Of a stretch of DNA of 61,069 nucleotides, positions 1 to 61,069 are shown in pieces. Positions within the stretch are counted from its first letter, which is position 1. Every line of letters begins with the position of its first letter. The notes beneath the pieces are model-generated. The model searched no databases. It saw only the letters and a program-made list of their open reading frames with translations, and had not been told where the DNA came from. The stretch is from positions 1 through 61,069 of the IMG/VR virus record IMGVR_UViG_3300035701_000033; one strand, given 5' to 3'. The stretch comes from a virus. Lineage: Duplodnaviria > Caudoviricetes. A program made the translations under genes and the position numbers.

Positions 1-126
1 CTCGGGGAGAAAGATTTATGGATAGAAGCAACAAAGTACCTAGCAGCACCAGAGATGTTAATACATGCTTTTGCCCTTCTGGCCGGTGGGTTCGGTGCGC
101 CCCTAATGCGTTTTACCGGATATGCA
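1..126. repeat. Terminal direct repeat (copy 1; identical to 60942..61067), circular-assembly overlap
   Basis: First 126 nt match 60942..61067 exactly; the reading frame of the primase-helicase runs through the join. Confidence 0.95.
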
Positions 127-1284
127 GGGGCAGTACTGTCCATAGTAGGGAAGTCTGGAATTGGGAAGACTTTGATGGGAACTTTTATTTTGTCCCTTTA
201 CGGACGCCCTGAAAAACTATCCTGTCGGAAGGATGATACACCGAACGCTCTCATCTCACGGCTCGGCATCTTCGGATCATTACCAATGTATATCGATGAG
301 ACAAGTAATATTGATCCACTCGCCCTGAGTGATTTTGTTTACAAGATTACTCAGGGTCGGGACAAGGCACGGCTCACTCAAAAAGCTGTAGAAAAATCGA
401 ACCTCAATACATGGAATACTGTTACCATAACCTCATCAAATCATTCATTGATTGAACGTTTGGGTCAGGCCAAAGCAGATGCGTCCGCCGAAATTAATAG
501 GGTATTCGAAGTGTTCCCAATTGAGTCAGATTACTTGACACGCGAACTGGCTACGCATTTATACCGCACGATATCCATGAATTGTGGTTATGCTGGAGCA
601 GAATATATCAAATATCTGGTTCTGCATGCTGACGAACATCAAGCACAATTGGATAAACTGATATCACTGATCGAATCTCGGAGTGGGGGAACTGCGGAAG
701 AAAGGTTCTGGTCAGCATTGGGAGCTGTCGCCATTTACGGTGGACTGATCGCCAAGAAATTAGGACTCATTAAATTTGAAATTACCCCTATAATGGATTG
801 GTTCTGCGAGGCCATTTATGAAATGCGTGGATCTAAAAATGAACAGGTTACTTCACCAGCAGATGCACTAGCAACATTCATATCCCAATACGCTGGGAAT
901 ATTCTAGTCTGTGATAAACGTAAAGATGGTACCAATAAATCTTATGTCTTTGTATATCGGGAATTAAAAGGTGCAGTTTTCGGGCGACTAGAAATAGATA
1001 CCAAGAAACTCTATGTCTCCAAATCCAGATTGAAAGACTATTTTAAGACAGCATATATTTCTATGAAGCAATTCGCCGAAACCCTAAGTAACACACACCC
1101 ACGACCTATATTGCTTCGGGATAATGTACGTAAGAATCTCGGCAGTGGGGTTGACTATGTATCTACAATTGTTGAACCCTGTTTTGAATTTGACCTAACA
1201 ATCCCGGAACTTGGGTATGTTACCATGGCATTGGTATTCAATGCAGAGAAAGACAACGAGAATGAAGAAAGGAAAATAGCATGA
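1..1284 (+). CDS. C-terminal part of primase-helicase (DUF927-like P-loop domain), continuing from 59367 across the circular join
   Basis: Walker A GKSGIGKT, Walker B MYIDE, QGRDKAR motif; frame 1 is continuous with the ORF starting at 59367. Confidence 0.85.
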   Translation, partial: LGEKDLWIEATKYLAAPEMLIHAFALLAGGFGAPLMRFTGYAGAVLSIVGKSGIGKTLMGTFILSLYGRPEKLSCRKDDTPNALISRLGIFGSLPMYIDETSNIDPLALSDFVYKITQGRDKARLTQKAVEKSNLNTWNTVTITSSNHSLIERLGQAKADASAEINRVFEVFPIESDYLTRELATHLYRTISMNCGYAGAEYIKYLVLHADEHQAQLDKLISLIESRSGGTAEERFWSALGAVAIYGGLIAKKLGLIKFEITPIMDWFCEAIYEMRGSKNEQVTSPADALATFISQYAGNILVCDKRKDGTNKSYVFVYRELKGAVFGRLEIDTKKLYVSKSRLKDYFKTAYISMKQFAETLSNTHPRPILLRDNVRKNLGSGVDYVSTIVEPCFEFDLTIPELGYVTMALVFNAEKDNENEERKIA

Positions 1285-1673
1285 AAGTATATCTGGCAGC
1301 ACGTTATTCGCAGAAAGGTGATATGCAATGTGTGGCTGCACTACTCGAAGCCAGAGGAATAGAAGTCACATCTACATGGTTGAAAGAACATTGGTCCCCC
1401 GGAATTACTATGGATCAGATTACCGAAGAAGAATTAGTAGATATTGCAGCACTGGATTTGGCTGACATTGATCGGGCAGATGGCGTGATTCTTTTCTCTC
1501 TTGATCCTTTAATTGCTGGGGTTCGGGGTGGTAGACATGTCGAATTCGGATATGCGCTTGGCAAAGATAAACCAATAGTTGTTGTTGGACCCAAGGAAAA
1601 TATATTCCATTACCTCCCTCGGGTTAAACATTGTGCCACAATCACTGAATTGTTCGTTATGTTAGGGGTCTAA
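1281..1673 (+). CDS. Nucleoside 2-deoxyribosyltransferase-like / nucleotide N-glycosidase
   Basis: KVYLAA...DLADIDRAD...GGRHVEFGYA motif pattern; ATGA overlap with upstream gene. Confidence 0.75.
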   Translation: MKVYLAARYSQKGDMQCVAALLEARGIEVTSTWLKEHWSPGITMDQITEEELVDIAALDLADIDRADGVILFSLDPLIAGVRGGRHVEFGYALGKDKPIVVVGPKENIFHYLPRVKHCATITELFVMLGV

Positions 1674-1674
1674 T

Positions 1675-1938
1675 ATGCCATTCATTAAACAAGAAGATAG
1701 AAAGAAATCGTTCCTTACATACTCACAGATTCCCGGCGAACGTTGCTACGCCCAGTATAAGGACATGATGGCAGCATGGATAGCATCCCCCCGTTGGGCT
1801 ACAGTGGACGCGATCCTCGCCAATTATATTCCAGATCAACTTAAACGTGCAGAATTTCTGGCATTTTTAGTATTCTTCAATCTTCATGTAATACCTTATG
1901 AAGAAATGAAGAGAAAGGAGAATGGAGATATATGTTAG
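1675..1938 (+). CDS. Conserved phage hypothetical protein (MPFIKQEDR...YEEMKRKENGDI type)
   Basis: ORF sits tightly in operon; N- and C-terminal motifs recalled from phage nucleotide-metabolism clusters. Confidence 0.55.
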   Translation: MPFIKQEDRKKSFLTYSQIPGERCYAQYKDMMAAWIASPRWATVDAILANYIPDQLKRAEFLAFLVFFNLHVIPYEEMKRKENGDIC

Positions 1939-2142
1939 ATATACCGAGTAAACTTCTTGATATCCGGTGTTCTTGCTGCCGCCAACGAGTACATTATGAT
2001 GGGCGAAAACAATGGTGTTTATGTAATATAGGCCCGGTATTTAATAAAAATCTTGAGTATGAAGTAGACCATGATCCATATAAATGGCTCTGGCCATAAG
2101 GAGAAAAAATGAACTTACTATGCGAGGTACGGAGGACTAAAA

Positions 2143-2598
2143 ATGCGAATATTTGAAACAGGTGCAACCCGAGATAACAGTGATAGCAAGATCGACTATG
2201 ATGGATTTCTTTCGTCCTATGTACTTCGGGCATATGGGGAGTACATGCTAAAACACCAGACCCAAGCCGATGGTAAGAAGCGGGAATCTGATAATTGGCA
2301 GAAAGGTATACCAATTTCTGCATATATGAAATCTATGTATCGCCACTTTATGGATGTCTGGATGAATGTCAGGGGGATCAAATGCAGTGTTCTTCTGGAA
2401 GAAGCTCTGGTCGCGTTGTTCTTCAATGTCCACGGTATGCTGCATGAAGTAGTGAAACAACGATTAAATGAGGAGGCATATGAAAAATTCCAGAATGAAC
2501 TTTATGATGATATGAATATAACTGCAGATATAGAAAGGGCCTGTGGATGCGGAATTATACATCCTTGCCCAGTACATAGAAGCATTACCCAATTATAA
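2143..2598 (+). CDS. dATP/dGTP diphosphohydrolase-like protein (DUF5664-like)
   Basis: FETGATRD...NWQKGIP...SMYRH motifs; GGAGG RBS. Confidence 0.65.
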   Translation: MRIFETGATRDNSDSKIDYDGFLSSYVLRAYGEYMLKHQTQADGKKRESDNWQKGIPISAYMKSMYRHFMDVWMNVRGIKCSVLLEEALVALFFNVHGMLHEVVKQRLNEEAYEKFQNELYDDMNITADIERACGCGIIHPCPVHRSITQL

Positions 2599-2610
2599 CA
2601 TGGAGGCTAA

Positions 2611-3441
2611 ATGAAAACTAAACGAACGAACTTAATTGTTATATCAGATCTACACTGTGGATGCAGATTAGCTCTTTGCCCTCCCGGTGGAGTAAAATTG
2701 GATGATGGCGGGGTCTATATGGCCTCGAACTTCCAGAAGAAAATATGGAAAATGTGGCGCGAATTCTGGGATATCTGGGTTCCTATGGCTACACGAGGCG
2801 AAGTTTATGATGTATGTATCAACGGGGATTGTATCGATGGGAACCACCATAACAGCACTACACAGATCAGTCATAATCTTAAAGACCAGAAACGTATTGC
2901 TGAAATGATACTTCGACCTATTGTTGAAAACTGTCGCAACTTTTATATGGTTCGAGGTACTGAGGCGCATGTGGGGCAGTCAGGAGTGAATGAGGAAGAG
3001 GTTGCAGAAATCTTGGGGGCGATTCCTAATAAGGAAGGTCAGTACGCACGTCATGAACTTTGGTTATATGTAGGTGATTCTCTTGTGCATCTAATGCATC
3101 ATATCGGTTCTACAGGATCAGCGGCTTACGAATCTACAGCAGTACATAAGGAAATGACTGAAAGCCTTTGTGAAGCAGCAAGGCAAGGTCTAGAACCACC
3201 ATCTGTAATTATCCGAAGTCATCGACATCGTGCATTTAAAACTTCATTCCCTGCTGCTAGAGGGGAAATGATATCGGCAGTCAGTCCGGGATGGCAAGCT
3301 AAGACACCATTTGCATATAAAATCCCCGGAGGACGTATTTCTCTTCCTCAGTTCGGTGGTCTTATTGTTAGATCTGGGGACGAAGACCCTATCTTTGTGC
3401 GCCATAAAACTTGGCATATCGGCAGACCGGAGGCGGAATAA
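2611..3441 (+). CDS. Calcineurin-like metallophosphoesterase
   Basis: SDLHCG, NGDCIDG, GTEAH, HH and SHRH motifs in canonical order. Confidence 0.75.
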   Translation: MKTKRTNLIVISDLHCGCRLALCPPGGVKLDDGGVYMASNFQKKIWKMWREFWDIWVPMATRGEVYDVCINGDCIDGNHHNSTTQISHNLKDQKRIAEMILRPIVENCRNFYMVRGTEAHVGQSGVNEEEVAEILGAIPNKEGQYARHELWLYVGDSLVHLMHHIGSTGSAAYESTAVHKEMTESLCEAARQGLEPPSVIIRSHRHRAFKTSFPAARGEMISAVSPGWQAKTPFAYKIPGGRISLPQFGGLIVRSGDEDPIFVRHKTWHIGRPEAE

Positions 3442-3677
3442 TGATAGACATTAACTATGATGAATGGATCAAGGCTATTGAAGCAGCTGAGATAAAGAAT
3501 TCAGAAGTAGGATTGACCTCCAATGAACTGATGGATATAATTGGAAGTCGGGAACGGATCCGGAAGTTCCTACGGGACGGAATCAATAACGGTTCAATCA
3601 TCTTGGGGGAACGATATATCCCGAAAGATTGGGACGGCAGGGCAAGATACTACAAAGTTTATTCACTGCGCAAATAA
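3441..3677 (+). CDS. Small winged-helix-like hypothetical protein
   Basis: ATG at 3441 overlaps upstream stop, GGAGG RBS; GLTSNELM helix pattern. Confidence 0.45.
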   Translation: MIDINYDEWIKAIEAAEIKNSEVGLTSNELMDIIGSRERIRKFLRDGINNGSIILGERYIPKDWDGRARYYKVYSLRK

Positions 3678-3712
3678 AGAAAGGGGGTTTTAAGCCCCCC
3701 TTTCTTTTTATT
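3673..3712. terminator. Bidirectional rho-independent terminator at convergence of the two genome arms
   Basis: AAAGAAAGGGGG-TTTTAAG-CCCCCCTTTCTTTTT inverted repeat with A-tract and T-tract between convergent ORFs. Confidence 0.85.
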
Positions 3713-3725
3713 CATCTCCATTTCA

Positions 3726-4259
3726 TTATTCTTCTATATGAAAACCAATCGGTTGTTTCTTATGCCGTTTTCTGATATTAAGTTTCTTCTGTGGTTCTTC
3801 TGTGGGTTTCTTTTCTTTTTCTATAACAGGTATCTTAGCTATAAGTTTTGCCAGTTTGGATTCATATTCAGTTTCTAATTCTCTGAATGCTCTAGCTGTG
3901 GCATGAACACTTACCTCATGTGCTGCTATGAATTGCTCGGCAAAATGTTGTGATAGTTCACGATCATTGATCTTTTCTACTATGGATTGCATAACTTCAG
4001 CCATTCCATTCTGATTGAGATGAATTAGTTCATGTACTATAACTGTTTCGGGGTCTTCACTATCTGCCACCATATTCAATTGCGCACAAGAACGCGAAGA
4101 ACAAGGAAGTATACATCCCTCAGTTTCGCCGGGGGTGATTCCGAGTTGGGATTCTACATCCTCATATTCTTTCTGGGAGAGTACATTAAAATCGATATCC
4201 CAATTCTGGAGACGTAATCGTTTTGCCCATTTATTACAGATTGATTGTAGCTTTTTCAT
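3726..4259 (-). CDS. HExxH zinc-metallopeptidase-like protein
   Basis: IVHELIH motif with downstream E; C-terminal KKQPIGF. Confidence 0.6.
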   Translation of the reverse strand: MKKLQSICNKWAKRLRLQNWDIDFNVLSQKEYEDVESQLGITPGETEGCILPCSSRSCAQLNMVADSEDPETVIVHELIHLNQNGMAEVMQSIVEKINDRELSQHFAEQFIAAHEVSVHATARAFRELETEYESKLAKLIAKIPVIEKEKKPTEEPQKKLNIRKRHKKQPIGFHIEE

Positions 4260-4274
4260 TTGCCACCTACCTTT

Positions 4275-7200
4275 CTATTCAGGTTGTTCAGCATTAGGGT
4301 AAAGCTTTTTAAAATGAGCCTCTTTAGTTTTCAGTATTTTTTCCAATAGAATCCTTTCCGCAGGAGTCGCTTTCTCCATGACCTTGCGTGCTTCATCAAG
4401 GGATAGGCGTTTGAATCCTGACGCTAATGGAGATAGTTTTGCCTCCGATTTAATCCGCTTTGCTGCGACTGTACTTATAATACCAGCTGCCACTGCTTCG
4501 TGCAAGTCATTTTCTGCATCGACGTTTTGCATGCGGAATTCTGAGGTTAATTTGGTCAGCATCTTGCTACGTTCAAATTCAACTGCAGTTTTAGTTGTTT
4601 TTGGCATACGTTCAGTTACGAATTTGCGAATCATTTTTTCCGCGGGTGTCCGATTCAGATCAGAGGGGGCTGGCATGATGCCAATGAAGGGTGCGCCCAT
4701 GGCTAGAGCTGTACCTCCGCGCTCTGCTTCTTTCTGCATACCACGAATCCAGAAAGGCATATACTGTTTAGCTGTGAAACCGACAAGCTGAGATGCCTGA
4801 GCAACAATGTTGTCGCCCTCATGACGAATCTCTGTACCATAGTAGTCTTTGTTCTGGATGATGTCACGACCCATACCAAGAGCAGGATGCAGTTTATGCA
4901 GTAGCGTGGTTCCCGGAGCTTCTGAGTATGCGAGTACGTCCTTCATGTAGGTCGGCAGCATGAAGCGTTCCTCAAACCCACGCTCGTCTACGTTACCGGT
5001 CCTGAATGCAATGAAGTCTCTACCCTCTGGGGCTTCACCGGTAAACAGGGCAGTCAATGCTCCGTTGGCAACTGCAGTGGTCAGCAGCAGTGACAGGGTA
5101 TAAGCAGTACGATCAGACATATTAGGTTTCTCGCCCTTAGCTACATTCCTGATTAGATCAGCCACGTCCTTAGCACCGCCGACGAGTTCGAGGATCGTAC
5201 CACCTGTCCACCCCGGAGCCCTTAGTGCGCCCTGTACCATGTTCTTAGCGACATTGTTCACGAAGAGGCGATCATATACGACCTGTCCCAGACGAGAATC
5301 GACACGGTTCCATATCTCCTGCATTGCTTCCCGGCGTTCTTTGAAGGATGCATTAGGATGTTCATTCATCCAGAAAGAACTCATGTCTGCAAAGACACCG
5401 AACTTCTGCCGGGGTACAAGCCATTCCATCAGAGGGCGAGCCATCTGCTCAATCATGGCGAACGGAGCCCGGACAGCAGCACCGATCTTATTCCCGTTGG
5501 CCCATGCTTCGAACATCTTCTCAGTGGTATGGGTCTGGAAGCGTGTATCCATTCCTTTCCTTGCCCCAGCAAGAACTGCATTCTCTGCGATCATGGGGAT
5601 GTCCATTCCATGAGTAATTCCTGCAGATGTCGGATCTGCCATGGCTGCGAGAACCTTACCACCGATCATCGGGTTACGGATAAACTCAGCCGGGGCTTCA
5701 GCAAGATACTTGACGCCGCTGGCAAAGTCGCCATTGGCTATTGCTTTCAAGCCCAGTGCGCCGTGACTTATGATCGCTTCGAGGGACGTGAATCCTGCAT
5801 GGAACATAGAGCCTACGCCGAGCTGCATTTGGTTCAGGTTGTTAGCTAGAGCCATGTAGCCAGAGAATGCTTTACCTATATACTTATTGTTATATAGGTT
5901 CTGGGAGAGGTAGTTGTTAATTACTTGAGCAACATCTTCCCGGACAGCATATTTATAAGACTTGAAGGAATCGAGAAGTTGAACACCATTGGCGTCTACA
6001 TCAGCCCGTTTGACAGTTCCATAGGTTCCGAGGATATTAAGTTCTCCCGGCTCCATCCCTTCCCCTGCGGGAACCAGACGAGCGAGGCCGTCAGATTCGA
6101 GGGACTGCAGCATCTTATGCGCTGCGATGTACCGATCCATTTCCCCGACCTTCATGAAGAATAGATCCATGGGGTTATTGGATACCAGTTTATGACCAGC
6201 TTCGATACCCTCATAGATATCCCCGAATACCCTTTTCTCTGCAAAGGACTTCCGGGTGTCCAGTGGACGTTTCGATATGGCAGTGCTGATGTCACGCATT
6301 GCATCGTCGGCGCGTTCCCAGTATCTTGGGAAATAAGGGTTCTCCCCTTCGCCGGTTCTGATATCCGTGAGTAGTCCTGTACCAAGTTGCTGGATTGTTT
6401 CTACTCTAGCATCGAACATCTCTTTCATGAAGTCGGCAATCTGCTGACGAGGTGCATCTATCTGAGGCTTCCCACTATCCATACGCGCCATGAAGTCATG
6501 TTGCTCACCTACCGGCATCTTGGCGAAGTATGTATCTGCCAGAGTCTTACCCTGTGAACGAACGAGGTCCATGACTGAAGTAACCGTAGAGACTTCGCCC
6601 TTGATACCTTTCATGATCTTGTCGATCTTGGTTGCAGACTGAAGTTGCTTATTCCACATTTCCCCCAGTACCTGACGGAATTCAGCCTGTGTCTGGAATG
6701 CAGCCTCGGAACGTGCGCCGGGGGCAAAGGCTCTACCTGCTTGGTCAATTGTTTCTCTTACATTCTTAATGGTATTAATGACCTTGGGCTTGACATCATC
6801 ATCAACGAACTTAGACTCCATCACGCTCTTGGCCATATCCTGAATTGCATATTTAGGTGCAGGTTTACCGAGAGAACCAAACATCTCCATGCTTTCTTTC
6901 GTGTATTTTCCATACATAGAATAGCGTTCTTCCATCTCACCCGATGCGAGTTTCTTGAATATGTTCTCATCAGTCATCATGAAAGTATTCTTGATGTTCT
7001 GGAAGAAATCTACAATCTTCTGCCAGTATACTTCAATGACGTTCTTCGGACGGTACTTCGGATTACCTGAGATTTTGTCAATATACGCCTGATATGCATC
7101 GGCCCGAGCTTCCTCGGTTGCATACTTCTTGGCGACGATATCTATCTCATGCCTAGTAAGAACTGAGTACTCAGCCCAATGCCATTTCTCGTGGTCGATG

Positions 7201-10200
7201 TTCTTGACACCGTTGGGGGTGAAGGACATGATGGTGTTCAACCCGAGTTCTGCAGCGGCAACTGGCATCTCTGTGGGTTTCAGCTCACGGCCATAGGCAC
7301 TCTCTGCAGCAATTCTTTCCCGAGGGGTCATGATGATTACGGACTGTTCCCGGAAAAGCATATCAGCCCCACCCGGAGTTTTCAGTTTGAACCCTTCAGG
7401 AGTTTCAGTGATCTGCGATTTCGGATATGCTTTCTGGATGATCTCTTTCGTAAGGGTCGGAGTAGTTCCACTGATGGCCTGTTCCAGAGCTTTAAGATTC
7501 TCAGCACTCAGACCACCTTCAGTTTTGATATGCTTATTCCCCAGTTCGGTAAGATCAACCCTGTCGTCCAGAACAGCGACGAGATCAGATCCGAACTTCT
7601 TGCCATAGGTATCCATCCATGCTTTATACTCAGAGCCGCGAGATGCTGCATTGGTATCGCCGCCGAGATCCGGGGTGACTCCGACTACCCTTGCTTTGAT
7701 TCCCAGACTGTCAATGACTGCCTGAGCTTCTGCAATGTCGTTCTTCAGTAGCGCACTTTCACGCCATGTGGAGCCCAAGACAACATCAGGATTACCATTG
7801 CGGTTCAGGATTTTGTTAAACTCTATGACTCTGGAAGGGTCGATGTTCCTACCACCCTCAGCGTTGGTATTGAATACACCGTCGATATCCAGACCGATCA
7901 CTTTCTTACTGGGGTTCGACAGAGCGATACCAGCTTCAGGAGTAGACTCTTGTTTACCGAGCATGTCCTCCATGGCAGCGCGATACTTCGACAGCACACG
8001 ATCAACCATGGCACCTGTCACCTTTTCACCCTGAGAGACAACAGCCATTTCTCCGTTGGCACCGATCCGCTGGATAACCAGATCATAAGCTCCCGGCTGG
8101 AAATCAGCTGCTTCCACTCCACGCAGGATGCCACCTTTACCTGAACGTGCATCGAAGCGAAGCCGTGGGGGTTCATTACCAGCACGACGAATTGCTTCCA
8201 GAGATGCCTCGGATTCACCAGATGCGTTCTCTTCAACTGCGAACTTCTTGGAGGGCATACCTTCTGCTTTGGCAAATGCACGATCAACGAACGCCCGAGC
8301 TTCAAGCGTCATCTCATCCATGTAATCGACAGTCAGTTTACCCTTAACCATTTCAGCTGTAGCGAGTACAGCCTGTGAGCGATCCATCAATTTGAGAGTA
8401 CCGTCCTTGCGAATGACAGCCATGTTCTCTGCAACCTGTACGAACCCACCCTCGGGAATTGCTTTCCCTTTAGGTAGGACTTTATCAGTAGCGGTTACTG
8501 GTGGGGCATCCACAATGGGTTCCTGTGCTGCAGCCTCTACCTTTACCTGTGGGGCGACCTTCGGGAAACGCTCATCGTGGTATGCCTGTAACAGTACGGC
8601 GCGTTCTGGGTTAAGATTCTGCGTCATGGCGATGTCTTTCTCAACCTGTGCTTTAGTCTTGGCATCGAACATCGCAACATCATCAGGAGAAAGACCGGTA
8701 CGCTCTGCTGATGCAGTTACTTCTTTTCCCGTTCTTTCGATAGGGCGATTGCTATTATTTGCTTCCTCGCCGCTTCTTTGGATTTCGGTTTTGGGCTGTT
8801 CCCTATATGTCCCTTCTCTTTCATCGACTGCGCCAGCTCTCTGAAGTTCTGTTCCTTGCTCCCCGGTCCTGATTTCAGTGGCATTGGGTGCCTCCTTCGT
8901 ACTATAATATTTCCCGGATTCCGGGTCGAAAGTATGGTTCTTGCCAACAGCTTCGGCAGCAGATATTTCATGAATCTGGCCGATAGACTTTTCTTCTCCG
9001 TTGGCGAATATATATTTTGCATTCCCCTCATTGTCGGTATGCATAATAGATTCTTGGTTGAACTTCTGCGCCAGTTTCTGCACCTTGGCTCTGTTCTCCG
9101 GGGTGTTCATAACCACGAAAGAGTCTTTGCCCATACCATCATATACACCTTGGACTCTCTTGAATTCCACACCAGCTGCCCGGAGTTCCTGCATAGCGGC
9201 AGTAGTATTAGATGCATCGGCTGCGGGGTCTATACCCTTGCTGACACTGAAGGTAAGTTGTTCGTTGAGTTCTGCGGGCGTTGCTTCAGGAGTTGATAGT
9301 TTAGTGTCAACCTTAGCAGCAAGATCAATATCAGGGTTGGCAATCTTCTCTTCAAGTGCGCTGATTATCTTCCCCCGAGATTTTGCAAGATCAACAGGAA
9401 TTGCTTTCTTGTTGATGATCGCGTCTAAAGCCATAGCACCAAAGCTTTCAGCCTCTGGGGATTTCGCTTCTTGTAAAGCACGTTGCACGTTCTCTGCAGC
9501 TGACCAACGTGCTGCTTCAGGAGCATTAGGATTACCAAGAATATTACGGAGCTTACGCAGTTCCATGGCTTTGTTGACACCAGATACTCCTTTGAACACT
9601 CCAGCGGTTAGAGCTGATTCAAGCCATGCTTCTGGATTTGCCCAGACTTCCTTCATTGCATCAGCTTCAGGACGTGCGCCTGACAGTGCTTCAGTTCCGA
9701 CTGTGGCAGCAGATGCCGCTTGCATGACACCTGTATTAGCGAGGATGTTCGCCCCAGCTCGTTGTGCCATACCTTTGAATGAAGGATTCAGGATCTCGGC
9801 GGCGGTCTTAGCAGCAGGAGCAAGACCCTCAGCATACTTGGCGACAGGACCCATGGCCAATGCGCCAAGTCCAGATACTGCGGCAGGAGCAGTAGCAGCT
9901 TTAATCGCTTCACTCTCTGGCATGCCCTGAGCCTTAGCTGATTCATAAGACCGTTCGAACTGGCCACCAGCCATCGACAAGGCGAAAGCAGGAAGTCCAA
10001 CCGGAGCAGATACAAGACCTGCAGCCAGTGGTGCCGTCGATGCGATAAGGTTCTCAGCGATATCGCCAGCCTTAGCCAGATATGGATGAGCAGCACGAGT
10101 TGCAGGAGTTACAGCTTCTTCCTCAGCAAGTTTCTTACCCCACTCTCTGAACCCTGTACCGATAGGTCTCTCCAGTGGTGCTGTTCCTTGATAAAGTGCA

Positions 10201-10355
10201 TTAAGGCCCCGCGCAATACCCTGTGCGCTGGTCCCCAATGATTCTGCTGTGCGTCCAACCACTCGTTTTATAAAACTACCATCGCCCTCAGACTCAACTT
10301 TTCCTGTATATGGAACACGATTTCCGTTTTCGTCTATAGTAAACTTATCTGACAT
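4275..10355 (-). CDS. Large (2026 aa) internal virion / ejected polyvalent protein
   Basis: Position at end of structural operon; Ala/Gly-rich N-terminus; internal SAM-lyase/DUF3293-like segment, HAD segment (LDIDGV...STWR...LDDR) and HEKWH motif. Confidence 0.7.
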   Translation of the reverse strand: MSDKFTIDENGNRVPYTGKVESEGDGSFIKRVVGRTAESLGTSAQGIARGLNALYQGTAPLERPIGTGFREWGKKLAEEEAVTPATRAAHPYLAKAGDIAENLIASTAPLAAGLVSAPVGLPAFALSMAGGQFERSYESAKAQGMPESEAIKAATAPAAVSGLGALAMGPVAKYAEGLAPAAKTAAEILNPSFKGMAQRAGANILANTGVMQAASAATVGTEALSGARPEADAMKEVWANPEAWLESALTAGVFKGVSGVNKAMELRKLRNILGNPNAPEAARWSAAENVQRALQEAKSPEAESFGAMALDAIINKKAIPVDLAKSRGKIISALEEKIANPDIDLAAKVDTKLSTPEATPAELNEQLTFSVSKGIDPAADASNTTAAMQELRAAGVEFKRVQGVYDGMGKDSFVVMNTPENRAKVQKLAQKFNQESIMHTDNEGNAKYIFANGEEKSIGQIHEISAAEAVGKNHTFDPESGKYYSTKEAPNATEIRTGEQGTELQRAGAVDEREGTYREQPKTEIQRSGEEANNSNRPIERTGKEVTASAERTGLSPDDVAMFDAKTKAQVEKDIAMTQNLNPERAVLLQAYHDERFPKVAPQVKVEAAAQEPIVDAPPVTATDKVLPKGKAIPEGGFVQVAENMAVIRKDGTLKLMDRSQAVLATAEMVKGKLTVDYMDEMTLEARAFVDRAFAKAEGMPSKKFAVEENASGESEASLEAIRRAGNEPPRLRFDARSGKGGILRGVEAADFQPGAYDLVIQRIGANGEMAVVSQGEKVTGAMVDRVLSKYRAAMEDMLGKQESTPEAGIALSNPSKKVIGLDIDGVFNTNAEGGRNIDPSRVIEFNKILNRNGNPDVVLGSTWRESALLKNDIAEAQAVIDSLGIKARVVGVTPDLGGDTNAASRGSEYKAWMDTYGKKFGSDLVAVLDDRVDLTELGNKHIKTEGGLSAENLKALEQAISGTTPTLTKEIIQKAYPKSQITETPEGFKLKTPGGADMLFREQSVIIMTPRERIAAESAYGRELKPTEMPVAAAELGLNTIMSFTPNGVKNIDHEKWHWAEYSVLTRHEIDIVAKKYATEEARADAYQAYIDKISGNPKYRPKNVIEVYWQKIVDFFQNIKNTFMMTDENIFKKLASGEMEERYSMYGKYTKESMEMFGSLGKPAPKYAIQDMAKSVMESKFVDDDVKPKVINTIKNVRETIDQAGRAFAPGARSEAAFQTQAEFRQVLGEMWNKQLQSATKIDKIMKGIKGEVSTVTSVMDLVRSQGKTLADTYFAKMPVGEQHDFMARMDSGKPQIDAPRQQIADFMKEMFDARVETIQQLGTGLLTDIRTGEGENPYFPRYWERADDAMRDISTAISKRPLDTRKSFAEKRVFGDIYEGIEAGHKLVSNNPMDLFFMKVGEMDRYIAAHKMLQSLESDGLARLVPAGEGMEPGELNILGTYGTVKRADVDANGVQLLDSFKSYKYAVREDVAQVINNYLSQNLYNNKYIGKAFSGYMALANNLNQMQLGVGSMFHAGFTSLEAIISHGALGLKAIANGDFASGVKYLAEAPAEFIRNPMIGGKVLAAMADPTSAGITHGMDIPMIAENAVLAGARKGMDTRFQTHTTEKMFEAWANGNKIGAAVRAPFAMIEQMARPLMEWLVPRQKFGVFADMSSFWMNEHPNASFKERREAMQEIWNRVDSRLGQVVYDRLFVNNVAKNMVQGALRAPGWTGGTILELVGGAKDVADLIRNVAKGEKPNMSDRTAYTLSLLLTTAVANGALTALFTGEAPEGRDFIAFRTGNVDERGFEERFMLPTYMKDVLAYSEAPGTTLLHKLHPALGMGRDIIQNKDYYGTEIRHEGDNIVAQASQLVGFTAKQYMPFWIRGMQKEAERGGTALAMGAPFIGIMPAPSDLNRTPAEKMIRKFVTERMPKTTKTAVEFERSKMLTKLTSEFRMQNVDAENDLHEAVAAGIISTVAAKRIKSEAKLSPLASGFKRLSLDEARKVMEKATPAERILLEKILKTKEAHFKKLYPNAEQPE

Positions 10356-10366
10356 TGTAAGTTCCT

Positions 10367-11467
10367 TTATTTTTTTGGTTTAGACGCATAAATGGGGCGT
10401 CCTTTCTCATCAGTACCAATGCGTATACTGTTTTTTGGGACCCAGCCCCCTAGTCCAGCTGGCTCATTCGCGCGGAACAAATGTTTTTTCCCTTCAGTAG
10501 GAACGGTAAGCTCCATACCATTTTTGAAATTTTGAACTGATACTGGGTCAAAGGGCATACCATTTGCCATAAGGTATTCTTTGATTTTACCTTCCTCGGT
10601 TAATTGTGCTTTAGTTCTAAGTAACTTCTCAGCGTTCTGTGCTTTTGTCTCAATATTATCCGCTGCAGTTCCACCCTTTTGCCCCGCAGCTTTTGCTGCT
10701 GCTAAAAAATGTATCGCCGAGGCTTTAGCCTGTTCTGATTGCGCCTTATGCAGTTCAATATCAGAAGGAAGTTTTTGTTCAGCAATAGCCTGTTTTCCAG
10801 CAGCTTCAGTTGCCAGATCCCTATAATGCTGTCCAGTAATATCGGTAGTACCCGCTGATGCTAACTGTGCGGCCTGTGTAGCAAAATCTTTACCTGACGC
10901 TTCTAATAATCCGGGAAGTACTTTGCCCCCCCAACCGGGAGATTTCATTGGCGCATTGGCAGTACTAAATCCAAAATTCATAGTGGGGTTCATATTCATC
11001 AGAGCACTTTGCAGAGCATCGGCGAGCCCACGTCTATATGTATCTGCTTCTGGACTGAAGGCCCCCCCATGCGCTCCACTACTATAAGGAGCTACATAAG
11101 AATGTCCGGGTATGCCTCGTATTTCTGTTACATCCCCTTGCTGTTGAATAGAACCCTGTAAACTAGGAAATTTATTATTAATCGCAGGAGTTGTTTCTGT
11201 AGGAGTAACTGCAGCAGTAGTTAGTCCTTTAGCCTTTGGGCGGAATGTTGCGGTTTGCTTTGCAGTTTCAGGATCAACTGTTGCAGGGGTTGCAGGAAGC
11301 ATAGATTTAGATAAAGTCACAGCAAGTCCAGTATCTAATGCATCTTTGGATACTGGTGGCAAAAGCATTGTATTAGATGCAAAATTTCTTTTTGCTACAT
11401 CCATATCCATCTGCTCTGGAGTATACCCTCCCCAGAATGATTTTCCGTAAGAACCTAATTGTGCCAT
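10367..11467 (-). CDS. Putative internal virion (ejection) protein
   Basis: Low-complexity Ala/Lys/Gln-rich ORF directly upstream of the large internal protein. Confidence 0.5.
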   Translation of the reverse strand: MAQLGSYGKSFWGGYTPEQMDMDVAKRNFASNTMLLPPVSKDALDTGLAVTLSKSMLPATPATVDPETAKQTATFRPKAKGLTTAAVTPTETTPAINNKFPSLQGSIQQQGDVTEIRGIPGHSYVAPYSSGAHGGAFSPEADTYRRGLADALQSALMNMNPTMNFGFSTANAPMKSPGWGGKVLPGLLEASGKDFATQAAQLASAGTTDITGQHYRDLATEAAGKQAIAEQKLPSDIELHKAQSEQAKASAIHFLAAAKAAGQKGGTAADNIETKAQNAEKLLRTKAQLTEEGKIKEYLMANGMPFDPVSVQNFKNGMELTVPTEGKKHLFRANEPAGLGGWVPKNSIRIGTDEKGRPIYASKPKK

Positions 11468-11478
11468 GGCCTATCTCC

Positions 11479-12651
11479 TTATGCGGTCCGGTTAGTAATA
11501 TCTTGGGTGACAGTACTGAAGTTAGTGGTAGTCTGTGCAGACTCTGAAGTGCTGGCAGAGTTGGCTGCGCTTGCACCGAGACTTGCGTTAGCACTCATAC
11601 CTGTCAGTGCTGAAGCAGCGATCTGGGCATTAACCTGTGTCACAGCTTTCATCGCTTCTAGTTCAAGATTTAAGAATGCTGTAAGTTGACGGACAAGAAT
11701 TTCATCTTTACCAAGTTCTGTGGCATTGGCCTTAGCAACTGCATCTATTTCTGCGCTGTATTTCTGGACGGAAGCACCAATAATCTTGGTTTTGACATCA
11801 GCTTCGGAGGTATACATAGCTACCTGTGAACGGAAGATGTCGGCCTGAGCGTTGGTCTTTGTAGCGATGGCATTATATTGTGCCACGTAGACATTGATAC
11901 GCTCGACCTCAGCTCTATACATGGCGACTGCGATCTCTGGACCAGACTTAGCTGCTTCCAGTAACCGGTTGCGCATTGCTGTTGCATATGTCTGTTCAGT
12001 TCCTTCAAAGGAAATCCCAGCGTCAATGAATTTCTGTGTAGCCTGATATGCGAGATCCGCCTGTTTGGTCGAGATATCTCGATTTGATGTGAGTCGGGCA
12101 TCATTGTACTTGGTTTCCAAATCCAATAGCATGGCAGACATTACACCATCGGGCATAGGGAATCCATTTGCCCCGATCTCACCAGCCATACGATCAATCG
12201 CATCAATATGATCCAGCAGAGCACGTTCCTTTTCCCGATTCCAGATTCCTTCCTCAACAACTGCACCAAGTCCTGTGCCGCCATTATTAATCTTATCAAC
12301 AAGTTTTACCTTCAGTGCATCCTCGACTGTGGAGACATAGGCTGATTCAGTATAATTGAAATTGGTAGTAGGAGCAGCATTGATTACTGGGAGTGCAGGG
12401 AAATCACCCATGGTTGGAATAACTGGTTTCGTCAGATTAAACATAGCATCCAGTGCTTCGAAATCAGGAGATGCAATAATTGGAATAGAGTCTAATGGTT
12501 TCGAGTGCGCAATTAAGGAAATAGCGAAGTCAGTAAGTATCTGGGTGAGTGTGGTATTCCTATCAAAAGCTATACGCGCGAGGTTCATGCCCTCACTGAA
12601 ACGTTCTGCTACAAGGGCTGGTGCTGTATTTGTTACGGCTTGAACAGGCAT
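11479..12651 (-). CDS. Putative virion protein, helical/coiled-coil
   Basis: 390-aa ORF with GGAGG RBS in structural operon. Confidence 0.5.
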   Translation of the reverse strand: MPVQAVTNTAPALVAERFSEGMNLARIAFDRNTTLTQILTDFAISLIAHSKPLDSIPIIASPDFEALDAMFNLTKPVIPTMGDFPALPVINAAPTTNFNYTESAYVSTVEDALKVKLVDKINNGGTGLGAVVEEGIWNREKERALLDHIDAIDRMAGEIGANGFPMPDGVMSAMLLDLETKYNDARLTSNRDISTKQADLAYQATQKFIDAGISFEGTEQTYATAMRNRLLEAAKSGPEIAVAMYRAEVERINVYVAQYNAIATKTNAQADIFRSQVAMYTSEADVKTKIIGASVQKYSAEIDAVAKANATELGKDEILVRQLTAFLNLELEAMKAVTQVNAQIAASALTGMSANASLGASAANSASTSESAQTTTNFSTVTQDITNRTA

Positions 12652-12679
12652 AATAAAACCTCCATGGATTTATGATACA

Positions 12680-12708
12680 AGTATAGTGCGGTTTTATATT
12701 TAAGGCAA
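12680..12708 (-). promoter_or_regulatory. Sigma70-like promoter
   Basis: TTGCCT-17nt-TATACT on minus strand upstream of 12651. Confidence 0.55.
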
Positions 12709-12716
12709 GGGTAATC

Positions 12717-14204
12717 TTATTTTACTTTCATAGAGTACAGAGTGGGGACTGCATAATAGGTCTTTTTCCCGAACTTAATAATCAAAAATCCGGGGGGTGG
12801 ATTGACGCCGGTATCCCCACTATCTGAACTTGGACTCGTTATATTTGAAACTGCATATGTTTTACTTTTCCATTTCTTAGATTTCGCTAAATAATAGAAC
12901 GACGTAATTGACACATACTTCCGGGCGGTAGTATATGGATCGGTAAGATATCTGGCTGTTTCGTCAATAGCCCCAGTCACAACGATGTCAGTTGCAGTGC
13001 GCACGTAATTATCATTCTGCATTTGCTGTCCCACAAACGTACTGATTAACTCAGTATGGATAGTGGTATCTGCCCAGTGCTGCACCAGACCTCCCCAATA
13101 ATTAAAAGAGTTTCCGTAGGTGGGTTCCACATAAACATATCCATCTTTAGGAGTGGCTTTGGTTTCAATATATTGATGGGCGATTACATGGTGTATGTAA
13201 AGTTGTGTTCCAGTAACATAATTGTATGGCCAAAAAGTTCCTTCGACCCCATATACATATTCTTCATTGTCAATAATCCCAAGATATTTATACCCATTAT
13301 ATGCATAGACTTGTCCATCCCAGCGATTAGAATAGTTCTCTATCGCCGACATAACTATGCGCCCATTGGCATATACACTACTACCCTGAGTACTGGAGAT
13401 ACTGCCCACATTTGTCTTAGCTACTACATCCAAAGTATCGGTAAAGGCCGAATAGTTTACGATGTTCCCATAGAAGATTTCTGCTTTATCGTTTTTGAAG
13501 AAACTATTTGCATCTGCGGCAATATATTGTCCTGTCTTTCTGGAGTTTGCCAATGTTGGCGAAGGAATATAGTTAGTACTGATATTATATTGGGTAAAGT
13601 AATACTCGTTATAAACCCCATAAGTAGATGTATAGGTCAATACATTGTGTTTGTCGTACCACGGAGAAGTTATATTATACTCATCCACAATTGTGCGTAA
13701 ACCATTTTCTGTTATATCGGAACCTTGCACTATAGCCAAATCATTAGCTGGAAATCCTATAGTATATATAGGGTACGATTCTCTAACTTTACTGGCCAAT
13801 AAGAAACGAACAGGATTAATCTCCCAATTAACAAATAAATAACCCCTACCTTCTTGTATCATTCCATTATATCCACCATGGTCGAAGCCAAGATATACGG
13901 CATATGCAAGTGGGCATGGCTGGAGTTCTAGTTCTTCTTTTTCTTTCTCCACTGATACTGGGGGAACAAGATAAATTTCTATAATTTCCTGCAGTCCTAC
14001 TTTAAGTGTCTTCAATATAGTACCATCATCAAGAATACGTTTCAATTCGAATGTAGTAAGCCCCAAAGCAGATAGACGTATCTGCTCTCGGGTTTGCTCC
14101 ATGAGAATCTGAGCCCGATGCATGTATGGTTGTGCAAGGTGTCTATCCCCTGCGCTACCATCGATATTAAATACTCTGATACTAAGTTGATCGCCTACGC
14201 CCAT
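12717..14204 (-). CDS. Putative tail / receptor-binding protein
   Basis: Tyr/Thr/Asn-rich beta-type composition, lower GC, in tail gene block. Confidence 0.4.
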   Translation of the reverse strand: MGVGDQLSIRVFNIDGSAGDRHLAQPYMHRAQILMEQTREQIRLSALGLTTFELKRILDDGTILKTLKVGLQEIIEIYLVPPVSVEKEKEELELQPCPLAYAVYLGFDHGGYNGMIQEGRGYLFVNWEINPVRFLLASKVRESYPIYTIGFPANDLAIVQGSDITENGLRTIVDEYNITSPWYDKHNVLTYTSTYGVYNEYYFTQYNISTNYIPSPTLANSRKTGQYIAADANSFFKNDKAEIFYGNIVNYSAFTDTLDVVAKTNVGSISSTQGSSVYANGRIVMSAIENYSNRWDGQVYAYNGYKYLGIIDNEEYVYGVEGTFWPYNYVTGTQLYIHHVIAHQYIETKATPKDGYVYVEPTYGNSFNYWGGLVQHWADTTIHTELISTFVGQQMQNDNYVRTATDIVVTGAIDETARYLTDPYTTARKYVSITSFYYLAKSKKWKSKTYAVSNITSPSSDSGDTGVNPPPGFLIIKFGKKTYYAVPTLYSMKVK

Positions 14205-15163
14205 TACATTCTCCTACTGAGGATATCATAGAACAAAGCGATTTCATTAATATCAAGATTAGATCCATCTTTATTGGTGATAATGAATCTCCAGTTCCTA
14301 CCTTCACGGAATTTACTGGTTTTAAACCGATAATTATGTAACTTCATATCTCCATCATGAATGACATTGTAGATGTCGGGGGTATCCTGTTCATCAACTT
14401 CAACCAGAATTTCAAGAGTGCCATCTCCACGATAGTTTATATATCCATCACATAGACGTTTCCGGGCCTCTTCGCTGAAGTCAGTAATACCAAATTCCAT
14501 CCGGGCATCAATGCTATCTCCGTTATCGGTATCCCCAGTGAACACTTTAAACACCCCTGTCTCCCCGGCACCTAAGAAACTATTCACTGGGAACTCACAA
14601 TAGGAATTGAAATTGAAATTGGTATACTCAGTAAGTACTGCATGCATAGAATTAATGACTATGGTACTAAAGAATTCTGTCAGACTAAGACCATGGCATT
14701 CCAATATTGGGAATGTTCCTGCACCCTGAGCAATAGAAATAAGATGAGCTTCCCCATCGGATGTAAGTTTATATAAATTAGTTACACCTCTACCTACCTG
14801 CCCACAAATACCCTCACCATACCCTGTCAATTTTGCAAGCGTCGAAGCAGCATCAGCCTTAGAGGAAATGAACCCCGTACCTGTAGCAGTAAGGGTTACA
14901 ACATTGCCTGTGGCGTTTCCGCCAGCAGTCATGTAAACATCTAACGCCTTAAACTCTCCGTTACCAGATGCATGCTGAGTCTGTGACCCCGACCCATAGC
15001 ATTCCAGTGTCTTAAAGAACGAACCGGTTATATAGTTATGCGCCGTCGCGTCCCCAGTTAAAATAGGAAATGTCCCCAGCCCTGCACCAGCAGAAATAGG
15101 GGAGCTGCCTGCGCCGCCCCCCGTCAATTTATGAATTATACCAAATGAATATGCGATAGTCAT
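14204..15163 (-). CDS. Putative tail protein
   Basis: Gly-rich N half and beta-rich C-terminal domain; structural operon. Confidence 0.45.
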   Translation of the reverse strand: MTIAYSFGIIHKLTGGGAGSSPISAGAGLGTFPILTGDATAHNYITGSFFKTLECYGSGSQTQHASGNGEFKALDVYMTAGGNATGNVVTLTATGTGFISSKADAASTLAKLTGYGEGICGQVGRGVTNLYKLTSDGEAHLISIAQGAGTFPILECHGLSLTEFFSTIVINSMHAVLTEYTNFNFNSYCEFPVNSFLGAGETGVFKVFTGDTDNGDSIDARMEFGITDFSEEARKRLCDGYINYRGDGTLEILVEVDEQDTPDIYNVIHDGDMKLHNYRFKTSKFREGRNWRFIITNKDGSNLDINEIALFYDILSRRM

Positions 15164-15175
15164 GTTCGCCTCGGA

Positions 15176-15940
15176 TTATGCAGCCGACTCCGTGAATGTG
15201 AATGTATCAATCGTGAGCGTTACCCCCGTGATGCTGGAGTTAGGATTGATATTCAGATCAGCACCCGAGGTACTTACCGTACCGTCAACCCTGATTGCAG
15301 TTGTCGAAGAACCTGCAGACTCTGCAGCCGAACGACAGAACCTGTACCATCCGGGAGTACCATCAGCGACAGCCACGCCTGACCATGTACCTGACTTGGC
15401 AAGGACACCAGCTGCGGAAAGGCCGAAAGTCAGACCATTCACATTGGCGACACCACTGGCCATATCGGTTTTCGATGTGGTGATTGTGGTTGAAGTACAT
15501 GCGACAACCAGAGTATTGGGACTTGTACCCGTTCCCGGCATAGCTGAGATGGTAATAACCGCGCCAGTTGCTGATGCAGAATATTCAGGAACTGAAAGAG
15601 TAGTATTGATCTTAGCAGCAACATCCGTTGCCGTCTGGTTCAAGGACCCATTATAGGGAACTGCGCCGTCGAGGATGTCAATGCTGTTGACTGTAACTGT
15701 ATTAACCGACCCAGCCGCACCACCGGTCAGTGTAACCGACCCGGTTGAAATTGTCTCAGCTGTATGCGGCGTCCCGGAGCTGAGAGTCATTGTGTTTAGC
15801 AGTGTACCTACAGGTGCATCGTCTGCAGATGTCGGCTGAGTTCCGCTGTAAATCTGAAGAATCCCGCCCTGCAATGCGCGTTTGGTACTACCATTCTGCT
15901 GCCTGAAGTTTCTGAATGCTGTGCTTTCATGAAGTGACAT
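15176..15940 (-). CDS. Putative virion structural protein
   Basis: LQIYSGTQPTSAD...GTPGWYRF...RVDGTV motif typical of phage virion proteins. Confidence 0.55.
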   Translation of the reverse strand: MSLHESTAFRNFRQQNGSTKRALQGGILQIYSGTQPTSADDAPVGTLLNTMTLSSGTPHTAETISTGSVTLTGGAAGSVNTVTVNSIDILDGAVPYNGSLNQTATDVAAKINTTLSVPEYSASATGAVITISAMPGTGTSPNTLVVACTSTTITTSKTDMASGVANVNGLTFGLSAAGVLAKSGTWSGVAVADGTPGWYRFCRSAAESAGSSTTAIRVDGTVSTSGADLNINPNSSITGVTLTIDTFTFTESAA

Positions 15941-15951
15941 AGTGTTTCTCC

Positions 15952-16890
15952 TTATCGAATAGTTGTGATTACTTGAGTATACCCCTCGGTTTTATCAGTT
16001 CTTGGACGAACAATACTTGCACCTACCAGACCAGCTGGCATGATGTACTTTGAACTCATAGGCGTGGATAACTTTCCTGCTGGGAAACCGTAACATGGCC
16101 CTTCTGAACTTGCCCAGACCGGAACGATCCCGCCATACAGACCTTCTTTGATACGAGTACCTGAGATATAAGTTCGACTTCCGTGAATGGCTCCAAATCC
16201 CGCTATAGGGCGAAGGTCAAATTTATGAGGGTTATCTCCTGTCAGGAAGTACGTTATCCCTCCTGCAGCCACGTAGAGTCCGTCCACCGTAGCAGCAACG
16301 AGTTCGATATCATCGGAAAATGCCTTGAAGTTATAACGCATATCCCGTTGAAAGAATCTGAATGCATCAGAAAACCAAAGAACTGAGCCAACAGCAACAT
16401 AGAGTCTCCCACGGAAATACTCCATACATGATCCTGCTGGTATTTGGGCTTTAAAGTTTTGGGTTACTATTGGAAGATCTGATACAACAGCCTCGTTTAA
16501 CATATATATTACTTGCCCATTTGTAACATAGATACCATCAGGTGTTTCCTGAAAAACAAAATCGTTGCTTAGGACGTGCTTAATAGCCGTAAATGTATAG
16601 TCCATGTTAATCAGGCATAGGAAAGAATTGCGCACACAATATGCAAGGGTTCGATTTTGATTCGACCATAGACTATAAGTTGGGGTCGTATCTACTTCTT
16701 CGAATCCTGCTCGACGAGAAGGCATAAGCGCATGATCGATATCAATATTCTCTGCAGCACTTAGTTCATATGAAACATCCTCATCCTTTGGATTAAAGGG
16801 CTTAGGAGCTGCAGGAGATTTAACATCTTCCCTGTTCGTACGGTTATTAATACCCAAACATTTTTGGTATGATGCATACTTAGTAGTCAT
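15952..16890 (-). CDS. Putative tail nozzle / stabilization protein (beta-propeller-like)
   Basis: GRLYVA...LWFSD motif; follows adaptor gene as in podoviruses. Confidence 0.5.
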   Translation of the reverse strand: MTTKYASYQKCLGINNRTNREDVKSPAAPKPFNPKDEDVSYELSAAENIDIDHALMPSRRAGFEEVDTTPTYSLWSNQNRTLAYCVRNSFLCLINMDYTFTAIKHVLSNDFVFQETPDGIYVTNGQVIYMLNEAVVSDLPIVTQNFKAQIPAGSCMEYFRGRLYVAVGSVLWFSDAFRFFQRDMRYNFKAFSDDIELVAATVDGLYVAAGGITYFLTGDNPHKFDLRPIAGFGAIHGSRTYISGTRIKEGLYGGIVPVWASSEGPCYGFPAGKLSTPMSSKYIMPAGLVGASIVRPRTDKTEGYTQVITTIR

Positions 16891-17564
16891 TATCGGAATG
16901 TGTATAACTTGTTAGGAGCACACCGAATATGTGTAGCCCGTTGCCTTTGGAAAAGTCGTTTCCCTCTTGGGACATACAGAGTATCATATAGGGCTTTATG
17001 GTCAGACGCCTTGGGCATATTGGCCTGTTCTCTATCATGATGCATATAAGCCTTGAATGCTGCATACTCTATAATACCCCGATGAATCGTAGCCGGGATG
17101 AGAGGACTGTCTTCTTCATCCAGAGATTCAAACGGAATACGCTCATATCTCCAGACCCTCAGTTTGAATACAGACCCATCGACGCCCGGAGTCGGGTACA
17201 TAGTGATATGCCCTGATTCTTGGTCGCACTGCCATGAGAATGGAACTGTTGCCGGGGAGTCCCAGATAGGAACCAGATCTGGCCTGTCACTTTCATCGAA
17301 TTGAGAAAGTCTGACATTAGTAACTGCATTCCAAACCTCCAGAACTTCAATAATACGTCCATCAATATTGAACGGATATGATGCCACGTTCGCTAGAGTG
17401 GAGATTGTGTAATTGGAAAAGTCTATGAAGAAACCTGTATCTTCACAGAGAGCGTCCATACCTTCAGACAGGTAAGCGTCAACGATAGTATCATCCCAGC
17501 CATATGGTTGAATGTAGTCGTCGATTACCTTCCTGAATTCGGTACGTAGTTCTTTCTTTTTCAT
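16890..17564 (-). CDS. Head-tail adaptor (tail tubular protein A-like)
   Basis: ELRTEFR...WDD...MYPTP...HRGIIEYAAFKAY pattern and synteny. Confidence 0.6.
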   Translation of the reverse strand: MKKKELRTEFRKVIDDYIQPYGWDDTIVDAYLSEGMDALCEDTGFFIDFSNYTISTLANVASYPFNIDGRIIEVLEVWNAVTNVRLSQFDESDRPDLVPIWDSPATVPFSWQCDQESGHITMYPTPGVDGSVFKLRVWRYERIPFESLDEEDSPLIPATIHRGIIEYAAFKAYMHHDREQANMPKASDHKALYDTLYVPRGKRLFQRQRATHIRCAPNKLYTFR

Positions 17565-17565
17565 T

Positions 17566-17919
17566 TTAGTATGGGCCTCTTATAACTGAATAAGGTACAG
17601 CTGATTGGTCCTGCCATTCTTGCCGTGATGTTCCATCAGGCAAGGGCATAACGACAAGCCGAGCTGCGATTGCGTTCCGCAGAACCTCGACTACTTCTTC
17701 AGGGACCGATACGACAACACCGCGCCATATCTGATACACCTTACCGTTTACGCCAATTTTGATGTCCCTTGGTTCCCCTTCCTGTGCATCCACCCGGATG
17801 TCGAAGCGTTTCTGTTTCTCCGCTACGTTCTTGCCCGGACCTTTCGGTTTTACTACTACTGCTGGTTGCTCTGTTGCAGGGGGGGTTACTCCAGACCCGA
17901 AGCCGAATTCGTCTACCAT
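17566..17919 (-). CDS. Conserved phage hypothetical protein
   Basis: IGVNGKVYQIWRGVVVSVPEEVVEVL motif commonly seen downstream of N4-gp56-type capsid genes. Confidence 0.55.
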   Translation of the reverse strand: MVDEFGFGSGVTPPATEQPAVVVKPKGPGKNVAEKQKRFDIRVDAQEGEPRDIKIGVNGKVYQIWRGVVVSVPEEVVEVLRNAIAARLVVMPLPDGTSRQEWQDQSAVPYSVIRGPY

Positions 17920-18477
17920 TTGCCTACTCCTTTCCTTCTATCATATTTGCGTTCCTGAGAACGTACATCTCTGCCTCTGATAAATGTAATTTTACACCAG
18001 TTGGCAGGTGCTTTACAACCCCATTAATACTTATAATGAAGTAATCTCCATATTCCTTTGAGATTACACATAATTCGTCGTCAGGTAAATCCTGCAGATT
18101 CAATTCTTCTTTGATCTTTATTGCTCTTCTTGATCCGAGATCACGTATTATATTAATCACGGACGCTGGGGGGAATTCATTAGTCATCTTCTTTTTCCTC
18201 GGATACTGCCTTACCAAATGCAGCAGCGAATTCTTTCTCAGTAGAATATTCACCGTCAAGTTTCGGTAGGATCTCTTGGATCTTTGCAGCGACTTCCATC
18301 TCATCCTTTGCCACGAACTGTTCTTCGAACTCACTACCACAGCAGCAAGAGGGTTCGCCCTTTTTGCCCTTCTCTTCTTTCTTAGGAACACATACTTCAA
18401 TGATGTAACCATTTGCTGCCTTGCCGATCTTAATCATTTCTTTACAGTACATGCTCATTTTCGTTCTCCTTAAATGA

Positions 18478-18509
18478 AAGAGGGTGGGTTTGCGAGTTCC
18501 CACCCCCTT
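18478..18509 (-). terminator. Putative intrinsic terminator
   Basis: GGGTGGG/CCCACCC stem followed by TCTTTC on minus strand after 18516 stop. Confidence 0.5.
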
Positions 18510-18515
18510 AGTTTA

Positions 18516-18962
18516 TTACATGATGAGCGTGAGCGCATCCGGGTCAGTTACAGAGATTGCTGCCGGGGCAGCAGAGGTAACAGCATTTGGAGCAGATGAG
18601 GTCAAGGCCACAGGAGCAGCAGATGTTTTTGCTGCAGGATTAGCATAGTTCTCATCTGTTACACCAGTATCCAGATTGAGTTTTGCGATAAGAGCTGCAT
18701 ACCCAGTATAGATAGCTGCTACGTCAGTCTGCACAGCGGCCAATGTTGTATGAATGTCTTTTTCATCAGCTTGAACCCGCAGCAATGTACCTCTCAACGC
18801 AGCAATATCGACCTGCATTGCAGTGACGTTGGCTACAAAAGCGACCATATCAGAAGCTGCGAGTGCTGTACGCAAGGTGGTCATATCGTTTATGATCGCC
18901 TCGAATACATCAAGCAGGTCTGGATTATGCGCTTTAGATCTTGCACTAATTTTGGTTGACAT
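18516..18962 (-). CDS. Putative head fibre / decoration protein
   Basis: Ala-rich coiled-coil ORF in head gene block. Confidence 0.4.
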   Translation of the reverse strand: MSTKISARSKAHNPDLLDVFEAIINDMTTLRTALAASDMVAFVANVTAMQVDIAALRGTLLRVQADEKDIHTTLAAVQTDVAAIYTGYAALIAKLNLDTGVTDENYANPAAKTSAAPVALTSSAPNAVTSAAPAAISVTDPDALTLIM

Positions 18963-18973
18963 GAGCCGCCCCC

Positions 18974-19483
18974 TTATACTACTACGGATGTAGGGATGCA
19001 GGACAGATTGACAAAAGTAAACGTACAGGCTGCTTTGTCATGGTCTGATGTACCCGGAGTAAACGTAGTATTGGCCGTTACGATTTTGACATAACCGATA
19101 GGGCAATACCCAGCAGGAACTGGAGGAAGTTTTGCTACCCCAGTGTCGGAAGTAATCGTAGTCAGATCGGACAATGTAGTACATGCATTGCCAGCTACGA
19201 CCAGCGCACTACCAGCGATGTTAAGGCAGCACAGATATGCTTTCGTTGTATATGTCGGCTGCACTGTTACGTCGGTGTGAGTAAAGCAGTCATTGGTAAT
19301 GGCCACATGGGTAATCACACCGTCGATGCAGTAATCAACTGCGGAGTCCAGATCAATGTGGTGCTTGTTTGTGCCGACGGCAAGTGTCCCCATGAGGAAG
19401 CAACGTGTGCCGATCAGGGCTCTTTCAATTGCCCGGAAGACATCTCCGAGTCCTTTTGCTGATTCATAGTAAAGCATGGTCAT
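18974..19483 (-). CDS. Putative capsid decoration protein
   Basis: Immediately downstream of capsid gene; CPIGYVKI...TFTPGT motif. Confidence 0.45.
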   Translation of the reverse strand: MTMLYYESAKGLGDVFRAIERALIGTRCFLMGTLAVGTNKHHIDLDSAVDYCIDGVITHVAITNDCFTHTDVTVQPTYTTKAYLCCLNIAGSALVVAGNACTTLSDLTTITSDTGVAKLPPVPAGYCPIGYVKIVTANTTFTPGTSDHDKAACTFTFVNLSCIPTSVVV

Positions 19484-19537
19484 TCTCCTTTTATCGTAAA
19501 GTAAGGGGTGGAGGGGTTAGCTCCACCCGGTTATTGT

Positions 19538-20530
19538 TTACAGTTCAGTTGCAGCACATTCGAGACGTGCCATCCAGAGCTGATTCAGGATGACGGCTGT
19601 TGTCATGACCTTCCAACTTACAAAGCCTCTCTGACCCAGTTCGTCGCCCTGTACGGGCTGATTTGGATTCTTTACCATAGGAGTAATGGAATCCTTGCCT
19701 TTAAGGGGGACGAGCCCATAGGCATCTCTTGCAAAAAATAGGATAGGATATACATCAGCCAAAGTACCTGCTGTAGATACCATTGTTCCTTTTGCGCCGC
19801 CACCGTCAGCAAACGAAGTTGCGACTGTCGAACGGATGTAACGAACGTCTTCAACCGCACCGATCTCATAAACATCAGCAGGAACCTGCGATGCGTAGTT
19901 GACTGCATCTTTGAACCCAGAGATGGCGCGAACGTCGTTTTCGAGGTCAGGGTGGATGTAGCCGATGTACCCGGCGCGGGTCGGCAGAGTGCCGTAAGCA
20001 GGAGAACTTGCTGTCTGCTGAGTAATGTAACCAGCGTTCTGACGTTTGAATGCGCGGGTAATCTTGCGCTGCAGAGTCAGGGTGACAACGGTGTTAACAT
20101 CTGTACGCAGTGTGCCGTTTGCATAAAATACATTTGTACCGGCTTTCAGGATGTTAAACCGAACAGCTTCAACAGTCTGTGCAGCCTGTTCTGCGATGAT
20201 CTGCATGTACTGCTGCAGGACTGGGTCTTCATGGGTATCCTGAATTACGTCAGTGATAATGACGAAAGAACCATACTGAGCCAGAGTTGCAGTGTAGTCT
20301 GTAACTGTGGGGTTATTACCTGTAGGGGTAACGCCCTCAGACAGAGGTGTAGTTGCCAGAGGGAGTGCCTCATAGCGACGGAACTTCGCTACCTTCGTGC
20401 TATTGGTAGGAATAGGATAAGCCTGTCCCCATTTTTCAAGTACGAGGTAGGGAAGGGCTCTTTTCAGAAGTTGGGCGACTGCGTAAGCAGCGGTCCTTGG
20501 GGTGATATCCCCATATACAGTAACTGCCAT
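19538..20530 (-). CDS. Major capsid protein (N4-gp56 family-like)
   Basis: YGDITPRTAAYA, FRRY, LSEGVTP, QYG, HPDLE, EIGAVE, DELGQRG motifs; AGGAG RBS. Confidence 0.9.
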   Translation of the reverse strand: MAVTVYGDITPRTAAYAVAQLLKRALPYLVLEKWGQAYPIPTNSTKVAKFRRYEALPLATTPLSEGVTPTGNNPTVTDYTATLAQYGSFVIITDVIQDTHEDPVLQQYMQIIAEQAAQTVEAVRFNILKAGTNVFYANGTLRTDVNTVVTLTLQRKITRAFKRQNAGYITQQTASSPAYGTLPTRAGYIGYIHPDLENDVRAISGFKDAVNYASQVPADVYEIGAVEDVRYIRSTVATSFADGGGAKGTMVSTAGTLADVYPILFFARDAYGLVPLKGKDSITPMVKNPNQPVQGDELGQRGFVSWKVMTTAVILNQLWMARLECAATEL

Positions 20531-20550
20531 GACGATTCTCCTTTTTCTTT

Positions 20551-21480
20551 TTAAACGACTTTCAATGCTTCTTCAAAAGCACCATTAAAGTCTGTTGGGT
20601 CTACTTCAGTCGCTACTCCAGTGCGCGAGGCTTTTGGAGATTCGAGGGATTTCAGCTTGCGCTGTTTCTCCGCTTCGATTTCCTGCGCTTTTGGATCGGG
20701 AATTGGTTCAGTTTTTACCCGACCTGTTTGCGTTTTAAACGTATCATAAATTTCTATGATATCCTTGACATTGCCACTATCCAATACTTCGTTTGCTGCT
20801 TTCTGCTGGTACTTAGGAAGTGTAGATATCCATTTCTCAACATCGGGGATCAGAGCTACGGCATCTTCATGCACAGAAAGAATTGAGTTCATCATCTTCT
20901 CTTGTGCAGTTTCAGCGACTGCGCCCTCAGTAGCAGTAAGTTTTTCCATTACGGGGGTAAGCACTTTTGAAAGAACAACGGTCACTTCGTCAATCAATGT
21001 CTTGCGCTGCATGTTGAACATTGCTGCATGATCTGGCCAATCTTCTTCGAACTTTTTGGAGAATGCTTCAGTTTTCTTTTTTACTTCTTCTACTTCTGCG
21101 ATCTCTGCTGCCGTTGGACCTTTCGGTTCTTCCTTGGGGGGGGTAGCAACCTGTTTCTCCAGAGCTGCGATCTTATCCATAAGCTCTGCGATCTTTGGAT
21201 CTTCCTTAACCGGTTCTTCTTTAACTGGTTCTTCCTTAACCGGTTCTTCCTTAGCAGATTCTTCCTTAACCGGTTCTTCCTTAGCAGATTCTTCCTTAAC
21301 CGGTTCTTCTTTAACTGGTTCTTCCTTAGCAGATTCTTCCTTAACCGGTTCTTCCTTATTTGGGGCGTTGTACTCAGGTTCGACAGCTGCAAGTTCTTTA
21401 CTTGCCAGCGCGTCGGCGAAGAAAGCGTCAAAATTTTTGTCATTTTCTTCGGGGGTTACATCTGCTTTTTTAGTTGCCAT
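20551..21480 (-). CDS. Capsid scaffolding protein
   Basis: Acidic ORF between portal and capsid genes; start taken at MATKK with AGGAG RBS. Confidence 0.7.
   Translation of the reverse strand: MATKKADVTPEENDKNFDAFFADALASKELAAVEPEYNAPNKEEPVKEESAKEEPVKEEPVKEESAKEEPVKEESAKEEPVKEEPVKEEPVKEDPKIAELMDKIAALEKQVATPPKEEPKGPTAAEIAEVEEVKKKTEAFSKKFEEDWPDHAAMFNMQRKTLIDEVTVVLSKVLTPVMEKLTATEGAVAETAQEKMMNSILSVHEDAVALIPDVEKWISTLPKYQQKAANEVLDSGNVKDIIEIYDTFKTQTGRVKTEPIPDPKAQEIEAEKQRKLKSLESPKASRTGVATEVDPTDFNGAFEEALKVV
21200..21356 (-). repeat. 15-nt tandem repeat encoding EEPVK/EESAK in scaffold
   Basis: About ten units of TTCTTCCTTAACCGG / TTCTTCCTTAGCAGA. Confidence 0.9.
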
Positions 21481-21675
21481 AAAAATAACTCCTTTCTGCA
21501 TATATACTACGATGGTTTATACTAATAAAGCAAGGGTGTTTACTTAAAGATTTTAATCATGTTCCTGACTTCCATTGCCATACCCCGAGTAAGTTCAGAA
21601 TTATCGTCCACAAGCTTATTTTTTTTCTTATCAAATTCTATTTCCAGCCACTCCAAAAGGACTATTCCGCACTCG

Positions 21676-23853
21676 CTATTTCTTAGCTGCTTTAGTCTTA
21701 CTTCCAGTTCTTGTTGGTGGTCCACTTGGCTTTTCTCCTTCCTTTAGAGTTTCTAGCATGACCTTCATATGCTCCAGATTTGATTTCTCCTTCATTGATT
21801 TTGCCCCTGTCAGATTTGCCTCAACCTTGGAAAGCAGTTCAGCAAGTTTCGCTTGGTTCTGCGAAGTAATGCTCTCTGTCTCAGCGGTAGTTTTACCTGC
21901 CTTTGCAGTGAGATCCTGAGCCTTGGCAGTATTGATCCCGTCTTCAATCTGGGATTTATTCTGTGCTGCCTGAGCATTACCCGCATCAATGGCGTCACAT
22001 GATTTCTGATCCTTGATTCGTTTGGGGTCCAGATCCCGAGCAGCAAATCTATCGATTAATAATCCACGGAGATCGATGTACTGTCGTTCTTCTTGGGTTA
22101 AGGTTGTAGCCAGTTGGTCAAGTGCAGCCCCCCGGACTTCTTTAGCTACAAGCGAAATAGTTCCTCGCGGTTGTACTTCGTAATCACCCTTGATCTCTTC
22201 TTTATCATTGAACTCCATATTCCATTTAACCTGAGATTCTATCAGCGATTTCGTATAGTTATCGAAACTTCTAACATTGTCTTTAGTAATGATGTTAGCC
22301 CCACCTGTCATCTGGGACATATTCTGTGAGGTCCTGAACGCTTCACCTAAAGGTTGGGCATTACCAACTGTCCATGAAGGGAGATTACTTTCTATATCTA
22401 TATCCTTCTTCAATTCTTGCTCCACTGATAATAATTCAGTAAGATGCGATTCAGTATTGAGTTGCCGTACCGCTGGAACCTGAGCGTCTGGGCCTGTACC
22501 CTGACGATATATCGTCTGGAAGGAATGAATCGCCGCTACTTCTTTCCCCCTAGCAAGTAACTCTTCATTGACTTCCCAGATAGGACCTGCGACAGAGGCA
22601 CCGTTGTCCATAATCATTCTGCGCACTGCGCATCTTGACATCTGGGTGTCTCTCAGAATCTCAGGAAGTCCGATGCCGGTAAGCCCAGAATCCTCGTCAT
22701 CCATGTGGATAAAAGCATGGTACATATCACTTGGCTTATCCCCGAATGCTGCGAGTTCAGCCTTGATAACTACATTCTCCAGAACCCAGACATCGGAAAG
22801 AATGTCAATGTATAGATCCTTCTCCGTTATGTTCATACCCAATTGCTGCAGTTCATGCCCGGTCAAGTACCCGAAATATCTAATTACTTCGTACTTACGA
22901 GAGTCCCGTTTATTCAGGTTGGCGGTTAGGTTCAGAACATTGAGTTGTGTTTCATATGCCCTGCACTTATAATTGCCCTCTTGGTTGCTACGTAAGTAGT
23001 CTTTAATGTTCTTTGCGATCATATCCTCACGTTTAGCTAGTGCCGTCAATTGGTTCCGAGCAAATACAATACGCTCGAACATGAACTCTTGGTCGTTCCA
23101 ATGTTTAGCTGCGAGGTCAGGAAAGATGTCCCAAACCTTTACATGCTCATAATAAGGCCGGGGTTTCTGTTTCTTCTCTGCAGTAAAAGTTCCGTCCTCT
23201 CCTTGGAGCCATTCGCGTGTTTCCACATATTTGACCATAGGCCCCTTTGTGACCCCAATGCCATATTTAGCCCCACTACTTAACGCACGTTTGCTCAAAT
23301 CTGGGTGGTCGATCTCGGCCAATTGGTCAAGGCATTCGGTCATCATATTCTCAGCCCGTTCGTCTGCAAACTTCTTGACAGCATCTTCGATCTCAGCTGA
23401 TGTGGGCTCAAATGCTTTAGGGTCCTGCATCTGTTGCATCTGTTGCATCTGTTGTTGTGCTGCTTCAGGATTCTGCTGGGCTTGTTCCTGCATTTGTTGC
23501 ATCAGCATCTGTTGTTTCTGCACTCTCAATCCGTCAAGAATATTCTGCAGATCCTTCTGGGCAATGTTTGGGTAAGGCGTTGCATTAATACTGAAATTAT
23601 GTTCAGTAGCCGGGAACATCATTTCCATCATCTTTGCTACGAATGTTACAATCTTGACATAGGTATCACCGGGATAGACCTTACTGCGTTCTTTAGGGAT
23701 GAGGTCTTCAATTTCTGGGTCATATTTCTTCCTATATTGCCGGAGATTTTTTAGCCATTGCTGTTCGAGAACAACCCTATCAGCTGCAGCTAGATCAAAC
23801 TTGGATTTCATCGCAACCCCAAGTTTTTCCAGAGCTTCTTTATTGAATTCCAT
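21676..23853 (-). CDS. Portal protein
   Basis: ~725 aa between terminase and scaffold; WLKNLRQYR, YGIGVTKGP, GIGLPEILRDTQ motifs; start at MEFNK with AGGAG RBS. Confidence 0.85.
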   Translation of the reverse strand: MEFNKEALEKLGVAMKSKFDLAAADRVVLEQQWLKNLRQYRKKYDPEIEDLIPKERSKVYPGDTYVKIVTFVAKMMEMMFPATEHNFSINATPYPNIAQKDLQNILDGLRVQKQQMLMQQMQEQAQQNPEAAQQQMQQMQQMQDPKAFEPTSAEIEDAVKKFADERAENMMTECLDQLAEIDHPDLSKRALSSGAKYGIGVTKGPMVKYVETREWLQGEDGTFTAEKKQKPRPYYEHVKVWDIFPDLAAKHWNDQEFMFERIVFARNQLTALAKREDMIAKNIKDYLRSNQEGNYKCRAYETQLNVLNLTANLNKRDSRKYEVIRYFGYLTGHELQQLGMNITEKDLYIDILSDVWVLENVVIKAELAAFGDKPSDMYHAFIHMDDEDSGLTGIGLPEILRDTQMSRCAVRRMIMDNGASVAGPIWEVNEELLARGKEVAAIHSFQTIYRQGTGPDAQVPAVRQLNTESHLTELLSVEQELKKDIDIESNLPSWTVGNAQPLGEAFRTSQNMSQMTGGANIITKDNVRSFDNYTKSLIESQVKWNMEFNDKEEIKGDYEVQPRGTISLVAKEVRGAALDQLATTLTQEERQYIDLRGLLIDRFAARDLDPKRIKDQKSCDAIDAGNAQAAQNKSQIEDGINTAKAQDLTAKAGKTTAETESITSQNQAKLAELLSKVEANLTGAKSMKEKSNLEHMKVMLETLKEGEKPSGPPTRTGSKTKAAKK

Positions 23854-23863
23854 AGCTATCTCC

Positions 23864-26314
23864 TTAATATCCTGTACGCGAATCTGCAGGTCGGTAAGAT
23901 GTATTCCCAGTAAATGCATTATGAGTGATTCTAATATAATCGTCAACCCTATAATACTTCCCGGTCAGGAAAAGAATCCCATACTGCGCTGCCTCAGCGA
24001 CATGGGACCAGTTGTTTTTATCTGGGCGATCATGGTACTTGTTGTCCGATCCTTTGATCCGCCCATATCTATATTTATTTCTCATGGCCTGAATAAGCAT
24101 GGTACATGAAGGATCAATCATGACGAGTGGATCACCATCTGGATATGTCCTTAATGCCTCATCCAATGCCGTAATCCTACGAATAGGATCATTGGTTTCT
24201 GCCGACTTCACATGATGCCCTTCTTCTCGTTTGAATATAGCAGTAAGTTCTTTCTTCCATGAGTTATCATCAGTATCATTCTGCCGTACCCAACTGGGGT
24301 CGCCTATGAAAACAAGCGGATTCTCTATGGCATCATTACGAAGAACCGGACGCAGTTTCATGGATACGAAAGTCTTAGCCCCCATATCAAAACCTGTTGC
24401 CTCTCTTAAAATATTGATTCTCCCATTTGGTAACATCTGCATTAGAACCGATGCAGGTGAACGGGCGCAGTCTTGCCCAATAATGATTGGAAGATTTGCC
24501 CATAGTTTTAATGGGACCTTCGAGATATGTCTTTCTGGTTTGAACGTCTTCTCGTATACTGGTTTACCTTTAATTGAACGTGCGTACTTAACCTGTACCA
24601 TTGTCCTATACCATTCATCAGATTCCCCAGACTGTTCATAATAGCCAAAGGGCAGATTTTCTATGTTCTCTGCATCTGGGGAATCCCCTGCTGGTTGTTT
24701 GAACGTGTCACATGCGAGTACTGAATTTGGATTATCCTCGTCAATAGGTAAATGATCGAATATATGTTGCCAATAACTATCTTCCTCTGGGGCGTTGGTG
24801 TCTCCAAATAATCCCGCATATGTAGGCCACTCTGCTGCTGGTACTGCCTCTGGCTTTTGCCTTGCGCTTGGATACCGACCGCACCTTTTACCTAAGTTCT
24901 CTACGATCTCTCGGGGGATCTCACGACATTCGTTTATCCATCCTGCAGTGACTTCCATGGAAAGTACTTTGGCAACGTCAGCCGCATCGTCAAGAGCTAC
25001 AAACATAACTTCCGAGCAGACAGGTATCCCATCTGGAGGGATAAAATTCATCATGTAGGTTTTTGCTGCGATCTTGTATACTCCTAATGGGCCATCAGGA
25101 AACCATTCCTGCCATGTCTTCAACGTAGTTTTATTCAATTGGTCTTGAGTATTACGGACAATAACAAACCGAGTACGTCGTATACCATCAATACCGGGAG
25201 CCTGATTCAAAGCAATCCTAAATATTTTTATACAGCAACCTACTGATTTCCCAGAATTACCAGTAACAAAAATTTTGCCATTATATCGAGCCAGAAAAAA
25301 ACTACTCGGGACAACAAAACAGTATTTAAATCCATCAGTTGATTCTATTTGCCCATAGGTCGCATTTCTAAAAGTCACACATTGATCTAATTGTCTCACG
25401 GCATATACTGTGTAATGCGGCCCCCATTTACCATCCCCTCGTGGGTCATTAAACTTAGATATAGTAGCCCTGTGCCCAACTGCGCTACATATAAACTGAA
25501 TATATGAAGCATCGGTTTCAGAAGTAGTTGAAAAACGAATTTCCCCATCAGCATGAATCAATCCGTCCCAATATGGGAACTCATTATAAATAATCTCAGC
25601 CTGTGTTTGGGTTACTTTGTACCAAGAACTAGTATAATGCTTTGATATTGTAGGAGCTATAAAGGTAAAAATAGATTCCGTGGGTCTTCCTGCGTAGACC
25701 CGTTCGGTCCATGATATATGGGCATCGACCAATATTGAACGTAATCTAGTTTTTTTCCGTTCCTTACGAATACCAATTACACACTTTGGAATATTTCTTT
25801 CTCTATAATATTGCACAAAATGCCCGTCCGCATGGACCGCAACCATTACACGCAGTTCTGCATCAGTTAACCACAGACCCTCTTGTTTTTCTGGGAGCCT
25901 AAATGTAACTGGAATATCATATCTTGGGCCTTCGGTACGATTTTTTTTAAACTGCACAGCAATTTTATCCGCTGTTGTTATTGATAATTCCTTACGCCAA
26001 TTATAGTAGCAGATACGATGTTCATTTGAAACAGGCATATCTATAGAATGTGCGGTTGTAAATCTATGAAATGGTTCTTCCTGTGGGAGTTTTACATACT
26101 CAGGAGAAATAAAAGTAATACGCCCACTTTCGTCCCATTGGGCAACTAGATCCCCCGGTAAAAAAGTATCCATTCGTTTCCATCCGATAGGGGACAAAAA
26201 TTCAGCTTCTGCAGGTAAACACCCAACCGGACCAAGGATGAACGCACGTTTTGCTGTGGATTTGATGAACTGAGAAACTGTAGGAGGTGCGGTATAATTA
26301 AATTCGAATGCCAT
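23864..26314 (-). CDS. terL: Terminase large subunit containing an intein
   Basis: Reconstituted Walker A GPVG/SGKS, IVRNT, WINE, DTNAP, nuclease motifs IIGQD and DKNNWSHVAEA. Confidence 0.9.
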   Translation of the reverse strand: MAFEFNYTAPPTVSQFIKSTAKRAFILGPVGCLPAEAEFLSPIGWKRMDTFLPGDLVAQWDESGRITFISPEYVKLPQEEPFHRFTTAHSIDMPVSNEHRICYYNWRKELSITTADKIAVQFKKNRTEGPRYDIPVTFRLPEKQEGLWLTDAELRVMVAVHADGHFVQYYRERNIPKCVIGIRKERKKTRLRSILVDAHISWTERVYAGRPTESIFTFIAPTISKHYTSSWYKVTQTQAEIIYNEFPYWDGLIHADGEIRFSTTSETDASYIQFICSAVGHRATISKFNDPRGDGKWGPHYTVYAVRQLDQCVTFRNATYGQIESTDGFKYCFVVPSSFFLARYNGKIFVTGNSGKSVGCCIKIFRIALNQAPGIDGIRRTRFVIVRNTQDQLNKTTLKTWQEWFPDGPLGVYKIAAKTYMMNFIPPDGIPVCSEVMFVALDDAADVAKVLSMEVTAGWINECREIPREIVENLGKRCGRYPSARQKPEAVPAAEWPTYAGLFGDTNAPEEDSYWQHIFDHLPIDEDNPNSVLACDTFKQPAGDSPDAENIENLPFGYYEQSGESDEWYRTMVQVKYARSIKGKPVYEKTFKPERHISKVPLKLWANLPIIIGQDCARSPASVLMQMLPNGRINILREATGFDMGAKTFVSMKLRPVLRNDAIENPLVFIGDPSWVRQNDTDDNSWKKELTAIFKREEGHHVKSAETNDPIRRITALDEALRTYPDGDPLVMIDPSCTMLIQAMRNKYRYGRIKGSDNKYHDRPDKNNWSHVAEAAQYGILFLTGKYYRVDDYIRITHNAFTGNTSYRPADSRTGY
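25256..26221 (-). mobile_element. Intein (322 aa) with probable degenerate LAGLIDADG-type endonuclease, inserted in terminase P-loop
   Basis: Starts CLPAEAE, block B-like VSNEHR, ends YCFVVPS...FVTGN followed by Ser+1; HADG and YWDG motifs; lower GC. Confidence 0.9.
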
Positions 26315-26931
26315 TAGAATCTCCATTCCGAATATGCGCCTACATAACCTTCGAATCTATCTTTATCTTTAGGAGCATCAATACGCGCTTTGCCTGCGAT
26401 TTCTCCTTTAATATACATATCTTTTATTCGAAATAAATCTCGGTTATAATAAACCTTGGCCTTACTATCCCCATTAAAATGCTGTTCGACTCCACCGCCT
26501 ATAGCATTACCTCGTTCTAAGGCAAACCATGGTGCTGGTTTTTCTTTGATTTGGGTGTGTGCTGTGCTAGTCGTAGTATCCATTGTGACAATCGCAGTAT
26601 GACCATTATGAGATGGAGGAATATCTGCAGTATCGATAACCTCTTCATGTGATGCAATATTGGCGTCTGGATAATAGTGCTGCACAATTGGTTTAGGGAT
26701 AACCTGTAAGGGTTTAATTAATGTTGATCCCGGTACTTTAGGAATATTAGTTAACCCCTGTATTTGTGGGGGTATCTGAAAAGATCCAGATCCAACTGAG
26801 GGTTTGTGAAACACACTCCATCCTAAATATCCTAATACGAATATTAATATAATCCCATATATAATTTTTCGCCACATAGGTACTGAATTAATCTGAATCG
26901 TAAGAGTACTTAAATCTTCTTTAATGCTCAT
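26314..26931 (-). CDS. Membrane-anchored lysis-module protein (spanin candidate)
   Basis: N-terminal TM helix; C-terminal amphipathic strands ending YSEWRF; directly downstream of endolysin. Confidence 0.45.
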   Translation of the reverse strand: MSIKEDLSTLTIQINSVPMWRKIIYGIILIFVLGYLGWSVFHKPSVGSGSFQIPPQIQGLTNIPKVPGSTLIKPLQVIPKPIVQHYYPDANIASHEEVIDTADIPPSHNGHTAIVTMDTTTSTAHTQIKEKPAPWFALERGNAIGGGVEQHFNGDSKAKVYYNRDLFRIKDMYIKGEIAGKARIDAPKDKDRFEGYVGAYSEWRF

Positions 26932-27584
26932 TTTTTCTTCCTTTTCTCAATCGGAATAGCCACGCCCATAAACTTGACATGCGCTGTGGACTCAGAAGAT
27001 TGAATCCTGTAATATACACCCTGTTTATGAGAGTTAATAACTTTTAGTAAATCTTTACCAATAACTTCCCCACGTTGCTCCATGATATTATCTGTATCGA
27101 TGCCCACAGTATTTCCAGCAATTGCCATAAAATGTGTTTCGTCCAGTTGCCCTGCAAATAAAACAGCATGCCCTGTCTTACCCCCATTATAATGGTAAAT
27201 AGCAATACCCCCTACAGCCATAAACCCTCTATAATTTTTGAGATCCGCAGTTGTTATTATTTTATACTTTTTAGGATGTGCCTTGATATACTCCCAAAAA
27301 TAAATAGTTCCCGCTACTTTGGGAAATGGGTTCTTCGGATATACCTGTCCCCAAACATAAACATCGAATGCGAGACACCATGCTAAACCTTTCTGCGTAC
27401 CTGTATATTTAAGGAAACGTTCGATCATAACTCCATCATTATGGTTAGTTAATTCCCTGACTGTCGTATATTTGGTTGCCTCTTTGATTATCGCTGTTCC
27501 ACTATATGCAAAACAGAACTGTGAACATAAAGTTATAATAAGTATTATACATACAGCAACTAACTTAATTCTCCTGTCGGCCAT
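26928..27584 (-). CDS. Endolysin, CHAP/NlpC-type amidase with N-terminal signal sequence
   Basis: AWCLAF...GHAVL...AGNT catalytic pattern; start MADRR with AAAGGA RBS and hydrophobic leader. Confidence 0.7.
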   Translation of the reverse strand: MADRRIKLVAVCIILIITLCSQFCFAYSGTAIIKEATKYTTVRELTNHNDGVMIERFLKYTGTQKGLAWCLAFDVYVWGQVYPKNPFPKVAGTIYFWEYIKAHPKKYKIITTADLKNYRGFMAVGGIAIYHYNGGKTGHAVLFAGQLDETHFMAIAGNTVGIDTDNIMEQRGEVIGKDLLKVINSHKQGVYYRIQSSESTAHVKFMGVAIPIEKRKKK

Positions 27585-27858
27585 GATATGTAATCCTTTC
27601 ATGCCTTGGAATAAGAACTGTTTTAATAATATCCTTAACCTCCAATACCTGTTTTTCTGCATGGTCAAGGCGAACCGACATTTCTTTATATGAACTGATA
27701 TTCATTATAAGCACTACCAAAATCGCTATCATTACTGAACCAATTCCGGTGAGTATTACATAGGCAACTTTAAACTTGCTGTTCATACCCTCATGCATAT
27801 CCGTTACTTTTTGGTTCAAAGAACCATGGTCTTCGCAGTGGTTCATGATATCCTCCAT
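27565..27858 (-). CDS. Single-TM holin-like protein
   Basis: One TM segment, immediately upstream of endolysin. Confidence 0.45.
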   Translation of the reverse strand: MEDIMNHCEDHGSLNQKVTDMHEGMNSKFKVAYVILTGIGSVMIAILVVLIMNISSYKEMSVRLDHAEKQVLEVKDIIKTVLIPRHERITYHGRQEN

Positions 27859-28247
27859 TAAATGTTTGTTCCCACTATAGTTGCAGTCCCGCCTAATGCA
27901 TACCCACTGGTAGGGATTATATCCAATGATGGGGGCAGACTGTATAAATTTACAATTTCATAGAGATATTCAACTGGAGTTTGTCCCCCGAGAGCATATT
28001 GCACGACCACTGTTATTGCCCTAGTTTCTGTAGTCTTATCAAGATCAAGAATCCTATTATGTTCTTCTTTGATGGTAAGCTCATGCGTCGAGGCAGTAGG
28101 CACAAAATCAACCCATGATAGAATAACAGTTTTAGAGTCCATATCAGATACCTGATATCTACCACTGATCGGGATTACTGCCTTACCTACTTTATCTTTA
28201 AATGTAAGTTTTAGAAATGCTGTGGTTCTTTCGTTAAGCTGTTTCAT
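27858..28247 (-). CDS. Putative virion protein (Ig-like/beta-sandwich)
   Basis: Beta-rich ORF ending in the Gly-rich motif shared with neighbouring fibre genes. Confidence 0.4.
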   Translation of the reverse strand: MKQLNERTTAFLKLTFKDKVGKAVIPISGRYQVSDMDSKTVILSWVDFVPTASTHELTIKEEHNRILDLDKTTETRAITVVVQYALGGQTPVEYLYEIVNLYSLPPSLDIIPTSGYALGGTATIVGTNI

Positions 28248-28315
28248 TATCTACACCCCATTTAGTCAAGTGGTCCTATTTGGTTCTTATCAGTATGGAG
28301 TACATATTCTGGCTC

Positions 28316-29803
28316 TTATACCAATACTTTACATTGTATCTCATTATAGGTCAAGTCTGTTTCAACGCTATTGGTTGAGAGCTCTACATTAGTCTCGTAA
28401 GCACTTAAAGTTGCACATACATTTAACAATCCAAAATAAATCTGATATGCAGTAAGCCCAGTTCCGCCGAATATAAATCCCCCGGTTCCGACTATTGACG
28501 TTGGAACCTGATTGCTATATATGATTGCATTGCCTCCGGCTATACCCCCGGCAGTTGGCTGAAGACTTCCTCCCTGTAGATATGTTGCATGTCCTCCTGT
28601 AAGGAACCCGCCTGTGCCAACACACTCGTAGGACCCGGTATAAATTGCCGATGTAATTACCGCTGCACCACCGACTACTCCACCAGCATTTCCTAAAATA
28701 TCATAGGTTGCAGTCTTGCTTATAGTTCCTGAACCACCGATCAACCCACCCTCAGTTCCTGAGATTGAATATGTTTGGGTCTTAGCAATCGTAGCAGTCC
28801 CACCAATCAATCCTCCGGCATTACCTGAAATTGAGTATGTCAGATGCTTGGCGATTGTTCCTATTCCACCAACTATATATCCCCCAGTACCTACTATACT
28901 CTGGGTCTGCAGGGCAAAGATAGAGGTCCATCTTCCTGAATCAGTTAATTTAGTACCTACCGAACGTCCCTGTTCAGTGACACCAGCAGCTGAAATGAAT
29001 CGACCCCGTTCATCTAAGAAGACAATCGCTTGGTTGGTAATAGTCGCAGTCCCACCGACTACTCCACCCTCAGTCCCTGAGATTGAATAAGATCCCGTAG
29101 ATCCTACGACTACCCATATGATTTCGGGCTCATAGATTTGGTATGGGTTAGTAGAAATACTTATTGCCTGTTCCGGTGATAGCTGTAGACCATACATCAG
29201 GGTTAAATGTATGACTTCTTTCCATTGAGATGCGGATAAATTTACAATTCCAATAGTTGCATCAGCGCATGGCGTTGTGTTTGCCGTCTGGGTGGCACTC
29301 CCACTGAATACCCCATTAGTATAAAGGCTGCTATTAGCCCCATTATTCGACCATAATGCTACTGAGGTAAATATACCACCTGATATAGTAGGAATAGTCC
29401 CGAAATAAGCACCACTACCACACCTAAATTGTATAATATAGCTGCCTTGCCCCCGTATTATATATCTACGGTTACTGGATGCTGATCCAAACGCAAACTC
29501 CGAGACACTTGTGTCATTATTTGCTGTTGCAGTGACTACAATAGTACCGGCACTGACATTAGGTTGAGTATCTAATAAAATTCCGCCTATTCCATATCTG
29601 GTATTAACCCCCTCGGGTTCCCAAATACAGCCGCTGGATAATGTAGACCTCTTAGTATTCACAGCGTTGAATGCAAGCGCCCCAGCTCCCTCATTTAACG
29701 CCCATGCACCCACTAATCCCTGAACACTCCAATGCCCATCGGAGCGTAGGGGAGTGCCTAAAGGTGGTTTTTCGGTTCTGTCTTTGCGGATAGGAATCAG
29801 CAC
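28316..29803 (-). CDS. LamG/concanavalin-like domain fibre protein with Gly-rich repeats
   Basis: GLVGAWALNEGAG, LYTNG, LSPEQ...NPYQ LamG-like pattern then repeated YSISGxxGGLIGG units. Confidence 0.65.
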   Translation of the reverse strand: MLIPIRKDRTEKPPLGTPLRSDGHWSVQGLVGAWALNEGAGALAFNAVNTKRSTLSSGCIWEPEGVNTRYGIGGILLDTQPNVSAGTIVVTATANNDTSVSEFAFGSASSNRRYIIRGQGSYIIQFRCGSGAYFGTIPTISGGIFTSVALWSNNGANSSLYTNGVFSGSATQTANTTPCADATIGIVNLSASQWKEVIHLTLMYGLQLSPEQAISISTNPYQIYEPEIIWVVVGSTGSYSISGTEGGVVGGTATITNQAIVFLDERGRFISAAGVTEQGRSVGTKLTDSGRWTSIFALQTQSIVGTGGYIVGGIGTIAKHLTYSISGNAGGLIGGTATIAKTQTYSISGTEGGLIGGSGTISKTATYDILGNAGGVVGGAAVITSAIYTGSYECVGTGGFLTGGHATYLQGGSLQPTAGGIAGGNAIIYSNQVPTSIVGTGGFIFGGTGLTAYQIYFGLLNVCATLSAYETNVELSTNSVETDLTYNEIQCKVLV

Positions 29804-29804
29804 G

Positions 29805-30230
29805 TTATGCGCTCCGCTTCTCTATTAACCTTGCGCGTACAACAATATTCCGAGTTGCAGCCTGTGGACAGGTAACAATTAATTTGCCTCCTTTAACACC
29901 TACAGCAATCGGTGCCGTCTTTCGAGCAGGATCTTCTCCCGGAGTATTCGTTGCATATGTATCCATAATCATGAGAGGGGCTGCATGCTCTGTGGTATCA
30001 TAGTCATCAGCAGAGTCCCCTAATATATCTCCGTTTGTATACGCAACCTGAAATGTCGCTGTATCTCCACTTGCAGCTGTTCCTGCATTATCTACTGATA
30101 CCTGTATTGAAGCCGCGATGGTTGTAGCATCAATCAAAAATGCATCCGATGTCACTGCCGTTGCTGCTGACACAGTAACGCTCGTTGCAGAGGACCATAC
30201 AATTTGGGTTTCTGTTAATGTTATCGCCAT
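29805..30230 (-). CDS. Putative virion protein
   Basis: Ala/Thr-rich beta-type ORF in fibre block. Confidence 0.45.
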   Translation of the reverse strand: MAITLTETQIVWSSATSVTVSAATAVTSDAFLIDATTIAASIQVSVDNAGTAASGDTATFQVAYTNGDILGDSADDYDTTEHAAPLMIMDTYATNTPGEDPARKTAPIAVGVKGGKLIVTCPQAATRNIVVRARLIEKRSA

Positions 30231-30832
30231 ATTACACCTCTATCCTTGCTTCGGTTTCGGTCAGTATCATACCAATGGCCGTGGTAAAATCAGGAGTACC
30301 GAACTGAGAATATACCAGACCTGCAACCACTTTTAGTTGGTCTATATATTCCTGTGCCTGTCGTGTTAGTTCGGATATAACCAGCTCTTTAAAGTCTACC
30401 CTATCAAGGTTGGCAGTATATCCCAGTACCGTTGTGGCCAAAACTGTAGCATTATCATCTGCTAATATATCCAACGTACAAGATATCGTTGCTGCTCCCC
30501 CTTTAACATAGCTATATATCGGGGTGCTTAATTTCTTAATCATAAAAACTCCTTTTGGATATTATTAATACAGTGTTCACGTTCCCCAGTTAAGTGAAAC
30601 ATGATCCAATCGATTACTCGTTCCTGCCATTTCCCATGATAATTAATACCAACATAGGATGATATTGTTTGTCCTACAGGTACGTAGAATAAACAGGCAA
30701 TAAACTCGTCAATACCAATTAATAAATTTAACCAATATGGACGTTTAACCATAGCTCCCCCATAAAATAAACAGCCCCCTCCGAACTTGCGAAGGAGGCT
30801 GTTCATCCTCAATGAATATGCCGTACCACTTA

Positions 30833-31264
30833 TTAGGTTGGAGTACCTTTGGACAGCTGGACAATCGGAGTAACCTTGTATGTATCACCATTGTTTGCTG
30901 GGGTAAATGTCGCACCAGCCTTTTCTGCATACACCAGAACTCCGTCAGCATCCACAACATAGTACCCATATATTGCTGGGTTTGTAGTTAGAGGCCCAGT
31001 AAACGTAAAGGTCTGCTGCGCATAGGCAACCTGTTCAATGCCACCGACCTGCGATTCTACCCAGCCTGTACCATTTGTTAGGGTAATAGCTGCATACCCG
31101 CCCCCTGCTGCCTCTGTAAAGGAACCAGCTGTCGAAGTATCTGCCGGGGTTACGTCAGTAGCAAACAGTTTCAAGGTAAGATTTTTACCCCCTGCTGGCC
31201 ATACATTTTGAAAAGCTGCTTTTAGCAGCATTACTGCGCCTACATCTGCAAGAACTAAGGCCAT
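30833..31264 (-). CDS. Putative virion fibre-associated structural protein
   Basis: LKLF...TEAAGGGYA...QTFTF...IYGYYV motif common in phage virion proteins. Confidence 0.55.
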   Translation of the reverse strand: MALVLADVGAVMLLKAAFQNVWPAGGKNLTLKLFATDVTPADTSTAGSFTEAAGGGYAAITLTNGTGWVESQVGGIEQVAYAQQTFTFTGPLTTNPAIYGYYVVDADGVLVYAEKAGATFTPANNGDTYKVTPIVQLSKGTPT

Positions 31265-31336
31265 GATATATTCTCCTTTTATTTATAATTTCAGATAGTA
31301 TTATTAAACGCCTATTTCATATTTTATTCAAGGGTA

Positions 31337-31837
31337 TTATGCCGTTGTTTTCCATTCACCATTTATCTTAACCGAGATTGTTGCTACCTGTTTCCATGCG
31401 CCGCCTACTTTTACATACACGGCATTCGCGGTTTTCCATACTCCGCCTATATTAACCCTAAGTACAAGCCCTGATGATCCTATTGGTGATCCGGTTCCGC
31501 CAATTAGTCCACCTGCTGCGCCGGATATAGATCCATTAAAATTCTTAGTAATCGCCGCTGATCCCCCGGCCAAACCACCTTCGGAACCTAGCGCAATAAA
31601 ACCCTTAGCAACTACTCCAGACCCTCCAATCAAACCACCCTCGGCACCTGAGATTGAATAAGATGCCGACGCTGCGGTCCCAAAGGCTGAACCCGTACCG
31701 CCGCATAAACACCCCCCAGTTCCAAGCATCCCAATTCCATATTCTACTTGTGTATAGACTTGAGAAATTTTTTGTCTTCTGGGATCTTCCCATTCTACTT
31801 GTGCATAGACTTGAGAAATTTTTTGTAGATCAGCCAT
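31337..31837 (-). CDS. Gly-rich virion protein
   Basis: Duplicated QKISQVYxQVE, GGLIGG repeats and three VxIxGxWK repeats at C-terminus. Confidence 0.5.
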   Translation of the reverse strand: MADLQKISQVYAQVEWEDPRRQKISQVYTQVEYGIGMLGTGGCLCGGTGSAFGTAASASYSISGAEGGLIGGSGVVAKGFIALGSEGGLAGGSAAITKNFNGSISGAAGGLIGGTGSPIGSSGLVLRVNIGGVWKTANAVYVKVGGAWKQVATISVKINGEWKTTA

Positions 31838-31840
31838 ATA

Positions 31841-32809
31841 TTACGCCTTTGCTTTTATGCCAATTTCTATATCATTTATCGTACTCTCTGTCCAAACTAC
31901 ACTGCCATTAGGATTAAGCTCCCAAATATTTGTATATCCCACGTAAGATGTGGTAAGTGATTTATCTGTACTAGTGTAATTAGTGGAGTTAGTACGTATG
32001 ACAAGATCAAGTTTTGTTACTGCCGCTGCGCCCTCATATAAAGCTCTAGCTTGGACTTGTACCCCTTTGATCTCTCCAACAGACCCAGTTAAATTCCCTA
32101 ATATATAAGTATCTATTTCATCTGCGGTATTAGTACTTACATAATCAGTATCAGAATATGGTATTTCATCGACGCACGCATAGTTAGATCCTGTACTGGG
32201 ATCATACTGAGTCGAATTTCCAGCCCCTGTTATGGCAATACCTTGAATTTTTGTACCAGTAGGCATCGTAGTTGAGTCCACAATAAAGGTGTCGAAATTC
32301 GCATTAGGTTCCCCCGATCTAGCACCTAAAACAACATTATCCATAGTTGTTTCCGTTCCGGGTTTAGTATCCCCCGTAAAATCAATATCTGTGGCACCAT
32401 CAACAGTTACTTTGAACCTACCTGCCGAATCATCAATCTTTATGTAAACCCCTATTTTTCTAGTTGTAGAAGTAGGAGTAGTCGCGGTCCCGGTAGCAAG
32501 CAAACTAGACCCATATCCGCTATAAGCTTTTAAGTTTCCCGAACTATTGTTGGTTCTCCATAATGAGCATAAGGTAGTAGTCCCGCTTCGTACTTCTAAA
32601 ACCCGTTCGCCGTTATCTGCTTGGCTATTATACCAAAAAGCAAAATAATATTCTCCTGCTGCTGGAAGATTTTTTTGAACCCAGTACGTTCCTCCATACA
32701 ATCGTAAGCAATAATTTCCGTCCATTCCCGACGTTATTACAGGGGCACTAGAAGAATCCCATAGTCCAATAGACCCATCCTCAAAACCATCCATAAATAT
32801 TCGTGCCAT
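31841..32809 (-). CDS. Putative carbohydrate-binding virion protein
   Basis: FMDGFE start and lectin-like beta composition. Confidence 0.45.
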   Translation of the reverse strand: MARIFMDGFEDGSIGLWDSSSAPVITSGMDGNYCLRLYGGTYWVQKNLPAAGEYYFAFWYNSQADNGERVLEVRSGTTTLCSLWRTNNSSGNLKAYSGYGSSLLATGTATTPTSTTRKIGVYIKIDDSAGRFKVTVDGATDIDFTGDTKPGTETTMDNVVLGARSGEPNANFDTFIVDSTTMPTGTKIQGIAITGAGNSTQYDPSTGSNYACVDEIPYSDTDYVSTNTADEIDTYILGNLTGSVGEIKGVQVQARALYEGAAAVTKLDLVIRTNSTNYTSTDKSLTTSYVGYTNIWELNPNGSVVWTESTINDIEIGIKAKA

Positions 32810-32818
32810 GATTAACTC

Positions 32819-33904
32819 CTATGCATTATACTTAATCCAAACATCGCCGTTCTGTCCCCCAGATGGGGCGGATACTGATTCAATTACATTCCGCATTTGC
32901 GCTGTTGTATAATCCGTATTTTCATCCGCGATTAATGCGCCGGTCATAGTTGTTCCCACAACCGGAACAAACCCCGTATGTCCTGAAGTGGCGTAGGCCA
33001 AATTGGATAACGAGGCATGGTCAGTTGATGGTGATGCCGAGAATGCAGTAATAAACACACTATCAATTTGTGTGGCCGTGGCTCCATTCAGTACTACTAT
33101 AATTCTACCCACCAACATCGCATGTGAACTGATAAGCGGTGGATGTGTCGGCGGTTGAGCTGCCTGAGCCTGAACCAGATTATAGTTCCCTGTACCCAGA
33201 GTAATATAGATATCCTTCTGCGATTCGATGCCCCGATATACCCAGTTCACTGCATACTTAGCTGCTCCTAATGATACCAGTGCAGTACCATCATCATACT
33301 GGGTATTATTATATTGAGTAACTGTACTCTCTGTCCATACTCCTGCAACATGATAGCAAAATACTATATTATCCGTCGCTGAATTTACTTCATCCAGATC
33401 AAGAGGTACTGATAATGCCTCGTATACTCGACCTGCGAGAGTCTTTACATTCCGAGTACCATACTCACTGAGGTCAAGACCATTCGCCCGGATGAAACGT
33501 AAATACGTACTCGCCGCAGCGAAGAATATTTTCTCTGGTAGTGCGACCCCTAGTGAATCCCAGTTGGTTACATGCAGGTGTATGCCATTTCGGTATACAG
33601 TAAATATGGGTACATGCGTTCCCAGTTCGAATAACGCTCGGTCTGTAACTATCTGGAATGCTGGAGAACCCCCATTAAATAACGCTCCAATATAACTCAG
33701 GGCATTATCCGTAGGCGTAAGCGTTGCCCCCGGTATAAGATATGTTTTTGGCACCCCACCATTAGTGGCGTTATCATATATGTTGACGCTGTATGTTCCT
33801 ATAGTAATAGTACCGTTCCCATTATCCGTAAAGGTGGGAGTCAAGAGCATACCCTTATATTTCGTCTGCATCTCCTGTAAGGAGTCAAGTATTTTTAATG
33901 GCAT
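32819..33904 (-). CDS. Putative tail fibre protein
   Basis: DHASLSNL and terminal PSGGQNGDVW motifs typical of fibres. Confidence 0.5.
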   Translation of the reverse strand: MPLKILDSLQEMQTKYKGMLLTPTFTDNGNGTITIGTYSVNIYDNATNGGVPKTYLIPGATLTPTDNALSYIGALFNGGSPAFQIVTDRALFELGTHVPIFTVYRNGIHLHVTNWDSLGVALPEKIFFAAASTYLRFIRANGLDLSEYGTRNVKTLAGRVYEALSVPLDLDEVNSATDNIVFCYHVAGVWTESTVTQYNNTQYDDGTALVSLGAAKYAVNWVYRGIESQKDIYITLGTGNYNLVQAQAAQPPTHPPLISSHAMLVGRIIVVLNGATATQIDSVFITAFSASPSTDHASLSNLAYATSGHTGFVPVVGTTMTGALIADENTDYTTAQMRNVIESVSAPSGGQNGDVWIKYNA

Positions 33905-34217
33905 GGATTACTCCTTATTTTGTATATATGCCGTCAGCACAGATATTGTTCGACGCCGCATTGGTATTTTTCACGCGATAGTATTTTGTATTTGTGCAAT
34001 GGAGAAACACACCCATCCATGAGCCATTTCCTGCTATAGTGTCTACCGTAACCGCCGTTGCCCCATCGTAGAACTCCAGAACTGCATCGGTGCTATGAGA
34101 AATATTATGGATCACTATCTCAGTCCCAGCTCCGGGCTGCATATTGAAATAGTTATTCTGCGCTACTGCTGAAACTCCCAATTGATAAACGTCGCCAGCT
34201 GCCATATCATTTCTCCT

Positions 34218-34760
34218 TTAAAGGTTGATCTGAATATTAACTTGGTTCGCGTTGGACTGTGTATCCTTTGAAACCTGTGGTGTCAGTCCTGCAAATTCTG
34301 CTACCTTTGTCCATGCTGTTATCCGATCCTTGGCAGCTACATGCGTGTTCGTTATGAGCCCAAAGATATCTTCGAGGGTTTCTTCAGCAATCAGTTTCGC
34401 CTTAACTGCAAACGTGACTCCTGACTCCCTGAGTGTCTTGGTATGGATCTGCAGTTCCTGCCTGAATGCTGGTTGTTGAACGATCCGAGCGAACTCGGGC
34501 TCAGATAGTAAATATCTTTCCCGGATCGTGTCTTCGTCCTCTACTCCCAGAGCTACATCAAAGACCATTCTGGGGTTCCACCCTCCCAGTATTGGCTCGG
34601 GACGCAGTGCCAGTTCCTGCGACATATTCTCTTTGGCCTGCCTGTATGCCCCATCTATAGTCGATTGAGCAGAAAGAGTCCGGGCCTTTTCAGGCTCCAG
34701 ACTATCTTCATACAGGTCATCGAACCCGTCTTCGTATGGATCTAAGAGTTCTCTATTCAT
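34218..34760 (-). CDS. Probable terminase small subunit
   Basis: Helical 180-aa ORF at head of late operon ending VNIQINL; assignment by synteny and pattern. Confidence 0.45.
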   Translation of the reverse strand: MNRELLDPYEDGFDDLYEDSLEPEKARTLSAQSTIDGAYRQAKENMSQELALRPEPILGGWNPRMVFDVALGVEDEDTIRERYLLSEPEFARIVQQPAFRQELQIHTKTLRESGVTFAVKAKLIAEETLEDIFGLITNTHVAAKDRITAWTKVAEFAGLTPQVSKDTQSNANQVNIQINL

Positions 34761-34955
34761 GCGATAATCATATCAATCCTTGAAAGTTAATACAAGGGAG
34801 TTTCTTGGCGTTCAATCTCCTTCATTATTTCATCATGTAGTTTCCCTAATCTGTTGTGTTGATCTGGCAATCCCATCATTATGCACATGAGCATAATAAT
34901 CCTGAATGTCTTACGCATTATTTTTATCTGATCATGTGCTGTCATGGCGGATCTC

Positions 34956-36338
34956 CTATAAAATCTCCGCAGCTATAGAAGCAAGTTCAGATCTTTCGCC
35001 TTTTGTTAGGGTAATATGTGCTGCAATCTTCTGATTCCTGAATCTCTCTACTACATAGGTCAGACCGTTCGACGATGCATCCAACCAAGGATTATCAATT
35101 TGCTGAGGATCGCCAGTTAAAATAATTTTGGTTCCTTCCCCAGCTCTGGTTATTATAGTCTTAACTTCATGTGGTGTCAAGTTCTGTGCTTCATCAATTA
35201 TCAGGTACTGATTCGGGATAGACCGACCACGAATGTAAGTCAGTGGCTCGATCTCCATTATCCCTGCAGCAAGTAGCTCCATATAAGCATTACCAAATTG
35301 CCCCCGCTCTTTTTCAATACACGCTGAATCATTTGCAGGGATGTCTCCTTTGGATTTCCCCAGTTTCTTTTTCGTTTCCAGTGGCTTCATGATCCGGGAT
35401 GACCCGACCTGATACCCCGACAGTAGAAATTCTACGTTATCATAGATCGGCTGCATGTACGGTGCCAGTTTCTCCCTGATATCTCCCGGCAGGAACCCGA
35501 TATCTTTCCCCATCTGAAAGACCGGACGCCCGACCAGCAGTTTTCTATAAGTAAAGTCCTCAGTCACAGCTTTGATCCCCGCAGCGAGAGCAAGAAGGGT
35601 CTTCCCTGTACCTGCTTTGCCCACCAGCGTCACCAATTTTATGTTATCGTCAAGCAAAATGTCGAGAGCCATACGCTGCTCGTCGTTTCTTGGCTCCAAA
35701 TCACAGATTTTTCCGGAGTCTGGGACTGTATTGAACAGATCAGCCTCGGCATCATAGCGACACATAACTCCGTATTCATCTATTACAAATTCATTAGGAG
35801 ATATATTCTCTACAGGATAAAATCCGAGTCTAAAACCTTCAGGTAATCTGATTACTCCAGTATACATCTCGTCCATTGATACAGTATTAGTGTCATATGT
35901 CTCTGCCCGAATGCCAACAACGTCTGCTTTGATCCGCAGATTCATATCTCGCGTGATTAGAACCACCTCTTGATCCTGATATATGTAACTATTTTCTATA
36001 GCCACTGCCAGAATCCGGGTATCTGCCATCTTATGATCCATATCCGAGGGTACTTTGCAGAGAAACTCATCGGTACAGAAATCTACTCTGAGGATACCAC
36101 CATGTTCATGCAGAGGGATGCCATCAATAAGCGAACCTTTTTCCCTCATCGCGTCGATAAAGCGGGAGAATGCTCTTGAATTGCGTCCAAGATCGTTCAT
36201 TTCCTTCTTGAAATGGTCAAGTTCTTCAAGTACAACCATGGGTACTATAACTGTGTGAGGTCCGAAAGTCATTACAGATTGGGCATCATGCAAGATGATA
36301 TTGGTATCGATCACAAATATGGTGGGTTTTTCTGACAT
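34956..36338 (-). CDS. phoH: PIN-PhoH (PhoH2-like) protein
   Basis: PIN motifs FVIDTN, EELD, DTRIL, TRDMNLR; PhoH motifs GKAGTGKT, GFLPG, YIRGRS, IDEAQN, GDPQQID. Confidence 0.92.
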   Translation of the reverse strand: MSEKPTIFVIDTNIILHDAQSVMTFGPHTVIVPMVVLEELDHFKKEMNDLGRNSRAFSRFIDAMREKGSLIDGIPLHEHGGILRVDFCTDEFLCKVPSDMDHKMADTRILAVAIENSYIYQDQEVVLITRDMNLRIKADVVGIRAETYDTNTVSMDEMYTGVIRLPEGFRLGFYPVENISPNEFVIDEYGVMCRYDAEADLFNTVPDSGKICDLEPRNDEQRMALDILLDDNIKLVTLVGKAGTGKTLLALAAGIKAVTEDFTYRKLLVGRPVFQMGKDIGFLPGDIREKLAPYMQPIYDNVEFLLSGYQVGSSRIMKPLETKKKLGKSKGDIPANDSACIEKERGQFGNAYMELLAAGIMEIEPLTYIRGRSIPNQYLIIDEAQNLTPHEVKTIITRAGEGTKIILTGDPQQIDNPWLDASSNGLTYVVERFRNQKIAAHITLTKGERSELASIAAEIL

Positions 36339-36390
36339 GGGGATTCTCCTTTTGTGGGGGTAAATGTCGTATCGAACCTTATATGATTAT

Positions 36391-36419
36391 AGGATAACTG
36401 TTTTGAAAGGGGATGTCAA
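36391..36419 (-). promoter_or_regulatory. Sigma70-like leftward promoter
   Basis: TTGACA-17nt-TATCCT on minus strand upstream of phoH. Confidence 0.55.
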
Positions 36420-36654
36420 GAGATATTATATGGATACTACGATACATCCTTATAGTGAAAATTTTTTGTAATTTCGTATCTTGCGTTACATCCTTCGGTC
36501 TAAGCCTTTTGGTATGTACGAACCTATACTTCACTACTCCCCTCCCCCCTCGTAGCCCCCCCTTTGCCTTTATGTAATGATCCCGGATACTTAGGCCTTT
36601 TAGTACCGGATTTTACCTCTATACATATATAAAACATCAAAAGAAAGAATTTTC

Positions 36655-36682
36655 TTGCAATGTCCCGATGTTTTGGTATAGT
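36655..36682 (+). promoter_or_regulatory. Early rightward promoter
   Basis: TTGCAA-16nt-TATAGT with extended -10 TG, followed by AAGGAGG RBS. Confidence 0.6.
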
Positions 36683-36984
36683 TTAATCAAACGAACAAAG
36701 GAGGAAAGACCATGAGACAGTTAGAATCTTTCTATAATGAATATAAAAATGAGCGCAATATATTTACAGTTCAAGCTCTATGCAAACACTATAAAGTACA
36801 AATCCTTGCTACAACTACTAATCATGATTCATTAATTGTACGCTTTAACCGCTATCGGTATTATGTAACAAATAATAAGATTGAACAAATACGCTAAAAG
36901 GAGAAAGAACAAGAACGGCCAATTTACGAAAAGCTAGTTACTCTTTGGTTAGTTGGTTAAAATACTATTTAAAAGGAGTTTATT

Positions 36985-37386
36985 ATGAAATATCAAAAAC
37001 TAACATTAAAAGCCGGTGCTGGATCAACAAAAATTAGTTTAGAAAATGCTATAAAATTTTTAGGTGCCGATGCAATTGAAGCTGGTGAAAAGCGCGGTAC
37101 ATCTAAACACTATGGACCTTATAGTATCATTACAAGTTATACTGCGCTTGCTACAACCGCAACGTGGAAAGATATTGGCCTTACATACGGCGTAGTTAAT
37201 GAATATACTTTGCATGGCAATAGAACAATAACTAATCCTAAACAGTCCGGTTATGGTCTCGAAGGTTATGTTAGCATTGACGGCATTAAAAGAAGTTGTT
37301 TCACCTCTTCAATATTGTTTGAAATAGAAGAGACTAAACAACTAATTGACGTTGCTGTTATTCATGTAAGAACTAAAAAGGACTAA
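36985..37386 (+). CDS. Early hypothetical protein
   Basis: AAGGAG RBS, 133-aa ORF in early region. Confidence 0.6.
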   Translation: MKYQKLTLKAGAGSTKISLENAIKFLGADAIEAGEKRGTSKHYGPYSIITSYTALATTATWKDIGLTYGVVNEYTLHGNRTITNPKQSGYGLEGYVSIDGIKRSCFTSSILFEIEETKQLIDVAVIHVRTKKD

Positions 37387-37830
37387 TTGCCATGTTAACA
37401 CTGATAGAAATAGAATTATTCTGTGATATGTTTGAGATTGACTAAAATTTAAAGGAGAAAGACCATGACACGCAAAGATTATCAATTGATTGCTTACACA
37501 TTACGTGACAGTGAAGCACCTGAAAATGTAATAGAGGCATTAGCAGAAGCATTTGCGGCGGATAATCCGCGATTCGACGAAACAAGATTTATACTTGCCG
37601 CCTTAGACAAAGGTTAGGAGGATAACATGAGATACTACGATATCATTGCTTACAGCCCTGAATGGGGCGGATACTTCGATGGATTTGGATACGAAGCAAG
37701 AAGAGAAGACGCGATAGCGTTAGAAGACGGAACAATCAGATATATGAAGTCAAGCCGGGAATACTCTGATTTGGTCTTTAAACCGCGAAGGATTTATGCT
37801 GCCTAACAACCTAACAGGAGGACACACGTC

Positions 37831-38094
37831 ATGCTAACAAGAATCTTAACAGAGGATATACTTGGAACTGAAAACATTGTAGCAGAACTGTTTGATGGCT
37901 TTACAGTCATACATGTGACAGGATACTGGAAGGGACAGCAAGAAAAAAGCGTGATCTTTGAAATTGTAGATGCCGATCCGCAAACGGTGCTTGCTTGCGT
38001 CGAATTAATTAATCACATTAATAAACAGGAATGCTGTCTGATTCAGAATATTGGTTGTGACAGTCAGTTTGTTTGTTCAGAGATGAAATATTAA
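37831..38094 (+). CDS. SAM lyase (SAMase)-like early protein
   Basis: FDGFTV...GYWKGQQEKSVIFEI...KQECCL matches GxW/Y..E.S...QE pattern of phage SAM lyases; AGGAGG RBS. Confidence 0.55.
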   Translation: MLTRILTEDILGTENIVAELFDGFTVIHVTGYWKGQQEKSVIFEIVDADPQTVLACVELINHINKQECCLIQNIGCDSQFVCSEMKY

Positions 38095-38106
38095 AAGGAG
38101 ACGCAA

Positions 38107-38292
38107 ATGGCATACGATAAACTAGGGGCCATGATGGCATGGGAAGAGGGCGAACTTGACGATACCGAAACTATAGAACTGTTTCAGCACTTAATTGACT
38201 CAGGACTTGCATGGAGTTTACAAGGCTGTTATGGACGAATGGCAGCGGCTTTAATTGAAAGAGGATACTGCGAACCAAAACAGGTAAATTAG
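38107..38292 (+). CDS. Conserved small phage early protein
   Basis: WEEGEL...LFQHLIDSGLAWSLQGCYGR motif seen in many phages; AAGGAG RBS. Confidence 0.65.
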   Translation: MAYDKLGAMMAWEEGELDDTETIELFQHLIDSGLAWSLQGCYGRMAAALIERGYCEPKQVN

Positions 38293-39470
38293 AAAAACAC
38301 AATCATTAGTAGGCTTCAATATTAGAGCAAAAAAGACTCTAATATTGATACAAATTAATGAGCAAAAAGTATTAGTATTTATGGAATCAGGTACTTTAGG
38401 TGAACGTAACAATATCAAGTATTTACAAGCGAAAATGTATCGCCCAAAAAAGTGTCAAGTTTTAATGTAATTTTAATATAAGAAAAAGTTCTTTGATAAC
38501 TGTAGTCTACGCCATTATTGCTATTTTAATGTGAAGTGAAGTGATATGTAGTTTATAAAAAGCTTACAAAAAAGGCCATTTTCAAAAGAAAAAAGTCGCA
38601 ATACACGATATACATAAGAATGTCCAGAATACCATGGAATCTACTTCTCCAATATGTAACTCTTAATAACGATGAATTGAAATGATGACTTAAAATAAAT
38701 TATATAGACGGAAATTCGCTTAAATCATACTATTCGTAGAATTCAGCATTATTTGCTTTACACTTTTTTATACGATACACGAAAATATGTCTACAAATAC
38801 TATGAACAAGCGTTTTTAGACGTCTCTTGTTTTGGAAATGTATCGCTGTAATTACATACTTTTTAGACGATACAACAAGAAAGCGAGACTTTATGGACAT
38901 CTGGACATACACTGATTTCAAAAGCCAGCGATTATTTTCATTTAGTGTCCCACACATACTTGTCCAGTAATCCCGCAAAAAGGCCAAATATTAAGGTAAC
39001 TTGGACACTCAACTATAACCGATGTATCGCACCAAAGTTACATGACATTTTTGACACAAAACCTACACTAAACTTACATTTATGCATTCTTTTAGTATTC
39101 GTAGACATAATATGTGTCGTTTATGCTACACTTTCGAGGCAAAAGGCTAAAATGTCCTCATGTAACGCTGCCCGATCTTGTTCCAAAAACTTTCATTTTG
39201 GCGTCCTGAATTTCTATGTTTGTATCGCTGAAATGATGTAAAAATGTGCTTCATTATATGGAAACATGCATGTATCTCTCGAAAAAGTGTAAAGTAAATT
39301 TCATCATTTTCATTGTAACCGTAGACAAACTTAAAAATAATATGTCTACAAATACTAATAAAAAGTTTGACAAACCCAAAATATAGGCGTAGGATTATAG
39401 TTAAGGATAAGGAAAAAACGGTTATAAGGCAACACTAAACTTTAACCATTTTTAATATTCGAGGTGTATT
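38293..39470. other. AT-rich non-coding region with dispersed repeats (origin candidate)
   Basis: No credible ORF; 19-mer AATATGTCTACAAATACTA at 38784 and 39339 plus inverted 17/19 copy at 39093; TGTATCGC four times. Confidence 0.5.
39367..39395 (+). promoter_or_regulatory. Sigma70-like promoter
   Basis: TTGACA-17nt-TAGGAT. Confidence 0.55.
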
Positions 39471-39995
39471 ATGAACACAAAAGATAAAGTCATAATGCTG
39501 GGATTAGCAGAATATGAAGCTGAAATATATATTACTCTTGAAGATTTAGCATTAAACAATAAGGTATTAAACGTAATAGATTTGGAGTATTTAACTGGAA
39601 ATATAGATGGTAGATATAATTGTTGGGGGTTTACAGCTTTTAGCATGGGGTGGGACTATGAGTTAGCTTGGTGGGGGGCAAAGGAGATGAACGCTCTTTT
39701 AGAAACTCATAGTGAAAAGGTTGATATTCCGCGCAAAGGCGACATAGCAGTATATCGGGATACATTTTGCAATGAACTTATGCATACCGCGATAGTTATT
39801 AGCAATGAATATTGTGGCAGTGGGGATCCAATGGACCCAATGATTATTCATAAACCCGGTATGCATCGGCTGGAGATAACATGGGCTGAACATACTCGGA
39901 AAGGATATAATGTTTTCACGACTGGGCGATGTACATTGGATTTTTACCGTCCTATATTGGGTGAAATACCAGAACAGATAGAACTACCATTTTAA
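39471..39995 (+). CDS. Papain/NlpC-P60-like Cys-His protein
   Basis: YNCWGF...GDIAVY...HTAIV pattern. Confidence 0.45.
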   Translation: MNTKDKVIMLGLAEYEAEIYITLEDLALNNKVLNVIDLEYLTGNIDGRYNCWGFTAFSMGWDYELAWWGAKEMNALLETHSEKVDIPRKGDIAVYRDTFCNELMHTAIVISNEYCGSGDPMDPMIIHKPGMHRLEITWAEHTRKGYNVFTTGRCTLDFYRPILGEIPEQIELPF

Positions 39996-40229
39996 TCGGA
40001 GGATGATATGAACATTGTAGAAGCGTTACAGTTAAGAAAAGGGGATTTGGTTCGTTGCCCATCTGATCGGGGAAACCCGGAATATGTAGGGCGCGTAATA
40101 GAGGAATTTGTTGGAGGGAAAGTCCATAAGAATTTGAAGGAAAAGGAATACATATGGGTTTTGATAGCATCGCAATCAGGACATAAAGAGACTTGGCCGT
40201 CAAATAGATTAGAATAAAAGGAGCTTAAA

Positions 40230-41072
40230 ATGAAACCTGAAGAATTGAAAGAAGTATTACGACTGCACAAACTATGGCTCGAAGGTAATCCAGAAGGTAA
40301 ATGCGCGGACTTTTCGGGCGCGAACTTGGCATATGCGAACTTATCGCACGTGAACTTGACAGACGCGAACTTGGCATATGCGAACTTATCGCACGTGAAC
40401 TTGACAGGCGCGGACTTGGCATATGCGGACTTGTCATATGCGATCTTGAGAGGCGCGAACTTGTCGCGGGTGAATTTGACAGGCGCGAACTTGAGAGACG
40501 CGATCTTGTCGCGGGTGAATTTGACAGACGCGAACTTGACAGACGCGAACTTGACAGACGCGAACTTGAGAGACGCGAACTTGACAGACGCGAACTTGAC
40601 ACGCGCGAACTTGACAGGCGCGAACTTGACAGACGCGAACTTGACAAACGCGGACTTGTCATATGCGAACTTGACAGGCGCGAACTTGAGAGACGCGATC
40701 TTGTCGCGGGTGAACTTGAGAGACGCGAAGCTCCCGAATTTTCAGATATGTCCAGAAGTAGGGAGTTTTCGAGCGTTTAAAAAACTGGCAAACGGCGATA
40801 TCGTAGAACTGGAGATACCGGCAAGAGCAAAACGTACAAGTTCGCTCGTTGGGCGAAAATGTAGGGCTGAATTTGCCAAGGTTATAACATTCTGGAATAC
40901 AGATCATTCAAAATCAAAATCAATAATTGGGAAGAGCACTTATATCAATAGTTTCAAATATGTTAAAGGCTCAGTAGTTCATTCGTATTCATACGACGAT
41001 GATATAAGAATTGAGTGTACGCACGGAATACACTTTTTCGTAACTTTTAAAGAAGCCGCAGAGTATTGCTGA
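40230..41072 (+). CDS. Pentapeptide-repeat protein 1 with DUF5758-like C-terminal domain
   Basis: A(N/D)Lxx repeats then FKK...LEIP..AKR...RKCRAEFAKV...ECTHGIHFF. Confidence 0.9.
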   Translation: MKPEELKEVLRLHKLWLEGNPEGKCADFSGANLAYANLSHVNLTDANLAYANLSHVNLTGADLAYADLSYAILRGANLSRVNLTGANLRDAILSRVNLTDANLTDANLTDANLRDANLTDANLTRANLTGANLTDANLTNADLSYANLTGANLRDAILSRVNLRDAKLPNFQICPEVGSFRAFKKLANGDIVELEIPARAKRTSSLVGRKCRAEFAKVITFWNTDHSKSKSIIGKSTYINSFKYVKGSVVHSYSYDDDIRIECTHGIHFFVTFKEAAEYC

Positions 41073-41746
41073 TTTATACACCATCTCGGAACTGAGAATC
41101 TGAGATGGTAATGGATCAACAACACGAAGAAAGGAGAAAATCATGGATGTACAAGCGAGTAATACCACTGAGTTTATACCCAATCAGACCAAATTAAGTC
41201 GTCGTAAAAGGAGAGTAGAAAATACATTGGTCGTCTGTCCGCACGAACGGGAATTGTTTACATCGAAGGAATTTAAAAAATACTTAACGACCTAATCAAT
41301 TTAGGATCAACTTTCAAATATGTAAAGGAGCAGATAGAAAAAGCAAACTGTAAATTGCCGTCTGGAAAAAAGGGGGAGCTTAAAATGAGATGCCCTATAT
41401 GTAAAAGTAAATTGTCGGATGATGAATGTCTGAGTTGTGAAAAAGTCAACGATTATAAATGCGAACCTGACAGTTTTACAATTCTACGCAAATTCCATAA
41501 TTATGATTTTGAACTACAGGCCAAGGGGGAAGTATGAAAACAATAGATAAAGCAGTAAAGTTTAAGCTTAGAGAATGTGTGGTAGTGGACACTCCTGATG
41601 ATGAGTCAGACGATCCATATCTAACCGAAAAAGGAGTAGTTATACACAATTTTTTTGGTAGGTATTATACAATAACTTTTTCTGACGGCAATTGTTATTT
41701 CTATGCTGACCATGAATTAAGTAAATGCTAAAAGGGGGAGCTTAAA

Positions 41747-42352
41747 ATGAAACTTGAAGAATTGAAAGAAGTATTACGACTGCACAAACTATGGCTCGAA
41801 GGTAATCCAGAAGGTAAATGCGCAGACTTGTCATATGCGGACTTTTCGGGCGCGGACTTGTCAGACGCGGACTTTTCGGGCGCGATCTTGAGAGGCGCGA
41901 ACTTGACAGGCGCGAACTTGTCGCGGGTGAATTTGACAGGCGCGAACTTGAGAGACGCGATCTTGAGAGACGCGATCTTGTCGCGGGTGAATTTGACAGG
42001 CGCGAACTTGACAGGCGCGAACTTGAGAGACGCGATCTTGTCGCGGGTGAATTTGACAGACGCGAACTTGACAGACGCGAACTTGAGAGACGCGAACTTG
42101 ACAGACGCGAACTTGACACGCGCGGACTTGACAGGCGCGAACTTGACAGGCGCGAACTTGACAGACGCGAACTTGTCATATGCGGACTTGTCATATGCGA
42201 ACTTATCGCACGTGAACTTGTCATATGCGGACTTTTCGGGCGCGATCTTGACAGGCGCGAACTTGACAAACGCGAACTTGACACGCGCGAACTTAGATTA
42301 TGCTGCATGGCCTTTAAGGTGTAGTAGCGTAAATGTAAAAGGGGGAGCTTAA
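41747..42352 (+). CDS. Pentapeptide-repeat protein 2 (C-terminally truncated duplicate of copy 3)
   Basis: Same N-terminal leader; ends at duplication junction. Confidence 0.85.
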   Translation: MKLEELKEVLRLHKLWLEGNPEGKCADLSYADFSGADLSDADFSGAILRGANLTGANLSRVNLTGANLRDAILRDAILSRVNLTGANLTGANLRDAILSRVNLTDANLTDANLRDANLTDANLTRADLTGANLTGANLTDANLSYADLSYANLSHVNLSYADFSGAILTGANLTNANLTRANLDYAAWPLRCSSVNVKGGA

Positions 42353-42353
42353 A

Positions 42354-42956
42354 ATGAAACTTGAAGAATTGAAAGAAGTATTACGACTGCACAAACTATG
42401 GCTCGAAGGTAATCCAGAAGGTAAATGCGCAGACTTGTCATATGCAGACTTGTCATATGCGGACTTTTCGGGCGCGGACTTGGCATATGCGGACTTGGCA
42501 TATGCGGACTTGGCATATGCGGACTTTTCGGGCGCGATCTTGTCAGACGCGGACTTGTCAGACGCGAACTTGTCATATGCGGACTTTTCGGGCGCGAACT
42601 TGACAAACGCGGACTTGACAGGCGCGATCTTGACAGGCGCGATCTTGAGAGACGCGATCTTGACAGGCGCGAACTTGTCATATGCGGACTTTTCGGGCGC
42701 GAACTTGACAAACGCGGACTTGACAGGCGCGGACTTGACAGGCGCGAACTTGTCAGACGCGAACTTAGATTATGCTGCATGGCCTTTAAGGTGTAGTAGC
42801 GTAAATGTAAAAGTGGATAATCAAATAGCAGCGCAATTATTGTTTCATGCGTTCGCAGTTGCAGGAATAAATCCTACGGCTGAACAGATAAAATATATCC
42901 GAGCGTTTAGGCGTTTTGACGAGTGTGGCGGAGCAGATAGACTACTTAAAAAATAA
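42354..42956 (+). CDS. Pentapeptide-repeat protein 3
   Basis: Repeats then LDYAAWPLRC...AAQLLFHA C-terminal cap. Confidence 0.9.
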   Translation: MKLEELKEVLRLHKLWLEGNPEGKCADLSYADLSYADFSGADLAYADLAYADLAYADFSGAILSDADLSDANLSYADFSGANLTNADLTGAILTGAILRDAILTGANLSYADFSGANLTNADLTGADLTGANLSDANLDYAAWPLRCSSVNVKVDNQIAAQLLFHAFAVAGINPTAEQIKYIRAFRRFDECGGADRLLKK

Positions 42957-43296
42957 AGGGATTTAAAATGGAGTCTCATGAGAAATTATGGAGATTGAGA
43001 AAGGAGAAGGTTATGTGGATGGAGAATGTAACATTGGTTTATGAGCAAAGAGCTGAAGCAGAAAAGAAAAAGCTGGCTGTAATGCAAACAGAAATGGCCT
43101 CTGCCATAGATGCACTACATCAGGTCGGTAAGGAACTGCGGGATCATCCCGAAGCGATCGAGCAATGCATCAAGGTCTTACAGGAGGGATAAATGGGGCT
43201 ATTTATTTTTGTGATAATAGTTTGGGCATTATTAAAGTTGATGGAAAAACGGCATAAATAAAAGATCTTTCTTTAAAGAGAGAAAAGGAGCTTAAA

Positions 43297-44001
43297 ATGA
43301 AACCTGAAGAATTGAAAGAAGTATTACGACTGCACAAACTATGGCTCGAAGGTAATCCAGAAGGTAAATGCGCGGACTTTTCGGGCGCGAACTTGACAGA
43401 CGCGAACTTGACAGACGCGAACTTGACAGACGCGAACTTGAGAGACGCGAACTTGACAGACGCGAACTTGACAGACGCGAACTTGAGAGACGCGAACTTG
43501 ACAGGCGCGAACTTGACAGACGCGAACTTGTCATATGCGGACTTGTCATATGCGAACTTATCGCACGTGAACTTCACAGACGCGAACTTGTCGCGGGTGA
43601 ATTTGACAGGCGCGAACTTGACAGGCGCGAACTTGACATGCGCGAACTTGAGAGACGCGAACTTGACAGGCGCGATCTTGAGAGACGCGATCTTGACAGG
43701 CGCGAACTTGAGAGACGCGAACTTGTCGCGGGTGAATTTGACAGACGCGAACTTGTCATATGCGGACTTGTCATATGCGAACTTATCGCACGTGAACTTC
43801 ACAGACGCGAACTTGTCGCGGGTGAATTTGACATGTGCGAACTTGACAGGCGCGAACTTCACAGACGCGAACTTTGCAGGCGCGGACTTGTCATATGCGG
43901 ACTTGACACGCGCGAACTTGTCAGACGCGGACTTGTCAGACGCGAACTTGTCGCGGGTGAATTTGACATGTGCGAACTTGACAGGCGTTATAACTAAATG
44001 A
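43297..44001 (+). CDS. Pentapeptide-repeat protein 4 (repeats only)
   Basis: Leader identical to copy 1, about 40 pentapeptides. Confidence 0.9.
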   Translation: MKPEELKEVLRLHKLWLEGNPEGKCADFSGANLTDANLTDANLTDANLRDANLTDANLTDANLRDANLTGANLTDANLSYADLSYANLSHVNFTDANLSRVNLTGANLTGANLTCANLRDANLTGAILRDAILTGANLRDANLSRVNLTDANLSYADLSYANLSHVNFTDANLSRVNLTCANLTGANFTDANFAGADLSYADLTRANLSDADLSDANLSRVNLTCANLTGVITK

Positions 44002-44102
44002 TACCTCTATTAATATTATTTTCAACCCTATAAATGCGGATAATTCCTAATAGAACTTAGCTTTTTTGCTGTTATATTATTTTAAATAATTAAGGAACTG
44101 TA

Positions 44103-44699
44103 ATGTCCAGCTATGATCCAGATGATTGCATGAATGATGAAGAACGAGATCTTTATGACCAAAAGTACCAACTTAGAAAATATAAGCCAATACAGGTTGA
44201 AGTAGAAGTCCTAGAAGAAAGAATCGTTATACGTCCATGCAGCCGCCGGGTGAGTGTAAAGTTTAGAGAATTTAGGCTATGGGTATTAGGCAAGATAAAA
44301 GAAGGGCGTTCGGTAGCTGATATATACAACCTGATTGAACAGAACCGGAAATTGTACCACGATTATATAGAACACGGTATACCTCCGCCAGAAGGGATAA
44401 CAATTGATGAAATGATATTAAGTTGTGGGAAGTCATATCAGGTAGTTAGATATTGGGTTAGGAAGATAAGTGGTAAAATAGATGTTCCGGTATCCATGAA
44501 TAAGGCTGGTAGTAAGCCAAATCAGTTCGCCCGAGATTATGTAGCAGCATTCGGAGGGGTAAAATCGGCAGAACAGATGCATCAAGAGCTTGGAATATCA
44601 AAAGCCGCTGTTTATAAATATCAGACGTTGGCAGGGATACCGGCAAAAAGAGAGAGACAAAAGAAAGTTGTTGACACTCGGCATTTGGACACTGTATAG
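44103..44699 (+). CDS. HTH-containing hypothetical protein
   Basis: C-terminal SAEQMHQELGISKAAVYKY helix-turn-helix. Confidence 0.55.
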   Translation: MSSYDPDDCMNDEERDLYDQKYQLRKYKPIQVEVEVLEERIVIRPCSRRVSVKFREFRLWVLGKIKEGRSVADIYNLIEQNRKLYHDYIEHGIPPPEGITIDEMILSCGKSYQVVRYWVRKISGKIDVPVSMNKAGSKPNQFARDYVAAFGGVKSAEQMHQELGISKAAVYKYQTLAGIPAKRERQKKVVDTRHLDTV

Positions 44700-44700
44700 T
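44671..44700 (+). promoter_or_regulatory. Sigma70-like promoter
   Basis: TTGACA-18nt-TATAGT. Confidence 0.6.
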
Positions 44701-45439
44701 AAAATTATTAAAACAAACGAGGTAATGAATGAAGACAAGCGAAGTGGTACAGCTTCTAGTAAATGCACTTGAGAACACAATGGTTGAATTGGAGAAACAG
44801 GATATCTGGTGTGGGGAAGTACTAGATAATGACATCCAAGGTGTCCTTATGGTAGGGCGAGCCATAGTAGCAGCAGCGAAGGAGCTTGAAATGGAAGAAC
44901 GCATTTATACAATACCAGAATTAAAAGAACTTGTCAGAGAATTTCTGGCAGAACGAGACAATGCTGCGAAGTCCGCATGGGTTGATACTGATCGGAATTT
45001 TGGCAGACGAGAATTGGATCGATTTTTCCTACAACTTGAAAGAAAGGAGAAGTAAAATGAGAACTTCGCCAAATGATAGAACAAAAAGATCAGCATGTCC
45101 AGACCTTCCAGCACATCTCAGGAGTGTAATTAAAGGGGCAGGGCATAACAACTTCCGGCTGGTCGAAGAAAACCGGCAGACAAACGCAGAATATGCAAGA
45201 GAACATAATTGCACAGCACGTCAGGCATCCAAGCAGCGTAGGGGGTATTAAATGTCGAGCCAAATGGATAATCGTTTGGGACGCATAGCGGTCGCAATAA
45301 TGAATATTATGAAATATACATATCCGCTTGAGCGTGACCGAAGGAAAGCACAAATGGTAATACGGTTGATTAAGGACGATGCACTTAGGGAAAAACTTCA
45401 AGATAAGCTGGATAGAATATAAAGAAAGGGCGATAGCAA

Positions 45440-46534
45440 ATGGAACCGGAAATCCTTAGCGAAAATGAACTACCATCCCCCCGCGAGATAAAAGCGGTAC
45501 TGGATAAATATGTAGTGGGGCAGGATAAAGCTAAGAAGATTCTATCAGTCGCAGTATATAATCATTATAGGCGTATTGATACAATCGCAGACCCGGATGA
45601 AGTTGAGATGCAAAAAAGTAATATCCTCCTTCTTGGCCCAACTGGATCAGGTAAAACTCTTTTGGCCCAGACATTGGCCCAGACACTAAAGGTTCCATTT
45701 GCAATGGCTGATGCAACCTCATTGACTCAAGCAGGATATGTTGGCGAGGATGTAGAAAGTATCCTTACGAAACTATTGGCTTCAGCAGATGGCAATATAG
45801 ACGAAGCCCAGCGCGGGATCGTGTATATCGATGAGATCGACAAGATCGCTCAGCGGGACGTAACATCCACATCAAGGGATGTATCGGGCGAGGGTGTACA
45901 ACAGGCACTGTTAAAGATCATTGAAGGAACAATAGCCAATGTCCCATTGCAGCGAGGTCTGAAATTCGCAGATAAGCAGACTGTCAAAATGGATACCAAG
46001 AATATCCTTTGCATATGTGGTGGGGCCTTTGCCAAGATTGAAGATATTATTCAGCAAAGAATGAACATTAAGCGGATAGGATTTTCTAATATAGTAACTG
46101 CGAAGAATAGTAAAAAAGGTAATGAATTTTTAAGTGAGGTTACACCAAACGACTTGCGTACATTCGGACTTATCCCGGAGTTTATCGGTAGATTGCCTAT
46201 ACTTGCTATCCTGAATGAACTTGAAGAGGCTACACTTGTCCAGATATTGAAAGACCCGAAGAACGCATTGGTTAAACAATATAGCAAATTATTCGCCTTA
46301 TCAAGCGTGGAACTTATTTTCCGGGATGAAGCACTGGAAGCTATAGCCCGGAAAGCAATTAAGTACAATACCGGGGCTAGAGGGCTAAGAGCAATACTAG
46401 AACATACCATGCTGAATATCATGTATGAAATTCCGCAATCCAATATTAGCCAAGTCGTCATAACTGCTGAGGTAATATCAGGAGTTGCCGAACCTCTCAT
46501 TAAGTGTAAAGGAGTAAAGTATGCTCAGGAATAA
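45440..46534 (+). CDS. clpX: ClpX-like AAA+ unfoldase lacking the N-terminal zinc-binding domain
   Basis: [69 protein letters not shown]. Confidence 0.93.
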
Positions 46535-47399
46535 GATCCAAGAATATGCTGATCGCATTTATTAAAACCGATGGAAGAGTAGTAGTGGTATTAATGTCTG
46601 TATTAGGGCTATAGCCTATGCCCACTATCCTAAAAATATGCGCCAATGGGCAGCAGACGAGATACTTCTGGCACTGGTACGGAGACAATATGGACAGGCT
46701 CAGGAATAAATTTGAAGAGCGTCTTAGACGACAGAATCTACGCCCCAACAGTCAAGAGTGGATCATAGAAATACAAGATTATGATTTTCAAAAACGAACA
46801 ATGGAAAGGACAATAAAAAATGAATTGCACAAACTGTAAACATATAATAACATGCAAAAAATGTATGTGGTGTAGATGGGAAGGATCAGACATCTGTGAT
46901 GATTGCAGTTCCAACGACGGCGAATGTCGGTTTCAAGAAGGAGGCGTACAATGAGATGTGAAGACTGTCCAAACTTTGTTGGATGTCGAGCATGTATAAT
47001 ATGTGAACATAGAGTCGAGGCATATTATTCTTCTATTTGTAAAGAATGTATGTCTATGCTTGGGGCTTGTAACTTTAAGGAGCGTAAATTATGAAATGCA
47101 AAGAGTGCGAAAAATATCATCAGCCTTGCTGGCTTTGCATTAATTGCAAACATTTTATGGATAAGAACTGGCAACGCTGTATATCTTGCATGAAAAGTAC
47201 AGATATATGCGTCTGGGAGGAAAAGAAATGAGCGATGACAAGCTTGTTGCTGGAATTCCAGCAAAGTTTCAGAACAAGGCGGAACGGGCAAAGTTTGTAC
47301 TTGATTTTTATGGAGCTTTACTTTGTGAGGGAAATGATTTTGTATCCTCGGGTGAACTTCTGAAGGATCTCAAAGAATTTTATGAGGAACAGCAAATTA

Positions 47400-47951
47400 C
47401 ATTTACTTATGGAGTATTTGATGAAAAAGTACAATAATGAAATGCTGATGTCAACTAGAGAAACAGCACTTAATATGTATAAGGCTCTTCCCGGATCAAA
47501 ATTATATGCCACGGTACATGAGATATGTGCAACACTGGGAATTTCCCGAACTATGCTGTATCTTTGGCTAAAGAGTGCAGGAATCAGTACTGTAAGAAAA
47601 ACTCGGGCGGATAAATTCATCGCTAATCCGGGGCCTGTACAATTGATGGCTGTAGAACGAGGGGTATCATATCCAACTGCTCGGAAATATGTACGGATCA
47701 AATCCAAGATGATTACCCAAGGATTCTTGACATATAAGGATCTCCATGATTATGGGTACACATTTAATAAGATCGCATCTATTCGGGCTGAACTTGGAAT
47801 GTTGGGAATTGAATTGAACATAGAACGGCAATATATTAAGAGCAAGAAAGGAATCTGTATGCTTGATGTATTTGAAATACTTGAAATACTGAGCAATCCT
47901 CGAAAGTTTCTTTTTGTAAATGCAGCAGATATTATAGCGAGGTGGGAATAA
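47400..47951 (+). CDS. HTH-containing hypothetical protein (start uncertain)
   Basis: VHEICATLGISRTMLYLW and GVSYPTARKY HTH-like segments. Confidence 0.5.
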   Translation, partial: HLLMEYLMKKYNNEMLMSTRETALNMYKALPGSKLYATVHEICATLGISRTMLYLWLKSAGISTVRKTRADKFIANPGPVQLMAVERGVSYPTARKYVRIKSKMITQGFLTYKDLHDYGYTFNKIASIRAELGMLGIELNIERQYIKSKKGICMLDVFEILEILSNPRKFLFVNAADIIARWE

Positions 47952-48720
47952 TGATTGGGCGAGAAAAATTAAAGACAAGAAGATTTAGTTTTTTATGTGG
48001 TATAGTCTATGGCATAGGGCTAGTGGCACTTTGGTGTTTACTTGTTCAAGCGTGCATGATATTCTTTCAAACAGTATTAGGGAGGTTATTCCTATGACCT
48101 CAACTGAATTAAAAGTAATGGATGATCTCATTAGTGCAGTCAAGTGTGAACTTCTTGGAATACATTGTACTGCTGATTGGGGCCCGAGGTTTGCCAATAC
48201 TATCCAGCGTTGTGAAGAGCTTATTGTTTCAGAACGGCGACGGCATATTGCAATGAGAGAAAAAGCTAATATCATTGAGATTCCACGAGTTGTTTAAAGG
48301 AGAAAGATATGAATGAGTACGAAAAAATCAGCACTATTTTGCGGGATGAAGCACTGAATAATGGGCGGTTTGCATTGCTGTATTCTCTTGCACTGGTTAT
48401 GGTCAATGGTTTGACCGGAGATTATATTTATACTAGCAATTCATTCGAAGGGCCAAACGCTGACATCTATTTCAGAATGAGTCAGGAGGCAGAGTAATGC
48501 AATCCAATGATATCATGAAAGCATTTTATGTCTCAGTAATGGTTCACGAAAAACAGCCAGAAGCCATATATCTTGGCCGTGATAACTTTGATCGGCTTCG
48601 AGTAGAGGTTAGGCTGGATCTCCGGGAAAAATGGGCAGGGCATACGCGATCTGGCCGCGCTGAGTTCAACGGCCTACCTATTTATATAGTGGACGAAGAT
48701 GAATTTCTCATGGTAATATA

Positions 48721-49800
48721 ATGCGACTCTTAACCATGGACTTTGAAACATTTTATGGAACTGGATACACTCTCAGTTCAATGACGAACGAGGAATATAT
48801 CCGGGACCCAAGATTTGAAATCATCATGTGTAGCTTCAAGATGGATGAGAATCCATGCTTCTGGGTTCCGGGTCCACAGGTCTGGTCGGTACTAGCCAAG
48901 ATACCGTGGCATGAGACTGCGGTGATTAGTCATCATTCACATTTTGACATGGCGATTCTTAACTGGATATATGGATATCGCCCTGCTTTTATTCTCGACA
49001 CGCTCCCGATGTTCCGGGCTCTATTTCCTGCAGAACGCGCATCGTTAAAAAATATGTGCGAGGTTCTGGGAATAGGAGCTAAAGGAACTGAGGTTGAGAA
49101 CGCGAGAGGTAAGCACTACAGGGATTTCTCCCCGCAGGAGTTAGCTCGGTATGGGTCATACTGCGTAAATGACACAGAGAGGACAAGAGAAGCGTTCGAC
49201 ATCATGAAGGTTGGTTATCCTCTTTCCGAGTTACAACTTAACGATATGATTACTCGACTGTTTACAGAACCAATGGTCGAATTAGATCGAGATCTACTTA
49301 TTCTTATGCGGGATGATGAGATCGAAGAGAAGCGTAGACTCATGGAGAAACTGAATGTTGATCGGTCTGTCATATCCTCGAATCCTCAGTTCGCTGCATT
49401 GTTGCTAGAGTGCGGGGTAGACCCGCCGAAGAAGATCAGTCCAGCATGGCGTAAGGCACATCCAGACGAAGACCCCGGTGAGGAACCTGTTGGACTTCTC
49501 CCGGACGGTATGAAGTCATGGGCCTATGCTCTGGCTAAGAACGACGAAGCTGCCAAGGAACTGGCCGCGAGTGAAGACGTGCTGATAAGTGCGCTTATGG
49601 AAGCGCGGTTCGGAATTAAGAGTACTATCAAACAGACACGATCCCAGCGGTTCATAGGCATAGCAGAACGAGGAACCTTCCCCATCTACCTGAAAGCCTA
49701 TGCTGCCCATACCGGACGGCTTGGTGGCGGGGATAAATCGAATGCTCAGAACTTAACCAAGAAGTGTAGTTACTGCGATGGAAATGGAGAGGTGCTATGA
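48721..49800 (+). CDS. polA: DNA polymerase family A, N-terminal part (3'-5' exonuclease and thumb)
   Basis: Exo motifs MDFET, HSHFD, YCVND; HTGRLGGGDKSNAQNL; ends CSYCDGNG. Confidence 0.9.
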   Translation: MRLLTMDFETFYGTGYTLSSMTNEEYIRDPRFEIIMCSFKMDENPCFWVPGPQVWSVLAKIPWHETAVISHHSHFDMAILNWIYGYRPAFILDTLPMFRALFPAERASLKNMCEVLGIGAKGTEVENARGKHYRDFSPQELARYGSYCVNDTERTREAFDIMKVGYPLSELQLNDMITRLFTEPMVELDRDLLILMRDDEIEEKRRLMEKLNVDRSVISSNPQFAALLLECGVDPPKKISPAWRKAHPDEDPGEEPVGLLPDGMKSWAYALAKNDEAAKELAASEDVLISALMEARFGIKSTIKQTRSQRFIGIAERGTFPIYLKAYAAHTGRLGGGDKSNAQNLTKKCSYCDGNGEVL

Positions 49801-50039
49801 AATACAGAGTGATTGAGATTGTAAAAAGATCAACGGTTGCACTTGATCGTTATTTTCAGATTGAACGACGGTATTCGTTTTGGCCATGGTGGTGTGTGAT
49901 GCGCAATGTAATTGGCCCAATAAGTTTTTATTCAAAGGACGCAGCAATCGGGTATATTAACCGTGAGATTCAGAATAAAGAATACGTAGAAGAGCACAAA
50001 AAAACACTGACAGAGACAAGGACTATTCATGAAGTGTGA
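49797..50039 (+). CDS. Hypothetical protein inserted between polymerase halves
   Basis: GGAGAGGTG RBS, ATGA overlap upstream, 11-nt overlap downstream; MKYRV...FQIERR..FWPWW. Confidence 0.7.
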   Translation: MKYRVIEIVKRSTVALDRYFQIERRYSFWPWWCVMRNVIGPISFYSKDAAIGYINREIQNKEYVEEHKKTLTETRTIHEV

Positions 50040-51021
50040 TCGTTGTGACGGTACAGGTATCTCAGCACTCAGACGTGCGATTATGGCACCTCCCGGCCAC
50101 GTCATAGTGGTACGCGACTTGTCGCAGATCGAAGCGCGGGTAAACTTCTGGATAGCTGAACAGCAGAGCATGGTCGATACCTATCGCCGGGGGGAGGATA
50201 CCTATTGTAAGATGGCCTCGACTATATTCGGTCGGCCTATTATAAAGAAAGAACATCCTCGGGAAAGATTTCTTGGAAAAACTACGGTCCTCGGTTGCGG
50301 GTACGGGCTCGGCTGGAAGAAGTTCCAAGGCATGTTACGAATAGGCATGTTGGGTGAGAAGGGTTTGATCCTCGGAGAAGAGATCTCTCAGGCACTGGGC
50401 GTATATCCAGAGCAGTTCCTTGAACGGCATAGAAAATATGTGGACGAGTCAATGCCACCGAACATTCCATATCCTATCCATGCCACGCACTGCGCGAATG
50501 CAGAGAGAATAATCAAGACCTTCCGGGATAACAATCCCATGTTGATTCAGTTCTGGAAGACCTGTCAGGAAGCACTCGGACATATACTGGCCGGGGATTA
50601 TGGCTGGAAGTTCGGGAATGGCGGCATCATCGAAACTTGTGCAGAAGGATTGCGATTGCCTAACGGCATGATAATGCGGTACGTCGAACTGAGGACCAAG
50701 AAAGAAGGAAAATACAATGAGTTCAGTATCCTGCGGGATAGAAAGAAAGGACAAAGGGAGAAGTTGTACGGCGGAAAAGTCGATGAGAATATCGTACAAG
50801 CGTTGGCACGAATCGTTATCACCGACGACATGCTCAGGATGCGCAAAGAGGGGATTCATGTCGTGCATCAAGTGCATGATGAGATCTTGGCTGTTTGTCC
50901 TGAGAATGAGGCTAAAGCTACGTATGAGCAGATGGGATTGGTAATGTCTAAAGCCCCGTCGTGGGCTCCAGACTTGCCCCTCGGATCAGAGGGTGGATGG
51001 GACAGGCGTTATATAAAATAA
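50029..51021 (+). CDS. polA: DNA polymerase family A, C-terminal catalytic part
   Basis: Motif A DLSQIEAR, motif B RFLGKTTVLGCGYG, ENIVQ, motif C VHDE; starts MKCDRCDGTG; AAGGA RBS. Confidence 0.92.
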   Translation: MKCDRCDGTGISALRRAIMAPPGHVIVVRDLSQIEARVNFWIAEQQSMVDTYRRGEDTYCKMASTIFGRPIIKKEHPRERFLGKTTVLGCGYGLGWKKFQGMLRIGMLGEKGLILGEEISQALGVYPEQFLERHRKYVDESMPPNIPYPIHATHCANAERIIKTFRDNNPMLIQFWKTCQEALGHILAGDYGWKFGNGGIIETCAEGLRLPNGMIMRYVELRTKKEGKYNEFSILRDRKKGQREKLYGGKVDENIVQALARIVITDDMLRMRKEGIHVVHQVHDEILAVCPENEAKATYEQMGLVMSKAPSWAPDLPLGSEGGWDRRYIK

Positions 51022-51024
51022 TTG

Positions 51025-51053
51025 TTGACAGCATGGATTAAAAGAAGTAGGGT
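51025..51053 (+). promoter_or_regulatory. Sigma70-like promoter
   Basis: TTGACA-17nt-TAGGGT. Confidence 0.5.
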
Positions 51054-51073
51054 AGTATTTAAAGGGGAAATAA

Positions 51074-52195
51074 ATGGCAACTATATTTGAAGGGTTTGCC
51101 CCAGAAGTACCTCGGACATGGGTATATATTCACCAAATGCCATTTCCGAAATTACTTACTACTAATGAGGCATTATGCAATCTTATTGGAATATTATATA
51201 CTGGTCCTGATAGGCGTTTTGACTATCATGATGAAATCGGGATGCGTAGTCTATGGTCTGCATGGCAGAAAGATATCCAGAAAGCAGAAGCAATGGGTAG
51301 TAAGTACAAGGTTCCAGATGTGGCAATGGACTACTTCCAAAAGACTAAACATCTCTCACGTCCGCCGAGATGTAGCGATACAAACATTCAGCAGACCGGA
51401 CCTATCGATGAATTATTGGTGGTTGATATTGAAGCATTTGTAAAGAAACATGCAGAGAATTCAGTTCCTGCGGTTATACTCGAAGAAAAGATTCAATCCG
51501 TTCCTGTTGTACCGGGGTTTAAACCTCCTAAATTTTCATGGTCTTATACTTCACTGGTTAATTTTGAAACTTGCCCATTGTCCTTTGCTGAACAGAGATA
51601 TTACAAGACAATCAAATTCATGGAAACCCCAGAGATTAAAGATGGCAATGTAGTGCATATTGGGTTGGAGAATTATCTAAAGTCCAAAGTTCGGATTGAT
51701 CGGATCACTGATTATACAAAATTTGCAGACGCTATTATCGCTGCATCTGAGGGCGGAGAACTACTGATCGAACAGGAATTGTGTATTAACGAAGGAATGC
51801 AAATGACAGGTTGGTTCGCTCCAGATGCATGGGGTCGAGCCAAATTGGACGTAGCGATTATCAAGGATGGAGTAGCCAAGATATATGATTGGAAAACTGG
51901 TAAAGAGAAGAAAGATGACGACCAGTTGGAAATCTTCTGCATCTTCTTGGCATTAGCCCGGAGAGATGTCCACACTTTTATCTCCAGATATATCTGGTTG
52001 AAGAATGGCAATGTATCTGCGCCTATTACCCTAACAAGAGCAGATCTATTGCCAGCGATAAAGACTCTGCTCGGACGTATTGCCAGATGCCGAGAAGCAT
52101 GGGATCATCAACTTTGGATGGCCAAGACTTCTGGACTCTGTAAGAAATATTGCGATGTCATGACCTGCGTACATAATGGTAAAAGAGAATGTTAA
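51074..52195 (+). CDS. PD-(D/E)XK Cas4/RecB-like exonuclease with N-terminal extension
   Basis: WSYTSL..FETCP, H, KLDV, DWKTGK and C-terminal CxxxCxxxxC cluster. Confidence 0.8.
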   Translation: MATIFEGFAPEVPRTWVYIHQMPFPKLLTTNEALCNLIGILYTGPDRRFDYHDEIGMRSLWSAWQKDIQKAEAMGSKYKVPDVAMDYFQKTKHLSRPPRCSDTNIQQTGPIDELLVVDIEAFVKKHAENSVPAVILEEKIQSVPVVPGFKPPKFSWSYTSLVNFETCPLSFAEQRYYKTIKFMETPEIKDGNVVHIGLENYLKSKVRIDRITDYTKFADAIIAASEGGELLIEQELCINEGMQMTGWFAPDAWGRAKLDVAIIKDGVAKIYDWKTGKEKKDDDQLEIFCIFLALARRDVHTFISRYIWLKNGNVSAPITLTRADLLPAIKTLLGRIARCREAWDHQLWMAKTSGLCKKYCDVMTCVHNGKREC

Positions 52196-52807
52196 TTACC
52201 GAGCGCACTCAATCGCGCATCTTGAAGAAAATAACAGCAACGGAGTTTACTTATAATGCTGTAGAGATGGAAGAACTGCATGCATGGTGTGTTGCAATGT
52301 ATACAGTAAATAGTCCCCCGTGTCTTGAATGTCTGGAGGCAATATTTGCTTATTGTGCAGACACAGGATTTCAATGCCCTACGTTTTCCAAATATATAGA
52401 AGGAGAAAAAAATGTATTACTAGTATAAATTGGTTAATATTTATTAATAGTTTTTGATAACCCATGGAATTAGGGAGTTCGTTATGTTCGCCAAACCCAG
52501 AGATGAATATTGCGCTGATTGTTATAGGATGCAAGAAAAGATAATTTATAAGACAAAAACGTATGAACCAATAAACCTAGATCAAATTAATCTATTGTTA
52601 TATGAAGAAGAATTGAATGAAAAGTTATATTTATTAGCTTTAAGCAAAGTCAGAAAGGGATAGCAAGTGGTTTAGATAAACAATTGTTTCACTTGCGCCT
52701 TGGAAGGAGGTGGTTTTATGTCTTTAGAATTATTTTACTTACTAGTTGTAATGCTGCCCATAGCAATTATATTTGTACTTACGGTTATAGTATTTTTGAA
52801 ACTTTCA

Positions 52808-52867
52808 AAATAACGGCTTGAGTAGCACCAGCATATTTCTGGCTGATGCATATGATGATTATATTTC
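52808..52867. mobile_element. attC-like site 0 (degenerate)
   Basis: TAACGG...GCACCAGC/GCTGATGC stem...ATGATTATAT. Confidence 0.55.
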
Positions 52868-52881
52868 GTAGGAGGGTGGCC

Positions 52882-53226
52882 ATGTCTATAATTGTAGAAA
52901 AATGCACCAAGTGTAAGCGAGAGGTCAGTATATTTGAATTATCAGAGCGAGGTCATTCGTGGCTGTGTCCCATTTGCACCGTTGCCCACGATGCACAGGT
53001 AGAGAGCAATGAAAGTGTTTGCCGCGAGTATATAGATTCAGATATTGAAACTCTTCTCCTGAAACTGATAGCAGAAAATAAACGTCTTAAAGAGGCATTG
53101 CAAAAGATCGCCCAAGGCGTTGTTTACACTCAGCCAATGGACATAGTTTCAGAGCGCATGCTGATAGCAGGGAACAACGTCAGTCTGGTAATGCAACATA
53201 TTGCCAAAGTAGCATTAGAAATATAA
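52882..53226 (+). CDS. Cassette 1 gene, Zn-ribbon hypothetical protein
   Basis: AGGAGG RBS, CxxC...CxxC, stop TAA is part of TAAC. Confidence 0.7.
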   Translation: MSIIVEKCTKCKREVSIFELSERGHSWLCPICTVAHDAQVESNESVCREYIDSDIETLLLKLIAENKRLKEALQKIAQGVVYTQPMDIVSERMLIAGNNVSLVMQHIAKVALEI

Positions 53227-53342
53227 CGGCCAAAGGGTACAGTAGCCTGTCGCTGGTTTCGGGGATTCTCCCCATGCCGCAATGAACGATTTTGACAACG
53301 ATTGCGTTTCAGCCTGAATAGGCTGGAATAAGCTGGTTAGAT
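53221..53342. mobile_element. attC-like site 1 (long, branched)
   Basis: ATATAAC...GTTAGAT with nested stems AGCCTGT/ATAGGCT, GCTGG/TCAGC, GGGGA/TCCCC, CGCAAT/ATTGCG. Confidence 0.65.
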
Positions 53343-53359
53343 TACGAAAGGATAGTTTT

Positions 53360-53698
53360 ATGTCTGATGCAAAATTTACAGAATGGCTGGAATCATTTAC
53401 CGAGTCGGACGAGTACAAGGATGATTCATTCCATTGGAGTCAGATGGCAAGAGCCGCTTACGATCAGGGTTGGCATGATGGCGATGAATTCCAACTCGAC
53501 TGTCACCAAGACCACGAAAAATATAAACTGGAACGTCTGCGCGATCAGTTTGCGATGGCTGCATTAACAACAGTCATAAATAAAATTGGTTGGCAAAGAT
53601 TAGGTCATAATATGTATTCAAATTTTGAAGAGGTATCAAACACTTCTTATTTGATTGCAGCCGCAATGATGTCAGCAAGAACTAAGCAATCAGAGTAA
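53360..53698 (+). CDS. Cassette 2 gene, phage-type hypothetical protein
   Basis: LRDQFAMAAL...SYLIAAAMMSAR motif common in small phage proteins. Confidence 0.7.
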   Translation: MSDAKFTEWLESFTESDEYKDDSFHWSQMARAAYDQGWHDGDEFQLDCHQDHEKYKLERLRDQFAMAALTTVINKIGWQRLGHNMYSNFEEVSNTSYLIAAAMMSARTKQSE

Positions 53699-53756
53699 TC
53701 TAACGGGCCGGGAAATCACCCGCTCGCTTTTGGCGGGTGCATTTATCTGGTTAGCA
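53698..53756. mobile_element. attC-like site 2 (59 nt)
   Basis: ATCTAAC...AAATCACCCGC/GCGGGTG-C-ATTT...GTTAGCA: RYYYAAC/GTTRR boxes, hairpin with one extrahelical base. Confidence 0.8.
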
Positions 53757-53777
53757 ATTTTTTCGGAGGATCACGGG

Positions 53778-54002
53778 ATGACAGTAGCTCAGTTAATAAA
53801 ACAACTCCAAAAACTGCCCAAAAATGCACAGGTCGGCGTTAGTCACGGCGACAACTCAGTCCATGAAATTGCTGGATGGGTTGAGTCAGCTGTGTACCAC
53901 AAAAAATCTGATTATCAGGGTGATGTTGATAAACTCACAGACCATTTTGACAGAGACGCATACGCAGGTCATCCAGATTCGTGGGTAACTCTGCATTGCT
54001 AA
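53778..54002 (+). CDS. Cassette 3 gene, phage-type hypothetical protein
   Basis: GGAGG RBS, MTVAQLIKQLQKLP start, stop TAA is part of GCTAAC. Confidence 0.7.
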   Translation: MTVAQLIKQLQKLPKNAQVGVSHGDNSVHEIAGWVESAVYHKKSDYQGDVDKLTDHFDRDAYAGHPDSWVTLHC

Positions 54003-54034
54003 CAACTGGTATAAACCACTGAAAGGAAAGAACT

Positions 54035-54370
54035 ATGATTCTCGAAAGGAAGGTCAAACAGGCGGTTAAAGAGATGTTGGAAGAGCTAGGATGTATTAGT
54101 GCAGGTCAGGCAGTATTAGCTACAGCCAATAATACAGGTTGGTTTTTCATGCCGGTATCCAATGGTATGGGGGTTCACGGCATCCCAGATTTCCTTGGGG
54201 AATATAAAGGTAGGTTCTTTGCCATTGAAACAAAGACTCCCGGCAATAACCCAACGCCACTACAACAACATCAAATCCATGCCATCCATATTTCTGGAGG
54301 TCTGGCAGTAGTTGTTCGGGACAGATGTGATATTGAAGTACTAAACATAACTCTGCGAAAAGGATTATAA
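54035..54370 (+). CDS. VRR-NUC domain nuclease (resolvase-like)
   Basis: E..V...GIPDF...FFAIETK...TPLQ motif. Confidence 0.85.
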   Translation: MILERKVKQAVKEMLEELGCISAGQAVLATANNTGWFFMPVSNGMGVHGIPDFLGEYKGRFFAIETKTPGNNPTPLQQHQIHAIHISGGLAVVVRDRCDIEVLNITLRKGL

Positions 54371-54920
54371 CTGTGGAAGTAATTCTTGTAATGTTCGGGT
54401 TCACCAAAAAGATGAAGATCGACGCCAAAGAACCGCCTCCTTATATCAAAACAAAATTGCAGAACAATGCTCCAGTAGTGAGCAACTTTATAATCAAATG
54501 TAATTCAGATGGCTCTGCACTATATCCAGAACGTATGAATGTAGTATTCGAATACCAAGGATTAGTAGCAGGGATACCTTTTTACATCGCCGATTTTTCA
54601 TTCGACGCAGATTCAGAAAAAGGAGAAAATATTTATGTCTATAATTGAGAAAAATGAAAAGTTACATGCAGACATTTCAAAATTTGTGGCTGATGCTATC
54701 GTTGCCAAACTCGCCCAGCTCGGGGTGGATACTATCACCAACAGCCCCGAAGTATTTACCAAGAGCATTATAGACAAACAGATACGCATGGACAATCTGA
54801 TGTTCCCAGATACACCCAAAAAGGATGGTATCTACTTTACCAAGAATGGTCTGTTCGTTGGCTTCATCCATGTTCCTCGGGAAGAAGGGATCAGTATGAT
54901 TCCCGATCTGATGGAAGACC

Positions 54921-55178
54921 ATGCTTGATATTGACACCATCAATGGGCTGTTTGTCTTTGGTGGTGCAAGCTATGCATGGGCTAATGCTTTCAAACTATG
55001 GAGGGATCAACAGGTAAAAGGTATCTTTGTTTCTTCCACAATTTTCATGACACTCTGGACATTCTGGAGTATAATATACTATTATAAACTTGAACAGTGG
55101 TTTAGTCTTGGATGCAATATCTTTATGGCCATAGCTGATTGTTTCTGGGTCTGGATGGCCATGAAAAAAAGAGGCTAA
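54921..55178 (+). CDS. PQ-loop/SemiSWEET-like 3-TM membrane protein
   Basis: Three hydrophobic helices, KLWRDQQVKGI loop, W..Y...N pattern. Confidence 0.5.
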   Translation: MLDIDTINGLFVFGGASYAWANAFKLWRDQQVKGIFVSSTIFMTLWTFWSIIYYYKLEQWFSLGCNIFMAIADCFWVWMAMKKRG

Positions 55179-55340
55179 TATGTGGGATGTAGGGTTTAAA
55201 GTATTTTTAATGCACTGGGAAATTATCTGCTTTGTTCTATTCGTATGTTGGATATTTAGGGGAACCAAATGATTTGCATTGTAACAGGTAAGCAAGTACC
55301 AGAGCATTGTGGTGGATGTTTAGGTAGTGACGAAGATAAA

Positions 55341-55519
55341 TAGCTCAGCGGCCCCACGTAGGGGAGAATCCGTCATAGGAGAACTTGTTCGGTGTAGTGA
55401 TACGATGCGGACAAGACTAGCCAAATGGGTATGATAAGCTGGCGGACAAGACGTAAAACGAGGCGACATCACAAACGCGCCTATCCTATGAATAGTAGGT
55501 ATAAATCCTACCTGAGTTA
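55341..55519 (+). ncRNA. Candidate structured tRNA-like RNA
   Basis: Closing stem TAGCTCAG/CTGAGTTA, T-arm-like GTAGG-TATAAAT-CCTAC, long-range TCATAGGA/TCCTATGA, internal hairpins; intergenic. Confidence 0.55.
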
Positions 55520-55539
55520 CTAAAAATAGCGGAGGAACG

Positions 55540-57090
55540 ATGTATCCAGTTCGAATAATCAACGGATACTTTGTATTCCAAGCATTAGAGTATGTGATGT
55601 CGATCTTTCCACAGCACAAGTACGCCGATAATTTCGGAGCAGTACCTGCGAATATAGAGAACGCTCTACTCTTACGCAACATGGGATATGAAGCGCAGAG
55701 TCCTATAAGATTCAACTATGATTGGCCTATACGTCCGGGGCGACAGCCACAATGGTATCAGGTAGACACTGCGGAGTTTGCCACATTAAACAAACGGGCG
55801 TTCATCCTTAATGCCATGCGCACAAGGAAAACCAATTCAGTTCTATGGGCTGCAGACTTCTTGCGTAAACAAAAGATGATCCACAAAACATTAATCGCTG
55901 CACCTTTATCTACACTAGAACGGGTATGGGGTGATACTCTTTTTATTGACTATCACGGTTCTAAGTTTAAAGTACTATATGGCAGTGCTGCAAAACGGAA
56001 GGACTTATTAAATTCCGAAGCCGATTATTATATCATCAATCACGATGGAATAGAAGTTATTCTCAAAGAATTGCAGGAAAGAAAAGATATCAACCATATA
56101 ATTATTGACGAGGTAGCGATCTATAGGAACTCTCAGATGCGTACAGGTAGCGATAAATTGACACGGTATGGATGTATGAAGACTCTAATTCGTCCAGATC
56201 ATTGGGTATGGGGGCTGACAGGAACACCGACCCCAAACGCACCGACAGATGCATATGGTCAGGCCAAACTTATCAAGCCAGAAAACTTCGGTGGATCATT
56301 CACTAAGTTCAGGGAGTTGACGATGCAGCAGTATGGCCCATATCGTTGGTTGCCACGGCATGATGCAGCTGATACAGTAGCACGGATCTTATTTCCCGCC
56401 ATTCGTTTTTCCAGAACTGTCGTAACCGATATGGAACCAACGATTATTGAACGTCAAGCAGAACTATCAGTTACCCAAAAGCAGCACTATGATCGACTGA
56501 AGAAAGATTCAGTCACTATGATGGGCGAGACTCAGGTGACAGCAGTGAATGCTGCGGTCATGGTGTCCAAACTCATACAGACAGCATGTGGTGTTGTCTA
56601 TGGCGTTGATGGCTCCTTAGCAGAACTGGACTTCGGCCCTCGGTTAAAGGTGTTGGAAGAACTGATTGAAGAGAATGAAGAAAAGGTACTGGTTTTCGTT
56701 CCGTTTACTGGAGTACTTGATGCCCTTGCTCGGGAATTGCGCAAACGCTGGACTGTAGAAATCGTTGATGGCGGGGTTCCAGCTGCCAAGAGGAATAGAA
56801 TATTCAGTGCATTCCAGAATGATTCCGAACCACATATCATTCTCGCCCACCCCGGTTGCATGGCTCATGGACTTGAACTTACTAAGGCGTCTCTAATAAT
56901 ATGGTACGCCCCGGTATCTAAGAACGAATTGCATGAACAAGCCAATGCCCGTATTGATGGCGGTGGGCAGACGGTGAAGATGGATATAGCCTACATCTCA
57001 GCCATACCGGAAGAACGAAAAGCCTACGATGTATTGAATGGGAAATGTACGTGGCAGCAAATTGTTTTAGATATGATAAAAAATTATTGA
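55540..57090 (+). CDS. SNF2-like superfamily 2 helicase
   Basis: MRTRKT, APLS, IIDE, LTGTP, HGLEL, QANAR motifs. Confidence 0.88.
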   Translation: MYPVRIINGYFVFQALEYVMSIFPQHKYADNFGAVPANIENALLLRNMGYEAQSPIRFNYDWPIRPGRQPQWYQVDTAEFATLNKRAFILNAMRTRKTNSVLWAADFLRKQKMIHKTLIAAPLSTLERVWGDTLFIDYHGSKFKVLYGSAAKRKDLLNSEADYYIINHDGIEVILKELQERKDINHIIIDEVAIYRNSQMRTGSDKLTRYGCMKTLIRPDHWVWGLTGTPTPNAPTDAYGQAKLIKPENFGGSFTKFRELTMQQYGPYRWLPRHDAADTVARILFPAIRFSRTVVTDMEPTIIERQAELSVTQKQHYDRLKKDSVTMMGETQVTAVNAAVMVSKLIQTACGVVYGVDGSLAELDFGPRLKVLEELIEENEEKVLVFVPFTGVLDALARELRKRWTVEIVDGGVPAAKRNRIFSAFQNDSEPHIILAHPGCMAHGLELTKASLIIWYAPVSKNELHEQANARIDGGGQTVKMDIAYISAIPEERKAYDVLNGKCTWQQIVLDMIKNY

Positions 57091-57115
57091 CAACTACGAT
57101 ACATGCTGGTAAGGT
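57087..57115 (+). promoter_or_regulatory. Sigma70-like promoter
   Basis: TTGACA-17nt-TAAGGT. Confidence 0.5.
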
Positions 57116-57372
57116 AATAAATAACGGAGGAAGCAGATGAGAGTAATTGCCTCAGTAAATGGCTGGTTTAAGGTAGTGCATGATGTTCTAGAGAGTTGTT
57201 TGACTACTGGAGTTCTATATATAAGGCTCATACACCCATTGAATATACTGGTTACAAACTCAAACGCGCCAGTGGATACCATTGCTGGATTAGATATTAA
57301 ACTTCGGTATTACGGTAATAAGAATTCAGCAGGTATACCTATATTTGAGTATAGATAACGGAGGAATTAAAC

Positions 57373-57783
57373 ATGGCACCAACATTAGAAGCGGTAGTAT
57401 CCAAGTATCTGGAAGATCGACTCGCTCTGGACCAGATGGAAAAAGATTATAAGGAAAGCATTAAGGATCTTGTTGCCTTTCAGGTTGCCCGAGAGAAGTA
57501 CATCGGGACGCTCCTTGATGCCCAAGGTATGCAGAATGCCAAGATCAAAGGGGTGGGTACTGCGTTTTTCCATCGGCATGAGTCAGTTACCATTGAGGAT
57601 TTTGACAAACTGAAAGACTACATCAAAGAAACGGGAAAGGAGGAACTACTCAACAAGTCAGTAAATAAAACAGCAGTACAAGAAATCATGGGTGAAGTGG
57701 ATGCACATGGAGCCCGGCCAAACCCCGCACCCCCCGGTGTCAAATATGTATCAACCCGAGTAGTACAAATAAGGAGAGGATAA
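57373..57783 (+). CDS. Conserved phage replication-module protein (coiled coil plus GTAF...PPGV)
   Basis: Typical neighbour of SSB and helicase genes; GGAGG RBS. Confidence 0.6.
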   Translation: MAPTLEAVVSKYLEDRLALDQMEKDYKESIKDLVAFQVAREKYIGTLLDAQGMQNAKIKGVGTAFFHRHESVTIEDFDKLKDYIKETGKEELLNKSVNKTAVQEIMGEVDAHGARPNPAPPGVKYVSTRVVQIRRG

Positions 57784-57943
57784 ATATTTTACCCCAAATT
57801 ACATGTGGTTATCCATTCTGTGGGAATCAACTAAAAGGAGAAAAAATAATGGAATACTATACTAAAGATTGTGAATTCTGCTCATGCAAAGATGAATGCG
57901 AAACCCCGTTCTGCGGGAACTAACCAAAAGGAGAAATAAAAAA

Positions 57944-58972
57944 ATGTCCGAAAATTTGCCAACAACATTGCCAGCCCACGTCCTTGCCCTTCGTTCACAA
58001 TGCAGTGGTATCCTTGAAACTCTGGAAGAAGATGCTCTTGCTGGATTGTATGCCGGTTCACCTCCCCAGATCAAACTGAGTGGGACTCGCTTCATCGTAT
58101 CCAAGGATGGTGAAGAACATGCCCTCGATAGAACAAGCATTGGCCTTGTAATTGTCCGTGGTAAAGCCACGCTGGACAAAGTATTCTATATCAAAGCATT
58201 TACTCCCGGCGACGAACCTGTAAAACCTGATTGCTTTTCACGAGATGGCATTACACCTGATTCTTCAGCTGAATTGAAGCAAGCCAATGCTTGTGCCGGT
58301 TGTCCGAAGAATCAGTTTGGTACAGGTCGGGATGCTCAGGGTAATGCCACTGACGGTAAAGCATGCCGTGATTTCAAAAAAATTGCAGTTACTCCCGGTA
58401 GTAGAGATGGCATCTTTCAGTTCAGTATTCCTCCTGCTTCCCTCGGTGGTTTCGCCAAGTATGTAGCCAGCCTGAAGGGTCGTGGTATCCATCTGGCTGA
58501 AGCGATCACCACTATCGGATTTGATATCAAATGTTCATACCCAAAACTGACATTCGAGTTTGCCGGTCTGCTGCCCGAGGCTGAACTAGCCTATGTATAT
58601 GATGTCATCGATAGTCAAGAAGTTCGTGATATCGTGAACGTCAAGATAGCAGCACCGCAACAACAACAACAGCAGATTGCTCAGACTCTTGCTCCTGTGG
58701 CGACTCTTGCTCCTGTGGCGACTCTTGCTCCTGTGGCGACTCCTGCTCCTGCGTTCGGTAGCTTTGATGCTCCTGCTACTCCTATGGCGACTCCGAAATC
58801 CAACAGGAAAAAAGCTGACCTCGCTCCTGCGACAGCAGAGATTCCAATTCGGGCTGTAGTACAGGAACCTGCTCTTGATGCTACGGTGGCCATGGGGTTC
58901 GGCGCATCGACACCCACAACTGCAGCTAGTATGCCGACTGATGACGCACTCTCTGCCCTGCTCGGGCTGTAA
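57944..58972 (+). CDS. Putative ssDNA-binding/annealing protein
   Basis: PDCFS..G..P, CAGCPKN..G, GKAC, PPASL motifs with Ala/Pro-rich tail and acidic end. Confidence 0.65.
   Translation: MSENLPTTLPAHVLALRSQCSGILETLEEDALAGLYAGSPPQIKLSGTRFIVSKDGEEHALDRTSIGLVIVRGKATLDKVFYIKAFTPGDEPVKPDCFSRDGITPDSSAELKQANACAGCPKNQFGTGRDAQGNATDGKACRDFKKIAVTPGSRDGIFQFSIPPASLGGFAKYVASLKGRGIHLAEAITTIGFDIKCSYPKLTFEFAGLLPEAELAYVYDVIDSQEVRDIVNVKIAAPQQQQQQIAQTLAPVATLAPVATLAPVATPAPAFGSFDAPATPMATPKSNRKKADLAPATAEIPIRAVVQEPALDATVAMGFGASTPTTAASMPTDDALSALLGL
58684..58750 (+). repeat. 18-nt tandem repeat (TLAPVA) in SSB tail
   Basis: GACTCTTGCTCCTGTGGC three times plus a partial copy. Confidence 0.9.
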
Positions 58973-58988
58973 TTAACCGAAATGGCCT

Positions 58989-59010
58989 CGATACGGGAAT
59001 TCCCGTATCG
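58989..59010. promoter_or_regulatory. Perfect 22-bp palindrome (operator or hairpin)
   Basis: CGATACGGGAATTCCCGTATCG is its own reverse complement; 17 nt upstream of HTH gene. Confidence 0.6.
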
Positions 59011-59027
59011 GAGTCATAGGAGTTTAT

Positions 59028-59297
59028 ATGTCAACCGCTATAGAAACAATTGAGTTCGCCATCGTCGCTTCGAGAATAACTTTCGCTGAGGCCGCAACTG
59101 TTATGCGAGTAACAAGGAATACGTTGTACCACTGGAGGAATGGAAGAGTCCCAAGAGTACAGGTTCAGGCTGACTTCGCATTGCACCAGATGAAGAAAGT
59201 GATTCGCGCAATAGATGCGCGCAAATTACCACTACCAGTGGATACCCCACCGAAGGAACGTATGCAAATGCTGTTAGAAATAGTTAAGATTGCATAA
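59028..59297 (+). CDS. Cro/XRE-like HTH protein
   Basis: ITFAEAATVMRVTRNTLYHWRNGRVP. Confidence 0.7.
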   Translation: MSTAIETIEFAIVASRITFAEAATVMRVTRNTLYHWRNGRVPRVQVQADFALHQMKKVIRAIDARKLPLPVDTPPKERMQMLLEIVKIA

Positions 59298-59366
59298 AAC
59301 AGTTGACACAATATCAGAACTGAGACTAATATAAAGACTCATACTGAATAATATATTGGGGTCTAT

Positions 59367-61069
59367 ATGAATTTTTTTGAAAAGGTTTTTCCCTTGCAAG
59401 GTTTGATATGCGTGGTTCATGTAGGGACGAGAGGTTTACAGCAAAGATTTTTTGAGTCCTTGGATGATGCAATTGCAAATGCAATGGCTCTTGATGCTCA
59501 GGGGCATACAGTATATATGGCACAGGCGACTTACTCCGAAGAGAAGATTGCTGCAGCCACATTGTTTAATTCCAATCTGCCGAAAGATGCACTGAAGACT
59601 GATCGGAAGAAACGTAGATCACAGGCCAATGTTCATCTGGTGAAATCGTTCTGGCTGGATATCGACTGCGGCCCCGGTAAACCATACGCCGATCAGACCG
59701 CTGGATGTGAAGCGATCTCGCAAATGGTAGCTCAGACCAATCTCCCATTCCCCTGTGTCGTCCGTTCTGGTAATGGCCTATATGCACACTGGTTCCTGAA
59801 TGAAGAAATCCCAGAAGCGCAATGGCGTGGAGTTGCGCGACTGCTTAAAGACACACTTATAGCCTATGACTTCACGGCTGACCCAGCCCGGACATCTGAC
59901 TCTGCCAGTATTCTGCGTCCTCCGGGAACAACCAACAGAAAGAATGGAACTGAGAAACCTGTCGTCATCATCAAAGACGCCGAGCCAATTCCCTTCGCAA
60001 CCTTCACAGATGCCCTCAGTGCAGCAGCGAAGATAGTAAAAGTAGATACTGCTGTTCTGAAGATCCCGAAGAAGCAGACAGCATATGATGAGTTCCTGAG
60101 TGGTATTTCTACTGGCCCTGCAAGTAGTGCTGCAGTCATTGCTGAGAAGTGTAACCAGATCAAGATCATCAGGGACACCAAGGGTAATGTACCTGAACCA
60201 TTCTGGTATGCTGCTCTTTGCCTATTGCACTACACAGAAGAAGCTCCAGAGATTCAGCATCTGTGGTCTAGTGGTCATCCAGAATATTCCTACGAACAGA
60301 CCGAAGCGAAAGACCTGCAAATTCACACACCTCCAACTACATGTCATATGTTTGGCATGGTGAACCCCCAAGGCTGCGTCGGCTGCGCTCATGCCCAGAA
60401 GCTACATTCACCTATTGCCCTCGGATATAACAAAGCGATGTCTGAAGAGGGCAAGTGGTGCCCGGTAGGATTCAAACGCACGAAAGACGGGCTCATGTAT
60501 GAAGATGAGGATGGCACCACACTGGTTTACCCATGGGACATCTGGGTAGATCAGATTGCTTTCGATGAGAGTCTGGGATATGAAACAATTATCATTAAAC
60601 ATATGATGCCATTTGAAGGTGAACGAGAATTGGCAGTACGATCCTCACTCCCCAATGATAACAAGGCGTTCATGATTGAGCTACACGATCATCACGTCCA
60701 GATCATTGGAAAAAGGGAGAAGTTATTAATGGGAGCATACATGGACAATTATATCAGGCGGCTAAGGACCCAGCAGAAAATGTCCATGCTGTTCTGTCAG
60801 ATGGGATGGCGCGGCGATGATGAAGAAGACAAAACCAATATCCGGTTCGTACTTGGGGAATCTGTATTCGGCCCCGGAGATAAAGTACAAGGAGCAGGAC
60901 TCGCCAAGAACATCCCAGATCTGGTTAAAGGATTTAAATGCCTCGGGGAGAAAGATTTATGGATAGAAGCAACAAAGTACCTAGCAGCACCAGAGATGTT
61001 AATACATGCTTTTGCCCTTCTGGCCGGTGGGTTCGGTGCGCCCCTAATGCGTTTTACCGGATATGCAAG
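59367..61069 (+). CDS. Primase-helicase, N-terminal part (RepB/AEP-like primase plus Cys-rich domain); missing from ORF track
   Basis: Manual translation MNFFEKVF...FWLDIDCG...VRSGNGLYAHW...SILRPPGTTN...KCNQ...PTTC...GCVGC..HSP; open to window end. Confidence 0.85.
   Translation, partial: MNFFEKVFPLQGLICVVHVGTRGLQQRFFESLDDAIANAMALDAQGHTVYMAQATYSEEKIAAATLFNSNLPKDALKTDRKKRRSQANVHLVKSFWLDIDCGPGKPYADQTAGCEAISQMVAQTNLPFPCVVRSGNGLYAHWFLNEEIPEAQWRGVARLLKDTLIAYDFTADPARTSDSASILRPPGTTNRKNGTEKPVVIIKDAEPIPFATFTDALSAAAKIVKVDTAVLKIPKKQTAYDEFLSGISTGPASSAAVIAEKCNQIKIIRDTKGNVPEPFWYAALCLLHYTEEAPEIQHLWSSGHPEYSYEQTEAKDLQIHTPPTTCHMFGMVNPQGCVGCAHAQKLHSPIALGYNKAMSEEGKWCPVGFKRTKDGLMYEDEDGTTLVYPWDIWVDQIAFDESLGYETIIIKHMMPFEGERELAVRSSLPNDNKAFMIELHDHHVQIIGKREKLLMGAYMDNYIRRLRTQQKMSMLFCQMGWRGDDEEDKTNIRFVLGESVFGPGDKVQGAGLAKNIPDLVKGFKCLGEKDLWIEATKYLAAPEMLIHAFALLAGGFGAPLMRFTGYA
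60942..61067. repeat. Terminal direct repeat (copy 2)
   Basis: Identical to 1..126. Confidence 0.95.

Follow-up and report, generated by a model that had tools for sequence, protein, structure and literature searches.

A viral family A DNA polymerase encoded in two parts, with one half of a putative zinc finger on each side of the break

The only family A DNA polymerase (PolA) of a complete 61-kb virus record, recovered from a sediment metagenome and rated 100% complete, is encoded as two separate genes, and a CxxCxGxG motif lies on either side of the break. The window referred to below is the whole stretch of DNA that was analysed, 61,069 nucleotides in length. We think it probable that these genes give a translationally coupled two-chain polymerase, cut within the linker of a zinc finger, whose halves are clasped together by one interchain Zn(II). 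The features concerned are listed here; all coordinates given in an earlier note on this DNA hold on re-checking against the window sequence.

48721–49800, + strand: N-terminal chain (N-half; 359 aa) of the split PolA; 3'-5' exonuclease, thumb, and palm up to NxQN, with the first half finger at its end
49765–49788, + strand: half finger 1, C349-S-Y-C352-D-G-N-G (CxxCxGxG; C349–G356), 3 residues ahead of the stop
49786–49792, + strand: Shine-Dalgarno-like GGAGAGG for the 80-aa ORF, within the finger codons and 4 nt ahead of its ATG
49797–50039, + strand: 80-aa cargo ORF; its start codon and the N-half stop run together as ATGA, and its final 11 nt are shared with the start of the C-half
50018–50022, + strand: Shine-Dalgarno-like AAGGA for the C-half, 6 nt ahead of the C-half ATG
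50029–51021, + strand: C-terminal chain (C-half; 330 aa) of the split PolA, with the second half finger followed by motifs A, B and C of the palm and fingers
50035–50058, + strand: half finger 2, C3-D-R-C6-D-G-T-G (CxxCxGTG; C3–G10), near the C-half start

The two halves cover contiguous parts of the phrog_17 profile across the break (670–988 for the N-half and 994–1230 for the C-half), indicating that they are one polymerase cut in two. The C-half matches PF00476 (E = 2.5e-17; score 63.3 bits, cut-off 34.3), and a profile search also matches the N-half to the exonuclease phrog_403; the N-half alone gives no Pfam match at E <= 0.1, and PF01612 is found in its relatives. Membership of family A is further seen in the catalytic motifs A, B and C of the C-half and in the exonuclease acidic residues of the N-half. 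The residues invariant in the alignment of split N-halves are D7 and E9, F75 and D76, Y147 and D151, N341, Q343 and N344, C349, and C352. Those invariant in the C-half alignment are D30, I34 and E35, R80, K84, Y92 and G93, and H283, D284 and E285, and these sites form motifs A (D..QIE), B (R...K.......YG) and C (HDE). The N-half ends in NAQNLTKKCSYCDGNGEVL directly ahead of its stop (...NAQNLTKK-CSYCDGNG-EVL) and the C-half begins with MKCDRCDGTGISALRRAI (MK-CDRCDGTG-ISALRRAI), so both termini read as had been reported from the sequence alone. It had also been reported that the halves share one frame with in-frame stops between them, and this too holds (1308 = 3 x 436; stops are present in the gap).

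The CxxCxGxG pattern occurs twice among 173 six-frame ATG ORFs of at least 60 aa in the window, and both occurrences are the copies at the break; their presence there is more than chance. CxxC or Cx4C is found at the C-terminus of 12 of 12 split N-halves, with C349 and C352 invariant in 11 of 11. CxxCxG(T/S)G opens the C-half of the window and all eight others that were called from the true start (first ATG), and C3, C6, G8, T9 and G10 are invariant in 8 of 8 aligned C-halves. Two candidate zinc ligands are thus conserved on each chain (12/12 tails and 8/8 heads), as at an interprotein zinc site, and both half sites are seen in the DNA of six loci (the window, L003, L083, L085, L131 and L151). 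Repeats of the DnaJ cysteine-rich type are present (CSYCDGNG and CDRCDGTG); the fingers of five fused relatives gave no match to PF00684 (DnaJ_CXXCXGXG) up to E = 10, and Anti-TRAP at E = 0.78 was their sole related Pfam match. Gene callers begin the C-half 18 codons late in the related proteins P0123, P0124 and P0126, so standard annotation conceals half of the feature. In the first 24 codons of the C-half the window and L003 have 12 synonymous codon differences and 0 non-synonymous, and purifying selection appears to act on the 18 codons that the callers omit.

Fused relatives continue straight through the break point of the window. An intact finger is present at exactly this loop in 10 of 14 long relatives (the fused proteins P0243–P0246, P0248–P0252 and P0254), all ten with the layout NxQNLxxx-CxxC or Cx4C, a linker of 1–40 aa, CxxCxG(T/S)G and then [VK]SxLR; loci L084, L087 and L088 are likewise fused, with an intact finger in the same layout. 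The finger is absent from four fused proteins and from L150 within the same clade. As these fused fingerless members show, the polymerase fold needs no finger, which is thus dispensable in a continuous chain; its loss is never seen in a cut one. The spacing between split halves reaches 460 nt or more. In L151 they overlap by 8 nt and there is no cargo; the gap is 93 nt with a 35-aa mini ORF in L083, 228 nt in the window, 395 nt with two other ORFs in L131 and 460 nt with two ORFs in L003, and in L086 the cargo is a metallophosphoesterase. The cargo genes are unrelated between split loci, and the cysteines are kept in every case. The earlier note had suggested looking for fused homologues with an intact finger and for different inserted genes; both are found, and both comparisons support its proposal that the two half fingers rebuild one interchain zinc site that makes the break tolerable. 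We infer zinc binding by the half fingers, and a part for zinc in assembly, from the sequences.

We compared the fused and split states on trees built separately for the two parts of the polymerase. The N-part tree has four fused/split changes, at least three of them forced by starred branches, and an AU test rejects a single split clade (p = 3e-6), although this signal may be affected by recombination. The C-part tree also has four changes, at least two of them forced, with 6 of its 15 C-half rows scored as split solely from gene calls beginning downstream of the finger. Here the AU test does not reject a single split origin (p = 0.058), and the case for multiple independent splits therefore comes mostly from the N-part. 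The trees show that the state has changed at least twice, each time at this point. The collection of cultured phages contains no isolate of the finger clade; the best full-length match there to a finger-bearing relative has 30.8% identity, and the best matches to the window halves have 36% and 34%. A genome collection gave seven loci at 34–36% identity, none from the clade and none with a host clue, and a search of sequencing runs listed no RNA run with the sequence, which is present only in the sediment metagenome it came from, and found two DNA runs, one of them possibly the source.

The overlaps at either end of the 80-aa ORF bear out its description as translationally coupled at both ends. 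The accompanying claim that each ORF has its own ribosome binding site stands for the 80-aa ORF (GGAGAGG) and for the C-half (AAGGA); the N-half start has only a weak GGTAA, together with a TAATG overlap with the upstream ORF. Counts of internal promoters and terminators are not above those in shuffled sequences. The GC content of the 80-aa ORF is 0.39, compared with 0.45–0.55 in the flanks. No Pfam or PHROG family was found for its product, which matches only itself among 1.84 billion representatives; it bears a weak likeness (E = 0.006) to a 79-aa ORF at the same place in L003, and its matches in an Atlas search are all small phage proteins without names. Homing endonucleases were considered as gap contents, and no HNH, GIY-YIG or LAGLIDADG family was found in seven cargo ORFs from four loci.

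A structure prediction of both chains with Zn had been proposed, and in this complex model both half fingers lie in the interface, which takes in N-half residues 345–352 and 354–359 and C-half residues 1–6 and 8–21. The ipSAE is 0.86 in three of three runs, with 0.00 for the best of three controls; the mark applied is reached by 58 of 80 solved complexes and by 2 of 110 mismatched pairs, and a pass would be expected for the halves of any split polymerase from their likeness to solved single-chain PolA. The runs show at least 96% contact agreement and partner pLDDT of at least 88, and each has 186–192 interface contacts, the output consisting of contacts and scores and not of Cys–Zn geometry or affinity. 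An AF2 model of the fused relative P0245, made from a 10-row alignment, has a mean pLDDT of 78.4 and is of only moderate confidence in the finger (64, 79 and 82 for its 10-residue blocks), which is without secondary structure.

The reading that we favor is that a replicative family A polymerase would be produced as two polypeptides from one translationally coupled string of genes. In this clade a small four-cysteine zinc finger of DnaJ type appears to be inserted in the surface loop that separates NxQN, the primer-binding motif, from motif A, and the cut would sit in the linker joining its two knuckles. The exonuclease, the thumb and the first CxxC would come with the N-half; the second CxxC, along with motifs A, B and C, would come with the C-half. 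The halves would rejoin along the normal intramolecular interface of the polymerase, and the two CxxC pairs would coordinate one Zn(II) between the chains, so that the re-formed finger clasps them where the polymerase is cut. The inter-knuckle linker presumably tolerates changes in length, which would make it a site of small-gene insertion and loss.

An alternative explanation is that this is a real two-subunit polymerase in which the large native interface alone holds the halves, the cysteine pairs being leftovers of an older finger and zinc, if bound, adding little. Most of the predicted contacts are distant from the finger, there are fingerless fused relatives within the clade, and no clasp is known for the assembly of other split phage enzymes as far as passages of a review describe (PMC2988022); these points fit this explanation. 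Leftovers would be expected to decay, yet all 12 N-half tails and all 8 C-half heads with a complete gene call retain the cysteines and glycines at 47–83% identity, the codon differences near the C-half start are exclusively synonymous, and finger loss is found only in fused forms; we consider it unlikely that the cysteines are mere relics. Each half finger might instead pair elsewhere, either with the copy on another identical chain in a Rad50-hook-like homodimer or with a Cys-rich cargo protein, and the finger might organize a higher-order replisome. Homodimeric sites built from CxxC plus CxxC are known (Rad50; PMC5093744), and a small Cys-rich ORF (MKTCSGCKH...) lies in the gap of L003 (5079–5327) and, truncated, in that of L083. 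However, the window, L131 and L151 have no Cys-rich ORF, fused relatives set the two knuckles 1–40 residues apart in one chain, and the complex model sets the half fingers against each other, so that a different partner for the half fingers seems to us quite improbable.

We also considered whether a fused polymerase is the true product, made by read-through, bypass, frameshift, RNA or protein splicing, or DNA excision at GAAGTGT. This 7-nt direct repeat flanks the gap (49761–49767 and 50031–50037, 270 nt apart), the window halves share a frame, and relatives often carry an intein a few residues ahead of the cut. Against this, L003, L131 and L151 have their two halves in different frames; since a common frame is found in some loci and not in others, read-through, bypass and excision are ruled out. 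The excision or bypass at GAAGTGT that had been offered as an alternative is not supported either in that the repeat is missing in L003 and L083 and excision would leave one CxxC, where natural fused forms have two. The gap varies from -8 to 460 nt and contains coupled ORFs. Searches of families and of Rfam confirm the absence of an intein or group I intron signature: no Hint family is found on the tail, the head or the 80-aa ORF, there are only 11 + 10 extra residues, far too few for a split intein, and the head ends in TG and not in a C-terminal HN, so nothing can splice. For group I or II introns, Rfam at E <= 1 over 48500–51200 yields one chance-level snoRNA match, within the N-half, and the gap is 93 nt in L083 and absent in L151. 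A fused product is accordingly very hard to credit. We give almost no weight to a pseudogene, or to an error of sequencing or assembly, as the origin of the split: the record is a single metagenomic contig, and Logan contigs of the likely source run match 151 nt at 49418–49568 with none over the junction, but independent contigs in several collections share this architecture at 47–83% identity while differing in start codons and cargo, substitutions between the split relatives compared are mostly synonymous, and the pair is the sole PolA of the record.

The clade supplies its own controls, namely polymerases that are fused with the finger, fused without it, and split with cargo from none to several genes. 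A further suggestion, which we regard as speculative and rather doubtful, is that the interchain Zn(Cys)4 site would be a working switch as well as a staple, and the finger linker a reusable landing pad for genes, with the clade moving repeatedly between one-chain and two-chain forms. Were this so, assembly of the sole replicative polymerase would depend on zinc supply and thiol redox state, genome replication would be tied to the condition of the host, and the enzyme would be a natural metal-gated split polymerase. Searches of open-access main text found no polymerase split through a zinc finger, and we found no printed description of this variant there.

Several known systems share some of these properties. 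Like the polymerases that contain inteins, relatives of the window polymerase carry inteins 8–20 residues upstream of the cut and also in motif B, whereas the window itself has no Hint domain. In the CxxCxGxG spacing of its two half fingers, and in the side-by-side repeats of its fused relatives, the window polymerase resembles the DnaJ cysteine-rich domain (PF00684) and Anti-TRAP, although DnaJ has four repeats and the window two (one zinc), there is no Pfam match, and there is no J domain or chaperone context. Phage HMO-2011 has a family A polymerase into which two CXXCXGXG motifs are inserted, as described in passages of two papers (PMC9038755, PMC6918029), and the record of this protein, gp12, carries a PF00684 annotation; the likeness is in the two motifs within a family A phage polymerase. 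The gp12 motifs, however, lie about 140 residues upstream of NxQN, its loop from NxQN to motif A is without an insert, and it is a fused gene and a distant relative of the window polymerase. Main-text passages of the two papers mention no split, and the window enzyme is not an HMO-2011-type PolA, since its motifs are not at the HMO-2011 position. In LUZ24-like phages a family A polymerase also occupies two genes, which are separated by small ORFs and annotated as 'DNA polymerase part I / part II' (passages of PMC3890496), but the break there falls where the exonuclease domain meets the polymerase domain (171 aa + 546 aa) and not within the latter, and those passages report no cysteine motifs.

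The split enzymes of T4-like phages, as passages of a review describe them (PMC2988022), include gene 43A/43B of Aeromonas phages 25 and 44RR, nrdA split by mobE in Aeh1, and the T4 topoisomerase gp39/gp60. In these, as in the window, an essential phage enzyme is cut in two and must reassemble, with genes or untranslated sequence at the cut. They differ in kind, being a family B polymerase, a ribonucleotide reductase and a topoisomerase. A homing endonuclease is the usual insert in them, and those passages describe no metal half sites at the cut, whereas the window has no endonuclease and a candidate half zinc site on each side. The same review calls the mode of assembly of such enzymes an open question (PMC2988022). 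The sequence suggests a testable answer to how the pieces of a naturally split phage enzyme find and hold each other, that is a halved zinc finger with two ligands per chain.

Two cysteines per chain share one zinc in the Rad50 zinc hook and in the zinc clasp of CD4 or CD8 with Lck, according to three papers (PMC5093744, PMC9569753, PMC12198760), and the window is similar in offering two candidate cysteine ligands from each of two chains. The hook and the clasp join separate proteins or two copies of one and have no sequence relation to the window, in which the putative site would be an intramolecular finger made intermolecular by gene fission. If zinc does clasp the halves, this would be a clear case of such a conversion of a metal site, the short list of well-studied interprotein zinc sites (PMC9569753) would gain a heterodimeric enzyme, and the arrangement would provide a compact natural design for metal-dependent split polymerases.

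The 61,069 bases of the window form a whole virus record with a completeness rating of 100%, and hold one family A polymerase locus, which consists of three overlapping ORFs:

48721-49800, + strand, N-half ORF, 359 aa, C-terminal end NAQNLTKKCSYCDGNGEVL
49797-50039, + strand, middle ORF (ORF80), 80 aa
50029-51021, + strand, C-half ORF, 330 aa, N-terminal start MKCDRCDGTGISALRRAI

The ATG of ORF80 shares bases with the N-half stop codon (ATGA), its final 11 bases are common with the C-half ORF, and GGAGAGG and AAGGA lie at Shine-Dalgarno distance 5' of the second and third ATG respectively; promoter-like and terminator-like sites are not enriched at the locus over shuffles. A single PHROG polymerase profile matches the N-half at 670-988 and the C-half at 994-1230, and PF00476 matches the C-half ORF. 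Among all six-frame ORFs of at least 60 aa in the window, CxxCxGxG occurs in two copies only, both at the break. This confirms an earlier note, all of whose coordinates were correct on re-reading, in describing a split polymerase with half of a four-cysteine finger on each side of the break. The neighbourhood is a phage replication module: an AAA ATPase precedes the polymerase, and a PD-(D/E)XK nuclease, a helicase and a primase-polymerase-like protein follow it. The nuclease (51074-52195), just 3' of the polymerase, has a C-terminal cysteine cluster (C-x3-C-x4-C...C) and one Cys near residue 167, a pattern that looks like that of the iron-sulfur cluster in Cas4/AddB-type nucleases. Elsewhere, four paralogous ORFs lie in a row at 40230-44001 (40230-41072, 41747-42352, 42354-42956 and 43297-44001); the three scanned (the first, third and fourth) have the repeat-rich PHROGs phrog_923 and phrog_7713 in common, and weak tail-fibre matches.

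Invariant residues are present in both the N-half (D7, E9, D76, Y147, D151, N341, Q343 and N344) and the C-half (D30, R80, K84, Y92-G93 and H283-D284-E285). Judged from sequence, the N-half contains the exonuclease, thumb and first palm motifs and the C-half motifs A, B and C, and neither could polymerise alone. The cut lies in a surface loop, with the primer-binding NxQN...R motif on one side and motif A on the other; when a finger-bearing relative is aligned to the Klenow fragment, the terminal TG of the second motif falls on a short acidic loop right before R-R-I-R. Fused relatives are continuous across the cut site, so that the last 11 residues of the N-half and the first 10 of the C-half are additions. 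In the fused polymerase of Pseudomonas phage KPP25 the equivalents of residue 347 of the N-half and residue 12 of the C-half lie one codon apart, and the uncut stretch at the break position in Rhizobium phage RHph_TM3_14A reads NVQNMGRGSTLRSSLEAPPGY. The fused polymerase of an isolate, Pseudomonas phage Rollin (L001, 4100-4290), has a ~50-aa insert without cysteines in the same loop, which therefore tolerates unrelated insertions.

We collected 360 related proteins and 235 related loci from a large protein collection and contig collections, and classified all 360 proteins by pattern, a split N-half being one that stops no more than 35 residues past NxQN. All 12 split N-halves, the window's own gene call included, have CxxC or Cx4C in the tail (for example CGRCEGTGEMV, CTNEGCDGGKINDDA, CSECAGSGRI, CPACSGEGKI and CHHCGGEGKV; identity to the window 47-83%). 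Another protein, P0122, is short, lies on a 2.9-kb contig, has unrelated terminal residues and looks frameshifted. The C-halves called from the first ATG (8/8) open with M, 1-6 residues and CxxCxG(T/S)G[VI]S. Another six C-half gene calls, the window's own among them (P0123, 312 aa), start at a later Met; those recorded as P0123, P0124 and P0126 begin at Met19 (MAPPGH...), which in the window leaves out 50029-50082, so that the second half finger is dropped and standard annotation hides the feature. Over the first 24 C-half codons the window differs from the related locus L003 at 12, all of them synonymous, which makes the upstream ATG the real start and places the half finger under purifying selection.

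Fused homologues with an intact finger, which the earlier note had proposed seeking, were found: ten proteins of 691-753 aa have one at the same loop, with an inter-knuckle linker of 1-4 residues (P0243-P0246, P0249), 10 residues (P0248) or about 25-40 residues (P0250-P0252, P0254), and three more were read from DNA (L084, L087, L088). The other 287 fused proteins have no cysteines at the finger loop. Given these intact fingers, the finger is an ordinary intramolecular module, and the split forms are that module cut in its linker. Within the clade some fused forms have lost the finger and no split form has, a contrast consistent with the cysteines being needed more when the chain is cut; the counts are small and the rows are not phylogenetically independent.

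To place the split in its history we used trees of the N-part (35 rows hand-chosen from searches: 12 split, 10 fused and finger-bearing, 13 fused and fingerless) and the C-part (38 rows). On the N-part tree every split or finger-bearing row falls within one clade of 26 (100/99), together with four fingerless fused rows, and a second N-part tree had the same topology; on the C-part tree a single clade (93/98) unites the 25 finger-bearing rows and excludes the fingerless ones. The split label requires four changes on each tree, at least three changes being forced by well-supported branches in the N-part and two in the C-part. A single grouping of split rows is rejected for the N-part (AU test, delta lnL 139, p = 3e-6) and gives p = 0.058 for the C-part. 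Fused P0248 is nested among split forms in both trees, its neighbours being P0012 in the N-part and P0127 and P0128 in the C-part; the source on record for P0012, as for P0127, is a 59,540-nt contig. On the N-part tree the fused, fingerless P0253 and P0256 fall within the finger clade, P0253 as sister to P0248 (100/99), and on the C-part tree they fall outside it (93/98); their junction is like that of the fingerless outgroup, and this points to recombination in the finger loop or close to it. On our reading the finger had one origin, and switches between one chain and two, in either direction on trees unrooted within the clade, probably numbered more than the minimum of two.

Both halves are visible in DNA at six loci.

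Gap between the polymerase halves and the ORFs within it
Window: 228 nt; ORF80
L003 (82% identity): 460 nt; 82-aa Cys-rich ORF and 79-aa ORF weakly like ORF80 (E 0.006)
L083 (79% identity): 93 nt; Cys-rich ORF reduced to a 35-aa remnant
L085 and L131 (near-identical to each other): 395 nt; two unrelated ORFs, 60 and 63 aa
L151: 8-nt overlap of the halves (ATGTCTGA); none

The different inserted genes that the earlier note had suggested looking for are thus present, in gaps ranging from the 8-nt overlap to 460 nt with varied cargo or none. The Cys-rich ORF (L003 5079-5327, L083 4123-4230) starts on the N-half stop codon with MKTCSGCKHF... or MKSCTGCKHL..., has no family match, is full length in L003 and is absent from the window. 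In L086, of the P0006-like lineage, a 66-aa ORF and then a calcineurin-like metallophosphoesterase lie 3' of the N-half (873-1336; PF00149, E 8e-8) on a contig that stops before any C-half, and L089 has another ORF in that position. ORF80 has zero relatives among 1.84 billion representatives; its GC content (0.39 over 49780-50019, versus 0.45-0.55 in both polymerase halves) fits a foreign insert.

An alternative explanation, raised in the earlier note, is that the halves are joined by excision or bypass at GAAGTGT repeats. In the window and L083 both halves are in one frame; they are in different frames in L003, L131 and L151, and the repeat, merely the K-C codons, is missing from L003 and L083, so we reject this proposal. 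An Rfam search of the locus gave no intron, the cargo ORFs include no intein or homing-endonuclease family, and no recoding signal was found at the gap, in agreement with the earlier reading of no intein or group I intron. That the enzyme is a true polymerase of two chains, with its cut in a zinc-finger module, we consider very likely. Relatives have inteins at three other sites (P0066, P0130, P0141, P0142, L117; P0247, L085, L131; P0132, P0133, P0135, L084, L151): past GRxGG, 8-10 residues ahead of NxQN; a large intein past YYGAH in the N-half; and in motif B past LGC in the C-half. Some of these genes are also split at the finger, so that interruptions of several kinds concentrate in this polymerase.

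A complex of both halves was modelled from their alignments with one Zn present, and each of three runs gave an ipSAE of 0.86, versus 0.00 for the best of three controls; 58 of 80 solved complexes attain that mark, as do 2 of 110 mismatched pairs. The runs have at least 96% of contacts in common, partner pLDDT is at least 88, and the interface includes N-half 345-352 and 354-359 and C-half 1-6 and 8-21. Such a score is expected from resemblance to solved single-chain polymerases; the predicted complex restores a normal PolA in which the two half fingers lie next to each other, and it bears on their placement rather than on Zn binding. For the fused P0245, AlphaFold2 (mean pLDDT 78.4) predicts a finger of moderate confidence and without regular secondary structure. 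We propose that the two polypeptides would assemble along the native polymerase interface, and that C349 and C352 would bind one zinc with C3 and C6, tying the new C-terminus to the new N-terminus. The observed facts are a pair of genes, each with a conserved half site, fused relatives whose finger is intact, and cargo that varies; the full explanation, inter-chain zinc included, we consider likely. The comparative tests support the earlier suggestion that the half fingers rejoin through an inter-chain Zn site, the Zn binding itself being what we infer.

Interprotein Zn(Cys)4 sites are known, in the accounts as excerpted, from Rad50 and CD4/Lck. The split family A polymerases of LUZ24-like phages differ from the window's in being cut at the exonuclease/polymerase boundary (PMC3890496, in extract), and in the split enzymes of T4-like phages the cut is occupied by homing endonucleases or untranslated spacers, with no known clasp in the extract of that source (PMC2988022). 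Open-access text, as distinct from supplements and subscription journals, gave no description of a polymerase split through a zinc finger; the window's split finger is a variant on kinds already known, itself without description in that literature. Polymerases with two CXXCXGXG motifs are described, in the extracts of two papers, from HMO-2011-type phages (PMC9038755, PMC6918029). In HMO-2011 gp12 (L236, residues about 293-330) the motifs lie about 140 residues upstream in a fused gene, whereas in the window they lie at the cut of a split one. This 'partial DnaJ domain' is an independent insertion at another site than the finger of the window's clade, so that family A polymerases acquired two-motif CxxCxGxG fingers on at least two occasions.

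Follow-up and report, generated by a model that had tools for sequence, protein, structure and literature searches.

Positions 52808-54034 of the phage genome analyzed here possibly hold degenerate integron-type cassettes or their relics, a reading that we adopt tentatively and to which we give a little under an even chance. The stretch comprises three integron-cassette-like modules, which are more likely decayed than still usable. Each module is a small gene bracketed by its own complementary ends, and site-specific exchange in the past, inside the short boxes at those ends, accounts best for this bracket rule. That the elements belong to the attC family is not established: the defining co-inheritance of a gene with its site failed in the one other phage contig used to compare g3. 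The window, meaning the whole stretch of DNA under analysis, is an entire IMG/VR virus record, 61,069 bp in length (CheckV 100% complete).

The modules fall within a block of replication and recombination genes, among several small ORFs that lie between an exonuclease gene and a VRR-NUC gene. The parts are as follows:

48721-51021: split DNA polymerase, in two ORFs (359 + 330 aa)
51074-52195, plus strand: PD-(D/E)XK exonuclease, conserved backbone upstream of the variable stretch
52700-52813, plus strand: g0, a 37-aa hydrophobic ORF, unbracketed
52808-52867, unstranded: IG0 element, with left box AAATAAC at 52808-52814 and right box GATTATATTTC at 52857-52867
52882-53226, plus strand: g1, 114 aa, with arms at 52859-52867 and 53218-53226
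53227-53359, unstranded: IG1, a composite spacer
53293-53342, minus strand: IG1b, a compact attC-like unit with a TGACAAC box and a GTTAGAT box
53360-53698, plus strand: g2, 112 aa, with 10-nt arms at 53336-53345 and 53695-53704
53698-53756, minus strand: IG2 element, with an ATCTAAC box and a GTTAGCA box
53778-54002, plus strand: g3, 74 aa, with arms at 53750-53758 and 53995-54003
54003-54034, unstranded: IG3, the 32-nt junction to the VRR-NUC gene, with a TAAC box and no hairpin unit
54035-54370, plus strand: VRR-NUC-type nuclease, conserved backbone 3' of the array (phrog_93, E 4e-13)
55540-57090: SNF2 helicase

The array occupies a variable slot, as shown by a distant syntenic relative (exonuclease 30% identical) in which the small genes separating the exonuclease from the VRR-NUC gene are quite unlike those of the window. 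Exonuclease-based relatives amount to just three loci, at 30% identity and with other accessory genes. The synteny of the VRR-NUC gene is kept in relative L004, in which the polymerase is a single 686-aa ORF versus two in the window, where an 80-aa ORF (49797-50039) bridges the halves. The array region has zero blastn matches among 50,697 phage records. Its GC content (0.437) equals the genome mean (0.436), so it bears no compositional mark of foreign origin. Two sediment sequencing runs yielded short contigs, none spanning the array, so that the lack of recombination joints in them is uninformative; those from the second run (X2, a metagenome from another study) are identical to backbone genes over window positions 51331-57168 and leave the array uncovered.

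The products of the three genes differ in how well they are known. The g1 product has Cys pairs followed by a coiled-coil-like tail, and we found neither a family match nor a relative of it in viral contigs. Both g2 and g3 match phage protein families. Specifically, the C-terminal half of g2 matches phage families of unknown function (phrog_20565, E 5.8e-8), and its domain occurs in 27 loci at 34-48% identity. For g3, 5.8 billion proteins contain seven homologs besides the window's own protein, one of them encoded by the phage contig G001. A metagenome scan and a family-alignment scan of viral contigs each returned G001 alone.

Elsewhere in the window, identical 22-nt matches lie 1.4 kb apart (42542-42563 and 43920-43941) within a run of four ORFs of about 200 aa (41747-44699) that are probably tandem paralogs. 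Two long AT-rich non-coding stretches (38293-38944 and 39242-39470) have the 18-nt word ATATGTCTACAAATACTA in common and may be an origin or control region. An 847-nt gap in the crude gene call (46535-47381) holds tandem, very short, Cys-rich reading frames.

All the motifs on which the original prediction was built exist at their positions. TAACGG occurs on the plus strand at 52811, 53224, and 53701. The word CTGGTTAG is present at 53333 and at 53747 and has no third exact copy in the window; in the first element, GATGATTA takes its place at the end, and the right box carries ATT in place of the expected GTT. Stop codons do fall in or beside the TAAC boxes. Specifically, the TAA stops of g0, g1, and g3 are the TAA of the box, that of g0 (52811-52813) lying within the first box, AAATAAC, while the g2 stop lies 5 nt upstream of its box. 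The complementary R-box consensus is RYYYAAC. The g2 pair ATCTAAC/GTTAGAT fits it fully, and the g3 pair TGCTAAC/GTTAGCA and the g1 box ATATAAC agree at AAC/GTT only. The R box itself is given as GTTRRRY by Qi et al. 2023 (PMC9892861). The longest words common to the spacers (11-20 nt, 75-91% identity) are centered on the boxes, and apart from these the spacers have just the 6-8 nt boxes in common.

The gene ends support a cassette-like organization. As was claimed, each gene is bracketed by its own complementary ends, in perfect inverted repeats of 9 nt for g1 (52859-52867/53218-53226, with A instead of the expected G at the tenth position), 10 nt for g2, and 9 nt for g3, compared with pairing at 5-6 of 7 positions between the ends of one spacer. 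We scanned 82 genes for inverted repeats linking the 60 nt that lead up to a gene's start codon with the surroundings of its stop codon. Four of the 82 have a perfect one of at least 9 nt, and g1, g2, and g3 are three of these four; the other is a minus-strand gene at 34218-34760. Among mismatched gene pairs, repeats of at least 9 nt occurred in 36 of 6642 and of 10 nt in 5 of 6642, which gives a null rate of 0.0054 per gene, or about 0.44 bracketed genes expected among 82. Thus, with three neighbors among the four, the brackets exceed chance, and the cassette hallmark of own-end complementarity is statistically real. Of the three brackets, that of g1 is weakest because TTATATTT is a common word here: the g1 arm is AT-rich and recurs nearby.

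On this reading, the joints would be the work of an integron-type tyrosine recombinase from the host that acted on single strands in their folded form, and the sites would since have degenerated. On the minus strand, each gene would be followed by its own hairpin site, giving the pairs g3 with IG2, g2 with IG1, and g1 with IG0. Each site would run from one box through a gap of about 5 nt, a short stem, a longer stem, the loop, and another 7-9 nt to the second box. If exchange took place inside these boxes, at TAA/C on the coding strand (the slash marks the crossover), every module would be left with complementary ends, as observed, and removal of the three modules at TAA/C would place g0 against the IG3 junction. 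Consistent with the claim that the phage encodes no IntI, a PF00589 search found zero tyrosine recombinases in the 61-kb record, and thus no intI for a complete integron; the same search matched 14 of 14 control genomes. That a host integron integrase is used to shuffle the cassettes, as originally proposed, is something we can only infer.

Covariance models did not bear out the attC reading, yielding no significant match in the window. To build them, we collected homologs of intI1, taking the plasmid R46 gene to be the intI1 query, aligned 15, and used the alignment to fetch 79 class 1 integron loci. Model R1 was built from 14 seed sites chosen by box and fold criteria, and it recovers 90 sites (89 on the cassette strand) in 68 of the loci. 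Model R2 was built from those 90 sites, and R3 from seven sites in G001. R3 recovers real attC sites at 22-63 bits, with 25 of 26 matches on the cassette strand. The three models are stand-ins for those of IntegronFinder, and the E-values quoted here are rough. R1 has zero matches in the array region, in thirty other phage loci (222 kb), and in the g2-domain loci. With R2, the minus strand of IG2 scores 5.0 bits (E 2.8 in a 3-kb search), which makes it fourth of 11 matches, all at noise level. Across the whole window, R3 scores IG1b at 11.0 bits (E 2.2) and IG2 at 10.8 bits (E 2.6), fifth and sixth of 12. In 1.4 kb, the corresponding R3 E-values are 0.051 and 0.059, tied with a spurious 21-nt match inside g2. 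IG1b is the best model match within the array, and IG0 is matched by none of the three models. Rfam, at E up to 10, returned no attC family and three chance snoRNA or lncRNA matches. A structural pattern with a background of about one match per 61 kb per strand hit the minus strand at IG1b in its strict form and at IG0 in its relaxed form (minus only), and missed IG2. The window scores of 5-11 bits lie far under the 20-bit cut of Qi et al. and, as judged with our stand-in models, the window elements are not attC sites by this customary test.

What signal exists points to the minus strand, the reverse of the original orientation. The only box-to-box matches that span a spacer, IG2 (R2 and R3) and IG1b (R3), are on the minus strand. 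Together, the weak model matches and the IG2 bulge make minus the attC-like top strand, and the earlier orientation is probably reversed if the elements are attC-like at all. On the same proviso, we infer that the crossover is at TAA/C on the coding strand and that each gene's own site is the spacer upstream. The flanks following TAAC rank 10, 34, and 107 of 375 when compared with real bottom-strand flanks and 247-249 when compared with real top-strand flanks, a modest likeness in sequence that is suggestive only. Genes antisense to the attC top strand, as this orientation would have them, are unlike usual cassettes, which counts against the integron reading.

To call every spacer a hairpin was generous. 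Only the cores of IG2 (z -2.94) and IG1b (z -3.18) are notable beside shuffled sequences. When IG0 is folded as single-stranded DNA, shuffled versions do just as well (z +1.06 over the full spacer, -0.63 over its core); its weak stem has 8 pairs with one mismatch (52824-52831/52841-52848). IG1 folds into three small hairpins rather than one (z -2.0) and comprises, in order, a short box-to-box unit (53221-53264), a hairpin (53261-53273), and IG1b. The IG1b stem has 6 pairs (53310-53315/53320-53325), and in the minimum-energy fold a G-T pair replaces the bulge. The IG2 stem (53713-53723/53733-53744) contains a single unpaired C at 53740, in the 3' arm of the plus strand, the arm used by real attC sites. 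The second stem and bulge of real attC sites are missing from IG0, IG1b, and IG2 alike.

A second phage bears on the cassette reading in both directions. The unrelated phage contig G001 (IMGVR_UViG_3300029288_000295, 46 kb, of which locus L032 is part) encodes a g3 copy 72% identical to that of the window, preceded by a different upstream gene and a TAACGG ... CTGGTTAGC spacer. The two phages have just four proteins in common. DNA homology over g3 runs from CTGGTTAGC, containing the GTTAGC box, to GCTAAC; these limits are the bracket arms. In this one related copy of a module, the limits do fall on the boxes, as the original prediction anticipated. The G001 bracket contains one uncompensated mismatch. 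A cassette should carry its own attC, and in this respect the prediction fails, for neither hairpin flanking g3 is common to both phages: no homology is seen between the inside of IG2 and that of the spacer preceding g3 in G001 (P 0.25), nor between the sequences 3' of g3 (P 0.34). The exchanged unit is leader plus gene, box to box.

G001 itself possesses seven significant R2 attC matches (19.3-37.8 bits), all opposite the gene strand, the coding strand being fixed by a methyltransferase gene and by g3:

L113 7859-9880: attC sites
L113 19570-19703: attC sites
L114 526-631: attC sites

In a run of five sites at 7.9-9.9 kb, the R boxes complement the preceding site at 7/7, 7/7, 7/7, and 6/7 positions. 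These matches, the R-box complementarity, and the recovery of real attC sites by R3 establish that G001 carries a genuine CALIN (a cluster of attC sites without an integrase), whose attC top strand is the one opposite the coding strand. The contig lacks a tyrosine recombinase. Several gene starts and ribosome-binding sites in G001 fall inside attC sites, and one cassette-like unit encodes an ORF (L113 9168-9800) that is DNA methyltransferase-like by its N-terminal motif. A near-identical leader occurs at two gene junctions, L032 4452-4479 and 6108-6135, in which one variable base separates TAACGG from CTTGCGGAGGAAAC and another separates CTTGCGGAGGAAAC from ATG; the leader at 6108-6135 sits in an attC match whose other half is within the next ORF. 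In both phages, the outermost element of the array ends in the 10-nt word TGATTATATT (window 52856-52865, L032 6733-6742), which has ATT where GTT is expected. The common word may be chance or an array-edge mark.

The same observations can be read at the level of RNA. Specifically, the three genes could be ordinary, moron-like accessory genes whose spacers act in the transcript: the hairpins would be terminators, stabilizers, or processing sites, each left arm would pair with its gene's own stop region to tune translation, and the modules would be transferred, with breakpoints at gene borders, by ordinary recombination of the illegitimate or short-homology kind. The gap between each left arm and the Shine-Dalgarno sequence that follows it is 0-7 nt, and the IG2 stem is the top site in a terminator-like scan. 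These two features make an RNA-level role possible, although a sigma-70-like promoter scan found no site in any of the three spacers. The failure of the attC models, the native composition of the array, the phage families matched by g2 and g3, and the g3 block that the two phages have in common, leader plus gene without hairpins, also suit such accessory genes. However, the IG0 and IG1 stems have no T tract after them, 9-10 nt of pairing over a distance of 240-350 nt is a weak basis for RNA control, and the single difference between the arms of the g3 copies is uncompensated. Nor would RNA function account for the AAC/GTT boxes or for own ends pairing better than the ends of a spacer. We regard this account, the main rival, as somewhat unlikely.

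We consider it quite unlikely that the brackets reflect chance plus sequence bias and that the spacers have no common function. The boxes alone are not enriched in the window: TAACGG has 13 matches versus 19.8 expected, and CTGGTTAG, allowing one mismatch, has 30 versus 39.2. The copies of TAACGG at 57122 and 57356 are no more than a stop codon with a ribosome-binding site after it. A bracket scan relaxed to 8-nt arms has no power, since random sequence yields brackets and chains in numbers equal to those of the window. The recurring, AT-rich g1 arm and the modest likeness of the flanks to real attC sites also fit coincidence. Against it stand three adjacent genes with arms of at least 9 nt where fewer than one bracketed gene is expected in all, and g3 homology limits in G001 that coincide with the arms. 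Three further candidates were discarded: CTGGTTAG as a promoter (two exact copies, no enrichment), inverted ends of a transposon type (target duplication is absent), and Xer/dif sites (the 11-6-11 layout is absent).

It is very doubtful that some other hairpin-directed recombination system, phage- or host-encoded and with a Xer-type or HUH-type single-strand enzyme as candidate, swaps the box-to-box modules: such a system would account for the hairpin staying in place, given a g3 unit exchanged box to box without one and sites that fail the attC models, but neither the window nor G001 contains a tyrosine recombinase, none of the proteins common to the two phages is a recombinase, and neither target duplication nor known end motifs are visible.

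For the integron-type reading, then, the brackets, the lack of a phage integrase, and the g3 limits held, and the models, probably the gene orientation, and the co-inheritance of the hairpin did not. Comparison with known systems divides similarly. Analogous to class 1 cassettes (plasmid R46, L033), the array has AAC/GTT boxes, own-end complementarity, stops inside the box, and, in IG2, the box-spacer-bulged-stem geometry. Unlike them, it has no significant model score, one stem with at most one bulge, a degenerate IG0 box, a hairpin not co-inherited with g3, a probably inverted gene orientation, and no attI or integrase. In T4-type phages, PeSL (promoter-early stem-loop) cassettes are built around long, mutually homologous repeats. 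Like these, the window places spacer hairpins beside small genes in a plastic region, and module shuffling has been proposed for PeSL; unlike these, its spacers are not long mutual repeats, the longest common words being 11-20 nt. The morons of lambdoid phages are single accessory genes inserted between backbone genes, each with its own promoter upstream and terminator downstream. As with morons, a syntenic distant relative has different genes at the same place. Here, however, no spacer has a promoter-like site and only the IG2 stem is terminator-like, and the bracket rule is not known from morons.

The closest precedent comes from phages themselves. The original prediction regarded integron elements as rare or absent in phages; rare they are, but not absent. 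Qi et al. 2023 (PMC9892861) report integron parts in 21 of 10,705 phage genomes, including 17 CALINs; the sites were accepted by IntegronFinder or at a 20-bit model threshold, and IntI1 recombined five of six tested attC sites from virulent phages. Those CALINs resemble the window in having no integron integrase and small accessory genes between box-flanked hairpins, and G001 in having a methyltransferase cassette. They differ from the window in score, its sites reaching just 5-11 bits, and a possible second difference is that the genes of G001, and probably those of the window, are antisense to the attC top strand. Cassettes can also insert at genomic attG, simple G/WT sites, as shown in E. 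coli chromosomes, not phages, in a preprint (bioRxiv 10.1101/2022.09.11.507474). Such insertion is a possible route for a cassette into a phage backbone, and the outer joints here are G/TT- and G/AT-like.

The general idea of phage cassettes is thus already published, and the window would be at most a divergent, sub-threshold variant. We nonetheless raise a broader possibility, itself unlikely: some phages could keep their own, very divergent attC-like sites, in which the recombining (bottom) strand is the coding strand, the stop codon forms the crossover TAA/C, and the site resides in the leader of the next gene. Host integron integrases could then swap single genes between unrelated phages, in arrays that current attC models miss. 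If the sites are not real, the window is a warning that AAC/GTT boxes and end complementarity can mimic cassettes. If they are real, the antisense placement of the genes, plain in G001 and suggested in the window, needs explaining, phage cassette arrays are commoner than model-based screens report, and unrelated phages can exchange genes via host integron machinery.
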